Below are positions 1-64,000 of a stretch of DNA of 64,000 nt, piece after piece. Position 1 is the first letter of the stretch. Each line of letters begins with the position of its first letter. The notes under the pieces were generated by a model, which saw only the letters and a list, made by a program, of their open reading frames with translations, was not told the DNA's origin and searched no databases. The translations under genes were made by a program, and so were the position numbers. The DNA is from an uncultured virus (IMG/VR IMGVR_UViG_3300032038_000019) (Duplodnaviria; Heunggongvirae; Uroviricota; Caudoviricetes), in the IMG/VR virus record IMGVR_UViG_3300032038_000019. The stretch is one strand, 5' to 3'.

Positions 1-130
1 CTTCAGTTTCCTGAGTTTCTACTAAAGTATCAGAATCTTTTTCAGCATCTTGCTTAGGAGGTTCTACAAGTGCCCCCAAAATTGCTAATAGAAAGATAAT
101 TCCTAATGCTATTAGACATCCTTTTTTCAT
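1..130 (-). CDS. Membrane-anchored hypothetical protein, partial (runs off the window)
   Basis: ATG at 130; MKKGCLIALGIIFLLAILGALVEPPKQD... has a hydrophobic N-terminus; frame open to position 1. Confidence 0.7.
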   Translation of the reverse strand, partial: MKKGCLIALGIIFLLAILGALVEPPKQDAEKDSDTLVETQETE

Positions 131-232
131 AATAATATAATAATAACTGGTTCTACACTAATTTAATTTGCGTCAATAAATATATAATAATATTTTTTAA
201 AAACAAAATTACTTTTGTTAATAATTGTTAAG

Positions 233-317
233 CGGAAGATAAGGGATTCGAACCCCTGGTTCCCGAAAGAACAATGGTTTTCAAGACCACCGCATTAGAC
301 CACTCTGCCAACCTTCC
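233..317 (-). tRNA. tRNA-Ser(TGA)
   Basis: GGAAGGT acceptor, anticodon arm GTGGT-CTTGAAA-ACCAT, long variable arm, GGTTCGAATCC T-loop. Confidence 0.95.
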
Positions 318-320
318 TTA

Positions 321-614
321 TTATTGTGCTTTATTAAATTCTATAGTTTTAATATTAGCCCTTTCCAATGTTACATAAAGATTTTCCTTATGTAGATGAC
401 TTGGAGAGCTGCTTACCCATCCATGTCTTTCAATTACTAAATCAACTGAATCATTATTGAAATTTGCCTTTATTATTTTATCATCAACAAATGAATGATT
501 TATCAAATTCCACCTATTATAGAATTCGCCATTAATTTCTACAGATTCAAACAAATCAATTCGATAAGTTTCGTTGACTCTTTTTTTCCAATCATCCCAA
601 AATTTCTTAGTCAT
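321..614 (-). CDS. Hypothetical protein
   Basis: ORF between tRNAs; likely start MTKKFW at 614. Confidence 0.6.
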   Translation of the reverse strand: MTKKFWDDWKKRVNETYRIDLFESVEINGEFYNRWNLINHSFVDDKIIKANFNNDSVDLVIERHGWVSSSPSHLHKENLYVTLERANIKTIEFNKAQ

Positions 615-695
615 TTCATAATAACCGCCACCAACTATATTTATCACGCCCCTAATGTTGGAAGGGTAGATATTTTAATTATAAAATTAATTAAG

Positions 696-770
696 TTGTC
701 CCTGCAGGAATCGAACCTACGGATGCCTTCAGAATCAAAATCTAACGTGCCACCACTACACCAAGGGACA
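696..770 (-). tRNA. tRNA-Gln(TTG)
   Basis: TGTCCCT/AGGGACA acceptor, TTAGA-TTTTGAT-TCTGA; variable loop slightly long. Confidence 0.9.
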
Positions 771-795
771 ATATTTATATCGCATCATTTCTTCG

Positions 796-870
796 CTCCC
801 CCTGTAGGACTCGAACCTACGACTTCATGCGTTACAGACAAGCACTCTAAACCATCTGAGTTAAGGAGGA
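796..870 (-). tRNA. Atypical tRNA: anticodon GTA (Tyr) on an Asn-like short-arm body
   Basis: TCCTCCT/AGGGGGA acceptor, G73, arm CTTGT-CTGTAAC-GCATG (one mismatch), 5-nt variable loop. Confidence 0.7.
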
Positions 871-1096
871 ATATACTCTTTAGCGAACTTCCAAGTTAAT
901 ACCACTCATCAAAAATTACTTCGCTTACCTTCTAAGCAACTCCATATCTTTTGCAATTATTTCTAATATGCATATGACGTCTGTCCTTTACGGTGCATGA
1001 AGCCTATTTTTAATTTTTCTATGTTAGGCTCTATCTAAAGAGTTGCCAATTTTATCCATACCATTGGCAAAGACATTCTGTGGTTAAGACATTATG

Positions 1097-1170
1097 TGGT
1101 TATGGTAGGACTTGAACCTACGACCTCAATCTCATCAGGATTGCCATCTAACCAACTGATATACATAACC
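1097..1170 (-). tRNA. tRNA-Ile(GAT)
   Basis: GGTTATG/CATAACC, CAATC-CTGATGA-GATTG. Confidence 0.9.
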
Positions 1171-1183
1171 GTAATTCAGCTAT

Positions 1184-1681
1184 CTACTGTAAATCAAATC
1201 CTCTTGGGAATTCTTTAGCATATAATTCTTCTACATATTCCGACCACTTCTTATCAGCATTAACACCATTACTTTGTCCCTTAATAACTTCGTTCCAAAG
1301 TTTCTCAAGGCGTTCCTTACCAAGACTCATAAGCTTACAAGCATATTGTGGGGTTATCTTATGCACTCCACAGTGTTTTACTGAACAACAGCTGCCACCA
1401 CAATATTTACCTTTATGGCCTTCCTTATGTTCAAATGCATAATGAGGGTAGAATATTAATATGTCATCCTCAAAGCAATCGTGGTCTGGGTCAGAATTGA
1501 AACGGATGTTTATTTTCTGAACAATTCCTGGAAGGAATTGACACGTTTCTACCCAATCACCAACCTCATAGTCAATATGTGACATATACTCTTTCAGAGT
1601 TTTATCTATATCTTCTTTTGTCCATCTTGACTTGGATTCTTCTTTGAATAATTTACAATTATTCTTATCACAACTTGCCAT
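1184..1681 (-). CDS. Cys-rich hypothetical protein
   Basis: 165 aa ORF; CGGSCCSVKHCG motif. Confidence 0.7.
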   Translation of the reverse strand: MASCDKNNCKLFKEESKSRWTKEDIDKTLKEYMSHIDYEVGDWVETCQFLPGIVQKINIRFNSDPDHDCFEDDILIFYPHYAFEHKEGHKGKYCGGSCCSVKHCGVHKITPQYACKLMSLGKERLEKLWNEVIKGQSNGVNADKKWSEYVEELYAKEFPRGFDLQ

Positions 1682-1700
1682 TATCGTAACATTTAAATTT

Positions 1701-1723
1701 TGTACTTACGCAAGGACTTGAAC
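1701..1723 (-). pseudogene. tRNA 3' remnant (T-arm and acceptor strand only)
   Basis: GTTCAAGTCCTTGCGTAAGTACA with no 5' half. Confidence 0.45.
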
Positions 1724-1740
1724 TAACTTTTTATTTTTTG

Positions 1741-1823
1741 AGCTGAGGACAGGATTCGAACCTGCGTGGGTTTTCACCTCTGGGTTACAAAGCCAGTGCT
1801 TTCATCCACTCAGCCACCTCAGC
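1741..1823 (-). tRNA. tRNA-Thr(TGT) with a long (class II-like) variable arm
   Basis: GCTGAGG/CCTCAGC acceptor, CTGGC-TTTGTAA-CCCAG, extra arm AGGTGAAAACCCAC. Confidence 0.8.
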
Positions 1824-1849
1824 GCATTTTTTACTACTTACTGTTTAAT

Positions 1850-1977
1850 TTAGGAAACATTTAATAACGTTGCTCTAACCAACTGAGCTAAATGGAAAAA
1901 ATAATTCCCACTACTGGACCCGAACCAGTGACACACGGATTACAAATCATTCTTAATTTTTGCTGTTAGTTTCCTTG
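1850..1977 (-). ncRNA. Y-RNA-like RNA enclosing a circularly permuted tRNA (copy A)
   Basis: CAAGGAAACTAACAGCAA, T-arm ACTGG-TTCGGGT-CCAGT, closed acceptor AGTGGGA/TTCCATT, D-arm GCTC-AGTTGGTTA-GAGC, then GTTTCCTAA. Confidence 0.8.
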
Positions 1978-2122
1978 TTTTATATCATATGTGACGTTTT
2001 ACTTGGCGGAGTGCGCCACCTTACTCTCCATGTTTGAACATTGCTTATTGCTTTGTCCACCAGCTATAGGCAACTGCTCCAATTACAGTGCCAAAAATAA
2101 AACTAATCATATTTCTTTTAAT

Positions 2123-2605
2123 TTATTGATTTAACATTTCCAAACATAAGTCAATTGCAGCTTCTACAGCGTGTTCCAAGTTTGTTTTTCTATCATTCTG
2201 TTCAAATAGTTTGCAAAATAATCTTTTGCCGTTAAAGCCATTAAGAACACAAATCCAAATAGTTCCATTAGGTGACTTTTCATTACCACCTGTGTTACCT
2301 GCATATCCTGTAATGCCAACGGCATAATCAACATTCAATACAGATTTTGCACCAAGTGCCATATTATACGCAACTTCCTTACTGACGACATCACACTTTT
2401 CTATAATATGATGTGGAACACCAAGGATGCTTTCTTTAATGTCAGTAGCGTAGGAAACGATTCCACCTCTAAAATATTTAGAAGCACCACTTACTGAAGC
2501 AATATAGGCACTAATTGCACCTGCTGTACAAGATTCGGCAGTGCCAATAGTATGACCCAATTTGGTCAACTTTTCGCCTAACTCTAAAGCTTTTTTATTA
2601 TCCAT
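2123..2605 (-). CDS. pncC: CinA C-terminal domain / NMN deamidase (PncC-like)
   Basis: AESCTAG, GASKYFRGGIVSY, VS.EVA..MA.G and ITGYAG motifs. Confidence 0.9.
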   Translation of the reverse strand: MDNKKALELGEKLTKLGHTIGTAESCTAGAISAYIASVSGASKYFRGGIVSYATDIKESILGVPHHIIEKCDVVSKEVAYNMALGAKSVLNVDYAVGITGYAGNTGGNEKSPNGTIWICVLNGFNGKRLFCKLFEQNDRKTNLEHAVEAAIDLCLEMLNQ

Positions 2606-2624
2606 TATTATTTTTGATTAACAA

Positions 2625-2634
2625 TGCAAATATA
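2625..2634 (-). promoter_or_regulatory. Bacteroidota sigmaA-type -7 box (TAnnTTTG), representative of many copies
   Basis: TATATTTGCA upstream of pncC. The same or near-identical box occurs at ~3365, 4483, 5337, 8708, 8794, 11759, 13308, 16079, 17834, 19874, 26027, 28443, 33644, 34070, 37784, 48306, and on + at ~37824 and ~49499. Confidence 0.8.
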
Positions 2635-2790
2635 TAAAAAACTTTTCTAATATCAAATTTTAAAACGTTAAGAACATTTAAAAAATTTAGCAAACAATAT
2701 TTGAAGTAAACCACTCGCATCCTACCGTCTTGTTACTTTCAGTTCATACGCCAAAGCCTTGTCCGTTATTCAAACAATTGCTTGCTATTG

Positions 2791-2864
2791 GGTACAATAT
2801 TGGATTCGAACCAATGACCATCAGAACCACAATCTGACGCTCTACCAACTGAGCTAATTGCACC
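2791..2864 (-). tRNA. tRNA-His(GTG)
   Basis: Encoded G-1:C73; TCAGA-TTGTGGT-TCTGA. Confidence 0.95.
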
Positions 2865-2870
2865 ATATTG

Positions 2871-2942
2871 CGGGAATGGGGAATTTCGAAATCCCGACCT
2901 AATGATTAACAGTCATTTGCTCTGCCTCTGAGCTACATTCCC
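2871..2942 (-). tRNA. tRNA-Asn(GTT)
   Basis: GGGAATG/CATTCCC, AATGA-CTGTTAA-TCATT; T-stem closes with T-T instead of G53-C61. Confidence 0.9.
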
Positions 2943-3041
2943 ATTCTACCCACGTATTTTTTTTTAACAGTCTCCATTTTTATGTTATTATATGGAATTG
3001 CGTCTACATCGTGAGATAGTCTTTACATAGTAGAATTTTAG

Positions 3042-3122
3042 TTGTGTGGGAGAGATTTGAACTCCCGAAGCTGAAGCACTTGATTTACAGTCAAGCCCAT
3101 TTGACCACTCTGGAACCACACA
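3042..3122 (-). tRNA. tRNA-Tyr(GTA) with U1:A72
   Basis: TGTGTGG/CCACACA acceptor, A73, CTTGA-CTGTAAA-TCAAG, long variable arm. Confidence 0.93.
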
Positions 3123-3145
3123 TTATATTAGCATATATTAAATAG

Positions 3146-3220
3146 TGACATCGGAGGGATTCGAACCCTTGACTCTCGGATTAAAAATCCGATGCTCTAA
3201 ACCAACTGAGCTACGATGCC
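3146..3220 (-). tRNA. tRNA-Lys(TTT)
   Basis: TCGGA-TTTTTAA-TCCGA, canonical cloverleaf. Confidence 0.95.
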
Positions 3221-3498
3221 GTTTTAATTAAGTTATTGGAGTGGCTTAACGCCACAAGATATTAGCACATACCAATACTTCATTCCAATAATTTTTAATT
3301 TTCTTTTTCATAATTCACTTACTTTAGCTATATTATATTATTTATTTGTTTCGCTTATTGACAATGCAAATATATAACTTTTTTCTTAAAAACCCAAACT
3401 TATTTTGTTAAAGGATGTTAACATTTCAAACTTATCAATTAATTTTTTTATAGTGCAGCTGGGCGCAACGGGGCTTCCCAGATACACTGTATGCGCAC

Positions 3499-3548
3499 AA
3501 AAAAAGCTGTTGAATTTATTCTTTTGGTAAGAAGTCCTTCAACAGCTT
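3499..3548 (-). terminator. Intrinsic terminator (putative attenuator)
   Basis: AAGCTGTTGAA...TTCAACAGCTT 11-bp stem followed by a T-tract on the minus strand. Confidence 0.7.
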
Positions 3549-3578
3549 GGGAAATATAATATAGTGAAGTAAGTGCTA

Positions 3579-3719
3579 CTATATAGTTTTTTTATAGCCG
3601 TTAGGAACTCCATAATGTTCAGGTGTATTATAATCAAAGGATGTAAAGCCATCTGTCCAACTATTATTAATAGTTGAATAAACTTGTTTATAATCCATAT
3701 GTTTATTAATACCCATCAT
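3579..3719 (-). CDS. 46-aa putative leader peptide
   Basis: MMGINKHMDYKQVYSTINNSWTDGFTSFDYNTPEHYGVPNGYKKTI, ending in TAG TAG ~30 nt before the terminator. Confidence 0.5.
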   Translation of the reverse strand: MMGINKHMDYKQVYSTINNSWTDGFTSFDYNTPEHYGVPNGYKKTI

Positions 3720-3805
3720 ATTATTTTATTCTTTAAAATATAGTTTATATAATTAAATATAACGTTATTTTCAAAAATACTGAAAAATCTTTATTTTTTT
3801 TAAAA

Positions 3806-3864
3806 TTAGGAATCAGTTATTTATTTTCCCTACAAATATTAAAAAATTGCTGTATGATTCCTTG
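3806..3864 (-). ncRNA. Minimal ACAGCAA-stem RNA (copy B)
   Basis: CAAGGAATCATACAGCAA...TGATTCCTAA; stem AGGAATCA/TGATTCCT covaries relative to the other copies. Confidence 0.7.
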
Positions 3865-3879
3865 TTTTTTTTTTAATTG

Positions 3880-3948
3880 TGTACCCTGATGGATTCGAAC
3901 CATCAACCACTACATTCATAGTGTTTTAGCCCACTAAACTAAGGGTAC
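3880..3948 (-). ncRNA. tRNA-like RNA with a truncated anticodon arm
   Basis: Perfect GTACCCT/AGGGTAC acceptor, D-arm and GATGG-TTCGAAT-CCATC; anticodon arm is only CTAT-GAAT-GTAG. Confidence 0.7.
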
Positions 3949-3952
3949 ATAT

Positions 3953-4076
3953 TTAGGAAACGTGATTCAACATAAGTGTCAATGCTACCTATCATTCTTC
4001 GCATATATTACTTATTATAATTACAGTTCATAGTACGTCATTATAATCATTTTTAAGATTGCTGTACGTTTCCTTG
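3953..4076 (-). ncRNA. ACAGCAA-stem RNA with a long non-tRNA insert (copy C)
   Basis: CAAGGAAACGTACAGCAA...ACGTTTCCTAA, 9-bp terminal stem. Confidence 0.7.
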
Positions 4077-4081
4077 TATTG

Positions 4082-4145
4082 TGGCTATATCGGTTACGAA
4101 CCGAATGCTAAATGCTCACATATTCATCACCATGAATTTATAGCC
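4082..4145 (-). ncRNA. Degenerate tRNA-like RNA lacking a normal anticodon arm
   Basis: GGCTATA/TATAGCC plus A, hairpin ATTCAT-GGTG-ATGAAT, TCGG-TTCGTAA-CCGA. Confidence 0.55.
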
Positions 4146-4215
4146 GTTTATGACAGAGTGGTGAACATTCATTTGGGGATAACTCTGCCAAAGGTATTTC
4201 TACCTATTATGTCAG

Positions 4216-4291
4216 TGATGGAGGAGGGATTCGAACCCGTCAACCTACGGCTTAGAAGGCCGTTGCTCTAATCCAATTGAGCTACCCCACC
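4216..4291 (-). tRNA. tRNA-Arg(TCT)
   Basis: ACGGC-CTTCTAA-GCCGT; slightly irregular T-stem. Confidence 0.9.
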
Positions 4292-4304
4292 TTAACATCG
4301 CTTT

Positions 4305-4356
4305 CAAGAAAATCAGCATCACCATGTAAAAATGGAATTTTGCTGTCAACTTCTTT
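4305..4356 (-). ncRNA. Divergent ACAGCAA-stem copy (D)
   Basis: AAGAAGTTGACAGCAA...TTTTCTTG; weaker stem than the other copies. Confidence 0.35.
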
Positions 4357-4551
4357 TGCATTTTTAATGCAATAAATAAATGTAATTAAACCAATTATAA
4401 ACATTACAACATAAAACCCAAGTATAAATTTTAATACTAATATTGCCATACGCTTAAATATTAATTATTTATTGAAAGCAATGCAAATATATAAAATTAT
4501 TTTTTAAAAACAAAATTTTAAGCAACTTTTTTTAAAAAAAAATAGTTATAT

Positions 4552-5319
4552 TCACAAATTTAATCTTTCTTTGGAGAATTCGTATTGTTTTTCAGACAGC
4601 TCAGACCCAATACAATTCAAACCCATATTTTTGCAAGCTACTGCTGTTGTGCCTGTTCCCATAAATGAATCATATACTAAATAGCCTTCTTTAGCATATA
4701 TGCTAAGCAATTGTGTACACAAATCAGATGAAAACGTAGCTTTATTTAATTTATTAGGTCCATCATTGTTAACAGCTTCAATAAAATTATATATGTTTTC
4801 GTAATACTTTTGTTTAGTATCTTCCCTTACAGACTTAACCTTTTTGTTAGCACAATATGTTTTATATTCACTTTTTCTAACAAATACAAACACAGGCTCA
4901 CATATCCTTGTTAATTTGTTAGGACTAGTGTTATTAGGCAATGCTGATTTTTTCTTCCACACTATTTGTTCTGCAATCATAAAATTAGATTCAACAATTA
5001 ACTTAGCTATTGCATTCCACATATCATTTGGTTGCTCTGAGCCATACGATATATTATATAATATTACGCCATTTTCTTTTAATATCTTATCGTAATTTTC
5101 AAATAGCTTTAATGTCCAATCTGCATATTCATCAGTAGTTTTAGCGTCAATATAAATATCATACCTATTAATATAGGTTTCCATTGCCCTTTCAGTTTTC
5201 GCTGTCCTTGATGTATTATAAGGCGGTGATGTTAATATTATGTCAACTTTAACATCATTTTTAGCCATATTTTCCATTGTATGAAAGCAGTCTTCATTAA
5301 ATAATGAAATATCACTCAT
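4552..5319 (-). CDS. N4-C/N6-A DNA methyltransferase (beta class)
   Basis: TSPPY catalytic motif near the N-terminus; YDSFMGTGTT SAM-binding motif near the C-terminus. Confidence 0.92.
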   Translation of the reverse strand: MSDISLFNEDCFHTMENMAKNDVKVDIILTSPPYNTSRTAKTERAMETYINRYDIYIDAKTTDEYADWTLKLFENYDKILKENGVILYNISYGSEQPNDMWNAIAKLIVESNFMIAEQIVWKKKSALPNNTSPNKLTRICEPVFVFVRKSEYKTYCANKKVKSVREDTKQKYYENIYNFIEAVNNDGPNKLNKATFSSDLCTQLLSIYAKEGYLVYDSFMGTGTTAVACKNMGLNCIGSELSEKQYEFSKERLNL

Positions 5320-5394
5320 ATTTATATAACATTTTATGCAAATATATGAATAAAATTTGTTAAAAACAAATATAGTGCTATTAACATTTTACAT

Positions 5395-5601
5395 TTATTG
5401 CTTAACCACTAATTCTACCTCAATTGGTTCATCTTTCCAAGTCAAATCAGGAAACATATTTGGGTCTAAAATCATCGTATCGGTGAAGTCATCCATTGAC
5501 ACAACGTCCCAAGATTCATTATTCCACCCTGCATCTGTGCATCTATGTGGCTTGCTTGAAAACAATGCCAAGTCACCATCTTTATCTCTTGCTACAAACA
5601 T
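5395..5601 (-). CDS. Small phage protein
   Basis: VARDKDG.L.LF..KP...LTWKDEPIEV pattern, typical of Bacteroidales phage small proteins. Confidence 0.7.
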   Translation of the reverse strand: MFVARDKDGDLALFSSKPHRCTDAGWNNESWDVVSMDDFTDTMILDPNMFPDLTWKDEPIEVELVVKQ

Positions 5602-5612
5602 TTTTTATTTTA

Positions 5613-5942
5613 TTAATTAGCTTTGTTTTTTATCTCAATATTTTGATATAATGCTTTAGCTGCTGACAGTTGTGCATTCGCAATATCCTTAAAAGCGTAA
5701 AATTCAGAAGCTTCAATATCTTCGGCAAATAATAATGTATTTTCAATAAAATTATTAGCCCAAACATCGCCTTCATTAACAGTTATAGAGCATTCTTCAT
5801 GCCCTTCACTTAAAGAGTACTTAACAGTAATATTTTCTATTTCACATTTGTCACCTTCATTTTCACTAACAATGTGAATTAACTCTTTAACTAACCCTCT
5901 GTCTAATTTATAGAACTTACCTAAATAATATTTTTTTCTCAT
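5613..5942 (-). CDS. Hypothetical protein
   Basis: 109 aa ORF in operon. Confidence 0.65.
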   Translation of the reverse strand: MRKKYYLGKFYKLDRGLVKELIHIVSENEGDKCEIENITVKYSLSEGHEECSITVNEGDVWANNFIENTLLFAEDIEASEFYAFKDIANAQLSAAKALYQNIEIKNKAN

Positions 5943-6078
5943 TCTTTTTATTACTTTTTAATATTATATTTGTTTTATATGCCCATAATATAATATTTTT
6001 TTATGTAAAAATGAAACTAAAAATGTTAAAAAAATTAAAAAACCTCAACGTCCAAAAAAGAACGCTGAGGTTTGTAGA

Positions 6079-6414
6079 TTATTTGCTGATAAAATCAGCG
6101 TCTTTAAACAAATCACCTTCAACAAATTTAGGCTGCTTAAGATTTTCATTGGCTTTAGCTAATTCAGTCTGCAAATTAAAGCCTAAAAGTTTCCAAACTT
6201 GAGGTTCAAGATGCTCTAAACATACACTTTTACCTATTTCTTCATCATAATTTTTAGGGTCTACGCAAATTGACGTTTCTACTAACACGAAGCCATTTGG
6301 GAACTTTATGCCTACAAGTGTAGCAGGTTTCCCTAAAATTTTTATTGTTTGGGTTTCTGCTGTTGAAAGTATTTCGTCTACTTGTTCTTTCGTAACTGTA
6401 TTTATTTTATTCAT
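6079..6414 (-). CDS. Phage Gp49/66-family protein
   Basis: NGF.....S.CVDP.NYDEEIG...C......VW.LLGF.L pattern. Confidence 0.75.
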   Translation of the reverse strand: MNKINTVTKEQVDEILSTAETQTIKILGKPATLVGIKFPNGFVLVETSICVDPKNYDEEIGKSVCLEHLEPQVWKLLGFNLQTELAKANENLKQPKFVEGDLFKDADFISK

Positions 6415-6419
6415 ACCAT

Positions 6420-6647
6420 TTAGCTTTTACTTTTGCTATTAATGTCTATTTTATCTGGATTCCAATAAGGGTATTTGCTTTGTTCTGATAAAGGTGTATC
6501 AGCCACTTCATAAGAAGCGCCACAAAAAGGACAAAACATATATGTAACTATTGCATCTTCTTCTTCTGTTTGTGCATCCATATAATCAGATAACATAGAA
6601 TTTCCACTGATTATTAATTCGTGGTCACAACGCATACATTTATTCAT
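6420..6647 (-). CDS. Small Zn-ribbon protein
   Basis: CMRC...CPFC. Confidence 0.7.
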   Translation of the reverse strand: MNKCMRCDHELIISGNSMLSDYMDAQTEEEDAIVTYMFCPFCGASYEVADTPLSEQSKYPYWNPDKIDINSKSKS

Positions 6648-6663
6648 ATCGTTTATATTATAG

Positions 6664-6738
6664 AGCGAATGGTGGGATTCGAACCCACGTTATTTCAGTT
6701 TGGAAAACTGATGCCATAACCAACTAGGCGACATTCGC
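6664..6738 (-). tRNA. tRNA-Gly(TCC)
   Basis: GCGAATG/CATTCGC, U73, TCAGT-TTTCCAA-ACTGA. Confidence 0.95.
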
Positions 6739-6781
6739 AAGTGAGCATTTTTAAGAGAATGCTCAAACTCCATTAGATTTT

Positions 6782-7807
6782 TTATTTAAGGGTAACTGTG
6801 GCTGTACGAGCTGGGTTAGTACCGCTTGCGCCAATACCCTTAACTGAATCAACCTTAACACCCCTCTTTAGAAGGACATTTGCTACTGCATTAGCACGTG
6901 CTTCAGAAAGTTTCTTGTTAAACTTAGCTGAACCCTCAGGTGAAGCTTCACCAACGATTGTTACAACTGAGTTTTCACCAATCTTATTAAGCTCTGCTTT
7001 AGCTGCATCACTCAATGTAGACTTACCCTTATCAAATACAATAGTCCAAGTATTCTGCTTTGCGTCAACAACCTTAACTACCTCTTTAATAACTTCAACA
7101 GTCTTAGGTTTCTTAGCAAGTTCTGCCTTCAAAGAGTTAATTTCATCATTCAATGCGCCTACATCAAACTTCTTGAAATTATGTGTGCCGTTACTTGTCT
7201 TAAACTTATAAGCCAAAAGTGCTTCAACTGCAAGCTGTGCATTTGACTTATTAAACTGAATCTTATTATCACGGCTCAAGTTCCAATAAACAACTGGCTC
7301 TACACCAATCTGCCAAGCCTTTGCTGAACCAAGATTCCAAGCAAGAATTACACCTGTCTTAGCGCCAAGGTCATTAGTAGAATTGTGGGTTTCTGTACAA
7401 TGATTAAAATAGTGAAGCCATCCAATACCTGCTTCAGTACTAACTTCAAATGTCTTAGATGGATTATAACCCAAGAGCAAATTAGTAAGGTTAATTGTAC
7501 CATTAAGACCTACATAAGTCGCCTTAACGAACAAGCCACTATTCAAATCTGAGCCAAAATGGTTATCACCAAATACGGCAGTACCTTCAACGTTAGCACC
7601 AAATACTGGACTGAAATTCTTACCAAGCTTAATACCAGCATTAGCATTAAGTGGCATTACGCTATTAAAATCCAATGGTGCTGAAACGCCACCGTGAACA
7701 CCTACGTAAGTATTATCAAGAATTTTTGCTTCTTGCAAAGCAGTCTGAGCGTTAATACCAATAACACTTACCATTGCCATAATAAGGCACAAAATAAACT
7801 TCTTCAT
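6782..7807 (-). CDS. OmpA-family outer membrane protein (Bacteroidales type)
   Basis: Signal peptide, beta-barrel N-domain, coiled linker, C-terminal OmpA motif G.ASPEG...FN.KLSEARA.AV. Confidence 0.88.
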   Translation of the reverse strand: MKKFILCLIMAMVSVIGINAQTALQEAKILDNTYVGVHGGVSAPLDFNSVMPLNANAGIKLGKNFSPVFGANVEGTAVFGDNHFGSDLNSGLFVKATYVGLNGTINLTNLLLGYNPSKTFEVSTEAGIGWLHYFNHCTETHNSTNDLGAKTGVILAWNLGSAKAWQIGVEPVVYWNLSRDNKIQFNKSNAQLAVEALLAYKFKTSNGTHNFKKFDVGALNDEINSLKAELAKKPKTVEVIKEVVKVVDAKQNTWTIVFDKGKSTLSDAAKAELNKIGENSVVTIVGEASPEGSAKFNKKLSEARANAVANVLLKRGVKVDSVKGIGASGTNPARTATVTLK

Positions 7808-7900
7808 TTTTCTTTTTAAATTTTTTAGTAAAAATTAATATTTTGTGTGAAATTCTAAAATTTTCTTATAAATTACTGTTAGTTACCTTGCTTGACTTAT

Positions 7901-8077
7901 TTAATCTGTAGTTGTACTATCTTTTTTTTCACCAACAATCAAGTAACCAATCAATGCAAAGATGCCAAACAAAACACCCAATACAATAGCTAAGTTAGTG
8001 TTATAATTTTTCTTCTTAGCTAAGTAATAGCATCCATATGCCATCAAAGCCCAAACTATCAATTCTAATAAATCCAT
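7901..8077 (-). CDS. 58-aa two-TM membrane protein
   Basis: MDLLELIVWALMAYGCYYLAKKKNYNTNLAIVLGVLFGIFALIGYLIV...; absent from the supplied ORF track. Confidence 0.7.
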   Translation of the reverse strand: MDLLELIVWALMAYGCYYLAKKKNYNTNLAIVLGVLFGIFALIGYLIVGEKKDSTTTD

Positions 8078-8097
8078 ATGTTATTCTTTTTATGTAA

Positions 8098-8442
8098 TTA
8101 ATAAATCAAATTTTCAACTTTTTTTTTAGGCGACAATCTCCAAGTATATGTATATATAGAATGTGTACCATCAACGTCTGATTCCTTTATAAAAGATGTT
8201 TGAGCTGCATCTATGCCAATTTTATTTAATGTTTTATTCACCAATTTTACTGCATCCCAATTATAGCTAAAATCATCATCTTCAGATTTTACAGAAGCAA
8301 GATATGTGAATTTATTAGATTTTTCTAATAGGTTAAGTGATTTAACTTTTTCAGAAAGTTTCTTAATAAAAAAGCTTGTAATTTTAGGCATAGCTTTATC
8401 CAAATAATTTGGATAATAGTCTTGAATATATCTTGACATCAT
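8098..8442 (-). CDS. Hypothetical protein
   Basis: 114 aa ORF. Confidence 0.6.
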   Translation of the reverse strand: MMSRYIQDYYPNYLDKAMPKITSFFIKKLSEKVKSLNLLEKSNKFTYLASVKSEDDDFSYNWDAVKLVNKTLNKIGIDAAQTSFIKESDVDGTHSIYTYTWRLSPKKKVENLIY

Positions 8443-8462
8443 ATATAAATTTTATTGTTTAG

Positions 8463-8534
8463 TAGCCTATAGAGGAGTCGAACCTCTCTTTTCAGAATGA
8501 AAATCTGATGAACTAACCGATATTCGAATAGGCC
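8463..8534 (-). tRNA. tRNA-Glu(TTC)
   Basis: GGCCTAT/ATAGGCT, TCAGA-TTTTCAT-TCTGA. Confidence 0.93.
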
Positions 8535-8567
8535 AAAAATAAAATAGTTTTAAAGTTAATAATTTTA

Positions 8568-8690
8568 TTAGGAAACTATTTTTGTAGGCAGATGCTCTAA
8601 ACCTGCTGAGCTACTTCTTTAGAAAAAAAGGTGGGACTCGAACCCACGACATTCTGTTTGGTAAATAAACAATTGCTGTTCGTTTCCTTG
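8568..8690 (-). ncRNA. Y-RNA-like RNA enclosing a circularly permuted tRNA (copy F)
   Basis: CAAGGAAACGAACAGCAA, GTGGG-TTCGAGT-CCCAC, CTTTTTT-TCT-AAAGAAG, TA GCTC-AGCAGGTTTA-GAGC, then GTTTCCTAA; promoter box at 8708-8717 directly upstream. Confidence 0.8.
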
Positions 8691-8835
8691 TTTTACGTTA
8701 TTAACAATGCAAATATATAATTTTTATTTTGAAAAACCAAACTTTATTAAATATTTTTCTTTATTTATTAAAGTGATGATTCGTTTTAACAATGCAAATA
8801 TATAATTAATAATTTGATTTTCAAAACAGATTCAG

Positions 8836-9273
8836 CTAAAAAATGCTTAATTTTTCAGCATACTTGCGATACCATTTCTTACGTGGGTGCTCTTGCTGAA
8901 ATATATCAGTGGCTTCTGCAATACCATAAACATCTTGCGTCCACCCATATGTATTATCCCAAGTATTGCCAATTTTAAACCATTTACCTTGTACATTGTG
9001 ATTAATTATATCATTCACACGATGCACCATAAAATACTTGCCATCAAGTTTACAGAATACGCAATCACCAACTTTAACATCATCAATGCTAATTGGAGAA
9101 ATTTTACAATATTCCATATTTTTAATTACAGGATGCAAAGAGTCACCACCTTCCCAATGTACAACCGTTTTTCCCTCATCAAGGAACTTTTTAATACTTT
9201 CATATGATTGTACAACAGGAATTTCTTTACCTTCTATTTCAAGAGAAATAGGGTTATCAACAATTATACTCAT
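8836..9273 (-). CDS. S24/S26 peptidase-like domain protein
   Basis: GDSLHP...VKVGDCVF...MVHRV. Confidence 0.65.
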   Translation of the reverse strand: MSIIVDNPISLEIEGKEIPVVQSYESIKKFLDEGKTVVHWEGGDSLHPVIKNMEYCKISPISIDDVKVGDCVFCKLDGKYFMVHRVNDIINHNVQGKWFKIGNTWDNTYGWTQDVYGIAEATDIFQQEHPRKKWYRKYAEKLSIF

Positions 9274-9335
9274 TTATTTTCTTTTTTTTATGTTTATAGT
9301 TTTATATTTACTTTTTTTTTCTCTGAAAAATTTAA

Positions 9336-10388
9336 TTATGTATTATACATCATTCTATGGCTTAGCCTACCAAGACCTAAAAGAATTTCACGTTCTCTGT
9401 TAATCGGTACATTTCTATTAATTGACAAAACTACTCTAAACAAATCTTTAACAGAAACATTTTTTAAAACTTTTGGAGAAATTCCTACAAATCCATCTAT
9501 GAAACGTTTATCATTTTTATTTACTTTAATTGATGTATCAACTTCAATATAGATATTTCCATTACTGTCAACAATGTTAAACCCAAGACTTTCTTTGTCT
9601 TTTGCTACCATTCGATATCCCATAAATGCACCATTCACAAAAGCAGCTGTATAGTTATCCATACTTGGTATGGCTCGATTTAACCGAATATTTAAGCTTT
9701 TCGCAAAAGTTTCAGTAGAAATAAATCTTCCTTTAGGGTCTATTATTCCTGTATCATTGTAAGCGCCAAACCCATTTAACTTAATTAAAATTTTTCTGAT
9801 AGTGCCATCTACTCTTGATACTGGGTAAGTTGATAAATCATTTTCATCAATCAAAAGTTTGCCTTCAATTTGTTCTGTTGGCTCTTCTTCTAATTTATGA
9901 AACAACTCTTTATTTGATGGAAAAGGATAAACCTCTATTCCTTCTCTATAGTCAATACCTAAAAACTTGCAATCACTTCTGGTTAATGAAAATCTTGTCC
10001 TTGGCGAAGGTTCATCTTCTGTCCATCCACCTTTACCATTAGGGAATATTTCTTTAACCAAATAAGAATTTACTTCAATATCTTTTATTTTGTAAACAAC
10101 ACCTAATATTTTATAATATTTTTTAGGTAATTCTTCACCATCTACATTTGGTTTTTCCTCAACATATATATCATTAATTACAGTAGTTTTTGCTTTGGAA
10201 GCATCAGTTTGCTTTTTTGCTTCGTATGGGCTATTCGCATCAAGAATTGAAAAATCTTCATCATCCAATTCCATTAGTGATATGTTATTTCTTGGTATTT
10301 CTACCATTATATTTTGACTGTTTGCTTCCAATAGATTAAACTGTCGTCTTGGATTATTTATCATTAATAGTTGGTCTACAGTAGTCAT
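9336..10388 (-). CDS. Hypothetical protein
   Basis: 350 aa ORF directly downstream of telA. Confidence 0.75.
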   Translation of the reverse strand: MTTVDQLLMINNPRRQFNLLEANSQNIMVEIPRNNISLMELDDEDFSILDANSPYEAKKQTDASKAKTTVINDIYVEEKPNVDGEELPKKYYKILGVVYKIKDIEVNSYLVKEIFPNGKGGWTEDEPSPRTRFSLTRSDCKFLGIDYREGIEVYPFPSNKELFHKLEEEPTEQIEGKLLIDENDLSTYPVSRVDGTIRKILIKLNGFGAYNDTGIIDPKGRFISTETFAKSLNIRLNRAIPSMDNYTAAFVNGAFMGYRMVAKDKESLGFNIVDSNGNIYIEVDTSIKVNKNDKRFIDGFVGISPKVLKNVSVKDLFRVVLSINRNVPINREREILLGLGRLSHRMMYNT

Positions 10389-10390
10389 AA

Positions 10391-11707
10391 TTAACTATTG
10401 ATATATTTTGCTTCTATTGATTTTGCTGATGGTCTTGAATTTAGTACCACTTGCTCAGTACCACTTGCAATACTTTCAATTTCAAGATTCATTTTAGCAA
10501 GTTCTTTCTCTTGTTCCTTGCGTTTTGCTGCACCTTGTTCACAAATCTTCTGAGCATCACGCATTGTAGCAAGAAGACGTTCCTGTGTATGACGAAGTGT
10601 GTCCATACGTACAACTGTATTTTCAGTTTGCTCACGTACAGCAACAACTGCATCGTGCGTCATATCAGCATTACGAGCGAGAATATCATTAAATCCTTGC
10701 TGAACCACATCAACAACCTTAATGCCTTGCTGAAGATTATAAAGTGCAACTGCTTCTGATAATTGATGGCGAAGCATTGGCATCATATTATCAATTGTTT
10801 GCTGAACATTGTTGCTAAGTGATATGTTAGCCTTCTGAATTTCACGAATTCGATACAATGACTGCATAAATGTTGTACGCCAAGTCAGCATATTTGTAAG
10901 TCGAAGGTCAAGGTCATGCTTGAAATCTTTTACATCTGAAATTTGAATTGGTGTGTATTGGTCTTGATGAGCTTCCATTTCATCAATGACAATTTGTATT
11001 TCATTGGACTTATTCTTACCAGCAACAATAAATTTTTCAAGAAGCCCAATGTAATCGTTAGTGTCTTCAAATTGGCCTTGAAGCATTTTATTATCAGCTT
11101 TAGCTTTAATATTAACTGCATGTAGATTATCTTCACACTTTTCAACGGTTGTTTCAAGTGAATCATATTTAGCCATAAACTTTTCCACACTATTGAAAAG
11201 TTTATTAACGATTGGAATATTTCTAATAATTCGTTCAATCTTACTTGGTGACTTAATTTCGCTAATATCAATTTTACTGATTTGAGACATCATTTCTTTA
11301 AGAATTGCTTCAGTCTCAGCGCCAACTTTAGATGTTCGAGATGTTGAAAGCAAAGCCTTACTTGTATCATTCATTGCTTTCTGTAATTCAGAACCAAAAT
11401 TTGTGACAGTATTAATATCATGCATATTAAGTTTACTACCAATTGCAACAAGCTCGTTCTTTTGAGCTTCTGAAAGGGACGATAAATCAATATTGCCTGT
11501 GTTTACAATTGCTGACAAAGATTTAGATTTAACATCGGTTTCTGGCATTATAGTTGAAGGAACATTATCTTTTGGAGCTATTTGAGCAAGAATATCATCC
11601 TTGCTTCTAATAGTCTTAATAGAAGGTGCTTTCTTCTTTCCCTTTGCTTTCGCCACCTTTATCTCTTCAACTTCTGTATCAATAATTGTTTCTGTTATTG
11701 TAGCCAT
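10391..11707 (-). CDS. telA: Toxic anion resistance protein (TelA/KlaB family)
   Basis: V.NFG.E.Q, F..KY.S, DN.ML, L..R...M and IR.IQ.AN..L patterns; helical. Confidence 0.8.
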   Translation of the reverse strand: MATITETIIDTEVEEIKVAKAKGKKKAPSIKTIRSKDDILAQIAPKDNVPSTIMPETDVKSKSLSAIVNTGNIDLSSLSEAQKNELVAIGSKLNMHDINTVTNFGSELQKAMNDTSKALLSTSRTSKVGAETEAILKEMMSQISKIDISEIKSPSKIERIIRNIPIVNKLFNSVEKFMAKYDSLETTVEKCEDNLHAVNIKAKADNKMLQGQFEDTNDYIGLLEKFIVAGKNKSNEIQIVIDEMEAHQDQYTPIQISDVKDFKHDLDLRLTNMLTWRTTFMQSLYRIREIQKANISLSNNVQQTIDNMMPMLRHQLSEAVALYNLQQGIKVVDVVQQGFNDILARNADMTHDAVVAVREQTENTVVRMDTLRHTQERLLATMRDAQKICEQGAAKRKEQEKELAKMNLEIESIASGTEQVVLNSRPSAKSIEAKYINS

Positions 11708-11893
11708 TTTTAAAAAATTATATTTGGTTGTTAATAATTTACATTTTAGCTTTTCGTAGGCAAATATATATATAATATTTTATTAAAACAAATATTTATA
11801 TTAAATAAAAGTTAATTAATATAATATTATATATAATATATTAATAATATTAATTAAATTAATAAAAATTAAATATATTAAAATATATAAATA

Positions 11894-12421
11894 ATGGCTG
11901 ACTACACTAAATTAGCTCCATTTATTTGCAAATGGGAAGGCGGAGACAAATACACTGATGACCCTGTTGATAGAGGTGGTGCTACTAAATATGGTATTAC
12001 TTTAGAAACTTGGAAAAATGTAGGGTATGATAAAAACAAAGATGGCAAAATTGATAAAAAAGATGTTATGTTATTGTCTTATGAAGATTTTTTAAAAGTT
12101 TTTAAAAAGAATTTTTGGGATAAATGGCAAGGAGATAAAATAAAAAATCAATCAGTTGCAAATATCGTTGTTGATTGGTTGTGGGGAAGTGGAAAATGGG
12201 GAATAATCTACCCTCAAAGAATACTTGGTGTTAAAGATGACGGAAAGGTAGGTCCAAAAACCATTGACGCTATCAATAAAGTAAATCCTAAAGAATTTTT
12301 TGAAAAAGTTAAAAAATCAAGGATTCAATTTTATCAAAACATTGTTAAAAATAACCCATCACAAAAAAAATTTATAAAAGGGTGGACTAATAGAGCTAAT
12401 GCATTAAAATTTGAAGAGTAA
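11894..12421 (+). CDS. GH108 muramidase (endolysin) with peptidoglycan-binding domain
   Basis: WEGG, DP.DRGGATKYGIT, DGKVGPKT, F.KGW.NR. Confidence 0.92.
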   Translation: MADYTKLAPFICKWEGGDKYTDDPVDRGGATKYGITLETWKNVGYDKNKDGKIDKKDVMLLSYEDFLKVFKKNFWDKWQGDKIKNQSVANIVVDWLWGSGKWGIIYPQRILGVKDDGKVGPKTIDAINKVNPKEFFEKVKKSRIQFYQNIVKNNPSQKKFIKGWTNRANALKFEE

Positions 12422-12523
12422 AAAATATTTACATCATGGACTATAAAGAATTGAACAAATGGTTTATTGAAATTGAAAAAAGAGACAAAAAGCTAATTTG
12501 TAAAATGTTAAAGAAAAAATAAA

Positions 12524-12557
12524 AAAAGCAAATACCAAATATTTGGTATTTGCTTTT
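12524..12557. terminator. Bidirectional terminator
   Basis: Perfect palindrome AAAAGCAAATACCAAAT|ATTTGGTATTTGCTTTT between convergent genes. Confidence 0.8.
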
Positions 12558-12567
12558 CAGCATTTTG

Positions 12568-13014
12568 TTAGAATGGTAAATCATCATCTTCAGCTGCTTG
12601 TGTGTAAACTGTTGCTGCCTTTGGAGGATTAAGTTTACCCGTAGTAATAGCAGTGGCTGGATTAGTTTCTGACTGCTGAACAGACGCAGTAGAACTTTCA
12701 TTTGCAGTTTGACCGCTTCCAATGCTTACAAATTCAAGGCTTACTGCATTAACGTCTCTCGCTACTTGAGTACTGCCATTCTTATCTTGATAAGTCCTAA
12801 CAGTTTCAGTACCAATAACATTTACCATTTTTCCCTTCTTAAGCCATTCAGCCATTTTAACATTGTTAGAGTTAACCCGAAGCCAAGTTGTACCTCTTTC
12901 ACCGTTTTTGAATTCATCAGTTGCTAAACTGAATGACAAGAATTGACCTTTTTGTCCATTAATAACCTCAGCATCTTTACCAAGTCTACCTACTACATTT
13001 ACATTAACTGGCAT
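12568..13014 (-). CDS. ssb: Single-stranded DNA-binding protein
   Basis: VVGRLGKDAE, FSLAT, TTW, L.KG..V.V.G, acidic tail DDDLPF. Confidence 0.95.
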   Translation of the reverse strand: MPVNVNVVGRLGKDAEVINGQKGQFLSFSLATDEFKNGERGTTWLRVNSNNVKMAEWLKKGKMVNVIGTETVRTYQDKNGSTQVARDVNAVSLEFVSIGSGQTANESSTASVQQSETNPATAITTGKLNPPKAATVYTQAAEDDDLPF

Positions 13015-13025
13015 AATTTAATTTT

Positions 13026-13286
13026 TTAATTAATTGTTTTTAAAAATATTTGTTTGTTGTCAAGAAGTCTCCACCCTTTAGATACCATATTTTCTAAATC
13101 AGATTCAGATAAATTAGATTCAGACAAATCATCGTATGTTATTTGATAATAATACGTTTGATTATCTTCATTCATTTGCAATGATAATTTAACCTTATCA
13201 TTAATATTAGCTATATCATCTAATTTAAAATCTTTGTTACCTTTAGGGCTTTTGGATATAATGTCTTTTGCTTTATTAATATCCAT
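13026..13286 (-). CDS. Hypothetical protein
   Basis: Likely start MDINK, downstream of the promoter box at 13308. Confidence 0.6.
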   Translation of the reverse strand: MDINKAKDIISKSPKGNKDFKLDDIANINDKVKLSLQMNEDNQTYYYQITYDDLSESNLSESDLENMVSKGWRLLDNKQIFLKTIN

Positions 13287-13376
13287 ACTTACATATTTTT
13301 TTAACAATGCAAATATATATTAAAATTAATAAAAAACAAAAAAACCCAAGCAAAAAATGCTTGGGCTTTTAAAAAA

Positions 13377-13613
13377 TTATTTAGTTTCTTTTTCATTAGG
13401 TATACTTTCACCTTCAATTATTTTTTTATTCTTTTCGTCAAAATAGTTTTTAAGGTTTTTAAGTCCTATAACGCCAGCTATAATGGCAAATACACCAAAA
13501 ATAGTTTTACCTGAAGGTATAAAATCCTTTAATAATTGAAAAATAACATCTAATATAGCAACGCAGATAGCGACTTGCACTAAAAATAAACATACTGACC
13601 ACATAAAATCCAT
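13377..13613 (-). CDS. Two-TM membrane protein
   Basis: Two hydrophobic segments. Confidence 0.65.
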   Translation of the reverse strand: MDFMWSVCLFLVQVAICVAILDVIFQLLKDFIPSGKTIFGVFAIIAGVIGLKNLKNYFDEKNKKIIEGESIPNEKETK

Positions 13614-13693
13614 AACTTATATTATTATTTTAATTTATATGATAAATATAATATATTTTTTTTATAATGCAAAATCACTAACGTTAAATAAAG

Positions 13694-14590
13694 TTAACAA
13701 ACTATTTTTCCACTGAAAGGGTCAATGACTAATGGTGCATGTTTGCGCTTATATTCTGTTCGCAAATTACGATGTGCAACACCGTCTACAATTGTTTTAC
13801 CGTATTTACCATACAAATCAATATAAGGCTTGAAATCGTGTTTTCCGTCCAATACATCCCTTCTTTTTTCAAAAGGGATTTGAAGCCAACATTCTAATAT
13901 TTCATCGACTTGTGCATAGGTAAGTCCTGGTGCTATTTGGTCCAAATCTGATTTAGATACGCCATTTCCATCAGTAGGTGTAATATCAATTGCGTGTTGA
14001 AATGCGTCTGCGTGTTCCTTTTTGTTATCACGAAGCCATTCTGCAAGTTGATATAATTCGTGCTTCCACAAGCCACCAATAGGGTTTACATCGCCTTCAT
14101 CACCATGCTTGGTCCAAAAGCCAGTATAATGCTCAGTGAGATTGTCAGTGTCAAGAACAATTCCTCCAAGAACGCCTGCATAATGGTATAATGTTTCCAT
14201 CCTAATACGTGCTTTAATATTTCCTTCGGCAATTGGCGTTGTTAATAGACTCTTGATAGGTTTTTTAGCTTCAAAAAATTTTGAAGTTGTTTCATATAGT
14301 GTTTCTATATTAATGATTTTATAAACACTACACATCTTTCCAGCAAGATTTGCAGAATCATTTTCTTCTTGTTTATTAGTATTACAAGGCAAAGATAATC
14401 CAATCAAAGGAATACCAACAATTTTTGCTGCGTCCTGTGCGATTGATGCTACAATTGTAGAATCTAAACCACCACTAATACCCAATACAAATGCATTAAG
14501 TTTATTTTCTACTGCATAATCTGCAAGACCTTGCACCATATTATGGTACAAAGTCTTATAATCTAAATTATTTTCGTGTATTATTTTCAT
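13694..14590 (-). CDS. nadE: NH3-dependent NAD+ synthetase
   Basis: LGISGGLDS, GNIKARIRM, TDN.TE...GFWTKHGD, PIGGLWK, PTDG. Confidence 0.93.
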   Translation of the reverse strand: MKIIHENNLDYKTLYHNMVQGLADYAVENKLNAFVLGISGGLDSTIVASIAQDAAKIVGIPLIGLSLPCNTNKQEENDSANLAGKMCSVYKIINIETLYETTSKFFEAKKPIKSLLTTPIAEGNIKARIRMETLYHYAGVLGGIVLDTDNLTEHYTGFWTKHGDEGDVNPIGGLWKHELYQLAEWLRDNKKEHADAFQHAIDITPTDGNGVSKSDLDQIAPGLTYAQVDEILECWLQIPFEKRRDVLDGKHDFKPYIDLYGKYGKTIVDGVAHRNLRTEYKRKHAPLVIDPFSGKIVC

Positions 14591-15870
14591 ACTCTCACTA
14601 AAACGTGTTTTTTCTTACCTTTCTGAATAAGCATTGTATTATTGCTTAATAACATTGTAGGTGAAATTGTCAATTTAGAATCTGCAATTTTGTTTTTATT
14701 AATTGAAATTGCGCCACTTGTAATTAATTTTCTAAGCTCAGTCTTAGACCCAAGTTTTACAACATCGCACAGGAAGTCGAGAATAGGTGTTCCATTTACG
14801 TCTTCAATTTTAGTATCAACTTTAGGTACATCACGCATAATAGCATTAAATGTACTGCTATCAAGATTTTCCAAATCTTCAGTACTTGACTTTCCGAAAA
14901 GGATGTTTGAAGCTGCAACTGCTTTATTAAAAGCGTCTTCACCGTGTACCATACTTGTTACATCGTGTGCAAGTGTTTTCTGAAGAAGTCTTTTTTCTGG
15001 TGCCTTTTTATGTTCATCAATCAAAGACTGTATTTCTTCAATTGAACGATTCACCAAAAACATCTTCGAAAATTTTTCAGCATCAGCATCAGTTTGATTA
15101 ATCCAAAACTGCATGAATTCATATGGTGATGTTTTCTTTTCATCAAGCCATACAGTGTTTCCTTCAGTTTTTCCAAACTTACGTCCATCAGCAGTTGTAA
15201 TCAAATCCCAAGTAAGTCCGCAACAATCAGTTGTTCCATCCATCTTACGAAGTAAATCAATACCTGTTACAATATTTCCGAGATTATCAGTACCACCAAT
15301 TTGAAGCTTGCAATTATATGCTCTATTCAAATGAACAAAATCGTAGCCTTGCATAATTCCATAAATGAACTCTTGGCAAGAAATACCATTACCGTCACGT
15401 TCAAGACGTTTTTTTACGTTATCTTTAGCCATAAGGTAATTAACAGTAATCTTTTTACCAACTTCACGCATAAAATCAAGGAAACTAAAATCCTTCATCC
15501 AATCGTAGTTATTAAGCATTACTGCGCTATTAGCTTCTTTTGTATCGAAATCAATGATTTTTGAAATTTGATTCTTCACACATTCAACATTATGGAAAAC
15601 ATCTTCCATTGTAATTGATTTGCGCTCTTCACTCTTACCAGATGGGTCTCCAATTGCACAAGTTGCACCACCAACAAGAATAATTGGCTTATGGCCATAT
15701 TTCTGCATAATTTTAGACACCATTAAGCCAATAATGTGATGGACTCCAAGTGAATCTGCTGTAGGGTCAATTCCCAAATAGAACGTTGTTGGGGTTGAAA
15801 AAAGTTCTTTAAGATTACCACTTGTTTGAGAAATCAAACCTCTCCATTTTAATTCGTCAATAAGATTCAT
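14587..15870 (-). CDS. tyrS: Tyrosyl-tRNA synthetase (divergent HIGH motif)
   Basis: YLGIDPTADSL, GGAT..IGDPSGK, NNYDW, MQGYDF, QIGG.D..GNI, KFGKT, C-terminal S4 domain. Confidence 0.95.
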   Translation of the reverse strand: MNLIDELKWRGLISQTSGNLKELFSTPTTFYLGIDPTADSLGVHHIIGLMVSKIMQKYGHKPIILVGGATCAIGDPSGKSEERKSITMEDVFHNVECVKNQISKIIDFDTKEANSAVMLNNYDWMKDFSFLDFMREVGKKITVNYLMAKDNVKKRLERDGNGISCQEFIYGIMQGYDFVHLNRAYNCKLQIGGTDNLGNIVTGIDLLRKMDGTTDCCGLTWDLITTADGRKFGKTEGNTVWLDEKKTSPYEFMQFWINQTDADAEKFSKMFLVNRSIEEIQSLIDEHKKAPEKRLLQKTLAHDVTSMVHGEDAFNKAVAASNILFGKSSTEDLENLDSSTFNAIMRDVPKVDTKIEDVNGTPILDFLCDVVKLGSKTELRKLITSGAISINKNKIADSKLTISPTMLLSNNTMLIQKGKKKHVLVRV

Positions 15871-16140
15871 TTAATTATTTTTTTAATTTACATTAATTAC
15901 TACTGCACTACAATCACTATCTTTCACCTTAGTGATAAGTAAATCATATTCCTCTTTAGATAAAAAACATCTTTTTTCTTTTTTAGTCTTGAATGGAGTA
16001 CCACTCCAAGGTTCTCTATTCTTATGCTTCTTATGTTTATGCCTTCTATAAAACATTATTTATATGTTATTGTTATGTTGCAAATATATATATAAATTTT
16101 TGAGTAAGAAAAAAAATAATGTTAATAAAGTGTAAAAAAA

Positions 16141-16168
16141 AAGGTGACTGAAATAAATCAGTCACCTT
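16141..16168 (-). terminator. Intrinsic terminator
   Basis: AAGGTGACTGA/TCAGTCACCTT stem plus T-tract on the minus strand. Confidence 0.8.
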
Positions 16169-16187
16169 GTACTCACCGTTTATGATG

Positions 16188-17807
16188 TTAAACGTTAATG
16201 TTAGAAAGGATTTCTTGATTCAATGCAGAATCAATAACTTCCTCCATACTAATAGGTTTATTTTCAATCATTTCACGGGCTTCAATTTCCTCCCCACAAA
16301 TCATAGAAATGATAGAACCATCAAAACCGCTCATAAAATAACACCCACCGTCATCAATAGTGGCAGGAAAATCAGTCTTAGCACGTGATGTGCAATCCCA
16401 CCATATGAATCTGAACGAATTAACCCAATCAGTAGGGAAGCATTCATATAACTTTTCTTTAGCTACTTCATAGTTAGTTTTACTGTCAGCCCCATGTTTT
16501 CCACATGGGTTAAACTGCATGTCACTAACTACTAAAAGTGTCTTTGGATAATCTTCCAAAGGAATCTTAGGATTCTGCTTACGAATTCTAACAATTTCGT
16601 CAACAACACTTTGGAAATTTGTACCACCCCAAGCAGTATTACTATCAACAATACTACCAATCATATCAGTAAAATCACCTTCAAGCTGCTTTACGTGTGA
16701 TACACTGTCAAACATAATCACATTCTTATGGAATGCCCCCTCATTTAATGTTGAAAAGAATACACCCAATGAAATACAAATATCATAAGCACTAATATCG
16801 CCATTGACTCTTGTAGTCATAGAGCCAGATGTATCAAGTGCACACCATACATTACCAGTGATTTTTTCATCTTTTTTAGCTTTGCTAATAAGTTCGTCAA
16901 ACTGCTTATTCCAAGTAACCTTCTGATATAGAGGTGCACCATCTCGTTTGGAAATAACTTGATGACCAAGTTCATGCACATATCCAGTAAACTTAGCTGT
17001 AGGCTGCTTAAGCAACCATTCTGTATAAGGTTTTACTAACCCTTGATTTTTCAAAAGTTTACTATTCGCAATAATATTGAGTGCCTTACCTGGAATAAGA
17101 TTCCAATTAAGTTTATCAAAATTCTTAGAGCAAATAATTTTCTGAAAATCGTGAGCTGTACCACTTGTCTTTAAATGATTGTAGTCTTTATAAGACAATT
17201 TACAGAAATTAGCAAAATCTTTTGCCAACTGATTGGTTATTTTTGTCCAATCAGTCTTGCAACGATTTGAACTTGTCTTGATACGTGGCATAAACTTTTT
17301 AATTAAGTTTACGTGTGTTTCACATTCCAAGCCTTTTTTCAAAAGTGTGAACATAATGGTGTTATCGAGAACATTGGTCTTCAGTACAACATCATAGTAC
17401 ATAAGAGTCCAAATATCTTTCCAAGAGCCTACTATTGGTAATACCCAAATGTTTTTATACAATTCATCAGGATGGAAAGCTGCCAACCAAAGAATTCGCT
17501 TCAAAGATTCATCACGTGTGCCTTGACCTTTCTGAACCTTTTCAGTTTCATTTTCTTTGTTTATTCTAACTTTACGTGTAATCAAACGTAAATAGAAAGG
17601 AAAGCGTAGTGCTTTTTCTGCATCTTCTTCCCAAAGAGCTTTTTGGTCAGCAAATACTTCATCTAATGCTCTGCCTCTATAGTTTCCTGCTTTGCCGAAT
17701 TGGTCTACCATTGCAGTTCCAGCTGATTTATTTGTTAAAGCACCATTTTCAGTCAATGTCATACCGTTGAAATTCAATACGTCTATAAAACTATTTTTGC
17801 TTTCCAT
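16188..17807 (-). CDS. DUF2828-family protein with C-terminal vWA domain (Ro60/TROVE-related)
   Basis: TENGA, GQG.R, GSWKD, K.MPR, MIDAS DTSGSM, GGTNF, VVSDMQFN, SGF; start MESKN lies below the promoter at 17834. Confidence 0.85.
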   Translation of the reverse strand: MESKNSFIDVLNFNGMTLTENGALTNKSAGTAMVDQFGKAGNYRGRALDEVFADQKALWEEDAEKALRFPFYLRLITRKVRINKENETEKVQKGQGTRDESLKRILWLAAFHPDELYKNIWVLPIVGSWKDIWTLMYYDVVLKTNVLDNTIMFTLLKKGLECETHVNLIKKFMPRIKTSSNRCKTDWTKITNQLAKDFANFCKLSYKDYNHLKTSGTAHDFQKIICSKNFDKLNWNLIPGKALNIIANSKLLKNQGLVKPYTEWLLKQPTAKFTGYVHELGHQVISKRDGAPLYQKVTWNKQFDELISKAKKDEKITGNVWCALDTSGSMTTRVNGDISAYDICISLGVFFSTLNEGAFHKNVIMFDSVSHVKQLEGDFTDMIGSIVDSNTAWGGTNFQSVVDEIVRIRKQNPKIPLEDYPKTLLVVSDMQFNPCGKHGADSKTNYEVAKEKLYECFPTDWVNSFRFIWWDCTSRAKTDFPATIDDGGCYFMSGFDGSIISMICGEEIEAREMIENKPISMEEVIDSALNQEILSNINV

Positions 17808-17944
17808 ATCTATTCTCGTTATTTGTTTACATTTGCAAATATATATATAATTTTCTGTATTACCAAATAAAATCTTAGTTTTTTTCATAAATAACAGCAT
17901 ATTTAACTTCTATTAACTATTTATATAGGAAATAGAAGCTAAAT

Positions 17945-18349
17945 ATGAATATACATAATATTATTAATGAAGAAATAAATAGATTTCTAACTGAAGACAT
18001 TTTTGGCGAAGAAAGTAAAAGCAAAAACCCTAAATCAGATGATGTACGTAAAGGCGCTATTAATATGGGTAATGGCAGAAGAGGTGATTTTAACGCCAAA
18101 TTGGATAGGGAAACTAACCCTAATCTAAATAATGGTGATGCTGAAGAAATAGCAAGAGCACTTGACAATGATGTAGTAAATGTAGCTGCTGTTGCTAAAC
18201 AGCTTTATCCTTCTTTGACTCCGCAAGGTGCACAATCTAAATTGAGAAAAAAAATTAAACATATTAAAAGTGACAGTGGTACACCTTATAAGCTTAAAAA
18301 GAAAGAAGCATTCAAAGCACGTAGAATTATCGCAAAAGAAATGGAATAA
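17945..18349 (+). CDS. Probable internal head / DNA-binding protein
   Basis: N-terminus IINEEINRFLTE; basic HTH-like C-terminus. Confidence 0.6.
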   Translation: MNIHNIINEEINRFLTEDIFGEESKSKNPKSDDVRKGAINMGNGRRGDFNAKLDRETNPNLNNGDAEEIARALDNDVVNVAAVAKQLYPSLTPQGAQSKLRKKIKHIKSDSGTPYKLKKKEAFKARRIIAKEME

Positions 18350-18352
18350 ACG

Positions 18353-18390
18353 AAATATGGGTAATAAGAATAATCTTATTACCCATATTT
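18353..18390. terminator. Bidirectional terminator
   Basis: AAATATGGGTAATAAG/CTTATTACCCATATTT. Confidence 0.8.
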
Positions 18391-18392
18391 TT

Positions 18393-19301
18393 TTAAAATT
18401 CACTATTAACTATTTTGGCATATTCCTTTTTCAAACGTTCATTAATAGATTTTCTCATTTGACGTATGCGTTCTGTTGTTAAGCCAACTCTTTGCGCAAT
18501 TTCTTCATTGGTCAATTCACGGAATTCGCCAATTCCAACAGCCATTTTTGCAATAGCACTTTCTCTAGGTGTTAAAACTTTTAACAAAGATGATGTTAAT
18601 CTTTTATTATAATCATCACGTTCAGTTTTTTCATATCCGTTACCATTAGCCGAATACGAATTATATGTTGCAATACCAGCAAGATTCGCATCGTCATCAT
18701 CACCACTACTTTCTTCGTCAATATATGTATAACGAACATCAAGCATATCTGAAGAATCCTTAATTTTAAGATTATAATCCTTATTTACAAGTTCTTTAAG
18801 TTCATCAGATGTAGGCTGCCTTCCATTTTCTTGCAAGAATTTATTTCTTGCTTGGGAAAGAACGTGATAAGTTTTAGAAATGTTGCTTTTTTTAACAATA
18901 GAGCCATTATTAACCATATATTGATTAATAGCACGTCTAATATAATGTACTGCAAAAGTGACAAATCGAACAGTCTTACCGTTAGGTTTAATGTTTGGGT
19001 CAAAAGCTTCCAATGCTTCAATAAGTCCAATATTGCCTTCATCAATTAAATCCATTAGATTATTATTATTAGCATAAGCTCTTGCTACTGATACAACAAA
19101 TCGTTGGTTTCCGTTGATAAGCATTGCCCTTGCTTTTTCCCTTTCTTTTCTTGTACCATTTTTTAAGATTTCGAAAAGCATTTCTTCATCTTCAGGTTTA
19201 ACACTGTTATCATATTTCTTAATATCATTGAAATAACTAACAAGTGTGTTTGTTCTTTCGAAATACTTACCATTAGTCTTAAAATTAGTTACCATTGCCA
19301 T
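18393..19301 (-). CDS. RNA polymerase sigma70 factor (RpoD/RpoS-like)
   Basis: NQRFVVSVAR.Y, DLIDEGNIGL, F.TFAV.YIR, region 4 EEIA...GLT.ERIRQ. Confidence 0.93.
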   Translation of the reverse strand: MAMVTNFKTNGKYFERTNTLVSYFNDIKKYDNSVKPEDEEMLFEILKNGTRKEREKARAMLINGNQRFVVSVARAYANNNNLMDLIDEGNIGLIEALEAFDPNIKPNGKTVRFVTFAVHYIRRAINQYMVNNGSIVKKSNISKTYHVLSQARNKFLQENGRQPTSDELKELVNKDYNLKIKDSSDMLDVRYTYIDEESSGDDDDANLAGIATYNSYSANGNGYEKTERDDYNKRLTSSLLKVLTPRESAIAKMAVGIGEFRELTNEEIAQRVGLTTERIRQMRKSINERLKKEYAKIVNSEF

Positions 19302-19306
19302 TATAT

Positions 19307-19831
19307 TTATCCTCTCTTCTTTAAAATTACTATTGTTTTATTTCCTTCGTCTTTTGGCATACTTTCTGGTGTTGCCACTTCTTCTAAACCCCTAATAAAG
19401 AGATATATAGACTTTTTATTGTCTTCACGTCTTGATAGTTCACGTCCTTTCATAGTAAGAACTACTTTAACCTTACTACCCTCTCCAATGAACTTCTTTG
19501 CTTGGTTAACCTTTGTTTGTAAATCGTGGTCTGCTATATTAACGCTTAACTGAACTTCTTTTAAAGGTTTTGCGCTAGCTTTGTTCTTCTTAGCAGCTTT
19601 TTTAAGTTCATAAAGCATCTTCTCGTAACTTGCGATTTTACAAATTGGCGTTGGTGCTTTTTGATTGATTTCAATCAAATCAAGTTCCATTTCTGAAGCA
19701 ATTGCTTTAGCTTCTTTTAGAGTAACAATTTTACTCTCAATACCTTCGCCAACGATTCTAACCAAATCTTCGTGAATATCATTATTGATTAGATATTTAG
19801 GTTTCACGAAAGTGTTTTTGTTTTTAGCCAT
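19307..19831 (-). CDS. infC: Translation initiation factor IF-3
   Basis: IN..I....VR, A...ELDL.EI...A..PICKI..Y.K..Y, I..HD..TK, KVKV....KGRE. Confidence 0.93.
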   Translation of the reverse strand: MAKNKNTFVKPKYLINNDIHEDLVRIVGEGIESKIVTLKEAKAIASEMELDLIEINQKAPTPICKIASYEKMLYELKKAAKKNKASAKPLKEVQLSVNIADHDLQTKVNQAKKFIGEGSKVKVVLTMKGRELSRREDNKKSIYLFIRGLEEVATPESMPKDEGNKTIVILKKRG

Positions 19832-19926
19832 CTATTAAACTATAATGTTATTTGATTTTGTCATAATTGTGAGTGCAAATATAACATTTTATTTTTAAAG
19901 TAAAAAATATACTATGTTAAAAGTTA

Positions 19927-20298
19927 TTAATCGCCAACCTTTTCCCAAAGTAATTCATTGTCTTTACATTTATAATCCCCTTCAGTTAAACCGCCTTTAG
20001 TAGCATAGAAATGAATTAATGATTCAATGTAGAAAAAGTTGTCTACGATGTAATTATGCACTTCAAGCATATGGTTTTCTATTTCATCAGGGAATGCTTT
20101 TCCATCGGGGTCTTCTTCAGTACCTTTAATATATGAATCTTGATACCCTAATATTAGTGATAAGTCCTCTAATAGGTGATTTCCAAGATTATAAAGGTGT
20201 GTTTTATCAAATACTATTTTATTATCACCTTCTTCTTGTTCATAAAAAAACGGTATTAATTTTAAATGCTCTTTAGTTAATACTATATGTTTAATCAT
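19927..20298 (-). CDS. Hypothetical protein
   Basis: 123 aa ORF. Confidence 0.7.
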   Translation of the reverse strand: MIKHIVLTKEHLKLIPFFYEQEEGDNKIVFDKTHLYNLGNHLLEDLSLILGYQDSYIKGTEEDPDGKAFPDEIENHMLEVHNYIVDNFFYIESLIHFYATKGGLTEGDYKCKDNELLWEKVGD

Positions 20299-20363
20299 AT
20301 TATTTGGTTAATATAACGTTATTTTTTTTAATTATTATGTCACAAATATTAAAAATAGTTAAT

Positions 20364-20972
20364 TTAGTTTTTTGCATGTCCATTTAGTGATTTAAGTAGT
20401 TTTTCTTTTTCTTTTCTTTTGGCAACTATTTCATAATATTTTTTAACATCTGTTTTTTTAATTTCAAGTTCTTTAGCTCTTGTTTCTTTTATCATTTCAT
20501 CCCTACTTTTTTGCACATAATCGTATATAGTTATATTGACGTTAGTTGCACATTTTTTAAAAATATCTACTATTCTATCTTTATTGCCATTCCCATCAAA
20601 TTTACTATTACCCAATAAAGTACAAGCTAAATGTTTACCTTTGTATAAAACATTAATTATTTTTAATGCATTTTCAAGTGAATCATATGACAAAAAATCA
20701 GTTTTTAAATCTGGTCTTGTGTTAATCCCATCGTTTATAAAGCATAAAATAAATGTTGGCTTTCCTTTTGATTTGCACTCAATAATTTCACCCATTTTAT
20801 TTTTATCACCATACTTAGTTTTTAAGTTTTCTTCATAAACATATGGATAATTTAGCATAACTATACGCTGAAAACCATGTCGCATGGCATAACACGTATT
20901 CGTACCAACGATTATAGCGTCATACTCTGCAACATGGTCATTCAATTCAATATCTTTAATAAAGTCTATCAT
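20364..20972 (-). CDS. Macro-domain-like protein
   Basis: DAIIVGTN..YAM..G, GEII, YDSLE.AL, A...LG pattern. Confidence 0.55.
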   Translation of the reverse strand: MIDFIKDIELNDHVAEYDAIIVGTNTCYAMRHGFQRIVMLNYPYVYEENLKTKYGDKNKMGEIIECKSKGKPTFILCFINDGINTRPDLKTDFLSYDSLENALKIINVLYKGKHLACTLLGNSKFDGNGNKDRIVDIFKKCATNVNITIYDYVQKSRDEMIKETRAKELEIKKTDVKKYYEIVAKRKEKEKLLKSLNGHAKN

Positions 20973-22027
20973 TATTTAGCAGAAAAACCAACTTGTGTAG
21001 GTTCATTTTCAGTAGTATTATATCGTCCTTTACGTTTGATTGCGTCATTTATTCTTTCGAATATCTCATCTTCAGGGATATCATCAACGTAAATTCCTTG
21101 AACTACTTCCTTGACAAAATCAAATGTGTAGCCTTCAGACTTTTTAACAAGTCTATCAATATCTTCGCCAACTTTCTCATCTATTTCAATACCAGCGTCA
21201 GCAAGCTTTTGAGTAATGTAGAATTTTCTAACTTCTTCGTTAGGCTTTTTATATTCTATTTTAATATTAAATCTACTTGGTCTTGCAGTATATTGTTCGC
21301 CAATATCATTTGGGTAGTTAGTAGTTGCAATAGTAACTACGTTGTTAAATTGCTCTGAACCGTCAAGAATCTGTAAAAGTAATGCTGAAAGATAATCTTT
21401 TCTTATTAGCCTTTCAAAATCTTCTATAATTGTGATTACCTTTCTATCAGGTTCAACTTGGCGAACTCGTTGCATTAACTTAGGATAAGCTTCAAGTGCT
21501 TCTTCATCATCAATGGAAATAATAATGCCATTATGTTCTTTAATTAATTCATTAGCTAAAATATTAATTAAAGATGTCTTGCCATTACCAGGAACTGAAT
21601 ACAACAAAATATTACGTTTGTATACGTTACCAAATTTTTTATATCGTTCTTCGGAAGCCCAAAAATGCTTAATGTCATCAAGAACTGTCTTGTGTATGTC
21701 ATTTGGTAAATCATATAATTTAGGTAACACTACATCTTTTGGTGTGGCATATATTTCACCATTATAATGATTTACTTCTGGCTTATAATATCCAGCAGGT
21801 AAAACTTCAATTGTTGACTGCATTGGCATATAATGCCCATCTTTTAGGACATATTGTGTAAACTTTGGTAAGTTCTTGCCTTCTTCATCATTCATAATTT
21901 TACCCACTTTTACTAAATTTTTCATTTCGTTATAATCTTCGTTTAAATAACTTTCATCGTCCTCATAAACCCATTCATCTACTGAACTAATGGTTTCGTC
22001 TGAAGACAAATTAATTAAATTACTCAT
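20972..22027 (-). CDS. AAA+ ATPase
   Basis: [36 protein letters not shown]. Confidence 0.9.
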
Positions 22028-23094
22028 TTAAAATTTTCACTTTCTTTTAACTTATTAAGCATTTCTGCTTCTTCAGCATTTATTTTCTTCGGGATTTTTA
22101 ATCTGACAATACCTATCATATCACCTTTTGATTTAGTTCCATAAATAGGCAGTCCATATCCCTTGAATCTTATCTTATACCCATCTTCAACACCACTTGG
22201 TATTTTTGCTAAAAGTTTTTTACCATCTATTGTATTTATTTGCCTTTCAGTACCAAGTATTGCATCAATAACAGGTATTTCTAAGTTAAAAATGATATTA
22301 TTTTCTTGTCGTTTAAATATATTATGCTCTTTTTCTACAAGGTCAACAATAAGGTCTCCGCAAACACCTTTACCACCTACAGGTGCATTTCCTTGACCGC
22401 TTAAAACCATTTGCATACCACCAATAGCACCTTTTGGTATACTAATTGTAGTTTGTCGTTCTGATTGCTTAACTGCTTTACCGTTACACTCCTTACAAGG
22501 GTTTGATAACTTCTTACCAGTTCCACCACAATCATTGCAAATAGTTATGCGTTGCCAACTACCAACTTGTGAAAAGTTTTGTCCTGTTCCGCCACAAGAT
22601 TTACATCTTTCATATGATGGCTCACCATCAGCGCCAGTACCATTACATTTTTCGCAAGGAACATAACATCTATATTTTATTTTCTTTTCGCATCCATTAT
22701 TGCAATCTTCAAGTGTTATACCTACTCTAACCCTTAAACTTGTACCTTTCCTTTTAACTTCTTGTCGTGCGTTACTACCGCCAAACATATCACTAAAACC
22801 ACCTCTAAACCCACTATTACCAAAGCCGAATTCTCGCAAAATATCGTCCATATTCATATTTGCGAACCCACCACCATCGAAGTTGGTTGTTGAAGGGTTA
22901 TCATATTCTTTCCTTTTATTTTCGTCAGAAAGAACCCCATAAGCTTCGCAAGCTTCCTTAAATTCTTCTTCATGCCCTGGATTTTTATCTGGGTGAAATT
23001 TAACAGCTAATTTTCGGTAAGCTTTTTTTATCTCATCTTGTGAAGCATCTTTATTAACACCAAGTATTTTATAATAATCTTTTCTTTCTGCCAT
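22024..23094 (-). CDS. dnaJ: Chaperone DnaJ
   Basis: J-domain HPD, G/F-rich region, four CxxCxGxG-type repeats. Confidence 0.97.
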
Positions 23095-23193
23095 TTTTAT
23101 TATTTCGTCAAGTTAATTCAAATATATACAAAATTATTTTTAAATGCAAATGCCAACATATAAAAATAGTTAAAGCCTAAGATTTTTTATGTC

Positions 23194-23766
23194 TTAGGCT
23201 TTAATTATATTCTTATTTTTAAAGTAAACAATTATCCAACCAATTGAGAATATCCAACTAATGCCCCATAGCAACAGACTTATATTCAAAGGAGGTGGCT
23301 TCAATAAGGATAAAAAGAATCCTAATATTGCTGCTGCATTAGACCATAAGTAAATATTATTGTCATAATTCTCACGCTCTCTATCCTTAAATATGATAGC
23401 CCTGAATGCATTGGTCATTCTGCCTATGTATACTGATATAACAGATGTGCAAATTAATTGCCCTATTGCATAAACCCACACATTAAAGTTAAACATCATT
23501 AAAAATGACAGTATTGTCCCAAATAATATTTCAATAACTGCAATTGGTAGATATCCATTGATTGATAATTGTCTGAATTTATCATTTTTCCACATCCATG
23601 CGAAAGCAACTCCGCTTATGGAAACAACAACATTCTGTAATGCAATCCATCTCGCAGGTAATAATGTGATGCATGTCTTTTGCAAAGTAGGCCATGCAAT
23701 GCACATTAAAACCATTGAAACAAATTCACAAACAATTAATATTGTTTGATTTGATAATTTATTCAT
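23194..23766 (-). CDS. Multi-pass membrane protein
   Basis: About 6 hydrophobic segments; stop/start overlap with dnaK. Confidence 0.75.
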   Translation of the reverse strand: MNKLSNQTILIVCEFVSMVLMCIAWPTLQKTCITLLPARWIALQNVVVSISGVAFAWMWKNDKFRQLSINGYLPIAVIEILFGTILSFLMMFNFNVWVYAIGQLICTSVISVYIGRMTNAFRAIIFKDRERENYDNNIYLWSNAAAILGFFLSLLKPPPLNISLLLWGISWIFSIGWIIVYFKNKNIIKA

Positions 23767-25640
23767 TAGCTCTTAACTTCTTCAGCATTAACTGTTTCAG
23801 CAGTTTCCGCTTCATTAGTTTGTCCATTTGTTGATTCTTGGTTTCCATAAATTTTAGCTGAGAATTCTTGCCAAGAATCAGAAATTTTCTTTTCTAACTC
23901 TTCGAATTTATCAGTATCTTTATTTTTGATAGCTTCTTTAAGTTCATCAATAGATGATTGAATTTTGTTTTTATCATCCTCAGTAAGCTTATCCTTAAAT
24001 TGGTCAATCATGCTTTCATTTTGGAAAACAATCGAATCAGCCTTATTTTGTGCGTCTACTGCTTCCTTAGCTTTTTTATCAGCTTCAGCATTAGCTTCAG
24101 CTTCTGCCTTCATACGCTTGATTTCCTCTTCGCTCAAGCCAGATGAAGCTTCGATACGGATGCTCTGCTCCTTACCTGTAGCTTTATCTTTAGCACTCAC
24201 ATTGAGAATACCATTTGCATCAATATCAAACGTAACTTCAATTTGTGGTATTCCACGTTTAGCTGGCAAAATGCCTGTTAAATTAAACTTACCAATAGAC
24301 TTATTCTGATTAGCCATTGGACGTTCACCCTGAAGTACGTGAATTGTGACTTCAGTTTGATTATCGGCAGCAGTAGAGAAAGTTTCAGTCTTCTTGCAAG
24401 GAATGGTTGTGTTAGACTCAATAAGCTTTGTCATTACGCCACCCATAGTTTCAATACCAAGAGTCAATGGAGTAACATCGAGCAATACGATATCGCCTAC
24501 ACCTGCTTCTTTATCAAGAACTGCGCCTTGAATTGATGCCCCAATAGCAACTGCTTCATCAGGATTAACACCCTTAGATGGTTCTTTACCAAAAATTTCT
24601 TTAACCTTATTCTGAACTGATGGAATACGTGTAGTACCACCAACAAGAAGAACTTGGTCAATATCTTTTGCTTCAATCTTAGCATCCTTAATGGCTGCAA
24701 GACAAGGTGCTTCATATGCCTTGTTTAAATCGTCTACAAGACGTTCAAATTGCGCTCTTGATAAAGTCTTCGTTAAATGCTTTGGAACTCCTCCTACAGC
24801 AGTAATATAAGGCAAATTGATGTCTGTTGAATCAGTTGATGATAGTTCAACTTTAGCATGCTCAGCTGCTTCCTTCAAACGCTGCAAAGCCATTGGGTCT
24901 TTACGTAAATCAACACCTTCTTCTTTATTAAATTCGTCAGCAAGCCAATCTACAATTTTAGCGTCATAATCATCGCCACCAAGGTGGGTATTACCATTTG
25001 TAGAAAGTACTTCAAATACTCCACCACCGAATTCAAGGATAGAAATATCGAATGTACCACAGCCTGCATCAAATACTGCAACTTTCATATCCTTGTCTGC
25101 TTTGTCAAGACCGTATGCCAATGCTGCTGCTGTTGGCTCATTAATAATTCTTCGAACGTTAAGTCCTGCAATCTGACCTGCTTCTTTAGTAGCCTGACGC
25201 TGAGAATCTGAGAAGTAAGCTGGCACTGTGATAACAGCATCAGTAACTTCTTGACCAAGATAGTCTTCTGCGGTCTTCTTCATTTTCTGAAGAATCATAG
25301 CTGAGATTTCCTGCGGAGTATACTTTTTACCTTCAATTGATACACGTGGGAAGCCATTTTCATTTACCACATCATATGGCACACGCTCAATTTCTTCTTT
25401 ACATTGGTCATAACTTTCACCCATAAAACGTTTAATAGAATAAACTGTTCCCTTTGGGTTTGTTACAGCTTGTCTTTTAGCACTTTCACCAATTTTTCGC
25501 TCACCATCTTTAACAAAACCGATGATAGATGGTGTTGTTCTCTTACCTTCACTGTTTACAATAACATTTGCTTCACCGCCTTCAAAAACTGACACACAAG
25601 AATTACCAGTTCCAAGGTCAATACCAATTGTTTTACTCAT
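23766..25640 (-). CDS. dnaK: Chaperone DnaK (Hsp70)
   Basis: [40 protein letters not shown]. Confidence 0.98.
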
Positions 25641-25689
25641 TACTTTATTATATGTTTATTTAAAATTTTTATTAATATGTAATTATATA

Positions 25690-25706
25690 AGCAAATACCG
25701 TGCCAA
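25690..25706 (-). promoter_or_regulatory. Sigma54 (-24/-12) promoter of dnaK
   Basis: TTGGCACGGTATTTGCT matches TGGCACG-N4-TTGC exactly, 50 nt upstream of the ATG. Confidence 0.8.
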
Positions 25707-25707
25707 A

Positions 25708-26013
25708 CTATATAAAATTCATCTCATTTTTAAGTTTAGTCCACCTTTCGTATACCTCGCCATTTTGCGTGGTGAAAGGGATGGTAAAGTCGCCACCTAA
25801 AAATCTTATTGCTGACGTTCCATCATTAAAATGAAAAATTTTAGGCTCTACAACCGTAATTTCAGTTTTACCCTTATTCACATTAGTTAACCTATATGTG
25901 CATATACCATTTTTATTAATGGTTAAAATTGTTATCCAAGCATCATCTAATGCTTTTGTTGTATTTTTCCATTTGTATCTGCCAATATATTTTTCGATAT
26001 TTACATCGCCCAT
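25708..26013 (-). CDS. Hypothetical protein
   Basis: Likely start MGDVN below the promoter at 26027. Confidence 0.6.
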   Translation of the reverse strand: MGDVNIEKYIGRYKWKNTTKALDDAWITILTINKNGICTYRLTNVNKGKTEITVVEPKIFHFNDGTSAIRFLGGDFTIPFTTQNGEVYERWTKLKNEMNFI

Positions 26014-26098
26014 AAAATTAATTTTTTGCAAATATATAATAAAAAAACGAGAACCCAAAAAGGGCTCTCGTTAAATAATATTAATATTTTGTTTTTTT

Positions 26099-26542
26099 TT
26101 ATGCAAACCTATCAAAATCAGGTATATACTTTTCTTTAGGCTGAATATAATTATCAATATGATTTGTAATGTAAGTTAGCTTACCCAAAAGTTCTGCCAT
26201 AATCAAATCTTCAGTTAGCATTGTGACATCATTTGTTTCAATAGTACCTGCATCTTCGCCATTTTCAATACGTTTCTTAGCAATACGTATACCTTCTTCA
26301 CGTGAAAATTCATCTTCAGGATTGCAAATAGAAACACCTATTGTCAATGCCCTATGCAATCTCTTTTTATTAAATTTTAAAGTACCATTAGTATAAGTAT
26401 TTGGCTTAACTTCAACAGGAATTTCTACTTCACATTCTTTCTTAATAGTTTCCTGCGTAAACTTACCAACAACAGTCACTGTATGCTTGACGCCATTTGC
26501 ATCAATACCATCTGCATACAAATCATAAAATTTAGTCTTCAT
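26099..26542 (-). CDS. Conserved phage hypothetical protein
   Basis: G.SICNPED.F..E.G..IA..R motif. Confidence 0.7.
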   Translation of the reverse strand: MKTKFYDLYADGIDANGVKHTVTVVGKFTQETIKKECEVEIPVEVKPNTYTNGTLKFNKKRLHRALTIGVSICNPEDEFSREEGIRIAKKRIENGEDAGTIETNDVTMLTEDLIMAELLGKLTYITNHIDNYIQPKEKYIPDFDRFA

Positions 26543-26604
26543 TGTTTAAATTATTTTTTTCTAACTTATTATAATGTCAGTATGGCATACTGACAATTTG
26601 TCAC

Positions 26605-27312
26605 TTAGCCGACAAATTTAGGGTTTTCTTTCCTTATTTTTTTAACATATTCTTCAGCAGTTAAGTCACCTCTTTTTTCTTTGAAATATTTCCAAACCTT
26701 TTCCAAAGATATTAGTTTGCAATCTGCTAAAGGTGCGTCAAAACCTGCATTAACCATTAAATCATCAGTCTCTTCATCAAGAAAAGGATAATCCGAATGC
26801 ACGTGACCATATATTAAGGCTGCACCCCTACATTTATCTGGCCATGATACCATTGGGTAGTGACATAAGCAAGTTTTAAAATCTTCATCCAAAAAAGGGA
26901 ACGAATTTTTTTTAAACGTTACTTTTTTTACATAATCAATGCTTGCAAATTGGTTATAAAATTGAGGAATATATTTATCGTGATTACCAACTATAAGATG
27001 CATATTAGCACCTTTCTTTTTCAATTTTTGTATACACTTCCAAGCATCAACTTTATTGCCAAGAAAAACGTCACCTAATAAATAAACATGGTCTCCACGT
27101 TTAACTGTTTTGTCCCACATATCATATATGTATTCATCCATCCCTTTAATGTCGTCACCGCCTTTAAGATTAAGTTTTGATACTCTATTAGGCTGGTGAA
27201 ATAAAATATTTTTATGATGGATGTGCATATCAGCAATAAAATACACATTATATTGCATAGGTTTAGCTTTTATTGGCAAAGTTTCTTTTAATGTTTCTAC
27301 TTTATTTTCCAT
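26605..27312 (-). CDS. Calcineurin-like metallophosphoesterase
   Basis: D.H..H, LGD, GNHD, HYP, GHVH. Confidence 0.9.
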   Translation of the reverse strand: MENKVETLKETLPIKAKPMQYNVYFIADMHIHHKNILFHQPNRVSKLNLKGGDDIKGMDEYIYDMWDKTVKRGDHVYLLGDVFLGNKVDAWKCIQKLKKKGANMHLIVGNHDKYIPQFYNQFASIDYVKKVTFKKNSFPFLDEDFKTCLCHYPMVSWPDKCRGAALIYGHVHSDYPFLDEETDDLMVNAGFDAPLADCKLISLEKVWKYFKEKRGDLTAEEYVKKIRKENPKFVG

Positions 27313-27533
27313 TAAACTTTATTCTTAATAACTTCCCTATCAGAAAGATACTCATTATGCAGTTTGCTGTCTTTAATGATTTTTAGTAAAATATCAGCAT
27401 AGCCACCATTTACCATTCCACCTTCATAATATACGACAGGTTTACCATTATAAGTCATTACCCTAATGGAAGTACCTTCCTTAAGAGACCCTAATTCACA
27501 TTTATATTCTTTTTTAAAAACGTATTCTACCAT
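27312..27533 (-). CDS. Hypothetical protein
   Basis: 73 aa, overlapping stop/start. Confidence 0.65.
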   Translation of the reverse strand: MVEYVFKKEYKCELGSLKEGTSIRVMTYNGKPVVYYEGGMVNGGYADILLKIIKDSKLHNEYLSDREVIKNKV

Positions 27534-27562
27534 TTATTTAATATTTAATAGTATTATTTTAA

Positions 27563-28426
27563 TTATAAAACCTTTCTTAATCTTTCAGATTCGTCATTAA
27601 GCGGAATAAGTTCATACGTACTATCATCTTTCAGCCAAACCAATCTTCTTGCAATAATTTTAAAGCCTAAATCTTGCAAAGGTATTGCATAAGTAGATAA
27701 CTGTAGTGTATAAATTGATTTAGGCTCTTCCCAATAATCAGAAAATGGTTCTAATAACATTTTACCGTTTTCCCTTGAATAACTTTTTCTTATTTCACGA
27801 TTCGTTTTGTAATCGAATATGCATAACCCACTTTTTGAGTCATTTTTAGGGTCTTTATAATAGAAAAGAATATCAGCAGTACCTGCTAAATTTTCCTTTA
27901 GCCCTTCAGTATACATCTTTGCTTCAGCAAGTACAAAATGTAAATTTGGGTTTAATTCTTTAAAAAACTTTAATATGGCTTCTTCTTTAGGTCTCGTAGG
28001 TATTAGCCATTTTTTGTCTTTAATAAATTTAGGTAGATTAGCAGGTGTTATCCCTTCTAAGTTCCCATTCAGCATATTACCTAATGATTCGCCATATTCG
28101 TGAACCATACTACCTGTTGTAGTCGCTACAAGATTTTTAAACTTCCATTGGTCAAGCCAATATTCTTTTGTTTCACCATTTTTTTCAGCATACCTTTCAG
28201 CAGTAGCATCTGCATTAAATTCAGACTCAAACTGCCCTAATTTAGTTGTTACTGATTTAAATTTATGGTTTTTATCATCTTTTAAATAATAAATGTGTGG
28301 GCCTTCCTCGAATACTAAGTCTTTAAATTTATTTAATATCTTTGCCCTTATTTCGGTTACTTCTTTCGGTTCGCCTTTAACGACAAACATATTAGGTATA
28401 CCTTTATATTCTTTTTCATTATTCAT
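27563..28426 (-). CDS. PD-(D/E)XK exonuclease
   Basis: H.Y, SVT, GSMVH, E, AGTAD, DYKT, Y.LQLS.Y. Confidence 0.85.
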   Translation of the reverse strand: MNNEKEYKGIPNMFVVKGEPKEVTEIRAKILNKFKDLVFEEGPHIYYLKDDKNHKFKSVTTKLGQFESEFNADATAERYAEKNGETKEYWLDQWKFKNLVATTTGSMVHEYGESLGNMLNGNLEGITPANLPKFIKDKKWLIPTRPKEEAILKFFKELNPNLHFVLAEAKMYTEGLKENLAGTADILFYYKDPKNDSKSGLCIFDYKTNREIRKSYSRENGKMLLEPFSDYWEEPKSIYTLQLSTYAIPLQDLGFKIIARRLVWLKDDSTYELIPLNDESERLRKVL

Positions 28427-28518
28427 ACCATAATTATTTCTTTGCAAATATACAAATAATTTTTGTTAAAAACAATAAATCCTACGAGATTTTTTAACTT
28501 CTCATAGGATTTATTCAC

Positions 28519-29484
28519 TTACCTGTGTCCACCATTTGTAAAATCAACGTTTGTGCAATCAAATTCTATCGTTGATTCATCTTTAGGCATTATAAAATCA
28601 CCAACATACACAAGTGTTAAACCATAAAACAAAGCCCATATCTTATATCTACTGCCAGGTTTAGTAGTTTTTCCGTTTCTACTGTATATATACTCACCAT
28701 TAATAGTGTCAATCCTATAATAGGATATAACTGCATCTTTAGTATCATCATATCGCATTGATACGCTTGGTAAAGCTACATAATTACTTTGTACCTCAGT
28801 TCGTTTAACATCAGTTTCAGTTATAAAAATAGCTGATTTTGGTATAGATGGGGAATTGATTAATTCAACCATCACACTAAAATCTTCATAAGGTGTATAA
28901 TCACCATTTTTTGGTCCTTCAATTACTAATGTTAAAGATTCGCTTGAATAATACTCATCATTATATGACCTACCGTAAACTTGCAATACTGCTGTCTTAT
29001 TAGTAATGTCTATGCCAAATGGTATTGAAATTTCTATATATCCTAATGGCACTCTGTCATCATATGTTTTTATCCATTCAGTATTAAACCAATCATCGCC
29101 ACTTATTATCTTATAGTCTACACCATTTATAGCGTTTCCACCTTCCTCTATATTGTCATTTTCATCAAAAAAACCAAACCCATTATTATACGTTTCACCA
29201 TTTGATACATTTATAGTTTTACTTTTTCCCCTTTTAATATATCCTTCACCTGTAATATACTCAGCCCAATCTAACTCCCTATAAGAATATTTTGGCGTTG
29301 TATCAGCTACAATTTTAACAACTGATTCATAACCACTATCCAATTGTGTAAAAGTTATAATTGCTTCTCCTTTAACATTATTATCAACAGTAATTCTTGG
29401 TGAATTGTCATATGTGTTGCCAGATGGAATTACATGAACCCAATCTTGATTTACTTTAGATACCCATTTTATATTATTCGACAT
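28519..29484 (-). CDS. Beta-rich (BACON/Ig-like) virion accessory protein, paralog 1
   Basis: W...DWV..ITV...A.ITFTQ..SG N-terminal module shared with the next gene. Confidence 0.55.
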   Translation of the reverse strand: MSNNIKWVSKVNQDWVHVIPSGNTYDNSPRITVDNNVKGEAIITFTQLDSGYESVVKIVADTTPKYSYRELDWAEYITGEGYIKRGKSKTINVSNGETYNNGFGFFDENDNIEEGGNAINGVDYKIISGDDWFNTEWIKTYDDRVPLGYIEISIPFGIDITNKTAVLQVYGRSYNDEYYSSESLTLVIEGPKNGDYTPYEDFSVMVELINSPSIPKSAIFITETDVKRTEVQSNYVALPSVSMRYDDTKDAVISYYRIDTINGEYIYSRNGKTTKPGSRYKIWALFYGLTLVYVGDFIMPKDESTIEFDCTNVDFTNGGHR

Positions 29485-29499
29485 ACCTACCCATTCATT

Positions 29500-30555
29500 T
29501 TAAAGCAAATTTATATTAACGCACCTTATATTTTCACCATTTAACCAAATAAAGTTAGAAGAAGTTGTTTGTATTGATATTTGAGTTAAATCTGCCATAT
29601 CATTATATGATGTGGTATATCCTTTTAATTCATCATATACAATATCGTTACCATAAAACGTAGCCCACCCTTGGTTAACAACTACAGCATATTCGGAGCG
29701 AGAACCAAGTGATTCTTCTATCCAAAAAATTATTCTTTTTATGTCTTTAACAGTATATCCATTCTCCAACTCAAGTAAGGTATAATATTCTTCATTATTA
29801 GGCATTTTTTTTCTACTATTATACCACATAAGTTCAGTACCACCAATTTCTCCTATTACATCGCCATTAGAATTATCAAATTCAATTGTAACCATTTTTG
29901 AATTATCTAAATCAGAAGCGCCTACATTAGTAGTATAAGGTGTAAAATTTCCGCCTGAAATATTAATTCTAAATTTAAGATAATGGTCATCTTGTAAATA
30001 AGAGTAATCTGGTGTTGGTTCATCTGGTGATTCTTGCACTGTTGGGTTTTGAACTACCATTAAATTAATTGATTTAGGGACACCACCACCCTGTGTTATT
30101 TGCTTAACCGTAAAATATTCTATTATGTCATCATCAGTTAAGTTGTCTTTATATGGAAACACTATTATTTCATCACCATCCAAATTAACACTAAAATTAG
30201 TTGAATGGTCATCTATTAATTCAAAAGGACATTTTTTTAATTCGCCACTATTCTTACTATATAAACTATCCACATATATAGTTACAGGTGATTCTTCTCC
30301 ACTCTTAAATTCAATATTATTGCTACTTAGTGAAAGCATATAATCATAAGTGTCATTACGCTTGGTGTTAGCGACAACCTTGATTTTCTCAACGTTGCCA
30401 CTACCATCTTGCGTGAATACTATTGTCGCTTCATCAACTATACCTTCATCTACTGTAATTTTAGCATCTTCCATACTTGTATTAGCCGAAGGCTCAATGT
30501 GAACCCATTGTTTGCCACCTTCAACTGAAACATTCCAATTAATATTATTTTCCAT
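29500..30555 (-). CDS. Beta-rich (BACON/Ig-like) virion accessory protein, paralog 2
   Basis: Shared N-terminal module; acidic, N/D/T/Y-rich. Confidence 0.55.
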   Translation of the reverse strand: MENNINWNVSVEGGKQWVHIEPSANTSMEDAKITVDEGIVDEATIVFTQDGSGNVEKIKVVANTKRNDTYDYMLSLSSNNIEFKSGEESPVTIYVDSLYSKNSGELKKCPFELIDDHSTNFSVNLDGDEIIVFPYKDNLTDDDIIEYFTVKQITQGGGVPKSINLMVVQNPTVQESPDEPTPDYSYLQDDHYLKFRINISGGNFTPYTTNVGASDLDNSKMVTIEFDNSNGDVIGEIGGTELMWYNSRKKMPNNEEYYTLLELENGYTVKDIKRIIFWIEESLGSRSEYAVVVNQGWATFYGNDIVYDELKGYTTSYNDMADLTQISIQTTSSNFIWLNGENIRCVNINLL

Positions 30556-30825
30556 TATCTATTATCAACTTCTTTAGTTACATCATCTTCGGTTATAAAT
30601 CTCCGTTTTAGGTAAACTCATATGTCTTTTAACATTTGAAGTCATTTTTACTAAAAAGTATTTAAGAAAAGCAAATAAAAATTTGCTTGATTATTTTTTT
30701 CAATAATAAATATTTTAATAAAAGAATATTTATCAATACTTACTAATAAAGACTTACTATCTTTAGGAAACTATAATATGCAGTTTTCACCAAAATGTTA
30801 AAAAAATAAAAAAAGCAGACAAGTA

Positions 30826-31236
30826 CTAAGACTTATCTGCTTTTTCGCTATTAGATTTTTTATTCTTCATTTCTTCTATTTTTTCTTTTACAAGCTTCTT
30901 TTGCAGTTCTTCAGCTATCACATCACCGTGGCATCTTAAAGGCTTGCAGAAGCATTGCAAATAGACATCTTCGCCATTTCTATAATGTTCATAGATTTCA
31001 TCAAATGCAACAGTTAAAGAAGGGTCTTTACCATACATCGCTTCGAAATATAGTTTATAAGCATCAATTGCTTCATCCCTTGTCGGAAACGTCATTTTAG
31101 CAAGTGATGGTCTTTTACCACCAACACCAAATGGATTACCTAAAGGATTTCCACTTTTGCTTCTACCTATGTAGAAATTATTTTTATCAGATGTATGGTC
31201 TTCGTTTTTGCAATTATAAACAATAATCTTTCCCAT
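30826..31236 (-). CDS. DUF4326-family protein
   Basis: YIGR...LGNPF...R.EAI..Y...L.C.CKP..CHGDVI. Confidence 0.85.
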   Translation of the reverse strand: MGKIIVYNCKNEDHTSDKNNFYIGRSKSGNPLGNPFGVGGKRPSLAKMTFPTRDEAIDAYKLYFEAMYGKDPSLTVAFDEIYEHYRNGEDVYLQCFCKPLRCHGDVIAEELQKKLVKEKIEEMKNKKSNSEKADKS

Positions 31237-31631
31237 TATTTATTTTTCCATTCAAACAATATTTTTGTAGCCCCACGACTTCCACGTTTGAGATATCCTG
31301 ATTTAACATTATCACGAATCCATTTTCTACATTGCCTTACTCGCCTAACATAATCTGCATATTGCCATGTCCACGATTGTGTACCGCTTGAAAAAAACAT
31401 AAATACTTCTGATAAAGATACGAAATAATTACACATAATCTTCCAAATAAAGTCTTTGTTATGTAAAGGTATAAGCCTATAATCATCTGGCCTATAATAG
31501 GGTCTATTTTGTAGTTTACTATTTTTTTCTATGGCTAAGTTAAGAAAATAATAATAGTTATTAGTTTCCTTAATCGCCCTCAAAAATACTTGTGTCGGTG
31601 TTAAATAACCGTTTTCATTTTTTTTGCTCAT
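31236..31631 (-). CDS. Hypothetical protein
   Basis: 131 aa ORF. Confidence 0.65.
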   Translation of the reverse strand: MSKKNENGYLTPTQVFLRAIKETNNYYYFLNLAIEKNSKLQNRPYYRPDDYRLIPLHNKDFIWKIMCNYFVSLSEVFMFFSSGTQSWTWQYADYVRRVRQCRKWIRDNVKSGYLKRGSRGATKILFEWKNK

Positions 31632-31648
31632 TATTTAAATAAATTATG

Positions 31649-31846
31649 TTATTGGTCCATTAGATTAGTGAATTCATCCTCTTCTCCTTTCAATCCTTCT
31701 AAAATATCAAATGCCTGTATTTTCGTAAGTTTAACCTCCGTATCATAATGACCGTATTTATCATACAATGTCAAAGTAAATTCTAAATCATCTTCATAGC
31801 CGTTTTTTGATAACTCAATGTTATCCGTTGTTTTTATATATTCCAT
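31649..31846 (-). CDS. Hypothetical protein
   Basis: 65 aa acidic ORF. Confidence 0.55.
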   Translation of the reverse strand: MEYIKTTDNIELSKNGYEDDLEFTLTLYDKYGHYDTEVKLTKIQAFDILEGLKGEEDEFTNLMDQ

Positions 31847-32054
31847 AAATTCTTTATTAATAATTGTTATTACAAGTAAATATTTACGAAATATAAAAAA
31901 ATTAAGGTGGTATTAATTTACCACCTCACCATTAAAAAATAACCACGCAATGGAACGTCCATCCATACGTTGACAGCCAATTCCCGTTATTGCATTTATT
32001 CAAAAAGAGGGGAATTAAAGGTTTACGCTTAGGCTTTTAGACTAGTATATTCAC

Positions 32055-32243
32055 CTACTCACATTTTTTATCGGTAGAATTTAACCGTATTTTAAGTTTC
32101 AAATCATTGAATTCGTCTTCAGTTAAAACATCTTTAATTGCATCTTCACTAATATAGGTATAGCTTGTATAATTATCAAAAGGTGATTTAGACCAAAGAT
32201 GCTTTAATTTTTCTTCATCAGTTAAATATATAAATGCGTCCAT
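32055..32243 (-). CDS. Hypothetical protein
   Basis: 62 aa ORF. Confidence 0.5.
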   Translation of the reverse strand: MDAFIYLTDEEKLKHLWSKSPFDNYTSYTYISEDAIKDVLTEDEFNDLKLKIRLNSTDKKCE

Positions 32244-32270
32244 TAATATTTTTTTGTTTCACTTAAATTG

Positions 32271-32341
32271 TTGTGGCAATAGGATTCGAACCTATAAATA
32301 CAGAATCAGAATCTGTTATGTTACCGTTACATCATACCACA
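32271..32341 (-). tRNA. tRNA-Gln(CTG)
   Basis: TGTGGTA/TGCCACA, ACAGA-TTCTGAT-TCTGT. Confidence 0.92.
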
Positions 32342-32361
32342 TTTAGGTAAAGCCATTATAG

Positions 32362-32445
32362 TACCTTGAGAGGGACTTGAACCCTCATCAGCAACTGCTG
32401 AACAGATTTTAAATCTGTCTTCTATACCAATTCGAATATAAGGGT
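32362..32445 (-). tRNA. tRNA-Leu(TAA) with two acceptor mismatches
   Basis: ACAGA-TTTAAAA-TCTGT, long arm TCAGC-AGTT-GCTGA; acceptor ACCCTTA/TCAAGGT. Confidence 0.8.
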
Positions 32446-32452
32446 TTATCTA

Positions 32453-33382
32453 TTATTCTTTATATTTCCATATATATCCTCCTGCACTTCTTTTTTTATG
32501 TAAAGCGCATTTAGAAATATCTCCATGAGCTATATTTAAAGAATTTTCCGCATCAGCTATACTTAACCATTCTTTAATTAAATTAAGATTTGCATCATAT
32601 TGTAAAACACTTTTAGAATGAAAATCATATTTCATTTTAAAACTATCGTATAAATCATATTTTATTAGATATTTTTTTATAGTAGGTCTTGTTACATTTA
32701 ATTCTTTAGCTATTTGCGTTATATTATTATACTTATTATATAATTCAATAAGTTTTTCTTTTGCTATAAAAACTTTTTCATTATATTCTTTTATATATGC
32801 TTCATAATGTTCTCTACAACAAAATCTTTGAATTTTGTCTAATCTTGGACTATAAAATTCTTTTCCACAATATTCACAAATAGTTAAATGATTCTTCTTT
32901 ACTTCTAATCTTTTAGCTTTAGTAGTATTTTTCCTATTTCTATTTCTGAAATTAATAGTTTTAGAATGACAATTTGGACAAAGAATTTGTAAATTTTTTA
33001 TTCTATTATCATAATGGTCTCCATTAATATGATGAAGTTCTAAATGAACTTCTTTTCCAGATATATGACATAATTCGCATTCATTCTTTTTTAATTCCGA
33101 TTTTATCAATCTTTTTCTTAAAGAATCACTAGAATAAATAATTCCTTTTTGTAAAATATCATTTAAAGGATAAATTGCTGTTTTTTCAGTATTTCCTTTT
33201 CCTTTATTCCATCTTTGCCCTGTAAAATGAGAAGTATCTAAATTATATAAAGTAATCTTAGATTTTATTGTTTTATAATTACCTCCAACAGGTTTTAATC
33301 CGATTTTTCGACATACTTCAGCATATGAAAAACTATTTTTCACAGCTTCTTCCATTAATTCTTTAGTATATTTTATTTTCAT
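32453..33382 (-). CDS. Free-standing HNH homing endonuclease (HNH, Zn finger, HTH, NUMOD1-like)
   Basis: CELC...LELHHINGD..DNR..NL..LCPNCH; C-terminal V.QYD.....IKEW.SI..A...AGGYIW; very AT-rich. Confidence 0.9.
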   Translation of the reverse strand: MKIKYTKELMEEAVKNSFSYAEVCRKIGLKPVGGNYKTIKSKITLYNLDTSHFTGQRWNKGKGNTEKTAIYPLNDILQKGIIYSSDSLRKRLIKSELKKNECELCHISGKEVHLELHHINGDHYDNRIKNLQILCPNCHSKTINFRNRNRKNTTKAKRLEVKKNHLTICEYCGKEFYSPRLDKIQRFCCREHYEAYIKEYNEKVFIAKEKLIELYNKYNNITQIAKELNVTRPTIKKYLIKYDLYDSFKMKYDFHSKSVLQYDANLNLIKEWLSIADAENSLNIAHGDISKCALHKKRSAGGYIWKYKE

Positions 33383-33520
33383 ATTAATTATATTTACTAA
33401 TATAAAAAATGCTACTTTGCTGAAAAATGTCAAACACAAAATTTAAAAATTAATAAATATTAACATTTATTTTTTAAAAATATTTCTTATTGGAATTTCA
33501 CCATCAAGGCATGAAATAAT

Positions 33521-33641
33521 GCAGTCACTACAACCTTTTGCTACAGCTCATCTACGTCATACCGTTGATTTTGATATTATCTCAAGGTTACTGACTCAAA
33601 AGGGCTACTGTTAACCTTTTTTCGCATATTGTAGTGATTAC
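33521..33641 (-). ncRNA. Unidentified structured RNA with its own promoter
   Basis: TCACTACAA/TTGTAGTGA terminal stem, CCTTTTG/CAAAAGG inner stem; -7 box at 33644-33653. Confidence 0.55.
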
Positions 33642-33830
33642 GTTACAAATATATATAAATATTATAATAAAACCAAATATTTTATATATTATTTGTCAAC
33701 AAATGTATTTTTGTAATTAACACATCATCGGAACATGAATTAAATGATAATGCAGTAAATGCTGAAATAAAAAATAATAACAGCTTTTTCATTTTTTTAT
33801 ACATTTATTAATTATGCTTTATTAAATAGT

Positions 33831-34059
33831 TGGGAAAGGTAGGATTCGAACCTACACGATTTACGTCCTTATCATCATAATTCGTTTATATTAAACGATA
33901 TTACAAAGTGGATGCCATTACATGATTTCTCACACCAAAGGATGGACTTACCTAAAGCAGTGGATAATAAAGGCTTCTGCGAATAAAATATATTTTTCAT
34001 TATTCACTAAAATCGAGCCATACAATGTCCCCAGCGTCTACCAATTTCGCCACTTTCCC
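33831..34059 (-). ncRNA. tRNA-like RNA with a ~170 nt insert replacing the anticodon/variable arms
   Basis: GGGAAAG/CTTTCCC-A, Leu-type D-arm GCG-AAATTGGTAGA-CGC, GTAGG-TTCGAAT-CCTAC; -7 box at 34070. Confidence 0.75.
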
Positions 34060-34117
34060 AAAATTTAAAGCAAATATACAAATAATATACTAAAAATCAA
34101 AAGCTCAAAGGGTTAAA

Positions 34118-34249
34118 TTATATTAATTCTCTCCTTATAATCCTTCTCATACCACCATTCTTTTTATTTGGATTGGTTCTACGCACAGGTGTTCTTTTAA
34201 TTACAACATTATTTGCTTTTGCTCTGTTGCTTGTACACGCACATGCCAT
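34118..34249 (-). CDS. 43-aa basic protein with MACAC N-terminus
   Basis: MACACTSNRAKANNVVIKRTPVRRTNPNKKNGGMRRIIRRELI; absent from the supplied track. Confidence 0.6.
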   Translation of the reverse strand: MACACTSNRAKANNVVIKRTPVRRTNPNKKNGGMRRIIRRELI

Positions 34250-34320
34250 AATTTGTATAATTAAAATAGTGTTATTATTCTTTTATATAAATATATGACA
34301 AAACGCAAAAATATCAATGG

Positions 34321-34746
34321 CTATAAACCTATTTTATCCAAAATTGGTAGTACATTGTCCTTTACTGCAAAACGTTGCTTTTCAGAATATTTTCCATCTT
34401 CATTTGATAAAATATATTCAGTAAACTGCCTTGCATTTCTTTGTTGCGCACGTTTGGTGAGTTTTGAACATTCCCAATCTATTACAGCAGATTCCCAATC
34501 AACTTTATCATAGCCATGTTTATCGCCATAGTCAAGATGGTGTTTACTATGAGTTCTATGCCATTTTTGAACTTTCTTATAGTCTTTTAAAATTAATTTA
34601 AGCCAAGGCTTTTCAATATCATGCAATAAATATTTTGGCTTCCACACATGCATTACAAGTGCGGTCATATTATAGGCACACCAATGTGAAAACCAATATT
34701 TGAATCCACTTCTTTCATTTTTATCAAAACCAAAATTACTTTTCAT
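34321..34746 (-). CDS. HD-like hydrolase
   Basis: H...HD.EK...H...S.HH...IDW pattern. Confidence 0.6.
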   Translation of the reverse strand: MKSNFGFDKNERSGFKYWFSHWCAYNMTALVMHVWKPKYLLHDIEKPWLKLILKDYKKVQKWHRTHSKHHLDYGDKHGYDKVDWESAVIDWECSKLTKRAQQRNARQFTEYILSNEDGKYSEKQRFAVKDNVLPILDKIGL

Positions 34747-35038
34747 ATAATCGTTCTTTTTTCATTTTTTCATAAAACTCGTCCCATCTGTTACACATCT
34801 TAAACCAATAATCACAGCCTTCTTTTGTCCTACCAAAAATTATGCAATATGATGTAGGATTGCCATATTCATTTATATCATCAGCTTCTAATACTTTAAT
34901 AAAGCTCCCTCGGAACATGCAATTATTAAACATATTTAGTTGTGTTATATATGGATTAGTTGCATACCTCAAAAAAGTACCAAATATTTTTTCCCTTTTT
35001 AAAAACCTTAAAAATAATTTGCCATCTTCTGAAATCAT
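34736..35038 (-). CDS. Hypothetical protein
   Basis: 100 aa; T.EG..YW motif. Confidence 0.65.
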   Translation of the reverse strand: MISEDGKLFLRFLKREKIFGTFLRYATNPYITQLNMFNNCMFRGSFIKVLEADDINEYGNPTSYCIIFGRTKEGCDYWFKMCNRWDEFYEKMKKERLYEK

Positions 35039-35138
35039 ATATATTTACATATTTGTTCAACACAAATATATTAAAAAAGCCTTGCAGAACAAAATCTGCA
35101 AGGTTAAAAATAATTAAAGTTCGTTGGTACTTGACTTT

Positions 35139-35816
35139 TTATTTCTTAGTAGGGAGTATTACTTTATCTGCAATATGTAGATTATTAACAGCTTCATCAC
35201 CAATAAACCAATTATCCCTATCACATAATTTCTCCATTTCTTCAAATGTATGCCCTGTGTTATCAGCCAAAATCTGATATACATCCTTCTGACACCTTTC
35301 AGTCTGTTCCATTTCAATTCTTACATCAGCAGTATGTCCCTGAAAACCACTTGCTACTGAATGAATCATAACACGTGAATGAGGAAGGACAAATCTTTTG
35401 CCTTTAGCACCATTGCTAAGTAAAACCGACCCCATAGACGCTGCCATACCCATGCAAGTAGTAGATACATCTGACTTAATGAAATTCATTGTATCAATTA
35501 CAGAAAGCCCATCTACAACTGAGCCACCAGGTGAATTAATATATAAATTAATATCACGATTATCTACCGAATCAAGATAAAGCAACTCAGCATTCATTGT
35601 GTCACAAGTAGCTTGATTAACTTCACCTGTAAAGTATAAAATTCTATCAAAAAGCAAACGGCTAAAAATATCCATTTGTGTTACGTTCAACTGCCTTTCT
35701 TCAAGAATATAAGGAGTCAAAAAATCTTTTGCTTGTTTGATTTTATCATCAAGAACAGTTGCACGAATTTTAGTATTACTAATTGCGAATTTTCTAAAAT
35801 CTTTTTCTAAATCCAT
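35139..35816 (-). CDS. clpP: ATP-dependent Clp protease proteolytic subunit
   Basis: MDIFSRL..DRI, YINSPGGSV, GMAASMG, RVMIH, DRD.W. Confidence 0.97.
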   Translation of the reverse strand: MDLEKDFRKFAISNTKIRATVLDDKIKQAKDFLTPYILEERQLNVTQMDIFSRLLFDRILYFTGEVNQATCDTMNAELLYLDSVDNRDINLYINSPGGSVVDGLSVIDTMNFIKSDVSTTCMGMAASMGSVLLSNGAKGKRFVLPHSRVMIHSVASGFQGHTADVRIEMEQTERCQKDVYQILADNTGHTFEEMEKLCDRDNWFIGDEAVNNLHIADKVILPTKK

Positions 35817-35867
35817 AAATTATTTGTTTGTTACTTTATCTATACCAACTTCAACCATTTAGAAGAA

Positions 35868-36107
35868 TCATAAATTATTATTTTCTTTAATTTTTGCCAC
35901 TAAATCAGTTCCATCACACTCAAAAATAGCCCACAAAAATGCTATTATCCATCCAATTATACTCCAACCTGTCAAAACGTTAAGTGTAAAAATCCATTTT
36001 GAATTCTTAGCTTTGAATACTAAACCAATTATAGCAGGCAAAAAGTAAATACCAATTAACGTTGCTATAACTAATACCACACAAGCTAAATCAATTATTG
36101 CTTCCAT
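35868..36107 (-). CDS. T4 Imm-like superinfection immunity protein
   Basis: YFLPAII...IF.LN..TGWS.IGWI.A..WA. Confidence 0.85.
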   Translation of the reverse strand: MEAIIDLACVVLVIATLIGIYFLPAIIGLVFKAKNSKWIFTLNVLTGWSIIGWIIAFLWAIFECDGTDLVAKIKENNNL

Positions 36108-36110
36108 AAT

Positions 36111-36902
36111 TTATGCTATATTTTTAATTTGATTAATTGCTATATTATAATAATTTTGTACGATTTCGATACCTATAAAGTTTCTATTTGCTTTAACTGC
36201 TTCAACACCAGTTGTACACCCTCCCATAAATGGGTCAAAAACCAAATCCCCTTCGTTTGTCCAAGTGATAATTTGGTCGTGAGGTAAGTCATTAGGAAAT
36301 GCAGCAGGATGGCCGCTTTTAGTAGCACCTAATGAATATTCAAAAATATTTGGGTGTATCTTTTCTTCTTTTGTTTTCATATATGTTATACCCTCAGGCG
36401 CTCTCATTGCTTGGTTTTTATCAAGTTCTGCCCTTCTACCATTTCCGTAAGATTCAATTTTACCTGCATTTTTACAAGGAATCATAATAGGATTCCAAGT
36501 TTTTGGTTTGCCTTTCGAAAAACAAAACATATATTCCCAAGACTGTTCATATCTATTATGTGTAAGAGGGATATAGTTCCTTTTCTTATAAATCATTGTA
36601 TCGTGCAGTCTGAAACCAATTTCTTTAAAATAAAGAGCTTGTCTGAATGAAGAACCACTCTCACTACCATTCTTGGTTTGGTCAGCAACAACCCAAATCA
36701 CAACACCACCATCAGCAGTAATTTCATATAATTTGTTGGCAATGTCTTTAAATTTATCAAAATTCCATACAACATTACCTTCATAACTTCGTAACCCATC
36801 ATAAGGAGGGGATGTTACAGTTAAATCAACCTTTATACCTTGGTCTATCAATTTCTGCATTTCCTCGCTTGAATCACCTAAAATCAAATTGCTTTTACTC
36901 AT
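36111..36902 (-). CDS. N4-C/N6-A DNA methyltransferase (beta class)
   Basis: TSPPY, HPA.FP, DPFMGG.TT. Confidence 0.93.
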   Translation of the reverse strand: MSKSNLILGDSSEEMQKLIDQGIKVDLTVTSPPYDGLRSYEGNVVWNFDKFKDIANKLYEITADGGVVIWVVADQTKNGSESGSSFRQALYFKEIGFRLHDTMIYKKRNYIPLTHNRYEQSWEYMFCFSKGKPKTWNPIMIPCKNAGKIESYGNGRRAELDKNQAMRAPEGITYMKTKEEKIHPNIFEYSLGATKSGHPAAFPNDLPHDQIITWTNEGDLVFDPFMGGCTTGVEAVKANRNFIGIEIVQNYYNIAINQIKNIA

Positions 36903-36916
36903 TATTTGCTAGTTTT

Positions 36917-37294
36917 TTAATTTGTTTGCGATTCATTCTCTATTTTAGCCTTTTCTTCATTAGTTAACGGACCGCATCCTTTTGATAGATTAAATATTAA
37001 TGTCTTTATATCGAAAGGCGTTAATTTAGGATATTCATCAATTATATCGTTAACTATTCTATCACTTGTTGATTTATCAATCACATACTCTTTATAATGT
37101 ATGTCTTTTTTATATCCATTTTCTTTATACCAAGAATCTGTATGCGCTTCATCAGAAGGCGCAGTATTGCCACTTGAATCAACCCAATTTGCTTCTTTTA
37201 ACATTTTTTTAAAGGAAGCTTGAGGGGTTGAGTGTTTATACAACTCCTCATAGATTCTATTAAGAATCTTATCTAAAGTTTTACCTTTACTCAT
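36917..37294 (-). CDS. Hypothetical protein
   Basis: Likely start MSKGKT overlapping the upstream stop. Confidence 0.65.
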   Translation of the reverse strand: MSKGKTLDKILNRIYEELYKHSTPQASFKKMLKEANWVDSSGNTAPSDEAHTDSWYKENGYKKDIHYKEYVIDKSTSDRIVNDIIDEYPKLTPFDIKTLIFNLSKGCGPLTNEEKAKIENESQTN

Positions 37295-37754
37295 AAGATT
37301 TAGATGCTTTCTTCGCTTCCTTTTCAGCAGCTTTACGTTCTTTGATTTCTTCTTGCAACTGTTCAATTGTTAATTGGGCAGTTTCGAGGTCACTAACATA
37401 ATCAGGGTATTTCTTTGACATTCTAATAACTTCACCGAATGGGGAATTATCAATATTCAACTTATCCTTTTCACCATCATATGATAAATTAGATAAAGCG
37501 CCTTCAATGAGTCTGTCTTTCATATCATCGTCTAACCTATCAAGTAATTCTTCGTAAAGATAAAGAACAACATCAATTTGGCCATGACTAATGAAGTTAG
37601 TTGTTGCATTAGCCTTAGTAACCTTAGCAGCGACATTAGACTTAGTTAAAGAAAGAACCTTTAGCCTTATGCCAACATCATTAAGACCTGTTTCATTAAA
37701 CTTTAATTGCCCTAACTCTACCAAATCATTTGATGTTTCGAAAATTTTGCTCAT
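37287..37754 (-). CDS. Hypothetical protein
   Basis: 155 aa ORF with a promoter box upstream. Confidence 0.7.
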   Translation of the reverse strand: MSKIFETSNDLVELGQLKFNETGLNDVGIRLKVLSLTKSNVAAKVTKANATTNFISHGQIDVVLYLYEELLDRLDDDMKDRLIEGALSNLSYDGEKDKLNIDNSPFGEVIRMSKKYPDYVSDLETAQLTIEQLQEEIKERKAAEKEAKKASKSYE

Positions 37755-37869
37755 ATTTTATATAGTTTAAATGTTTAACAATGCAAATATACTTAAAAAA
37801 ATATTAAAACCAAAATTATTTTATATATTTGCATTATATTTAAAATTAAATGATATGTTATTAAGTTAG

Positions 37870-38562
37870 ATGAGTAAAAAACCTAAAAAATATTTATACC
37901 ACATTATAATAACAAGTAACGGTAAACAAATAGCTGATATATATCATTCAGCTAAAGAATCGTCAGTTTATGAAAAATTTAAAAAACTAAAATCTGAAAA
38001 TAATGAAAGCATAATTTTTCCCGTTAAATATATTAATAATAAAGGTCTAAAAGATGCTAACTATGAACTTGTAATTATTAAAAGTAAAGAAAAAAAAGAT
38101 GCAAATGAAACTAAAATACGTGATGAATATGGTCGTTACATCAATTATATTTCTTCCTCACCTGATTGGGTTATACTTGACAGAACACCATATCAAAAAG
38201 AAGAAACATTCTGGGTATATGGATTTCACCCACAACTGCAACGAAAAACATTCAAATGGATTTATGAAAACTACATAGAAAAAAATTGCAACAAATATAA
38301 TTTTAAAAATGTTGTTATATTTAAAAACAAATTGATAGTTGACATAAATGGTAGTCTTAATATGGTTCTATGCAAAAATGTTAATGACTGCATTAGATTA
38401 TATAATCAACTTGAAACTACTGCAATAAAAAATAAGGTTAAATATATTTTTTGGGGTAACGATGTTGGTAATTCACATCTTAAATCTGAATGGTATAAAA
38501 GGTTGGAAGAATGGACAGGGTGGAATAGAACTAAACTATCACGAAATTCATTAAGGCCATAA
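37870..38562 (+). CDS. Hypothetical protein
   Basis: 230 aa; + strand TATATTTGCA at ~37824. Confidence 0.75.
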   Translation: MSKKPKKYLYHIIITSNGKQIADIYHSAKESSVYEKFKKLKSENNESIIFPVKYINNKGLKDANYELVIIKSKEKKDANETKIRDEYGRYINYISSSPDWVILDRTPYQKEETFWVYGFHPQLQRKTFKWIYENYIEKNCNKYNFKNVVIFKNKLIVDINGSLNMVLCKNVNDCIRLYNQLETTAIKNKVKYIFWGNDVGNSHLKSEWYKRLEEWTGWNRTKLSRNSLRP

Positions 38563-38575
38563 AAAAAGAGGACAA

Positions 38576-38830
38576 TTACTTGCCCTCTTTTTTTTCTAAA
38601 AATTTAATAACTACATTTTTAAAATTTACTAATATTTCGCCATCAGAAGGGATATAATCTTTTCCTTCTGGGTTATTTCTATAATATAAATCTTCGTCTA
38701 TTTTATTAAGTTCTTCACTATTAACATATATGGTTAGCACACTTTTTTCAGTTATTCCATTTTCATGGAGTTTGTTATCTATCATTTCGCCCAACTCAAA
38801 AATTTCATAACTATTTAATTTTAATTCCAT
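38576..38830 (-). CDS. Hypothetical protein
   Basis: 84 aa, in operon. Confidence 0.65.
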   Translation of the reverse strand: MELKLNSYEIFELGEMIDNKLHENGITEKSVLTIYVNSEELNKIDEDLYYRNNPEGKDYIPSDGEILVNFKNVVIKFLEKKEGK

Positions 38831-38832
38831 CT

Positions 38833-39069
38833 CTAAAACGTTCTAAAAAACTTATTAACCCAAAATCTGAATGTGTATTTAATTTTTTCCTTTAATGATA
38901 ATTTAACTTTAACTTTACCACTTAAAACATCATTCATATCTTTTCCCATATCACCTAATAATTGCTTTGCTATTACTTCTTGCTGTCCTGCAATAATTCG
39001 TTCAGTCATTAGCTTTTCATTATCAAGTATTTTTTTTTCTTTATATAAAGGTAAATTATTCATCTGCAT
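38833..39069 (-). CDS. Hypothetical protein
   Basis: 78 aa, in operon. Confidence 0.6.
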   Translation of the reverse strand: MQMNNLPLYKEKKILDNEKLMTERIIAGQQEVIAKQLLGDMGKDMNDVLSGKVKVKLSLKEKIKYTFRFWVNKFFRTF

Positions 39070-39415
39070 ATTTTTCTACTGCCCTTTGAATTGTATGTAT
39101 TAGCCATACACCCCCACTTGTGAAAAAAGCGTCCAAAGGTATTATTAACCACCAAGTAACAGTGCCACCTAATAGCATATTAAATGGTGTAAACGCTAAA
39201 GTAGGCGTAAATATATAATTAACGACACTAAATGTAGCGCCAATCCAAGTTGGTAAGCACACATAACAAGAAAACAATTCGTCTAACATAGGGGTATGCT
39301 TACTCATCCAATCATGCCATTTAACAAAGATGTGCCAAGGCCCAATGGAATCTATCAAAATTGTACAAATGCCAAAACAAGTTATAATGTAAATAAATGC
39401 TGTGAAAAATTCCAT
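39056..39415 (-). CDS. DUF1360-like membrane protein
   Basis: LFSC.VC...WIG within a multi-TM protein. Confidence 0.6.
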   Translation of the reverse strand: MEFFTAFIYIITCFGICTILIDSIGPWHIFVKWHDWMSKHTPMLDELFSCYVCLPTWIGATFSVVNYIFTPTLAFTPFNMLLGGTVTWWLIIPLDAFFTSGGVWLIHTIQRAVEKYADE

Positions 39416-39416
39416 T

Positions 39417-39989
39417 TTAACTATTTTTTTCTTTTTTATACTTTTTAAATTTATCCAAAGTTGCCGAAGAAATTTTTATTTCACTATCATTTGAATCTGT
39501 TTTAGTACAAACTTCTTCTGTGACCTTTACTGTGCCTTCATCTTCATGGTTAGATTCATTTTCAGCCACTTCTTTTGCTTCAGGTTCAATTTTCTTTTTC
39601 TTCGTATACTTTCTCTTAGGCTTATTCTTTTTAACGTCCTCCATAACAAATTTAAGTGTTTTTAACTTTTCTAATGGAGTAGTTTCAAAAAGCTCCTGTA
39701 ATTCTTTGGCTCTTTCTACAAGTAATTTAGCTTTTATCTCTAAACTTTGATTGACTTCAATTGTTTCTTTAACGAAATCAAATATATCTTCCAAAGACAC
39801 ATCTTTACCATCACCATAGTAAAAATATTCATTTGCAACTTGCGAAGACGGTGCTGGTTTAATTTTACCATCGTCTGATGGAAAAACAGCCCATTTGTTA
39901 GGAAATTGGACACGTACAATAAGTGCATCATTATATGTTTCCAAAGACCTAAAATATGGCTTAATTTCATCTATTTTATTTTGTAACAC
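39417..39989 (-). CDS. Hypothetical protein
   Basis: 190 aa, GTG start. Confidence 0.7.
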   Translation of the reverse strand: MLQNKIDEIKPYFRSLETYNDALIVRVQFPNKWAVFPSDDGKIKPAPSSQVANEYFYYGDGKDVSLEDIFDFVKETIEVNQSLEIKAKLLVERAKELQELFETTPLEKLKTLKFVMEDVKKNKPKRKYTKKKKIEPEAKEVAENESNHEDEGTVKVTEEVCTKTDSNDSEIKISSATLDKFKKYKKEKNS

Positions 39990-40002
39990 TATATATAAAT
40001 CT

Positions 40003-40197
40003 TTAAAAACCTATTATTAACATTGTGATAATATAAGAAATTGATGAAGCCAACAATACTTGCCCATTTACTGTTGTTTCATATTTCCCTTCTTTTAGTA
40101 CCAAAACTTTAGAAAAGTTATAGCAATCTCTAATTAAAACAAGAATTGCAAATACAAAGGCAAAAACTTTTACGCCTAATAAAAATGTTTCTATCAT
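40003..40197 (-). CDS. Small two-TM protein
   Basis: Hydrophobic, 64 aa. Confidence 0.6.
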   Translation of the reverse strand: MIETFLLGVKVFAFVFAILVLIRDCYNFSKVLVLKEGKYETTVNGQVLLASSISYIITMLIIGF

Positions 40198-40264
40198 TAT
40201 TATATTCTTTCATAAAAAATAAAAAAAATCCCCCAATAGTAAATACCTATTGGGGGTTATTTTT

Positions 40265-40972
40265 CTATTTAGTGCCAAATATATTATATCCTATTGTAAC
40301 ACCAACGCCATACCCTAAATTTTTATTTTTTATGTCATATCCATAAAAAACACCTGGCACAATTGCTATTTTGTTAAAAATGTTCCTTTTCTTTTTCTTT
40401 TTAAAAACAGTAACATCGCTAACGTCTGCTTTGTTGTCGGTTTTAATTGTTAATTCATTTTGCCCATTGCCTTTATCTTTATTCACTACTGTTATCACGT
40501 CATGTACTTTAACATTTAATGAATACCAATTAGGTTCTTTTGTAGAATTAATTTGCAATTTATAAGTTAAACTATCATTGGGCTTGTTTTCATAAACAAA
40601 TGTCCTTGATGAATCAGCTTCTTCCGTTAAATTATATTTTTTTCCTTTACTTACTTTTTTATTTGTTTCGACCTTGCCTGTATCATATATTTTATCGTAA
40701 GCAAATTGCGACAAATAATCTATTTCTTTTTGGTATCTAGAAACGGCATCATATAATTTAGCATTTTCTACCCTAAGCCTACCAATTTCTTCTTCGTTAT
40801 ATTTAACGATTTTTACGTTAGCAGTGTCAACATACTCTATTTTATTTTTTTTTAAACAAAAGTTTGCGCATCTGTTGCTTAAAAAAAGTAATAATAGTAT
40901 GAACGAAATGAAAATAGCTACTTTAAATAAAGTCTTTTTTTTAGTACTATTATTAGTTAAATTGGCTTTCAT
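40265..40972 (-). CDS. Membrane-anchored protein, possible spanin-like lysis accessory
   Basis: N-terminal TM, short coiled coil, C-terminal beta hairpin GVFYGYD...GVGVTIGY; next to the holin-like gene. Confidence 0.45.
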   Translation of the reverse strand: MKANLTNNSTKKKTLFKVAIFISFILLLLFLSNRCANFCLKKNKIEYVDTANVKIVKYNEEEIGRLRVENAKLYDAVSRYQKEIDYLSQFAYDKIYDTGKVETNKKVSKGKKYNLTEEADSSRTFVYENKPNDSLTYKLQINSTKEPNWYSLNVKVHDVITVVNKDKGNGQNELTIKTDNKADVSDVTVFKKKKKRNIFNKIAIVPGVFYGYDIKNKNLGYGVGVTIGYNIFGTK

Positions 40973-41783
40973 TTTTATACTTCTTTTTTTGCACCCTTAA
41001 ATCAAGAAGAGGACTTATTTTATCCGACATATGTTTTAGCAATTCACCAACCTCTTTTTTGTTTTCATCCATTGGTACTGTAGTATCATAAAATAAGCAT
41101 AAAAATCCTATATCAGAGCCATCATTCCTCAAAATGACTGATGACATATATTTACCACCTATTTTATCCATCAGGTCAGCAAATCTTTTATCAATTAATC
41201 TTACTTCTTCTATACTTCCTACAAAATACGTATTTTCAGCTACATAAAAAGGTATAGTGTAATGTGTTAACGGAATATTTTGGAATCTGTCCGAAACGTA
41301 GCTAATACTTTTATCATTATCATTTACCTGTTCATAAGACATATCAGCATATCTGAAAGGCAAACGTGTAGCATTCTCTTTACCATTGTGCAACTCAAAA
41401 ATTGCTATTCTATCAGCATGTGCCGTATACATTATTTTTTTCAATTCATTATCAATTTGAGGTGTAACGACATCACGAATTTTCATATTTGCTTCATCTT
41501 CTTTTTTTGTTACAATCATTTCATCAATAATTGTATTTACAGCTTGCTGATTTTTAAATAAATTATACATAAAAAACCCAATTGTGCTGCAAAATAAAAA
41601 CAGCATAGTTGATATAAACACTTTAAATATTTTAACATAAGTAGCATTTGCAAGGCTTGATACTATCGTTTTTATATGCTTTGCAATTACATTTACCTTT
41701 GTTGTATATCCATCAGTGTTTCCATTGTTAGAAGGTACGTTAATGCTGATATTAACGTCTTTATCCATATTTTTTGCTCCCAT
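40953..41783 (-). CDS. Single-TM protein with GAF-like C-domain (T4 holin T-like)
   Basis: One TM, then ADRIAIFELHNG...MSYE...IGFL.L.Y. Confidence 0.55.
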   Translation of the reverse strand: MGAKNMDKDVNISINVPSNNGNTDGYTTKVNVIAKHIKTIVSSLANATYVKIFKVFISTMLFLFCSTIGFFMYNLFKNQQAVNTIIDEMIVTKKEDEANMKIRDVVTPQIDNELKKIMYTAHADRIAIFELHNGKENATRLPFRYADMSYEQVNDNDKSISYVSDRFQNIPLTHYTIPFYVAENTYFVGSIEEVRLIDKRFADLMDKIGGKYMSSVILRNDGSDIGFLCLFYDTTVPMDENKKEVGELLKHMSDKISPLLDLRVQKKKYKNESQFN

Positions 41784-41823
41784 TTATTTTTACAAATATC
41801 TATAACATTATTATTCAAAACAT

Positions 41824-42684
41824 TTATTTCATCAATTCCCTTGCTCTATCAATTAAATTAGAGAATTCTTTATTCTCGCTCACACGTGATTTGGCTGTTG
41901 TCGTATTAAAATAATCTTTGCTATGATAGTTGTAAAGTGATTTAATTCTATTCATTTCTTCATTAACAAGTTTCTTGTTAATCTTCTTTTCAACATCAGG
42001 CGCATCATTTGTGTGCCATTCTACCATATAAGAATTTCCTTCTGAATCGCTCATCATAAATTTATTCCCTTCTGTTTTAAATTCATCAGGTACTTTAGAA
42101 AGCATATGTCCTTCAGTTAAAAATTCAGTATGCTTGAATTTGATATTTTTAATTTTTTTAGATTCAAACATAGTATCACTTCTTTTTTCAATTTCTGATT
42201 TATTTTGAGTACTACCAGTCAAACCAGTTCCTTTTATTTTGTCTTTTTCTTTTTTAGCTTCTTTAGCATGCTTAACAAAAAATTCTGATTCATTATTAGA
42301 ATTAAATTCAGCGTTGCCAAAATTATCTTTGCTATGATTCTTTTCAGCATCTGCTGAAGTATAACCTTTTAATTGTGATTTAACTTTATCTTTAAAAAGT
42401 TGTGAAATGCCATCATACTCTAAGTCACTCATTCCCCTATTTTCCGTAGGTGTAATTGTGCCTAGTTTATTTATCTTTTTAGCACCACTTAAATTACCAT
42501 CATATGATGATGTTTCTTTTTTAATGTCATTGTAGGCTTTTCTATTAATCTCCTTGTTATCATTCTGCACACCTTTTCCATATACAGGTTTAAACTCGTT
42601 CTTGGAATTCTTATCAAACTTATTGTCTGCACTTTCCTTGATAGCTTTTCTTAATTTTCCTACATTGTAAACAATTCTTGTCAT
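41824..42684 (-). CDS. Probable internal head / scaffold-like protein
   Basis: IKES, LTE and LVNEEMNRIKSL.NY motifs. Confidence 0.55.
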   Translation of the reverse strand: MTRIVYNVGKLRKAIKESADNKFDKNSKNEFKPVYGKGVQNDNKEINRKAYNDIKKETSSYDGNLSGAKKINKLGTITPTENRGMSDLEYDGISQLFKDKVKSQLKGYTSADAEKNHSKDNFGNAEFNSNNESEFFVKHAKEAKKEKDKIKGTGLTGSTQNKSEIEKRSDTMFESKKIKNIKFKHTEFLTEGHMLSKVPDEFKTEGNKFMMSDSEGNSYMVEWHTNDAPDVEKKINKKLVNEEMNRIKSLYNYHSKDYFNTTTAKSRVSENKEFSNLIDRARELMK

Positions 42685-42704
42685 AATTAATTTGTTTATA
42701 TTAT

Positions 42705-42896
42705 TTAATTTAGGTTCAACGGGTCTTGTGTAATAAAAAGTCCACGGAGCATTTGTTCAAATCTTAATTTGGTTATTTTATGCTCGTCACTCATACTACC
42801 TTTTGAAATTTCTTTCTGTATTTCTTTATCAACTTCTTGCACCCTTTTAATAGCATTATTTTGTGCTTCTACAACATCAAATCCTTCGTAAGACAT
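42705..42896 (-). CDS. Hypothetical protein
   Basis: 63 aa, in operon. Confidence 0.55.
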   Translation of the reverse strand: MSYEGFDVVEAQNNAIKRVQEVDKEIQKEISKGSMSDEHKITKLRFEQMLRGLFITQDPLNLN

Positions 42897-42902
42897 ATTA
42901 TA

Positions 42903-43175
42903 TTATTTTTTCCTTTTATTAACTACATCAGTACCTTCATCATCAATGCTTTGCATTGTTTTCTCAGAATTACCAGCAGTCCAAAAAGTTCTTCTCATTA
43001 CAGTACTTTTATTTTCCCCACATTTTACATCGTATGATGCGTCAGAACTAATTTGTGCATTAGGCGCTCCATTAAAACTGCCACCACCCATAGCAGCAGT
43101 TGCTCCATCTTCATTTATAAATTCATTAATGGTTTCCATTAATATTTTATGTATAGTTGATTCATTAATTAACAT
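42903..43175 (-). CDS. Probable internal head protein
   Basis: INES.IHKILMETINEFINE leader. Confidence 0.55.
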   Translation of the reverse strand: MLINESTIHKILMETINEFINEDGATAAMGGGSFNGAPNAQISSDASYDVKCGENKSTVMRRTFWTAGNSEKTMQSIDDEGTDVVNKRKK

Positions 43176-43198
43176 CTTTAGCTATAGTTTTAATAGTA

Positions 43199-43549
43199 CT
43201 AATCATTTTCAAAAAAATATGAATAAAGCCTATGCATTTTTTCTTCAAAATTTTTTTTAGGTACTTTATATTCAATAAAATGTCTTGATTTTATTTTTCC
43301 ATCAGCATCATTTGGTTCATTAATAGTTTCTTTTTTTGTTAGCATATTTTTATCTAACATCCTATTAATCAACACACTCCTACTTATACCATGATTTTTA
43401 AAGAAGTCCCTTGGCTTAGCATTTATAGGGTCATTTAATAAGTCTTTCATAAAGTTTTTAACTTCAACAAAAAATTTATAAAATGTAACCTCTTCTTGAC
43501 TTTCTTTTAATATAGTTAATTTATTTTCGTTTATAATTATCTTTTTCAT
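43199..43549 (-). CDS. Probable internal head protein
   Basis: MKKIIINENKL.ILKES leader. Confidence 0.6.
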   Translation of the reverse strand: MKKIIINENKLTILKESQEEVTFYKFFVEVKNFMKDLLNDPINAKPRDFFKNHGISRSVLINRMLDKNMLTKKETINEPNDADGKIKSRHFIEYKVPKKNFEEKMHRLYSYFFEND

Positions 43550-43566
43550 TTGTCTAACTATTATTA

Positions 43567-43776
43567 TTATACTCTCGTAGCACTACTCTTCCAGAAATTA
43601 TTTCTCTGCCATAATAGTTTAAAAATTTCATTAACTACTTCGCCACTTAAATCTTTAACAGCTTTTTTAAAATCCTTTGAAGAATAAGACGATTCAAGTT
43701 TAGAATTAATCATTGATTCAACCTGTGATTTAGTTAATTCTTCATTAATTATTTGGCGTAATTTATTATCATTCAT
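43567..43776 (-). CDS. Probable internal head protein
   Basis: LRQIINEELTKS. Confidence 0.6.
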   Translation of the reverse strand: MNDNKLRQIINEELTKSQVESMINSKLESSYSSKDFKKAVKDLSGEVVNEIFKLLWQRNNFWKSSATRV

Positions 43777-43855
43777 AATATACAGTAATTTCTACCCTAT
43801 AAATATCTATTAAACGCAAAAAATCCCCTTATTTCTAAGGGGATTTATAATTTAT

Positions 43856-44455
43856 TTATTCGACAGAATCACTTCCATTTTCTTTACTTTGCCTTTCAGC
43901 TGCTTTTTCTAAATCTTTAAGTGTGTTGCCATCATTTGTTAGTCCTTGCTTCCAATTTTGAAATGCTGCCCTAATCTTTTCAATTGTTTTAGTATTTGCG
44001 TCAGTTAATTGCAAATCAGCACCAGTTATATAGCAACCATCACCTGAAGGGTCGTTAAATCTAAACTGAAACTTGATGTTTAAGCCTTTAATAATACCAT
44101 CAAGCGTTATATCATCAATATCAGGATGATAAACAAGTGCATCATCTTTAAGTTCAACATCACCAACAGTCTTTCTTAAAGATTCTTCTTGTGAATCTCT
44201 AAGATTACTAAATTGAGGGTCACTTGCTTTTACAACAAAATCTTTTTTATTACCTTCTTCTTCAGAATCAAATACACCTTCATTTAATTTTTTTTTTCTA
44301 TTAGTGTTTTCAGCTTCTTCCATTAAAATTTCAGACCTTCTTAAAAAATTATCTTTTTCAAAGTTTTCTTCATTAATTAATGGTTTAACTTTATTCATGC
44401 TATCAATACTTTCTCTTATGCGTTTAAGCATTTTTTTAGTAATATCTTCACCCAT
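43856..44455 (-). CDS. Hypothetical virion-associated protein
   Basis: IRES, LINEE, LMEE and LNE repeats in the N-terminal third. Confidence 0.65.
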   Translation of the reverse strand: MGEDITKKMLKRIRESIDSMNKVKPLINEENFEKDNFLRRSEILMEEAENTNRKKKLNEGVFDSEEEGNKKDFVVKASDPQFSNLRDSQEESLRKTVGDVELKDDALVYHPDIDDITLDGIIKGLNIKFQFRFNDPSGDGCYITGADLQLTDANTKTIEKIRAAFQNWKQGLTNDGNTLKDLEKAAERQSKENGSDSVE

Positions 44456-44456
44456 T

Positions 44457-44789
44457 TTAGTAATCCATTGTCACACCATTCCAAGTAGCTGTAAAATTCC
44501 TAATAATTTTACTTTTATTGGTTGGCTTATTTTCAGTTTTATGCTCAACGATTGGTTCTGCATTTACAGTAACTTCGTCTTTTTTATCTTCAGCTGTTTT
44601 ATTTAAATCTTCTTTAATTGATTCGTCAATTGTTTCTTTAATTTCTTCATTATCTCTTTCTTCAGCCTTAGATTCACCTAATACAGGTTCAGCAGTTGTT
44701 TCTTCTTTATTTTCAACAACTGTAGGCTCTTCTACTTTTTTAGCCACAGTTTTTTTAGCTTTCTTTGATGTTTTTTTAACTTCTACCAT
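44457..44789 (-). CDS. Low-complexity E/K-rich protein
   Basis: 110 aa; C-terminus WNGVTMDY. Confidence 0.65.
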   Translation of the reverse strand: MVEVKKTSKKAKKTVAKKVEEPTVVENKEETTAEPVLGESKAEERDNEEIKETIDESIKEDLNKTAEDKKDEVTVNAEPIVEHKTENKPTNKSKIIRNFTATWNGVTMDY

Positions 44790-44820
44790 AAAAAAAATAT
44801 TTTATTATTTATAATAAATA

Positions 44821-45546
44821 TTATGTGAACAAAAAATCAGTCCCAGTTTCCATGCATAAAACTTCAGACCTCATTCTAAATAAAACTTTTTTCTTAATTT
44901 GTCTCACTCTTTCTTTACTAATACCCAACTTAGTACCAATCTCTTCAAGATTTTGTTCTTTTTCCCCATTTAACCCATAATATTGCTCAATTATAAGCTT
45001 TTCTCTCCCATCAAGTTTAACCATTAGTTTATCAACAACAACTTTTTGATTTTTTTCAATTTCTGCATTTGTTTCATCTTCTTCATTTGAAGAAACTACG
45101 TCCATTTTAATAATCCTGTCATCTTCATCATCTGAAACTGCATTTTCTCTTATAACTGAATTTAATTCATCGTCACCTTTTTCAATACTCTTTGAAATTT
45201 GTGTCTTTTTAACTAAAGATTGCATAGACTGTTTAATCCACCATATTGCATATGATAAAAATTTAACATCATAGTCAGTGTTAAATTTATGAATAGCTTT
45301 TATCATACCAACATTACCCTCTGCAATTAAATCTTCAATGGCAACACCATTGCATCTAAAAGATTTAGCGGTTTCAAACACATACTTCAAATTAGCAGTT
45401 AAAATTTTGTGTTGAGCTTCTAAATCCCCATTTTTAGCCTTGACGAGAAGAACTTTTTCCTGTTCCTTCGTCATAGGCTGATATTTTTTAAGTTCTTTAT
45501 AATATGTTTTTACGTTTTGGTTAAAATCGTTAACATAATCGTTCAT
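44821..45546 (-). CDS. Second sigma70 factor (short, region 3 reduced)
   Basis: ANLKYV, DLIAEGN.G.IKA..KF, KFLSYAIWWI, LEEIG..LGISKERVRQI. Confidence 0.92.
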   Translation of the reverse strand: MNDYVNDFNQNVKTYYKELKKYQPMTKEQEKVLLVKAKNGDLEAQHKILTANLKYVFETAKSFRCNGVAIEDLIAEGNVGMIKAIHKFNTDYDVKFLSYAIWWIKQSMQSLVKKTQISKSIEKGDDELNSVIRENAVSDDEDDRIIKMDVVSSNEEDETNAEIEKNQKVVVDKLMVKLDGREKLIIEQYYGLNGEKEQNLEEIGTKLGISKERVRQIKKKVLFRMRSEVLCMETGTDFLFT

Positions 45547-45567
45547 CAGTTAAATACTTAGAAAAAA

Positions 45568-47952
45568 TTATTTAGCATATACGTTTTTTTCAACGTTAAT
45601 ATGAGATATATTCTCAGATTTATTTACATAAATTTGAGTTTTAGACCAATCTTTCGCTTCATCCAAATGACATACATGTAGTATAAAATCATAGCTTGTA
45701 AGCATCTTATCGAAAAGCTTATGGATATTATCAAGATTGTCCTTGGCTACACGCCCAAGGCACTCATCAATAAGCGTGAAGTTCATTTTTGGAATGCTTG
45801 AAATATCTGCAAGTACAAATCTTAACGCTAATGATGCACATGTTCGTTCAAATCCGCTTCCGCTTGATAAATCAGAAACAACCCCATCTTTAATTAAATT
45901 AAACATTATATCGTTCCTGTTATTAATTGTTACTTCTACATCAAAATCGCAAACGTCAGAAAGCAGTTGCGCAAGTCTTGCATTTATGATTGGTAATGTT
46001 TTTCTCAGAACCATTTTACTAATTCCATTCTTCCCAACCATATCAAGATATATTTTCCAATTCTTAATTAACTTCTCTTCGCTTTGAATTTTTTCAATTA
46101 TAATTTCCCTTTCAGAAATTCTTTCTTTGAATTCTTCAATTTTAGCTTTATTTTGGTTTATCCAACCTAAGTTATTTTCTTTGCTTCTTCGCTTTTCTGA
46201 AATTATAATTTCATTATTCCTAATTTGAATGTCTAATTGGTTATTCTTATCAATTGCCTGTGCATTTTTTTCATATTCTTTACGCTTTAGAATCATTTCT
46301 CTTAAATCATTCCTCAGTCTTTCAATATTGATTTCTAATGCGGACTTCTTCATCGTTAAAGTGTTCTTAAGATTATACTTTTCACGATTTAGTTTCATTG
46401 ATTCAACCTTTTCTGAAATTACTTTAATTTCTTCAGAAACTTCTTTTCCTTTTGCAATAACTTCAGAAATTTTTTGTTCAAGTTCTGAAATTTTACCAGA
46501 ATTATCGACATCATCAAGTTTTCTACCGCAAGTAGGGCAATATTCACTTTTCTTTAATTGTTCTATTAGCTGATTACCTGATTTATACTGTTCAGCATAT
46601 TTAGCCCTATCGCCAAATAATTCATTCAACTTTTCAGTAAGTTTATCATATTCTTCAATAGAGAAATCAATTTCGCCAATATCTTCTATGTCATGCGTAA
46701 CAGAATCTATTTCAGCTTTTTTTATTTTACCCTTTTCTGTGGTGTCTTCAATCGCCCTATTTAAAGTGGTAATATCTATTTTTAAAACTTCATCATCAAT
46801 TATTAATTTCGATGAAAGTAAAGCATTTCTTGTTTGTTCGAATGAAGCAATTTCTTTATCAAGTTCAATATTTTTATTTGCATATTCCTTAATGAATTGT
46901 TCATTCTGCTTAATAGACACGTTAAATGCACCAATTTCGTTTTTAAGTGTTTCAGAATCATACTGATTTGAAATCAGATAAGGTTTAATTGACGTGTTAA
47001 AATGTTCCCTTGCGAGTTCATCTTTTTGTTCAAGTGGCATAAGTCCTATCCATCGTGATAAAAGCCTTCCCCTTTCAGTATCTTTTTTATCAATTAACGC
47101 ATCAAGATTAGATTCTGTTATTGACATTACCAAATCAAAATCATCCTCACGTCCAATAGCTTCTTTGATTTTTTTATTAGTTTGGATGCTGTTTTCTTCT
47201 TGTTGATTATCAATATATTCAGTTAATTCTTCTTTATTTTGACCAACTATTCTATAGTATTCAACTTTTTGCGTAGTCTTACTACGTTCGGTTCTTCTTG
47301 TAAGTGAAGGCCTTGTAAGTGTGCGCTTGATTACATATTCTTCACCATCTATTTCAAGGCTTCCTTCAACTACAACATTAGTTGCTTCTTTAAGATGTTT
47401 ATTAAAGATTTTATCTTGTGTGGCAACTTTTGGCGTCTTTCCAAATAGCAAAAAATGAATTAAATCTATAGCAAATGTTGTTTTTCCACTTTGATTATCA
47501 CCATTTAGTAATACAAGTCCTCGCAAAGTACTAAAATCAAATAGATTGCCATTTCCATATGACAAGAAATTATCCCATTTAATCCATTTGATACTGAATC
47601 TTCTATACTTGTCATAAACTTTATAATCAATTTTTCCATTTATTTCAGAATCTATTTTTTTAATTAATTCAAAGTCACAATCAACTATATTTTTAAGCTT
47701 CAAATAATCTTTGAAAAGCTTTACTTGAAAAACAGGGTCTTGAATGTTAGAAACAATATCACTTGTCAATGCAATTTTTTCACCCTTTTCATTCTTAGTA
47801 ATGAATTCTGGCGTAACTTTAATATGTTCTTTTGGTATACCGTATTTTTTAGATGTACTACCAATAACTCTATTCATCATTTCTTTAGAAAAGTCATAAG
47901 GAGAAACTTTCCAATGTAAGTTAATTCGTGCGTTTTGACCTATGTCTAGCAT
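45568..47952 (-). CDS. sbcC: SbcC/Rad50/gp46-like recombination ATPase with N-terminal extension
   Basis: NFLSYG, G.NQSGKTT, CPTCG zinc hook, SGSGFE signature, IDE Walker B, H-loop. Confidence 0.9.
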   Translation of the reverse strand: MLDIGQNARINLHWKVSPYDFSKEMMNRVIGSTSKKYGIPKEHIKVTPEFITKNEKGEKIALTSDIVSNIQDPVFQVKLFKDYLKLKNIVDCDFELIKKIDSEINGKIDYKVYDKYRRFSIKWIKWDNFLSYGNGNLFDFSTLRGLVLLNGDNQSGKTTFAIDLIHFLLFGKTPKVATQDKIFNKHLKEATNVVVEGSLEIDGEEYVIKRTLTRPSLTRRTERSKTTQKVEYYRIVGQNKEELTEYIDNQQEENSIQTNKKIKEAIGREDDFDLVMSITESNLDALIDKKDTERGRLLSRWIGLMPLEQKDELAREHFNTSIKPYLISNQYDSETLKNEIGAFNVSIKQNEQFIKEYANKNIELDKEIASFEQTRNALLSSKLIIDDEVLKIDITTLNRAIEDTTEKGKIKKAEIDSVTHDIEDIGEIDFSIEEYDKLTEKLNELFGDRAKYAEQYKSGNQLIEQLKKSEYCPTCGRKLDDVDNSGKISELEQKISEVIAKGKEVSEEIKVISEKVESMKLNREKYNLKNTLTMKKSALEINIERLRNDLREMILKRKEYEKNAQAIDKNNQLDIQIRNNEIIISEKRRSKENNLGWINQNKAKIEEFKERISEREIIIEKIQSEEKLIKNWKIYLDMVGKNGISKMVLRKTLPIINARLAQLLSDVCDFDVEVTINNRNDIMFNLIKDGVVSDLSSGSGFERTCASLALRFVLADISSIPKMNFTLIDECLGRVAKDNLDNIHKLFDKMLTSYDFILHVCHLDEAKDWSKTQIYVNKSENISHINVEKNVYAK

Positions 47953-47956
47953 ATTA

Positions 47957-48292
47957 TTATTTTTTTATAATTTTAATCTTTTTAGTTGTTTTCCTTTTAG
48001 GTTTTTCTTCTATAATTAAACCTTTAGTGTCCTCAACCACGTGCGCCATAGGTAAAACCTCGACACGTTCAGGTTTATCAATGCTTGTTCTACATTCGTT
48101 TTCTCTTGTTTGAGTGCGTTGTAGTGGGGGGCTATCATTAAATCTTCCATTTTCTATATCAAAATTTTCTTTAGGTGTTAACCCATATTTAACAATATTA
48201 AAGCCTTTAATTAAACAATCATCAATAAAAGCATCAATATCTGATATATTATTGATTTTACAATATCTTTCTATATCTTTTTTTATACTCAT
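47957..48292 (-). CDS. Hypothetical protein
   Basis: 111 aa; YC..N.I...F...KYG.TP. Confidence 0.65.
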   Translation of the reverse strand: MSIKKDIERYCKINNISDIDAFIDDCLIKGFNIVKYGLTPKENFDIENGRFNDSPPLQRTQTRENECRTSIDKPERVEVLPMAHVVEDTKGLIIEEKPKRKTTKKIKIIKK

Positions 48293-48422
48293 TTTGTTGA
48301 TTTATTGCAAATATATAAAAAATGTTAATTAAATCAAAATAATATATTAATAATATTTAAAATATCATGTAATATATTATATTTTATATATAAAATAATA
48401 TTATATATATTATAATAATATC

Positions 48423-49178
48423 ATGGACAAAAATGGAAATAAAATATTAATGGGGCTTGACGTTAGTACCAAAACTATTGGCGTTACTATTTTACTTGAT
48501 GACGGGTCAGATTATGGACAAATTATAGAATTAACTCATATTTCGCCAAAAGTACCAAACAAAATCAAAGGCATAGAAGCTTTATGTATTAAAAAGAAAA
48601 TTTTTGATGAATTTCTCGAAAAATTTAAAGGTATTGGTATTGATGAAGTGGTGATTGAAGAGCCTTTGCTTTCTTCAAATAATGAATATACCGTTGGAAC
48701 ACTTTTAAGATTCAATGGTATGCTATCTTGCTCTGCATATGAAATTTTAGGCGTTGTTCCTCAATATATATCAAGCTATGATGCTCGTAAATTTTCTTTT
48801 CCTGATTTGATGTCAATTAGAAAATACAATAAAGCAGGTAATCAATATGAAAAAAAGAAAATTATGACCGAAATTAAGAATTCTAAGCTTGTTTTATTTG
48901 GAAGTTATTCATGGGAAGTTGATAAAAAAGCCGTTCTTCAAGAGAAAGTATCTGAATTATTTCCTCAGATAACTTGGATTTATGATAAAAAAGGCGAATT
49001 GAAAAAAGAAAATTTTGATGCTACTGATAGTTATGTTGCATGCTTAGGGTATTTGAATAAGCTTAGAAAAGGTGATATAGAATTTAAAATTTCAAATATT
49101 GAAGAATTTGAAAATAAAATAGAATATGATGTTAATTATTGGGATAAAACCGTACATAGAATAACATATTTAGAATAA
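48423..49178 (+). CDS. RuvC-like Holliday junction resolvase
   Basis: GLDVST..IG, VVIEEP, AR.., K..V, FD.TDS. Confidence 0.8.
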   Translation: MDKNGNKILMGLDVSTKTIGVTILLDDGSDYGQIIELTHISPKVPNKIKGIEALCIKKKIFDEFLEKFKGIGIDEVVIEEPLLSSNNEYTVGTLLRFNGMLSCSAYEILGVVPQYISSYDARKFSFPDLMSIRKYNKAGNQYEKKKIMTEIKNSKLVLFGSYSWEVDKKAVLQEKVSELFPQITWIYDKKGELKKENFDATDSYVACLGYLNKLRKGDIEFKISNIEEFENKIEYDVNYWDKTVHRITYLE

Positions 49179-49209
49179 AAAAGGAAGGTATTATTTTACC
49201 TTCCTTTTT
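49178..49209. terminator. Bidirectional terminator
   Basis: AAAAAGGAAGGTA/TACCTTCCTTTTT. Confidence 0.8.
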
Positions 49210-49213
49210 TTAT

Positions 49214-49444
49214 TTAAATATATATTCTCCAAAACCCTTTAGGCTTATTGTTTTCATACCTTTCCAAATCTGTAACTCCATAATGTGTTATTTTATTGCC
49301 TTTAATATCAAAATGACCGATATCATGATATTCTCCCTGTGTATACCAAGGACCGTCATTTCCATATTGTGATTTATCATAATCGAGGCATTCAATCATT
49401 GAATAAAGTAGGTCACTATCAGTAAATTTTAACTTATCATTCAT
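49214..49444 (-). CDS. Hypothetical protein
   Basis: Likely start MNDKLKFTDSDL. Confidence 0.55.
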   Translation of the reverse strand: MNDKLKFTDSDLLYSMIECLDYDKSQYGNDGPWYTQGEYHDIGHFDIKGNKITHYGVTDLERYENNKPKGFWRIYI

Positions 49445-49524
49445 AATATTTTTTATTAATAAATAGTTTTTTGATTTTGTTTTATTGATTTTTTTAGGTA
49501 TATTTGCCAAAAAAATAAAAAAAT

Positions 49525-50535
49525 ATGTTACCACCAGAATTTCAAAGAATGTATTCTATATTAGCTTCATTTTTAGGTGAAGCGAAAGGGGGATTTGACG
49601 CAAATTACACACAGTTGCAATTCGGATGTCCACATTGCTCTGAAAAATATGGAAATAGGGAACTTCAAAAGTATAACCTTGAATGCAATTATTTTGTGTT
49701 TCATTGTTGGAAATGCGGTGCTGAAGACGATGATGAAATGCATGGGTCAGTATATAAGTTACTAAAATTATATGGTAATGAGCAACTTTATAAAGAATAT
49801 AAAGAATGTGTTCAATCATTAAGAGATAGTAAACTATATAACATAGATTTTGCTAAAACATTTAAAGTTGATTTAGCGCAAATAGACAATGTAAAATTAC
49901 CAAAAAGTTTTAGACCATTTAAAGAAGATAAATATTATCCGCCAAAAGCAATGGAATATCTTCAAAAAAGGGGTATTACTTGGGATATAATACACGATTT
50001 TAATATAGGCTTCACAATGTATGATGAAGAAGATAAAATGGCTTCAAATCGAATAATTTTGCCTTCATACAATAAATTTGGTGAGCTTAATTATTGGACA
50101 GGTCGTGATTTTACTGGAAATGAAAAAAGGCAAAAGTATTACAACCCAAAGGTAGAAAGACGTGACATTATTTTTAATGAAGAGAAAATACAGTGGGACG
50201 CTGATGTAACACTTGTAGAAGGGCCGTTTGACCACTTAGTAGTTCCAAACTCAGTGCCATTACTTGGTAAAGTTATTGATAAAAAATTTAAACTTTATTG
50301 GGATATAAATGCAAAAGCAAATGCAAATATTAATATTTTTATTGACGGTGATGCATTTCAAACTGCGCTTGAAACATATAAAGAATTAAACCACGGAAGA
50401 TTGTATAATAAAATAAGATACATACCTGTTGATGAAAAATACGACCCATCATTACTTTTCCAATTAGGAGGGAAAAAAACAATACTTAAACATTTAGCAA
50501 ATGCTATAAAAATAAAAGAGGTATACCTTCAATAG
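49525..50535 (+). CDS. DNA primase (Zn finger + TOPRIM)
   Basis: CPHC...HCWKC, YL..RGI, RIILP, GRD, KY.NP, LVEGPFD, DGD. Confidence 0.9.
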   Translation: MLPPEFQRMYSILASFLGEAKGGFDANYTQLQFGCPHCSEKYGNRELQKYNLECNYFVFHCWKCGAEDDDEMHGSVYKLLKLYGNEQLYKEYKECVQSLRDSKLYNIDFAKTFKVDLAQIDNVKLPKSFRPFKEDKYYPPKAMEYLQKRGITWDIIHDFNIGFTMYDEEDKMASNRIILPSYNKFGELNYWTGRDFTGNEKRQKYYNPKVERRDIIFNEEKIQWDADVTLVEGPFDHLVVPNSVPLLGKVIDKKFKLYWDINAKANANINIFIDGDAFQTALETYKELNHGRLYNKIRYIPVDEKYDPSLLFQLGGKKTILKHLANAIKIKEVYLQ

Positions 50536-50549
50536 TATACCTCTTTATT
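50511..50549. terminator. Bidirectional terminator
   Basis: AATAAAAGAGGTATAC/GTATACCTCTTTATT. Confidence 0.75.
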
Positions 50550-50560
50550 TAATTACATAA

Positions 50561-50851
50561 TTAATATCTCATATAGTCTGATAATAATTCACGACCTCTT
50601 TCTGTCTCAACATATGCAACGCCATCTTCATCAAATTCTATTTCCATCCAATCTGTTGGTTCACCACCATAGAATTTAAAGCGAGCAGCGTCGCCAGAAG
50701 GGCTTATTTGTACCTCATGCCCACCAAGGTTAGATGCGGTTTTATAACCTGTTGGTTCAAAATCATCAGATTCTTTCAATATTCTATTTACTGATTTCTC
50801 CACAATCCTGTGAAGGTCGCTTTCTGTTAGTCTTATAAGTTTCTTAGTCAT
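50561..50851 (-). CDS. Probable internal head protein
   Basis: MTKKLIRLTESDLHRIVEKSVNRILKES leader. Confidence 0.7.
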   Translation of the reverse strand: MTKKLIRLTESDLHRIVEKSVNRILKESDDFEPTGYKTASNLGGHEVQISPSGDAARFKFYGGEPTDWMEIEFDEDGVAYVETERGRELLSDYMRY

Positions 50852-50876
50852 ATTATATATATATTTAATTCGTTAT

Positions 50877-51212
50877 TTAGTGAAAATCTATAGTGTAATA
50901 ATGTATTGTTCCGCTTAAAGTCCCATTATTGATTCTTCTTAGACCAAGTTTCTCCAACATTTGTATTGCTTCTTGAACTTTTGGTAGTCTGTCATCTGCA
51001 ATGAAAAATGCATAATATGCCAAATCGTTGCCAACTCTTGTTTGTACATTGAAATCGTGACGATAACAAATATCAATAACCTTATCATCAAGTTCTTTGT
51101 AGATGCTCATATCATCCCCATCATTCTCTTTTATAATTGACGGTTTTGAACAGTTTTCGTTGTTAAACTTGTTAATGGTTTGCGAAACAACTCTTTCAAT
51201 TATCCTGTTCAT
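50877..51212 (-). CDS. Probable internal head protein
   Basis: IERVVSQTINKF.NE...IIKE leader. Confidence 0.6.
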   Translation of the reverse strand: MNRIIERVVSQTINKFNNENCSKPSIIKENDGDDMSIYKELDDKVIDICYRHDFNVQTRVGNDLAYYAFFIADDRLPKVQEAIQMLEKLGLRRINNGTLSGTIHYYTIDFH

Positions 51213-51278
51213 ATTAACAAACTTTATAATAATAAATATCTATATCACTGAAAAAAAGTCTACTTTTACATTTATTTT

Positions 51279-53321
51279 TTATACAATAGGGTCACCTGTA
51301 TTAGCATTAATTACCTTTTCCTTGAAGATTTCAAGCTCTTTATCTACTGTATAAGTGTCAGTATCAATCCTCCACGTTTTTGTGCTATTGTTAATATCTG
51401 AACGGTCTGAAACGTCAGCATATATACACCCATCCCATTGCCAAGGGTCATTACTATCAACATGATAACTATCATAACTTCCTTTCACCCCATAAATAAT
51501 ACAATCTTTACTTGATGCTTGCGAGTTTCTATAAGTATCTCTAAAAGTATGTCCTGTACCGTTACCTTTTTTCAAAGTAGGTGCTTTTTCATAGCCAAAA
51601 TACATTTCTTTTATTGAAGCGAAACCTGCTAAACAATCTGATACAAGTAAGCTAATTGTATTCCCTAAAAACAAATGATGCAAGCTGGTGTTACAATACA
51701 GACAAGCATTGTCAAGTTTTGTATATGGCGTAGGTATTCTTACTGCTGTTATATTGCCGTTATAGTATTGCATTTCATCTGGTACATTATCACCTATAAG
51801 CTTTAAAAAAACTATAACTTTATTACCATTAACAACTAATTCGTGATGATTTGAAATGTTTAAAACATAAAAAGTACCGTCATTAGTTATATATGTTTTG
51901 TCAGTTTTTTTAATTTCTATAACATCAAATGTTCCCTGATGAAGAGTAGATTGCGATGTTGTGGCTACATATATTGCTTCTACGCTACTATTAGTTTTTG
52001 ACCTATAAAGCATAATCTGAGGTCTTGTCTCTAAAGTTCTACCAACTATGCCATAGTCATAAACTAATGTCATCATCTTATCTTCCAAAAATTTGTCATC
52101 ACTTGTTGAATTACTTACACTTATCTTAGCTTTTATGCCTTCAGATTCAGTTAAATAATATGTTATTTCACCACCATCCTTTAAACTCCCTTCAGCAGCT
52201 TTTAGATATGTAAAATTGCCATCTACCGATTCATCAGTTATTCCGTCAGGAAGAATGGCTGAATAAGATGCTTCACTATCACTTGCTTTTCTATTTATAT
52301 TGATAGTAGCATTGTATATATTATCAGGATATATATAAGAGTTGTTAGAAAAATCATTTTCTTCAACATGTTTATTACTTGTAACTGTTACCGTTAACGC
52401 ACTTGATTCTTTAATATCCCATTTTTTTGGTGACACGTCTAAAGAATAAGTAATTATTTCATTTTTACTACCTGTAATTGATACTTTTAAAGATGAATTT
52501 AAAGGCCCTTCACAAATGGCTGTATATTCATTATCAGAAACATATGCTACTGTTATAGCTGATATAATTTCGTTATCAATTGTGAATGTTGCTGTCGCAT
52601 TTGGTATATTAGTATTAACCGTATACGTTGCAGTTTTGTCATTTGCTTTTTGTTTTAGTACACCAGTTGCATTTTTTTCATTATAATCATCTTTATATGT
52701 TGCAGTTACATTATATAAAGCATAATTGTTCCTGTCTACATTTTCATTAAATGTTAACTTACCATTAGTTATAGTGCCATTATCTGTAGTCCAAATAAAT
52801 TTAGATGGGTCTGAAATATATTGTACATCACCATATCTTTCACTTTTAACTATCTTAATTTCCTCACCAGGATTATCAGCATAATACCCTTTAGAATATG
52901 TTACATATTTAGGCTTATGAGAATAAATTGCTTTAAATGTGTATTCAGTAGCATCACATTCACACGTTTCACTAACAGGTGAAATTGACATTGAATTAAA
53001 TACCCAAGTAGATATTTCTTCATAAGTACTTGTTTCAATAAAACTATGCCCTACTTTTTGTGTAACTTCGTAAGATATATGCTTCCCACCTAACTGATAA
53101 AATTCAACGTTTGTTTTTCTAACATATTGTGTTGTATTTGGTTCTAAATCCAACCCAATTATATCAATTAAGCTTCCATTGTTATCATCTGTAGTTACTA
53201 TTATTTTTTTAGGTTTAGTGGTCGTGTCATATTCGTAACCCTTAGTATCATCATAAGTAAATGATAGCCAAGTTCTCCCATCGCCTGTTATTTCACCGTA
53301 CCATTCTATTTTTTTATTCAT
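51279..53321 (-). CDS. Large Ig/BACON-like virion surface protein, paralog 1
   Basis: 680 aa, T/N/Y-rich; C-terminus has BspA/LRR-like segments. Confidence 0.6.
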   Translation of the reverse strand: MNKKIEWYGEITGDGRTWLSFTYDDTKGYEYDTTTKPKKIIVTTDDNNGSLIDIIGLDLEPNTTQYVRKTNVEFYQLGGKHISYEVTQKVGHSFIETSTYEEISTWVFNSMSISPVSETCECDATEYTFKAIYSHKPKYVTYSKGYYADNPGEEIKIVKSERYGDVQYISDPSKFIWTTDNGTITNGKLTFNENVDRNNYALYNVTATYKDDYNEKNATGVLKQKANDKTATYTVNTNIPNATATFTIDNEIISAITVAYVSDNEYTAICEGPLNSSLKVSITGSKNEIITYSLDVSPKKWDIKESSALTVTVTSNKHVEENDFSNNSYIYPDNIYNATININRKASDSEASYSAILPDGITDESVDGNFTYLKAAEGSLKDGGEITYYLTESEGIKAKISVSNSTSDDKFLEDKMMTLVYDYGIVGRTLETRPQIMLYRSKTNSSVEAIYVATTSQSTLHQGTFDVIEIKKTDKTYITNDGTFYVLNISNHHELVVNGNKVIVFLKLIGDNVPDEMQYYNGNITAVRIPTPYTKLDNACLYCNTSLHHLFLGNTISLLVSDCLAGFASIKEMYFGYEKAPTLKKGNGTGHTFRDTYRNSQASSKDCIIYGVKGSYDSYHVDSNDPWQWDGCIYADVSDRSDINNSTKTWRIDTDTYTVDKELEIFKEKVINANTGDPIV

Positions 53322-53323
53322 GA

Positions 53324-55402
53324 TTAATTATTTTCGTCTACAATTTCATTATATTCAGTATACCACTCATTTGGTAAATATTCGTTTATATTTGACCGAT
53401 TAAGCGTACTATTTGGTAGTCTAAAATCATAGGTATATACACTTGGTTCAGACAACTCAGGTATGTATTTTGATATAGCATACAAATGTGATGAAAAATA
53501 TGAATCTAATATATCTGTAATTGATTTAACATTAGATGGGTCATAAGGTTCATTATTTACTGTATATTGTGCTGTAATATCAAAACTATAATAAGTTACG
53601 CTATTAGGTAATTTATTGGTAGCGCCATCATTTATTTTTATAAGCAATTGTTTATTATTATTTTTAGAAAAATGTATATTACAAGGTGACTTGTGATAAT
53701 AATTTACATTTAATGTTAGTTTTTTAGCACTATTAGACTGTGTTAATGCTATAGTATATTTAGTAACAAATCCGTATGATTTAGTAAAACCATTCCCCTT
53801 ATATGGTGTTGTTAAATATGTTGCATCAACATAAGTGTTTTTAGATTTAAAGGAAACCGTTTTTGTAGAATTATCAATTAATACATTGCTATTAGCACAA
53901 CTTAGCGTATAATCGTTTGTTTCCCCACCATATGTAGATATTACATTGCTTATTACTCTCTTCAAAACATCATCACTATATTCCAAATCAATTTCTTTTG
54001 GTGTAGTAGTGCCGTCACTCCAAGTAAACACATATTCTTTAGGTATGTTACGACTTATAGTTAATGTATCATAAACATTTGCATCTGCATTAACTGAATA
54101 TTTTGCAATACCAACCACATTATCTGCTGTAATTTTTAGATTAGTACCTTTCCCTTCAGATAAGTCTTCAACATTTTCTGGTAAGATTACTGAATAAGGT
54201 GTTACGCTATTTGTTGTAACAGTTTTGATAATAATATCTTTTTCATAAACATTTTCCTCAAAACTAATTGATACTTTAGTGTCATCATATTCAGACACGG
54301 TTTCTGAAGCTGACACAGTTACATTTAATTCGTCAGACAAATTAGCGTTCCATGTATTTGGCTCAATTGATATATTATAGTGTTTATCTTTAATGCCACT
54401 ATATTGTATTGAAGCTGTGACATCTGTTGCAATTTGTGGTATTTCACATTCAGCATAATATAATGGCTCATTAGACGAACGTAATGAATCTACTGTTACA
54501 TATTTTATATCTGTAGAATTTGTAAAGTTTAAAATTGGTGGCTCTACATTAAAGATGTATTGTTTTTTATCACTTATTCCATCGGCTAATTTAATCGTAG
54601 TATATGCCTTTTTATAATAATAATTAAATGTTACATTAGCGTCTTTTATGTTAGTGTTAACCCTATAAGTAACATTTTTTGTATTATTAGTTTGTCTAAC
54701 CGTTTGCTTATCTTTTTTATCATACCCTTTATATTTAAGTGTAACGTCAAATATAGTGTCTTCACTGACATCACCCATTAATAATGTACCATCATCATAT
54801 ATTATTGCGTTTTTGTTATTACATTCCCACACCGCATTTTCTGATGACGTACATTTTTCTTTAGTTGTGCCTGATTGTATATAATTACCATTGTCATCTA
54901 CTGCAAGAATATTAGTACCTGAATAGTAGCAATAATCAATGTATTCAAGTTCAAAATACCAATCAAATTGTATTGTACCACCACTATAATCAAAGCCAGT
55001 GCTATCATTTATGCTTCTATCGTTTTCTTTAAAGTTTAAATGTGGTGTAGCATCTTTCAATACTTTGTAAAACAAATCATGCCTGTATGAATTTAATACT
55101 TTTTGTTTAATGTGTGCTTCACATGTTTTTGGGTTTGCAAAACCAAGCTGTTTGAATTTAATAGAACAAGTTCTATAGTCAGCATCCCCAGGTTTGCCAT
55201 ATGCAGGCTGTAATTTTATTTTCACATAATCTATAGGTTTTGCATCATTATCATCAGATGAAACAATAATTTTGCCATTACCATCTTCGTCAGTAGTGAA
55301 TTCGTAACCATAGCTGTCTGTTTCAACAAATGATACCCATGACAATGCAGACGCAGGTATTTCGCCTTCCCATTCAACTTTTCTTTTTCTACTATCTATC
55401 AT
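53324..55402 (-). CDS. Large Ig/BACON-like virion surface protein, paralog 2
   Basis: 692 aa; shares N-terminal and central blocks with the previous gene. Confidence 0.6.
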   Translation of the reverse strand: MIDSRKRKVEWEGEIPASALSWVSFVETDSYGYEFTTDEDGNGKIIVSSDDNDAKPIDYVKIKLQPAYGKPGDADYRTCSIKFKQLGFANPKTCEAHIKQKVLNSYRHDLFYKVLKDATPHLNFKENDRSINDSTGFDYSGGTIQFDWYFELEYIDYCYYSGTNILAVDDNGNYIQSGTTKEKCTSSENAVWECNNKNAIIYDDGTLLMGDVSEDTIFDVTLKYKGYDKKDKQTVRQTNNTKNVTYRVNTNIKDANVTFNYYYKKAYTTIKLADGISDKKQYIFNVEPPILNFTNSTDIKYVTVDSLRSSNEPLYYAECEIPQIATDVTASIQYSGIKDKHYNISIEPNTWNANLSDELNVTVSASETVSEYDDTKVSISFEENVYEKDIIIKTVTTNSVTPYSVILPENVEDLSEGKGTNLKITADNVVGIAKYSVNADANVYDTLTISRNIPKEYVFTWSDGTTTPKEIDLEYSDDVLKRVISNVISTYGGETNDYTLSCANSNVLIDNSTKTVSFKSKNTYVDATYLTTPYKGNGFTKSYGFVTKYTIALTQSNSAKKLTLNVNYYHKSPCNIHFSKNNNKQLLIKINDGATNKLPNSVTYYSFDITAQYTVNNEPYDPSNVKSITDILDSYFSSHLYAISKYIPELSEPSVYTYDFRLPNSTLNRSNINEYLPNEWYTEYNEIVDENN

Positions 55403-55484
55403 TTTTTAAAAAAACTTTTAATATAAATATTTTGGTTTTAACATAATTTTAGATATATTTGTACTATATTAATAAAAGTTAAAT

Positions 55485-56309
55485 ATGATAAAATTAATTA
55501 TACATGCTGCTGATATACACATAAGAAACTATCAAAGACACGAAGAATATGCTGAGCAATTAACGCAATTTATTGGAAAATGTAGTGAACTTGCAAAGCC
55601 GTATAAGAAAGAAGAAGTTAGAATTGTCATAGCAGGTGATTTATTCCACCAAAAAAATACAATTTCTAATGAATTATTTGTGTTTGCTAGTTTGTTTATT
55701 AGGGAATTGGAAAACATTGCACAAGTAATAATTATTAGTGGTAATCATGACCTAATAGTTAATAATACAAGCAGAAAAGATACTATGACAGCTTTATTCG
55801 AAACTGCTAATTTTCAGAATTCAGTGTTTGTGGATTCATATTTAGGCTATGATAGTGGGACACTAATAGATGATAACGTAACATGGGCATTATTTTCAAT
55901 ATATTCTGATTTTAGACGACCTGATATTGAACAAGCAAGGGAAGAAAATCCTAACAATACAGTTATTGGGCTTTATCACGGAACAGTAGCAGGTGCAACA
56001 CTAAACAACGGCACTGTTATGCAAGACGGAACTGATGGTGATACTTTTAATGGTTGTGATTTTGTCATTGCTGGTGATATTCATAAACGGCAAGAAATAA
56101 AACGTGGTGATGTTAATATTGTATACCCTGGGTCATTAATACAACAAAGTTTTGGTGAAACTATAACGCAGCATGGGTTTTGCGTGTGGGACTTGGAAAA
56201 TAAAAAACATAAATTCATTGATTTAGATACAACCTATGGGTTGTATGACTTTCAAATTTCATCCGTAGATGATATGGATAATAACAAAGAAACCTTGCTT
56301 AATTATTAA
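55485..56309 (+). CDS. sbcD: SbcD/Mre11/gp47-like nuclease (catalytic domain only)
   Basis: ADIH, AGDLFH, GNHD, YHG, GDIHKRQ, YPGSLIQQSFGE. Confidence 0.9.
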   Translation: MIKLIIHAADIHIRNYQRHEEYAEQLTQFIGKCSELAKPYKKEEVRIVIAGDLFHQKNTISNELFVFASLFIRELENIAQVIIISGNHDLIVNNTSRKDTMTALFETANFQNSVFVDSYLGYDSGTLIDDNVTWALFSIYSDFRRPDIEQAREENPNNTVIGLYHGTVAGATLNNGTVMQDGTDGDTFNGCDFVIAGDIHKRQEIKRGDVNIVYPGSLIQQSFGETITQHGFCVWDLENKKHKFIDLDTTYGLYDFQISSVDDMDNNKETLLNY

Positions 56310-56318
56310 GCAAGGTTT
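56290..56318. terminator. Bidirectional terminator
   Basis: AAACCTTGCTTAAT/ATTAAGCAAGGTTT. Confidence 0.75.
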
Positions 56319-56324
56319 TTATGA

Positions 56325-57221
56325 TTAACATAAGTTTGTAGTCTTTTGATTTTCGTCAATCAAATTATTAGCTTCTTCTGGATTATCAACTGATGTTGAT
56401 ACTACACTCAAGAAAATATGTGATTTATCTGTTATACCGTTGCATTGCATAGCAACATTAAACACTTTATCATCATCATATGAAGCATATATATCAATAG
56501 ATATATTAGTGCATGCATTTGACAGTTTAAGTGTGAATTTATCAATACCGTCAAACTCGCATAATAAACTATTACCCGTTAATTTTGTTATTTTGACACC
56601 TTTAACTTCTTCCCATTTAAAATTTGCATATTTAGAGCCAATAAGTGATGTGACCTTAACATTTGCTGAATGTTCGGTTATATTAGTATAACTTGCTTTA
56701 AGTATACAATTATCATCTATGTTTTCATCAATGCATTGGTATAAGTCAATGAATATCAAATTATTATTTGCGTCTTTTAATTTAAGCACCTCATTATCAT
56801 CACAGCCAAAGTTTTCACTTGTGTTAGATACCACCATTATTTTACTATTATCATATTTTATAGCAGTGAATTTTTCTGTCGATGGATTTAATATTTCATA
56901 ATCATCATTTGCGTAAATTGTTGAATATGCTACTGAATTTTCACCATTGAAGCATAAATAATTAGGAACTGCTTTAAAATATGATTTATTGAAAAGACTT
57001 ATGTATAATTTATTGTAATTGCTGCAAAACAAATCACCATATGTAAAAAATAATTCACCATATCCATATTTCATGTCTGGTGATGGAAAAACTTTTAATT
57101 CTCCATCACCAACACCGCTATATGAAGATAGCATTATATTACCTTTAACCTTGACACTCCAATTAGTGTTTGATTTAATGTATATAATGCCTTCGTTGTA
57201 AAATGCTTCAAATTTATCCAT
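56325..57221 (-). CDS. BACON-like structural protein
   Basis: IKSNTNWSV...SYSGVGDG BACON-like start. Confidence 0.55.
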   Translation of the reverse strand: MDKFEAFYNEGIIYIKSNTNWSVKVKGNIMLSSYSGVGDGELKVFPSPDMKYGYGELFFTYGDLFCSNYNKLYISLFNKSYFKAVPNYLCFNGENSVAYSTIYANDDYEILNPSTEKFTAIKYDNSKIMVVSNTSENFGCDDNEVLKLKDANNNLIFIDLYQCIDENIDDNCILKASYTNITEHSANVKVTSLIGSKYANFKWEEVKGVKITKLTGNSLLCEFDGIDKFTLKLSNACTNISIDIYASYDDDKVFNVAMQCNGITDKSHIFLSVVSTSVDNPEEANNLIDENQKTTNLC

Positions 57222-57223
57222 AA

Positions 57224-60200
57224 TTACATCTTTTGACCATTATATATGTAACAAGTTTCTAAAATTGCACCACTTGGAATTACCTGATTCATATAAGGTA
57301 CTACTATAGATTGTAAGTATTTCATTTCCTCCAATGCTGATTTACTATAGAAACTATCATTTCTTAAATAGAAAATAATTTTAACTATTTTATTATTAAC
57401 TATTTGGTTAGTACACCCATCTATTAATTTCGCTTCTTCTTTTTTAATTTTACCGTAAGAAAAATTAGGGTTATTCCTACAAGTCATTTCTTTAGGACTA
57501 ATATCTGAAACGTTATAAGGTATTTCATTATTTTTAGTAATAATATCATTATTAAAATAATAATAATTTACCGTGTCAAAGAAATTACGCTTAATAGTTC
57601 CATTATCATCTACAGTAGTAATGGTTGCTCTTGATTCAAACCAATCTCCAAAATAATGTATTTTACTATCTTCAATTAAAAAATCATCATAAGATAGGTC
57701 ACATTCATCATCTTTAATTAATCCACTAAACCCAAAGTTATCAATATCGTTGTGAAGTGATATATTTGCATAGTTTGGGTAATCAATAAGAATTGATTCG
57801 TCTATTAATGAATTATTAGATGAGTATTTAAATAAGTTACTAAAGTATGTAAAATATTCATGACCATTATCATAATGCAAATGCCCTGTATGTGGGTTAT
57901 TACCTTTGAAATAATCTTCATCTGAATTTATACGATAAAAATCATAATCAGTATTTTTAAGCTGTTCCCACCCTAAAGGGCTTAATTCACCTACTGAATA
58001 AACATCGTTTATCCTAAAATAATGAGTAAAATTATCGCCTTCCATGTATTTACCATTTTCAAAAACAGTAAATGTTGATACTGAATCTTGGTCTGAATAC
58101 AAATATATTGTTTCATTACCATCAGGTTTAATTAAATATACTTTTATATTTTGACCATTAATATCATCATCAGTTAAATCATACCTTCTCTTATTATTTG
58201 GTTCAAATGGGTTACTTACAATCACATAGTCATTAAAATAAGCTTCACCTACTACAATTGAATTATTAACTATTTGCACTTCAAAATATCTATAATCGGT
58301 AACACCATCACTTTCAGTTATTATATCATATACAACGCCATCCACAACTGCATAAGAACCTGATAAGTTTGTTACATAGTAAATTTCGCCATTTGTTAAA
58401 CTTTGCACTGGTAAATCAAAAAGGTCTTGAAGCTTATCAACATTTTTAATATTTCTAAGCGTTTCCTGATAGATTTTACTGTCGTTTGGCTTAGTCACAA
58501 TGTTATTATCTTTATCAAACATATAAGGGTATGTTGATGCCCATCCACCATTCATTTGATAATAAGGATTCCCATCATAAACTTTGTTTTTATCAAAATT
58601 TGGGTAAAGATAACGTTTGCCATCAATATCACGATACATTACAGGTAGACCTTGGTAATCTTCATAATCATCATTACCATATACTGAATAAGAAATATTC
58701 TTAGCTTTATTAATCCAATTATATTTATAATCTAAAATGCCGTTAACATAAGGGTCTTCTATTCTTGTTGTAAAAGATGTATATTCTTTTATTTCAAAAT
58801 CATATCTATTATAATTCCCAACTCCACCATTACTACTAATGTAGCTTTCTTTTTCATATAAAGGTAAAGCATCATACCATCTTTTACTTCTCATTCCGAA
58901 CATACCAAGAATCATTTCTACGCTATCTTGTGTTCCTTTATGCTTCCATATTTCTTTGGAGTTAAGAATTAAACGTTTTTCAAATTCAACATTTACTTCT
59001 GGTATTGACCATTCTTTCTCTGAAGAATAGTTTTTAATTCGTTCTAAGATGTTATTATTGCAAGGACTTATAAATGTGTCGCCAGTTATATTTTCTCCAC
59101 CATACGAAGTTATTTCATTTTTTGGATAATCTATTGTACTTCCACTATCAAGTTCTGACGATTCAGTAGATGCTGAAAATACAGTTCCACCAGTATTAGT
59201 AAACTTACCATAACCACACGTTTCTCTTCCATTTTCAAATTCTCTACTGTACGATTCAACAGGTATATCAGTTTCTTGCTCTTCGTAATTAAATACGATA
59301 GTTTGTGCAGACTCACAAGATTGATTATTTACATCTAAAGTAAATTGTTCGGATGCTTCTTGATGATTTGGTGTGCACCCAAAAAAGTAGCCATCAGGAT
59401 AAATGTCAAGTTTTTTATCATATGGTTTTACTAAAAAACTTGTATCTTGTGTAAATAGCCTTTTTAAAACATTTCCATTATATGTGTTACTTTTTTCATC
59501 ATCTTCTGTTGTTTTATCTGAAATGTCAGTTTTAGATGTGCCAGTATATTCTACTAATGTATAAGGTGTTATTTGCTTAAAATCCCATCCATTATTTTCC
59601 AATGCATCAGTGAAAAAATAATCAGGCAAATTGTTTATATCATCATATGTTATAGTTCTATAACTAGCTATAGCATTAATGTATGATAAAATTTCATCAA
59701 ATTCTCTTCCAAAAAGCCTAATTATTTTTGATATTTTATCCCCTGCACTAATAATATCTTCAGATTCTTCTTGCGTCTTTAGTTTTCTATATGTCCAGTC
59801 AAAGTTTTTAATAGATTCATGTGTCATTGACCTATACATATTATCGCAAAATCTTTCATCGTAGAAATTAGCAATATCAACTAAATTATGTATGTAAGCG
59901 TCAAATGAAACACCATCAGCACCAATATTATAACTGCCGTATGTAGTTGGGAATGTAAATGATTCTATATTACTATAGTACCCATATTCATTTTCTCTTA
60001 AAATATTAAAATAAGCAGTATATTTAGGTGAAGAATCTTTATTCATTAATATTCTTTCAAACATATCAAGATTTTTGAAAAACTCGTCCAAGAATTGCAC
60101 TTTAGGTCTTATGCTATATTTGAAAGCACCGTTTTCTATTAGATTATCATATTTTGATAGGTCAATTAAATATTTTATTTCTTTATTATTGCTTACCCAA

Positions 60201-61156
60201 GCTTCTATAACGAAGGTTTCATTGCTATCTACACACGTTATTTCAACGTCACAAATTTTTTCACCAACACAAAGTTTGTCTAAATGGTTTTTAACTACCC
60301 AATTAAATTTATGGGCTTCGCCATTATTGCCTATTAATTCATAATTTTTATACCCTTCATTGGCAAAAAATTTAAGAAAATTATCATCAGTTATTTCACT
60401 ACTTTTCTTAAATGCCGTGTGAATATTAACATTAAACGGATTGTCAACCAAGAAATAATTATCTCCACCAAGTCTTTTAATCTTTGTTTTAGAATTTCCG
60501 TTGCCATCATCGTTTAATGCACCATTAGTGCCACTATTAAATTCTGAATTATCAGTGTAAAACACAGGAATGCCACCTACTACAGTTGTAGCAGTCACTG
60601 AGCCATTTCTGCTTATTATTTCTTCAGTATCAGTTGTCTCACCGCTTAATGTTTTAGAGGTTGAAAATGGGTTTCCATTTTTATCCAAGTCCCATACATC
60701 TTCAACATATGTATATGATGATACAGTTGTGTTGTCAAATGGTATAAACAATTCACCAGGGAATTTATTAATAATATCATTTATTGAAGCTCTTATTAAT
60801 TCTGAACAAGAGCCGAAATATGCAAAATCCCTTAAATTGTAATAATCCCTTTTAATTACGATTGATTCATCTTCAGATGATGTTTCATCTTTAATATAAT
60901 CTTGTAACGTGCTTAATGTCCAAACATCACCACTAAAATGCTCTTCCCAATTAACACTATGTGAATCTTTTTTAACATTATCATCATTATTCACTGTAAT
61001 TATAAAATTACCTGTTTGGTAAATTGGGGTTTGGTTACTTGCGAAGCTATTTTTACCACCAATAGTGGTAATATCCCTTTCGTAGATAGTACCACTATTA
61101 GTAAGTTTGTGCTTTTTTTTAAGCACATAATTAGAATGTGATTTTATATATGGCAT
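57224..61156 (-). CDS. Large baseplate wedge-like structural protein
   Basis: 1310 aa; AYFGS, G..FDEI..YI, WKHKGT..S.E..L..FG, C-terminal Q.IPS..I. Confidence 0.65.
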   Translation of the reverse strand: MPYIKSHSNYVLKKKHKLTNSGTIYERDITTIGGKNSFASNQTPIYQTGNFIITVNNDDNVKKDSHSVNWEEHFSGDVWTLSTLQDYIKDETSSEDESIVIKRDYYNLRDFAYFGSCSELIRASINDIINKFPGELFIPFDNTTVSSYTYVEDVWDLDKNGNPFSTSKTLSGETTDTEEIISRNGSVTATTVVGGIPVFYTDNSEFNSGTNGALNDDGNGNSKTKIKRLGGDNYFLVDNPFNVNIHTAFKKSSEITDDNFLKFFANEGYKNYELIGNNGEAHKFNWVVKNHLDKLCVGEKICDVEITCVDSNETFVIEAWVSNNKEIKYLIDLSKYDNLIENGAFKYSIRPKVQFLDEFFKNLDMFERILMNKDSSPKYTAYFNILRENEYGYYSNIESFTFPTTYGSYNIGADGVSFDAYIHNLVDIANFYDERFCDNMYRSMTHESIKNFDWTYRKLKTQEESEDIISAGDKISKIIRLFGREFDEILSYINAIASYRTITYDDINNLPDYFFTDALENNGWDFKQITPYTLVEYTGTSKTDISDKTTEDDEKSNTYNGNVLKRLFTQDTSFLVKPYDKKLDIYPDGYFFGCTPNHQEASEQFTLDVNNQSCESAQTIVFNYEEQETDIPVESYSREFENGRETCGYGKFTNTGGTVFSASTESSELDSGSTIDYPKNEITSYGGENITGDTFISPCNNNILERIKNYSSEKEWSIPEVNVEFEKRLILNSKEIWKHKGTQDSVEMILGMFGMRSKRWYDALPLYEKESYISSNGGVGNYNRYDFEIKEYTSFTTRIEDPYVNGILDYKYNWINKAKNISYSVYGNDDYEDYQGLPVMYRDIDGKRYLYPNFDKNKVYDGNPYYQMNGGWASTYPYMFDKDNNIVTKPNDSKIYQETLRNIKNVDKLQDLFDLPVQSLTNGEIYYVTNLSGSYAVVDGVVYDIITESDGVTDYRYFEVQIVNNSIVVGEAYFNDYVIVSNPFEPNNKRRYDLTDDDINGQNIKVYLIKPDGNETIYLYSDQDSVSTFTVFENGKYMEGDNFTHYFRINDVYSVGELSPLGWEQLKNTDYDFYRINSDEDYFKGNNPHTGHLHYDNGHEYFTYFSNLFKYSSNNSLIDESILIDYPNYANISLHNDIDNFGFSGLIKDDECDLSYDDFLIEDSKIHYFGDWFESRATITTVDDNGTIKRNFFDTVNYYYFNNDIITKNNEIPYNVSDISPKEMTCRNNPNFSYGKIKKEEAKLIDGCTNQIVNNKIVKIIFYLRNDSFYSKSALEEMKYLQSIVVPYMNQVIPSGAILETCYIYNGQKM

Positions 61157-61170
61157 ACCCTTAAATTAAC

Positions 61171-62073
61171 TTAAATTTTATCATCTAATGTTTGAGAATA
61201 GTCAACATTATTTGTTCTATTTTGTTTTACTTCATAAATAGGCTGTCCTGTTTCACTATCTTTAAGCGTGAAGTTTTCAGACTGATTATAAATTTCGTTA
61301 TCACTATTAAATGTAGTGATTAATCCATTATCAAGACTTCTAAGTTGTGAACCTTCAAGCATTGTTGAAATAGTGTCAGCATCATGCTCTACTAATTCTA
61401 AATCTATCATAACAGGTTCAAACATCGTATTAACGAGCAGAATACGCTGTGTAGGTTTTCCAATATAAGGTGCAGCATTAGCTTTAAAACTTGGCGCTGA
61501 AGACGGTGTTACGGTTAAAAATGATAAAGTAGAATTTTCATTGTACCTGTATGCGTATGATTTATCACTTGAACTATTAGAAGCCATTACTATAGGTTCA
61601 CATTTGTTATTACTAGTTATTAACCTATAATAGTCTTGCCTATCACCATTATCGTCAATATAAATTATCCTCCACCCAACTAATGAGTTATTTGTCAAAA
61701 CTTTTGTCCTTATTAAAGAATCTTCAATACTTGATGAATCTAATACTATACCATTTATATTAGAATGTGCAGCTAGTGTGCTAATATCAGCAATCACTGC
61801 TGGTATTTCTTTTGGCTTTATGTAAATTGTATAGAACCCTTTTTGATTGAAATATTCCAAAGGCAATTTAAGATTATACATACCTTCAAGAACATTATCA
61901 GTTGAATCACCACCATCATATAGTGCATTTGCCAAAATACTTGATGGTAATTTTGTAAATACTGCATTTCGTGAATTATCACTATTTCTGGTTTTATGAT
62001 ATGCATAATAAATATCCACCAATGAAGAATCTATGTTTGCTGGCACTGAAATGCCATATACTCCTGCTGACAT
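61171..62073 (-). CDS. Structural protein (baseplate region)
   Basis: 300 aa; G.YG..PA, GMYNLKLP...F...G.YTIYI.P; in the structural operon. Confidence 0.6.
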   Translation of the reverse strand: MSAGVYGISVPANIDSSLVDIYYAYHKTRNSDNSRNAVFTKLPSSILANALYDGGDSTDNVLEGMYNLKLPLEYFNQKGFYTIYIKPKEIPAVIADISTLAAHSNINGIVLDSSSIEDSLIRTKVLTNNSLVGWRIIYIDDNGDRQDYYRLITSNNKCEPIVMASNSSSDKSYAYRYNENSTLSFLTVTPSSAPSFKANAAPYIGKPTQRILLVNTMFEPVMIDLELVEHDADTISTMLEGSQLRSLDNGLITTFNSDNEIYNQSENFTLKDSETGQPIYEVKQNRTNNVDYSQTLDDKI

Positions 62074-62083
62074 TATATTACTT

Positions 62084-64000
62084 TTAATTTTCTATTATAT
62101 TAAAAACTGAACCATTACCATATTGTAGTAAAGAGTTCATATCACTTATCTCTTGAAGCCTTAAATGCTTGTCTAAGGCTTTGTTTATACCTCTGTCTAT
62201 ATAAATATCAGATTTGATATTTTGAGGTAATGCTACGCCAAAATCATATTCTTTTCTGAAAACAGGTGCAGCTATTGTGTTGTTTAATTGGTCAAAACCA
62301 TTTTCATGTGTGAATTCTTCTTTAGTGACAACTACATCACCATTATTATCTAAACCTAATAATTTTATATTACTATAAAATATAGCGTCATTCACATCCT
62401 TTAGTTGATTATTATAATCATTAAGTGTGATTCTTCTTGTGTTTTGAATAATATTATAATATCTTAGAGTAAAAGAAGAGCCATCCAATAAATTATATAA
62501 ACAATTTTCCAATTTTAATACATCGTCTTCTACATACTTAACCCCATGATTTTTACCAGCTGCAAGTTCATACCCACTATATTCATTACATTCTTTTAGT
62601 GTAATACGTTCTCTTAGAATAGCTCCTATATAATAGGTAAAAACGCAGTGTGTTTCAATAACAGCTTCATTTAAATTGGAAATGTCATCTATGTATTTTT
62701 CAAGTTCTTTTTCATTACCACTATTGAGAAAAGTATTCACTATATCCATTGACAATTCTATTGTAGTTAAAACATTCTTTTTGTCATAATCGTTCATGGA
62801 ATTATTTAATATTATAGAACTTTTTTCTAATTTCTTACCATTTATTGTGTGGTATATTTCCATTGATTCCATAATATTGCCATTGAAAAATTGTTTTTCT
62901 GAATCACCATCTATGGTTAAATTACTATTTTTAGACAATTGTGAAACATTGCCAACCTTATAATATAAATCAAGTAAACAATCATTATATGGTTGAGTAT
63001 ATTTTGTTTTTGTCCTTTCATCATATGAAGGTTCATAGTACCCAGGCATTTCATTACCTAAATCATCATGCAAGACGTTAGTTTGTCTAAATAAGTCCAA
63101 TTTAGAATTTGTGTGACCACTTATTTCATCACATTTATATATGGTATAAGGATGGACAATTTTTAATTTGCCATCTTTTACATCATATTTTTTCCAATCT
63201 ACTTTACTTAATTCAGATTCTATTTCAAAAATTTTATTATCTTTAATGTAGAATCTTCCTTCTTTAGTGTCAACATACCCATCTATTTTAGTAAAAGTGG
63301 TATCAGTACCATTTATATCAATCGTTAAAACATTTTTATCTGCTACATATAAAGTATTAGCGAATTTTATGCAACCTATTTTATCATCCTTTTCAGGTAA
63401 TACTTCACAATCATAATCAGATGTATCAATGCATGCTTTATAAGTTTTAAAATTAAAATAATAATTGTTACCTTTTTTTATTGCGTAAAATATCCTATTA
63501 TTTATTTTAGTGTAATATTGGCCATCAGCAGTTTCATCTACTGAAAGCATAAGTCCGTTGGCCAATGAATTTTTGAAACCTTTATAATAAACATATTTTT
63601 TAAGTTCTACAGGATAAATTTTATCATTTATTAGGAAAAACCCATTATCATAATAGTTTATATCATAGTCAATAGACATATTTTCATCTGAAGGGTTATA
63701 TACTATTTTGCCATTGTCATTATAAGCGAATTCTAAAATGTCAGTTACAAATTCATTTTTATATTTGTTAACATAATAACCAGTATAATCAATCCAATCT
63801 TCTTTGTTGAACACATTTTCTTTATAATCATTTTGGATATATCCAACTGATTCATTTTTAATCATATAAACATTATTATCAACAAAAATGTCACCTGTTT
63901 CATTATTAGTTATTATAGGTCTATTAACAACAGTGCCACCGTTTTCGTCAGTGCTAATTGTAGGTTTATAATTTGTTTTTTCTTTGTATTCATTAGAAAA
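62084..64000 (-). CDS. Large structural protein, 5' partial
   Basis: The frame stays open upstream of the ATG at 63865 to the window end; C-terminal IYIDRG...H.RL.EI...L..YGNG. Confidence 0.7.
   Translation of the reverse strand, partial: FSNEYKEKTNYKPTISTDENGGTVVNRPIITNNETGDIFVDNNVYMIKNESVGYIQNDYKENVFNKEDWIDYTGYYVNKYKNEFVTDILEFAYNDNGKIVYNPSDENMSIDYDINYYDNGFFLINDKIYPVELKKYVYYKGFKNSLANGLMLSVDETADGQYYTKINNRIFYAIKKGNNYYFNFKTYKACIDTSDYDCEVLPEKDDKIGCIKFANTLYVADKNVLTIDINGTDTTFTKIDGYVDTKEGRFYIKDNKIFEIESELSKVDWKKYDVKDGKLKIVHPYTIYKCDEISGHTNSKLDLFRQTNVLHDDLGNEMPGYYEPSYDERTKTKYTQPYNDCLLDLYYKVGNVSQLSKNSNLTIDGDSEKQFFNGNIMESMEIYHTINGKKLEKSSIILNNSMNDYDKKNVLTTIELSMDIVNTFLNSGNEKELEKYIDDISNLNEAVIETHCVFTYYIGAILRERITLKECNEYSGYELAAGKNHGVKYVEDDVLKLENCLYNLLDGSSFTLRYYNIIQNTRRITLNDYNNQLKDVNDAIFYSNIKLLGLDNNGDVVVTKEEFTHENGFDQLNNTIAAPVFRKEYDFGVALPQNIKSDIYIDRGINKALDKHLRLQEISDMNSLLQYGNGSVFNIIEN

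What the first reader, a model, noticed from the sequence alone, without database searches (positions are those of the whole stretch)
33831..34059. tRNA shell with a ~170 nt structured insert instead of an anticodon arm
A perfect acceptor, Leu-type D-arm, perfect T-arm and A73 enclose a long insert containing hairpins (GTGAATAA/TTATTCGC, TCGTTTA/TAAACGA) and a possible long-range CGATTT/AAATCG pairing. I cannot rebuild an anticodon stem by removing an intron and see no group I core motifs. It lacks the G3:U70 pair of tmRNA and keeps a real D-stem. It has its own promoter box. It could be a new class of chargeable tRNA-fusion ncRNA; bacterial LeuRS largely ignores the anticodon.
Basis: partly seen in the sequence, partly recalled or inferred. 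Interest (0 to 1): 0.72.

Follow-up and report, generated by a model that had tools for sequence, protein, structure and literature searches.

The report
Leucine-tRNA-shaped RNA without an anticodon
A giant virus of rumen bacteria carries a conserved 229-base gene, found in rumen RNA libraries, that keeps the top half of a leucine tRNA but has about 170 bases of other RNA where the decoding arm should be, so it is probably a tRNA look-alike with another job rather than a working or dead tRNA.

Summary
On the minus strand, 34059..33831, lie a perfect 7-bp acceptor stem, a Leu-type D-arm, a T-arm and A73, around about 170 nt that no tool names (ARAGORN; Rfam at E<=10). No single deletion restores a canonical anticodon arm.

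The key new result is a divergent, syntenic copy in a second phage record (G007). Its flanking genes are 72-80% identical in nucleotides to the window's.
- The tRNA shell is kept by 6 double (compensatory) changes in 16 pairs, with none broken.
- A 55-nt core is 52/55 identical, while the rest of the insert is 44-49% identical.
- The promoter block TTATTTGTATATTTGC is identical.

Rumen metatranscriptome contigs from four runs carry the unspliced form.

It is not a canonical group I intron: Rfam gives no hit here, against 34.6 bits for a neighbouring phage tRNA-Leu intron used as control. It is not tmRNA (G3-C70, full D-stem) and not a YrlA match.

Best reading, confidence 0.55: a non-decoding RNA derived from tRNA-Leu. 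All E. coli-type LeuRS identity elements are present, so charging is plausible but untested. The fold of the lower body is unresolved.

The scan has noted insert-bearing tRNA-like genes in other phages before, and this same element lay inside an earlier window on another genome (e1-5650519).

The parts
34071..34101 (-). Own promoter: TTTG (34101-34098), 19 nt, TATATTTG (34078-34071), which ends 11 nt before position 1 of the RNA
   Evidence: the motif TTTG-N17-23-TAnnTTTG occurs 22 times in the window against 7.0+-2.4 in shuffles; the 16-nt block TTATTTGTATATTTGC is identical in the window, G001 and G007, at the same 11-nt distance. TAnnTTTG is the Bacteroides -7 consensus (PMC4747536, passages).
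33831..34059 (-). The whole 229-nt tRNA-Leu-derived RNA gene
   Evidence: Homologues are at L001:1642-1871 (G001, 98% identical) and L088:6463-6690 (G007, 65% of alignment columns identical).
34053..34059 (-). Acceptor stem, 5' strand GGGAAAG
   Evidence: 7/7 pairs in all three copies, and 4 of the 7 pairs changed on both sides in G007.
34034..34050 (-). D-arm, Leu type (A14, A15, G18 G19, A20a)
   Evidence: The D-stem pair C-G becomes U-A in G007.
34016..34032 (-). A 17-nt stretch in the place of the anticodon arm (GGGGA CAUUGUA UGGCU). It does not fold as an arm. Its 5' strand GGGGA is at 34032-34028.
   Evidence: only 8/17 positions are identical to G007.
34010..34015 (-). CGAUUU: 5' strand of the long-range helix, which is the 5' strand of the ancestral variable-arm stem
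   Evidence: C45-G203 becomes U-A in G007; the normal tRNA-Leu(UAG) in L123 has CGAU-GUAA-AUCG at this place.
33979..34007 (-). Hairpin GUGAAUAA / 13-nt loop / UUAUUCGC
   Evidence: one compensatory change (A-U to G-C) and one U.G to U-A. Indels among close strains fall in its loop.
33913..33967 (-). Nearly invariant 55-nt core UUAUCC[A/U]CUGCUUUAGGUAAGUCCAUCCUUUGGUG[U/C]GAGAAAUC[A/G]UGUAAUGGCA. It includes UCCAC (33964-33960), the candidate 3' strand of the anticodon stem.
   Evidence: 52/55 identical to G007, against 44-49% in the flanking insert. U128/A137 becomes C/G.
33882..33898 (-). Hairpin UCGUUUA-AUA-UAAACGA, specific to the window/G001 lineage
   Evidence: G007 has a gap there.
33857..33862 (-). 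AAAUCG: 3' strand of the long-range (variable-arm) helix. It is preceded by GUAA and followed by U48.
33839..33855 (-). T-arm GUAGG-UUCGAAU-CCUAC
   Evidence: Rfam local matches. A-U becomes G-C in G007.
33831..33838 (-). Acceptor stem 3' strand CUUUCCC plus discriminator A73. No CCA is encoded.
   Evidence: A73 is present in all three copies.

Best explanation
This is a separately transcribed, non-decoding RNA that descends from a class II tRNA-Leu gene of a rumen jumbo phage. The host is probably a Bacteroidota species, judging by the promoter type.

Shown:
- The acceptor stem, D-arm and T-arm, A73 and the tertiary-contact nucleotides are under selection for structure.
- The place of the anticodon loop is not conserved.
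- A 55-nt core inside the ~170-nt lower body is almost invariant.
- The unspliced form occurs in RNA libraries.

Inferred:
- The tRNA top half serves as a handle for tRNA maturation (RNase P, 3' trimming, CCA addition) and for stability.
- It very likely also makes the RNA a substrate of LeuRS, which in E. coli needs neither the anticodon arm nor the variable arm.
- The invariant core is the working part and binds a partner, protein or RNA, that I could not identify.

The molecule would therefore work like the modular tRNA mimics tmRNA and YrlA: a tRNA module plus an effector module.

The fold of the lower body is not settled.
- Model M1 has a long anticodon arm (positions 28-100) and a large variable-region domain.
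- Model X has the old variable-arm stem (45-50 with 198-203) closing a three-way junction.
For: 1. Conservation across lineages. G007 holds a 228-nt copy at the same place, in the order small basic ORF, identical promoter block, element, tRNA-Leu(UAA), tRNA-Leu(CAA), two tRNA-Gln. Flanking genes are 72-80% identical in nucleotides.

2. Shell covariation. 6 pairs changed on both sides (acceptor 4, D-stem 1, T-stem 1). None of the 15 Watson-Crick or G-U shell pairs is broken. The 13:22 position is A.A in the window, G.A in G001 and A-U in G007.

3. Identity by segment: core 93-147, 52/55; positions 28-44, 8/17; positions 45-92, 26/53; positions 148-193, 21/48.

4. Covariation inside the insert: hairpin 53-81 (A-U to G-C); 45:203 (C-G to U-A); 88:193 (C-G to U-A); 128:137 (U-A to C-G); and, read by hand from the folds, 35:92 (U-A to C-G) and 29:99 (G.A to A-U).

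5. No decoder can be made. No single deletion gives a canonical anticodon arm, and the residues flanking the long arm differ between the lineages.

6. Leu identity. A73, U8, A14, A15 with U48, G18 G19, A20a and a UUCGAAU T-loop are present in all three copies. These are the elements listed for E. coli, where tRNA-Leu variants without the anticodon and variable arms are still charged (PMC9976931, passages of the section 'Leucine identity').

7. Own promoter.

8. RNA libraries. I laid four runs of four studies, two of them with identical figures and possibly the same data. Their contigs cover or bridge the insert without a gap: 33829-34056 joined to 34027-34271, 33865-34080, and 33947-34097.

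9. The AUG-led 41-aa frame is not kept. The AUG is out of frame in G001 and in the RNA-contig variant, which has a 1-nt insertion at 33992.
Against: - Only three copies in two lineages are known. IMG/VR patterns, 47 syntenic metagenome loci and GTDB genomes gave no more. All covariation therefore rests on one divergent sequence.
- Folding is not better than shuffles in the window (z -0.90; insert -0.45). In G007 it is modestly better (z -2.08, 6 of 200 shuffles as good).
- The two fold models exclude each other and score alike on covariation. By energy, G007 prefers M1 by 21 kcal/mol, while the window is indifferent.
- Core conservation could instead be coding. In one frame, 3 of the 4 changes in positions 90-147 are synonymous third positions, and the peptide LLS[T/S]ALGKSILWCEKSCNG is kept.
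- RNA-library contigs can contain DNA, and contigs cannot show RNA ends or exclude a spliced minority.
- Charging, processing and a partner are all untested. No LeuRS, TROVE or SmpB gene was found in G001, which is about 80% complete.
Confidence: 0.55

Rival explanations
1. It is a tRNA-Leu gene interrupted by one or two introns of an unknown class, like the 'enigmatic' tRNA introns of Lak megaphages. The conserved core would be the splicing machinery or its recognition site, and a decoding tRNA-Leu would be the product.
For: - The locus is a hot spot for intervening sequences in tRNA-Leu genes. L020, L053 and L060 carry 832-836-nt tRNA-Leu(UAA) genes with a group I core and an HNH ORF. L010 is 769 nt. 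G001's second tRNA-Leu is 919 nt.
- Devoto et al. report unclassified tRNA introns in huge Prevotella phages (PMC6784885, passages). A 2026 survey reports intronic sequences in tRNAs of 262 (77%) of the jumbo phage genomes that use alternative genetic codes (PMC13037316, one passage).
- The 5' exon-like part is intact up to C32.
Against: - No single deletion gives a 5-bp stem with a proper 7-nt loop.
- Removing only the variable-arm insert leaves an anticodon arm with 2 (window) or 3 (G007) central mismatches and different loops, CAUUGUA against GACAAUA.
- Removing only the long arm leaves no conserved loop.
- No group I hit at E<=10 on 249 nt, although the same model finds the neighbouring phage intron at 34.6 bits.
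- No joint was seen in the four RNA runs. This is weak evidence, since contigs can miss one.
- Pfam hits in the window include no RtcB or splicing endonuclease.
- In G007 an intact tRNA-Leu(UAA) already lies 19 nt downstream.
Confidence: 0.12
2. The conserved core is read by ribosomes. Either it is a small ORF carried on a tRNA-like RNA, or, more boldly, it is a tmRNA-like message entered without a start codon after the Leu-charged tRNA-like end binds a ribosome.
For: - The frame LLS[T/S]ALGKSILWCEKSCNG is kept between the window and G007. 18, 19 and 16 of 19 first, second and third codon positions are identical. 3 of the 4 changes are synonymous, a pattern like the well-conserved methyltransferase gene (94/97/79%).
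- In G001 the frame is open but has lost its AUG, as a tmRNA-type frame could.
- The top half is tRNA-like with charging elements.
Against: - The same four changes preserve RNA pairs.
- With four changes and three frames to choose from, the synonymous pattern is not significant.
- The start differs (AUG, none, TTG), and the N- and C-terminal flanks differ in sequence and length: 41 aa against 29 aa.
- No protein of 22-72 aa in a 5.8-billion-protein collection shares words with it.
- tmRNA features fail: G3-C70 instead of G3-U70, a full D-stem, no Rfam tmRNA match, and no SmpB or tmRNA in G001.
Confidence: 0.08
3. It is a dying duplicate of tRNA-Leu(UAA), wrecked by an old intron or homing-endonuclease event, still transcribed but useless.
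For: - A working tRNA-Leu(UAA) lies next to it in every copy.
- The neighbouring tRNA-Leu of the window shows fresh damage of this kind: an HNH ORF and a displaced 5' fragment.
- Thermodynamic structure is weak in the window.
- Relatives at 50-67% protein identity have an ordinary tRNA-Leu(CAA) at this place.
Against: - Six compensatory changes keep the shell.
- A 55-nt core is 94.5% identical beside 44-49% flanks.
- The promoter block is identical.
- The total lengths are equal, 229 and 228 nt, and the spacing between the D-arm and GUAAAUC is 169 nt in both (read directly).
Confidence: 0.08

Closest known systems
Bacterial and phage class II tRNA-Leu, such as the tRNA-Leu(UAA) genes L004 and L011 and the tRNA-Leu(UAG) gene L123
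   Same: Acceptor stem, D-arm sequence, T-arm, A73 and U48. The 5' half through C32 matches. The variable-arm remnant CGAU...GUAA-AUCG-U matches.
   Different: There is no anticodon loop or working anticodon stem. About 145 extra nucleotides are present. It is not called by ARAGORN or by Rfam RF00005.
tmRNA (Rfam RF00023)
   Same: A chargeable tRNA-like top half whose lower body is replaced by a long internal domain. It is non-decoding. One frame in the core is conserved.
   Different: Pair 3:70 is G-C, not G-U. It has a complete D-stem and Leu-type rather than Ala-type identity. No RF00023 or permuted-tmRNA match beyond the T-arm. No SmpB gene in G001.
YrlA / bacterial Y RNAs with a tRNA-like module (Chen et al. 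2014, PMC4201824; passages read)
   Same: A modular RNA with a tRNA-like domain carrying D- and T-arm features plus a second module. Such RNAs are found in phages too. The tRNA module is proposed there to give processing, CCA addition and protection.
   Different: In YrlA the tRNA-like domain is one module of a ~100-nt Ro60-bound RNA encoded beside the Ro60 gene. Only M. smegmatis YrlA has a 7-bp acceptor stem there. Here the RNA ends are themselves the acceptor stem. No Rfam family reached threshold here. Pfam TROVE was not found in G001. The DUF2828/DUF7788 protein at 16188-17900 has an unresolved relation to Ro60.
'Enigmatic' tRNA introns of Lak megaphages (Devoto et al. 2019, PMC6784885; passages read)
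   Same: Huge phages of gut or rumen Bacteroidota with oversized tRNA genes whose inserts match no Rfam family and are highly conserved.
   Different: There an anticodon and an excision point could be predicted. Here none can. I could not compare sequences, because the supplements were not opened.
Group I introns in tRNA-Leu(UAA), from cyanobacteria and plastids (recalled) and from the neighbouring phage genes L020, L053 and L010
   Same: An intervening sequence inside a tRNA-Leu gene, in the same gene cluster.
   Different: No group I core is detectable, against 34.6 bits and E 2e-7 for L020. No exon 2 restores AAAA plus a 3' strand.

Membership tests
Decoding tRNA (Rfam RF00005 / ARAGORN) | Cloverleaf with a 5-bp anticodon stem and a 7-nt loop (U33, purine 37) | tested here: not met
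   Searches give no call. In one search the only arm obtainable by a single deletion has A33 and U37.
Decoding tRNA (Rfam RF00005 / ARAGORN) | Acceptor, D and T arms with conserved tertiary nucleotides | tested here: met
   all three arms pair in the three copies, with U8, A14, G18 G19 and UUCGAAU present.
Group I intron inside a tRNA gene | Conserved catalytic core (P3-P8, the R/S elements) detectable by RF00028 | tested here: not met
   No RF00028 match at E<=10. The positive control L020 scored 34.6 bits.
Group I intron inside a tRNA gene | Removal of the intron restores a functional tRNA | tested here: not met
Group I intron inside a tRNA gene | Self-splicing activity | not testable with these tools
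   This needs in vitro transcription with GTP and Mg. No joint was seen in the RNA contigs, which cannot prove absence.
tmRNA | G3:U70 alanine identity pair | tested here: not met
   G3-C70 in all three copies.
tmRNA | tRNA-like domain without a D-stem, pseudoknots, and a tag frame ending in a protease signal; match to RF00023 or RF04321 | tested here: not met
   The D-stem is complete. Only the T-arm matches, at 7.5 bits. The tails of the conserved frame differ...NINEL against ...TRFA.
tmRNA | SmpB partner | tested here: inconclusive
   No SmpB gene in G001, which is about 80% complete. The host's SmpB could serve.
YrlA / Y RNA | Encoded next to a Ro60 (TROVE) gene and bound by it | tested here: not met
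   No Pfam TROVE in G001 and none among the window's Pfam hits. Binding is not testable.
YrlA / Y RNA | Match to a described Y RNA family in Rfam | tested here: not met
   No family reached threshold. That Rfam holds a YrlA model is recalled, not checked.
Substrate of bacterial LeuRS | A73, A15:U48, G18 G19, A20a and D/T-loop tertiary pairs (E. coli set, PMC9976931) | tested here: met
   By sequence in the window, G001 and G007.
Substrate of bacterial LeuRS | Is actually leucylated | not testable with these tools
   This needs a charging assay or acid-gel/periodate analysis.

The most novel reading that the evidence does not exclude
It is a leucine-charged counterpart of tmRNA. The tRNA-Leu-like end would be charged by LeuRS and enter a ribosome without codon reading, and translation would then switch to the start-less conserved frame in the core (LLS[T/S]ALGKSILWCEKSCNG...). 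The phage would thereby tag or rescue nascent chains in its own way. A milder form of the same idea is a dedicated anticodon-less Leu donor for a non-ribosomal transfer reaction.
Probability: 0.06. Interest if true: 0.95.

Novelty: new variant of a known kind. Interest (0 to 1): 0.62.

Why it matters
Huge phages of gut and rumen bacteria carry many oversized 'tRNA' genes that annotation pipelines skip or label as intron-bearing. This case comes with a divergent homologue. It shows that at least one such gene is kept by selection as a tRNA-shaped RNA that cannot decode, and that it holds an invariant 55-nt element of unknown function.

It also keeps every known element for charging by LeuRS. 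That makes a concrete question testable: do phages use charged or tRNA-processed mimics for something other than decoding, such as a decoy, a scaffold, an amino-acid donor or ribosome rescue?

It is also a natural counterpart of the engineered 'tRNA scaffold' used to express RNAs stably in bacteria. That comparison is recalled, not checked here.

Tried and rejected
- Canonical intron removal: ARAGORN with introns up to 3000 nt found nothing. Running ARAGORN on 1190 artificial deletion products called a tRNA in 658 of them with arbitrary anticodons, so it was too permissive to use. I replaced it with the strict enumeration.
- Group I fold by eye (P3/P7-like pseudoknot 34-40/137-143 with 88-97/184-193): dropped. 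G007 supports other partners for 137, and Rfam finds no core.
- A resemblance of the core to a stretch of 23S rRNA, recalled from memory, was tested by BLAST of 71 nt against 201 Bacteroidia genomes. Only 5 of 201 had short matches (19-26 nt) at different query positions, so there is no conserved host copy or target.
- The origin of the insert was sought in the window and in about 110 loci by blastn-short, tblastx and nhmmer: nothing beyond the tRNA parts.
- Searches of phage GenBank records and GTDB genomes (3 chance matches) found nothing.
- A fuzzy-regex scan timed out.
- The variable-arm-like mini hairpin ACG-UAAAU-CGU is not kept in G007, where the C-G pair becomes C.A.
- RNA contigs leave 33638-33828 and 33400-33524 without cover, and one contig ends at 33829, near the tRNA-like 3' end. 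Contigs cannot define RNA ends, so I draw nothing from this.
- No spliced joint appeared in the four runs. That is not proof of absence.
- The Ro60 idea for the DUF2828/DUF7788 protein at 16188-17900: no PDB sequence match, no NCBIfam match, and the Atlas returns only DUF2828 clusters. It is left open. No structure was predicted.
- LeuRS, TROVE, SmpB and tmRNA were not found in G001.

Full report
**Setting**

The window is AT-rich (about 30% G+C), and almost all genes lie on the minus strand.
- PHROG and Pfam hits show a large phage: ClpP-type prohead protease, DNA methyltransferases, an HNH/NUMOD endonuclease, SbcC-like protein, DnaK/DnaJ, two sigma factors, IF3 and a TyrRS.
- ARAGORN finds 15 tRNA genes.
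- The window's own assembly is not held.
- The nearest record, G001, is a 279.7-kb IMG/VR contig judged about 80% complete. It carries the finding at 98% identity.
- Public runs that hold the stretch are labelled bovine gut, gut or plain metagenome.
- The motif TTTG-N17-23-TAnnTTTG occurs 22 times in the window against 7.0+-2.4 in shuffles, nearly always on the coding strand. TAnnTTTG is the Bacteroides -7 consensus (PMC4747536, passages). I therefore infer a Bacteroidota host.

**The observation**

On the minus strand, 34059..33831 reads as follows:
- GGGAAAG, U, G;
- GCGA-AAUUGGUAG-ACGC, then U;
- GGGGAC, followed by about 170 nt;
- GUAGG-UUCGAAU-CCUAC, CUUUCCC, A.

The acceptor stem pairs 7/7. 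Pair 3:70 is G-C, and the discriminator is A.

ARAGORN and Rfam see only the T-arm. My shell scanner finds one such shell in the window, against a mean of 0.1 in 30 shuffles.

The 5' half through C32 matches ordinary phage tRNA-Leu(UAA) genes. Enumerating every single deletion gives no canonical anticodon arm.

The claim of a strongly 'structured' insert is not borne out by energy: z is -0.90 for the element and -0.45 for the insert.

**Neighbourhood**

In relatives found through the 141-aa protein upstream (8 IMG/VR loci; 47 metagenome loci) the gene order is: that protein, a small basic ORF (MACxC...RIIR), a promoter, then a cluster of tRNA-Leu genes followed by tRNA-Gln.
- In 5 of the 7 loci scanned, the first tRNA is an ordinary tRNA-Leu(CAA). 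The other two have no tRNA there.
- The cluster is a hot spot for intervening sequences. L020, L053 and L060 have 832-836-nt tRNA-Leu(UAA) genes with an HNH ORF and a group I core. Rfam's group I model finds that core at 34.6 bits, E 2e-7.
- L010 has a 769-nt gene of the same kind. G001's second tRNA-Leu spans 919 nt.
- In the window itself, the second tRNA-Leu has a displaced 5' fragment, an HNH/NUMOD ORF, and a tRNA-Leu(UAA) with two acceptor mismatches.

**The decisive find**

An 18-nt pattern from the insert hit a second lineage, G007 (an 11.8-kb IMG/VR contig).

It is syntenic. The order is ClpP, the orthologue of the upstream protein, the small basic ORF, the same promoter block (TTATTTGTATATTTGC, identical, with 11 nt to position 1), a 228-nt copy of the element, then an intact tRNA-Leu(UAA) 19 nt downstream, tRNA-Leu(CAA) and two tRNA-Gln. 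Flanking genes are 72-80% identical in nucleotides.

Within the element, identity to G007 varies sharply by segment:

| Element positions | Identity to G007 |
|---|---|
| 1-27 | 70% |
| 28-44 | 47% |
| 45-92 | 49% |
| 93-147 (core) | 94.5% (52/55) |
| 148-193 | 44% |
| 194-204 | 82% |
| 205-229 | 76% |

The shell is kept by double changes: 4 of 7 acceptor pairs, 1 D-stem pair and 1 T-stem pair. None is broken. This rules out free decay. It shows selection on the tRNA top half and on a 55-nt core, but not on the place where an anticodon would be.

**Anatomy of the lower body**

Two readings compete.

Model X.
- The stem CGAUUU (45-50) with AAAUCG (198-203) is the old variable-arm stem of a tRNA-Leu. 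The normal tRNA-Leu(UAG) in L123 has CGAU-GUAA-AUCG-U before its T-arm. Here GUAA-AUCG-U is still in place, and about 143 nt sit between the two strands.
- C45-G203 becomes U-A in G007.
- The 17 nt between position 26 and CGAU have exactly the length of an anticodon arm but do not pair.
- Inside, hairpin 53-81 (A-U to G-C) and helix 88-97/184-193 (C-G to U-A, but 2 of 10 pairs broken in G007) form a three-way junction.

Model M1.
- The 5' strand of the anticodon stem, GGGGA, pairs with UCCAC (96-100) with one G.A mismatch. In G007 the pairing GAGGA/UCCUC is perfect. The helix runs on into a long irregular arm capped by hairpin 53-81.
- The core and what follows then sit in the variable region.

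Comparison of the two.
- Covariation counts are alike: 10 pairs with double changes in each model, mostly from the shell.
- G007 prefers M1 by 21 kcal/mol (-64.9 against -43.8), while the window is indifferent (-47.3 against -48.3).
- Position 137 covaries with both 128 and 148.
- With one divergent sequence the fold cannot be settled.

**Is it an intron?**

Not one of a known class.
- There is no group I, group II or other Rfam match at E<=10 on 249 nt, while the control worked.
- No removal of one piece gives a decoder.
- Removing the variable-arm insert leaves an anticodon arm with central mismatches and non-conserved loops. Removing the long arm leaves no conserved loop.
- The window's Pfam hits include no RNA ligase or splicing endonuclease.
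- Metatranscriptome contigs from four runs of four studies carry the insert colinear with the gene, and no joint was listed. Two of these runs have identical figures and may be the same data.
- Contigs can miss a spliced minority, and RNA libraries can hold DNA.

I keep an unknown intron class as a rival at 0.12.

**Is the core coding?**

The window has a 41-aa ORF through the insert. Its AUG is out of frame in G001 (extra A) and in the RNA-contig variant (1-nt insertion at 33992). Both indels lie in the loop of hairpin 53-81.

Yet the frame through the core is kept in G007: LLS[T/S]ALGKSILWCEKSCNG, opened by TTG, 29 aa. Three of the four changes in 90-147 are synonymous third positions. First, second and third positions are identical at 18, 19 and 16 of 19 codons.

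The same four changes also preserve RNA pairs in M1: 35:92, 29:99 and 128:137. The flanks of the peptide differ in sequence and length. No protein of 22-72 aa in a 5.8-billion-protein collection shares words with it.

I rate RNA-level constraint as more likely, but I cannot exclude translation. This is the basis of the boldest reading, a Leu-type tmRNA analogue. That reading fails the tmRNA membership tests: G3-C70, a full D-stem, no Rfam match, and no SmpB in G001.

**Charging**

The passages I read in Giege and Eriani (PMC9976931, section 'Leucine identity') state the following for E. coli.
- A73, the A15-U48 pair, G18 G19, A20a and the D/T-loop tertiary pairs set leucine identity.
- The anticodon and the long variable arm do not.
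- Variants lacking both arms are still charged.

All these elements are present in the window, G001 and G007. Charging is thus plausible, and it would explain why A73 and the Leu-type D-loop are kept. It is not shown.

**Verdict**

This is a real, conserved gene, found unspliced in RNA libraries, for a non-decoding RNA derived from tRNA-Leu. It is a new family, absent from Rfam, known so far from three copies in two lineages of rumen jumbo phages.

It works, I infer, like the modular tRNA mimics: a tRNA module for processing, stability and probably leucylation, plus an effector module. Its partner and its fold remain open.

Other notes of this scan describe insert-bearing tRNA-like genes in other phages. 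This suggests a wider, still undescribed class.

Noticed in passing
window 32361-33530 (minus strand): The second tRNA-Leu gene looks rebuilt by a homing event. A 5' fragment, GCCTTGATGGTGAAATT (about 33513-33497), would pair 7/7 with the 3' acceptor strand. It is followed by a 328-aa HNH/NUMOD endonuclease ORF (32453-33439), then a tRNA-Leu(UAA) (32361-32445) whose own 5' acceptor strand has two mismatches.
   Followed up: partly
L001:2068-2986 (G001) and L088:6797-7030 (G007): G001's second tRNA-Leu carries an insert of about 830 nt containing a group I R-like motif (TTCCAGACTACA), but Rfam finds nothing there at E<=1. Two blocks of that insert (54 nt at 81%, 28 nt at 89%) recur in G007 as free-standing spacer DNA between tRNA-Leu(UAA) and tRNA-Leu(CAA).
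   Followed up: partly
window 33525-33637 (minus strand); promoter at 33677-33646: A 113-nt stretch upstream of the second tRNA-Leu has its own promoter motif. It appears in RNA-library contigs of two runs at 7 differences, inside a 532-nt contig that is unlike the window on both sides. It may be another small RNA shared between phages. No Rfam match.
   Followed up: no
window 34118-34249 (minus strand); L088:6269-6403; relatives L014, L017-L020: A small, very basic ORF (43 aa, MACAC...RIIRRELI) is conserved directly upstream of the tRNA-Leu cluster in all relatives. It matches no Pfam or NCBIfam family.
   Followed up: no
L014:4801-4896, L019:4724-4819, L026:2272-2361; L017:5193-5283, L020:6003-6093: In related jumbo phages ARAGORN-96-nt tRNAs with four-base anticodons (gaga, aaga, tagc) and 88-91-nt 'tRNA-Gln(UUG)' genes with long variable arms.
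   Followed up: no
L014:5093-6166 (also L032): A 1074-nt tRNA shell (TGGGACA.../...TGTCCCA-A) encloses an HNH endonuclease ORF. This is another interrupted tRNA gene in the same cluster.
   Followed up: no
L014:3560-3680, L017:4050-4160, L018:680-800: A conserved GC-richer stretch of about 110 nt with obvious inverted repeats lies upstream of the small basic ORF in relatives. It may be a structured RNA. The window has no counterpart.
   Followed up: no
window 14587-15870, 19307-19831, 16188-17900: The phage encodes a TyrRS, an IF3 and a 570-aa DUF2828/DUF7788 protein, which PHROGs labels 'RNA-binding protein'. Whether the last is Ro60-like was not resolved.
   Followed up: partly
L011:1664-1804: An unrelated phage has a 141-nt tRNA gene that Rfam's tRNA model still recognises (43.6 bits) despite an insert of about 70 nt.
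   Followed up: no
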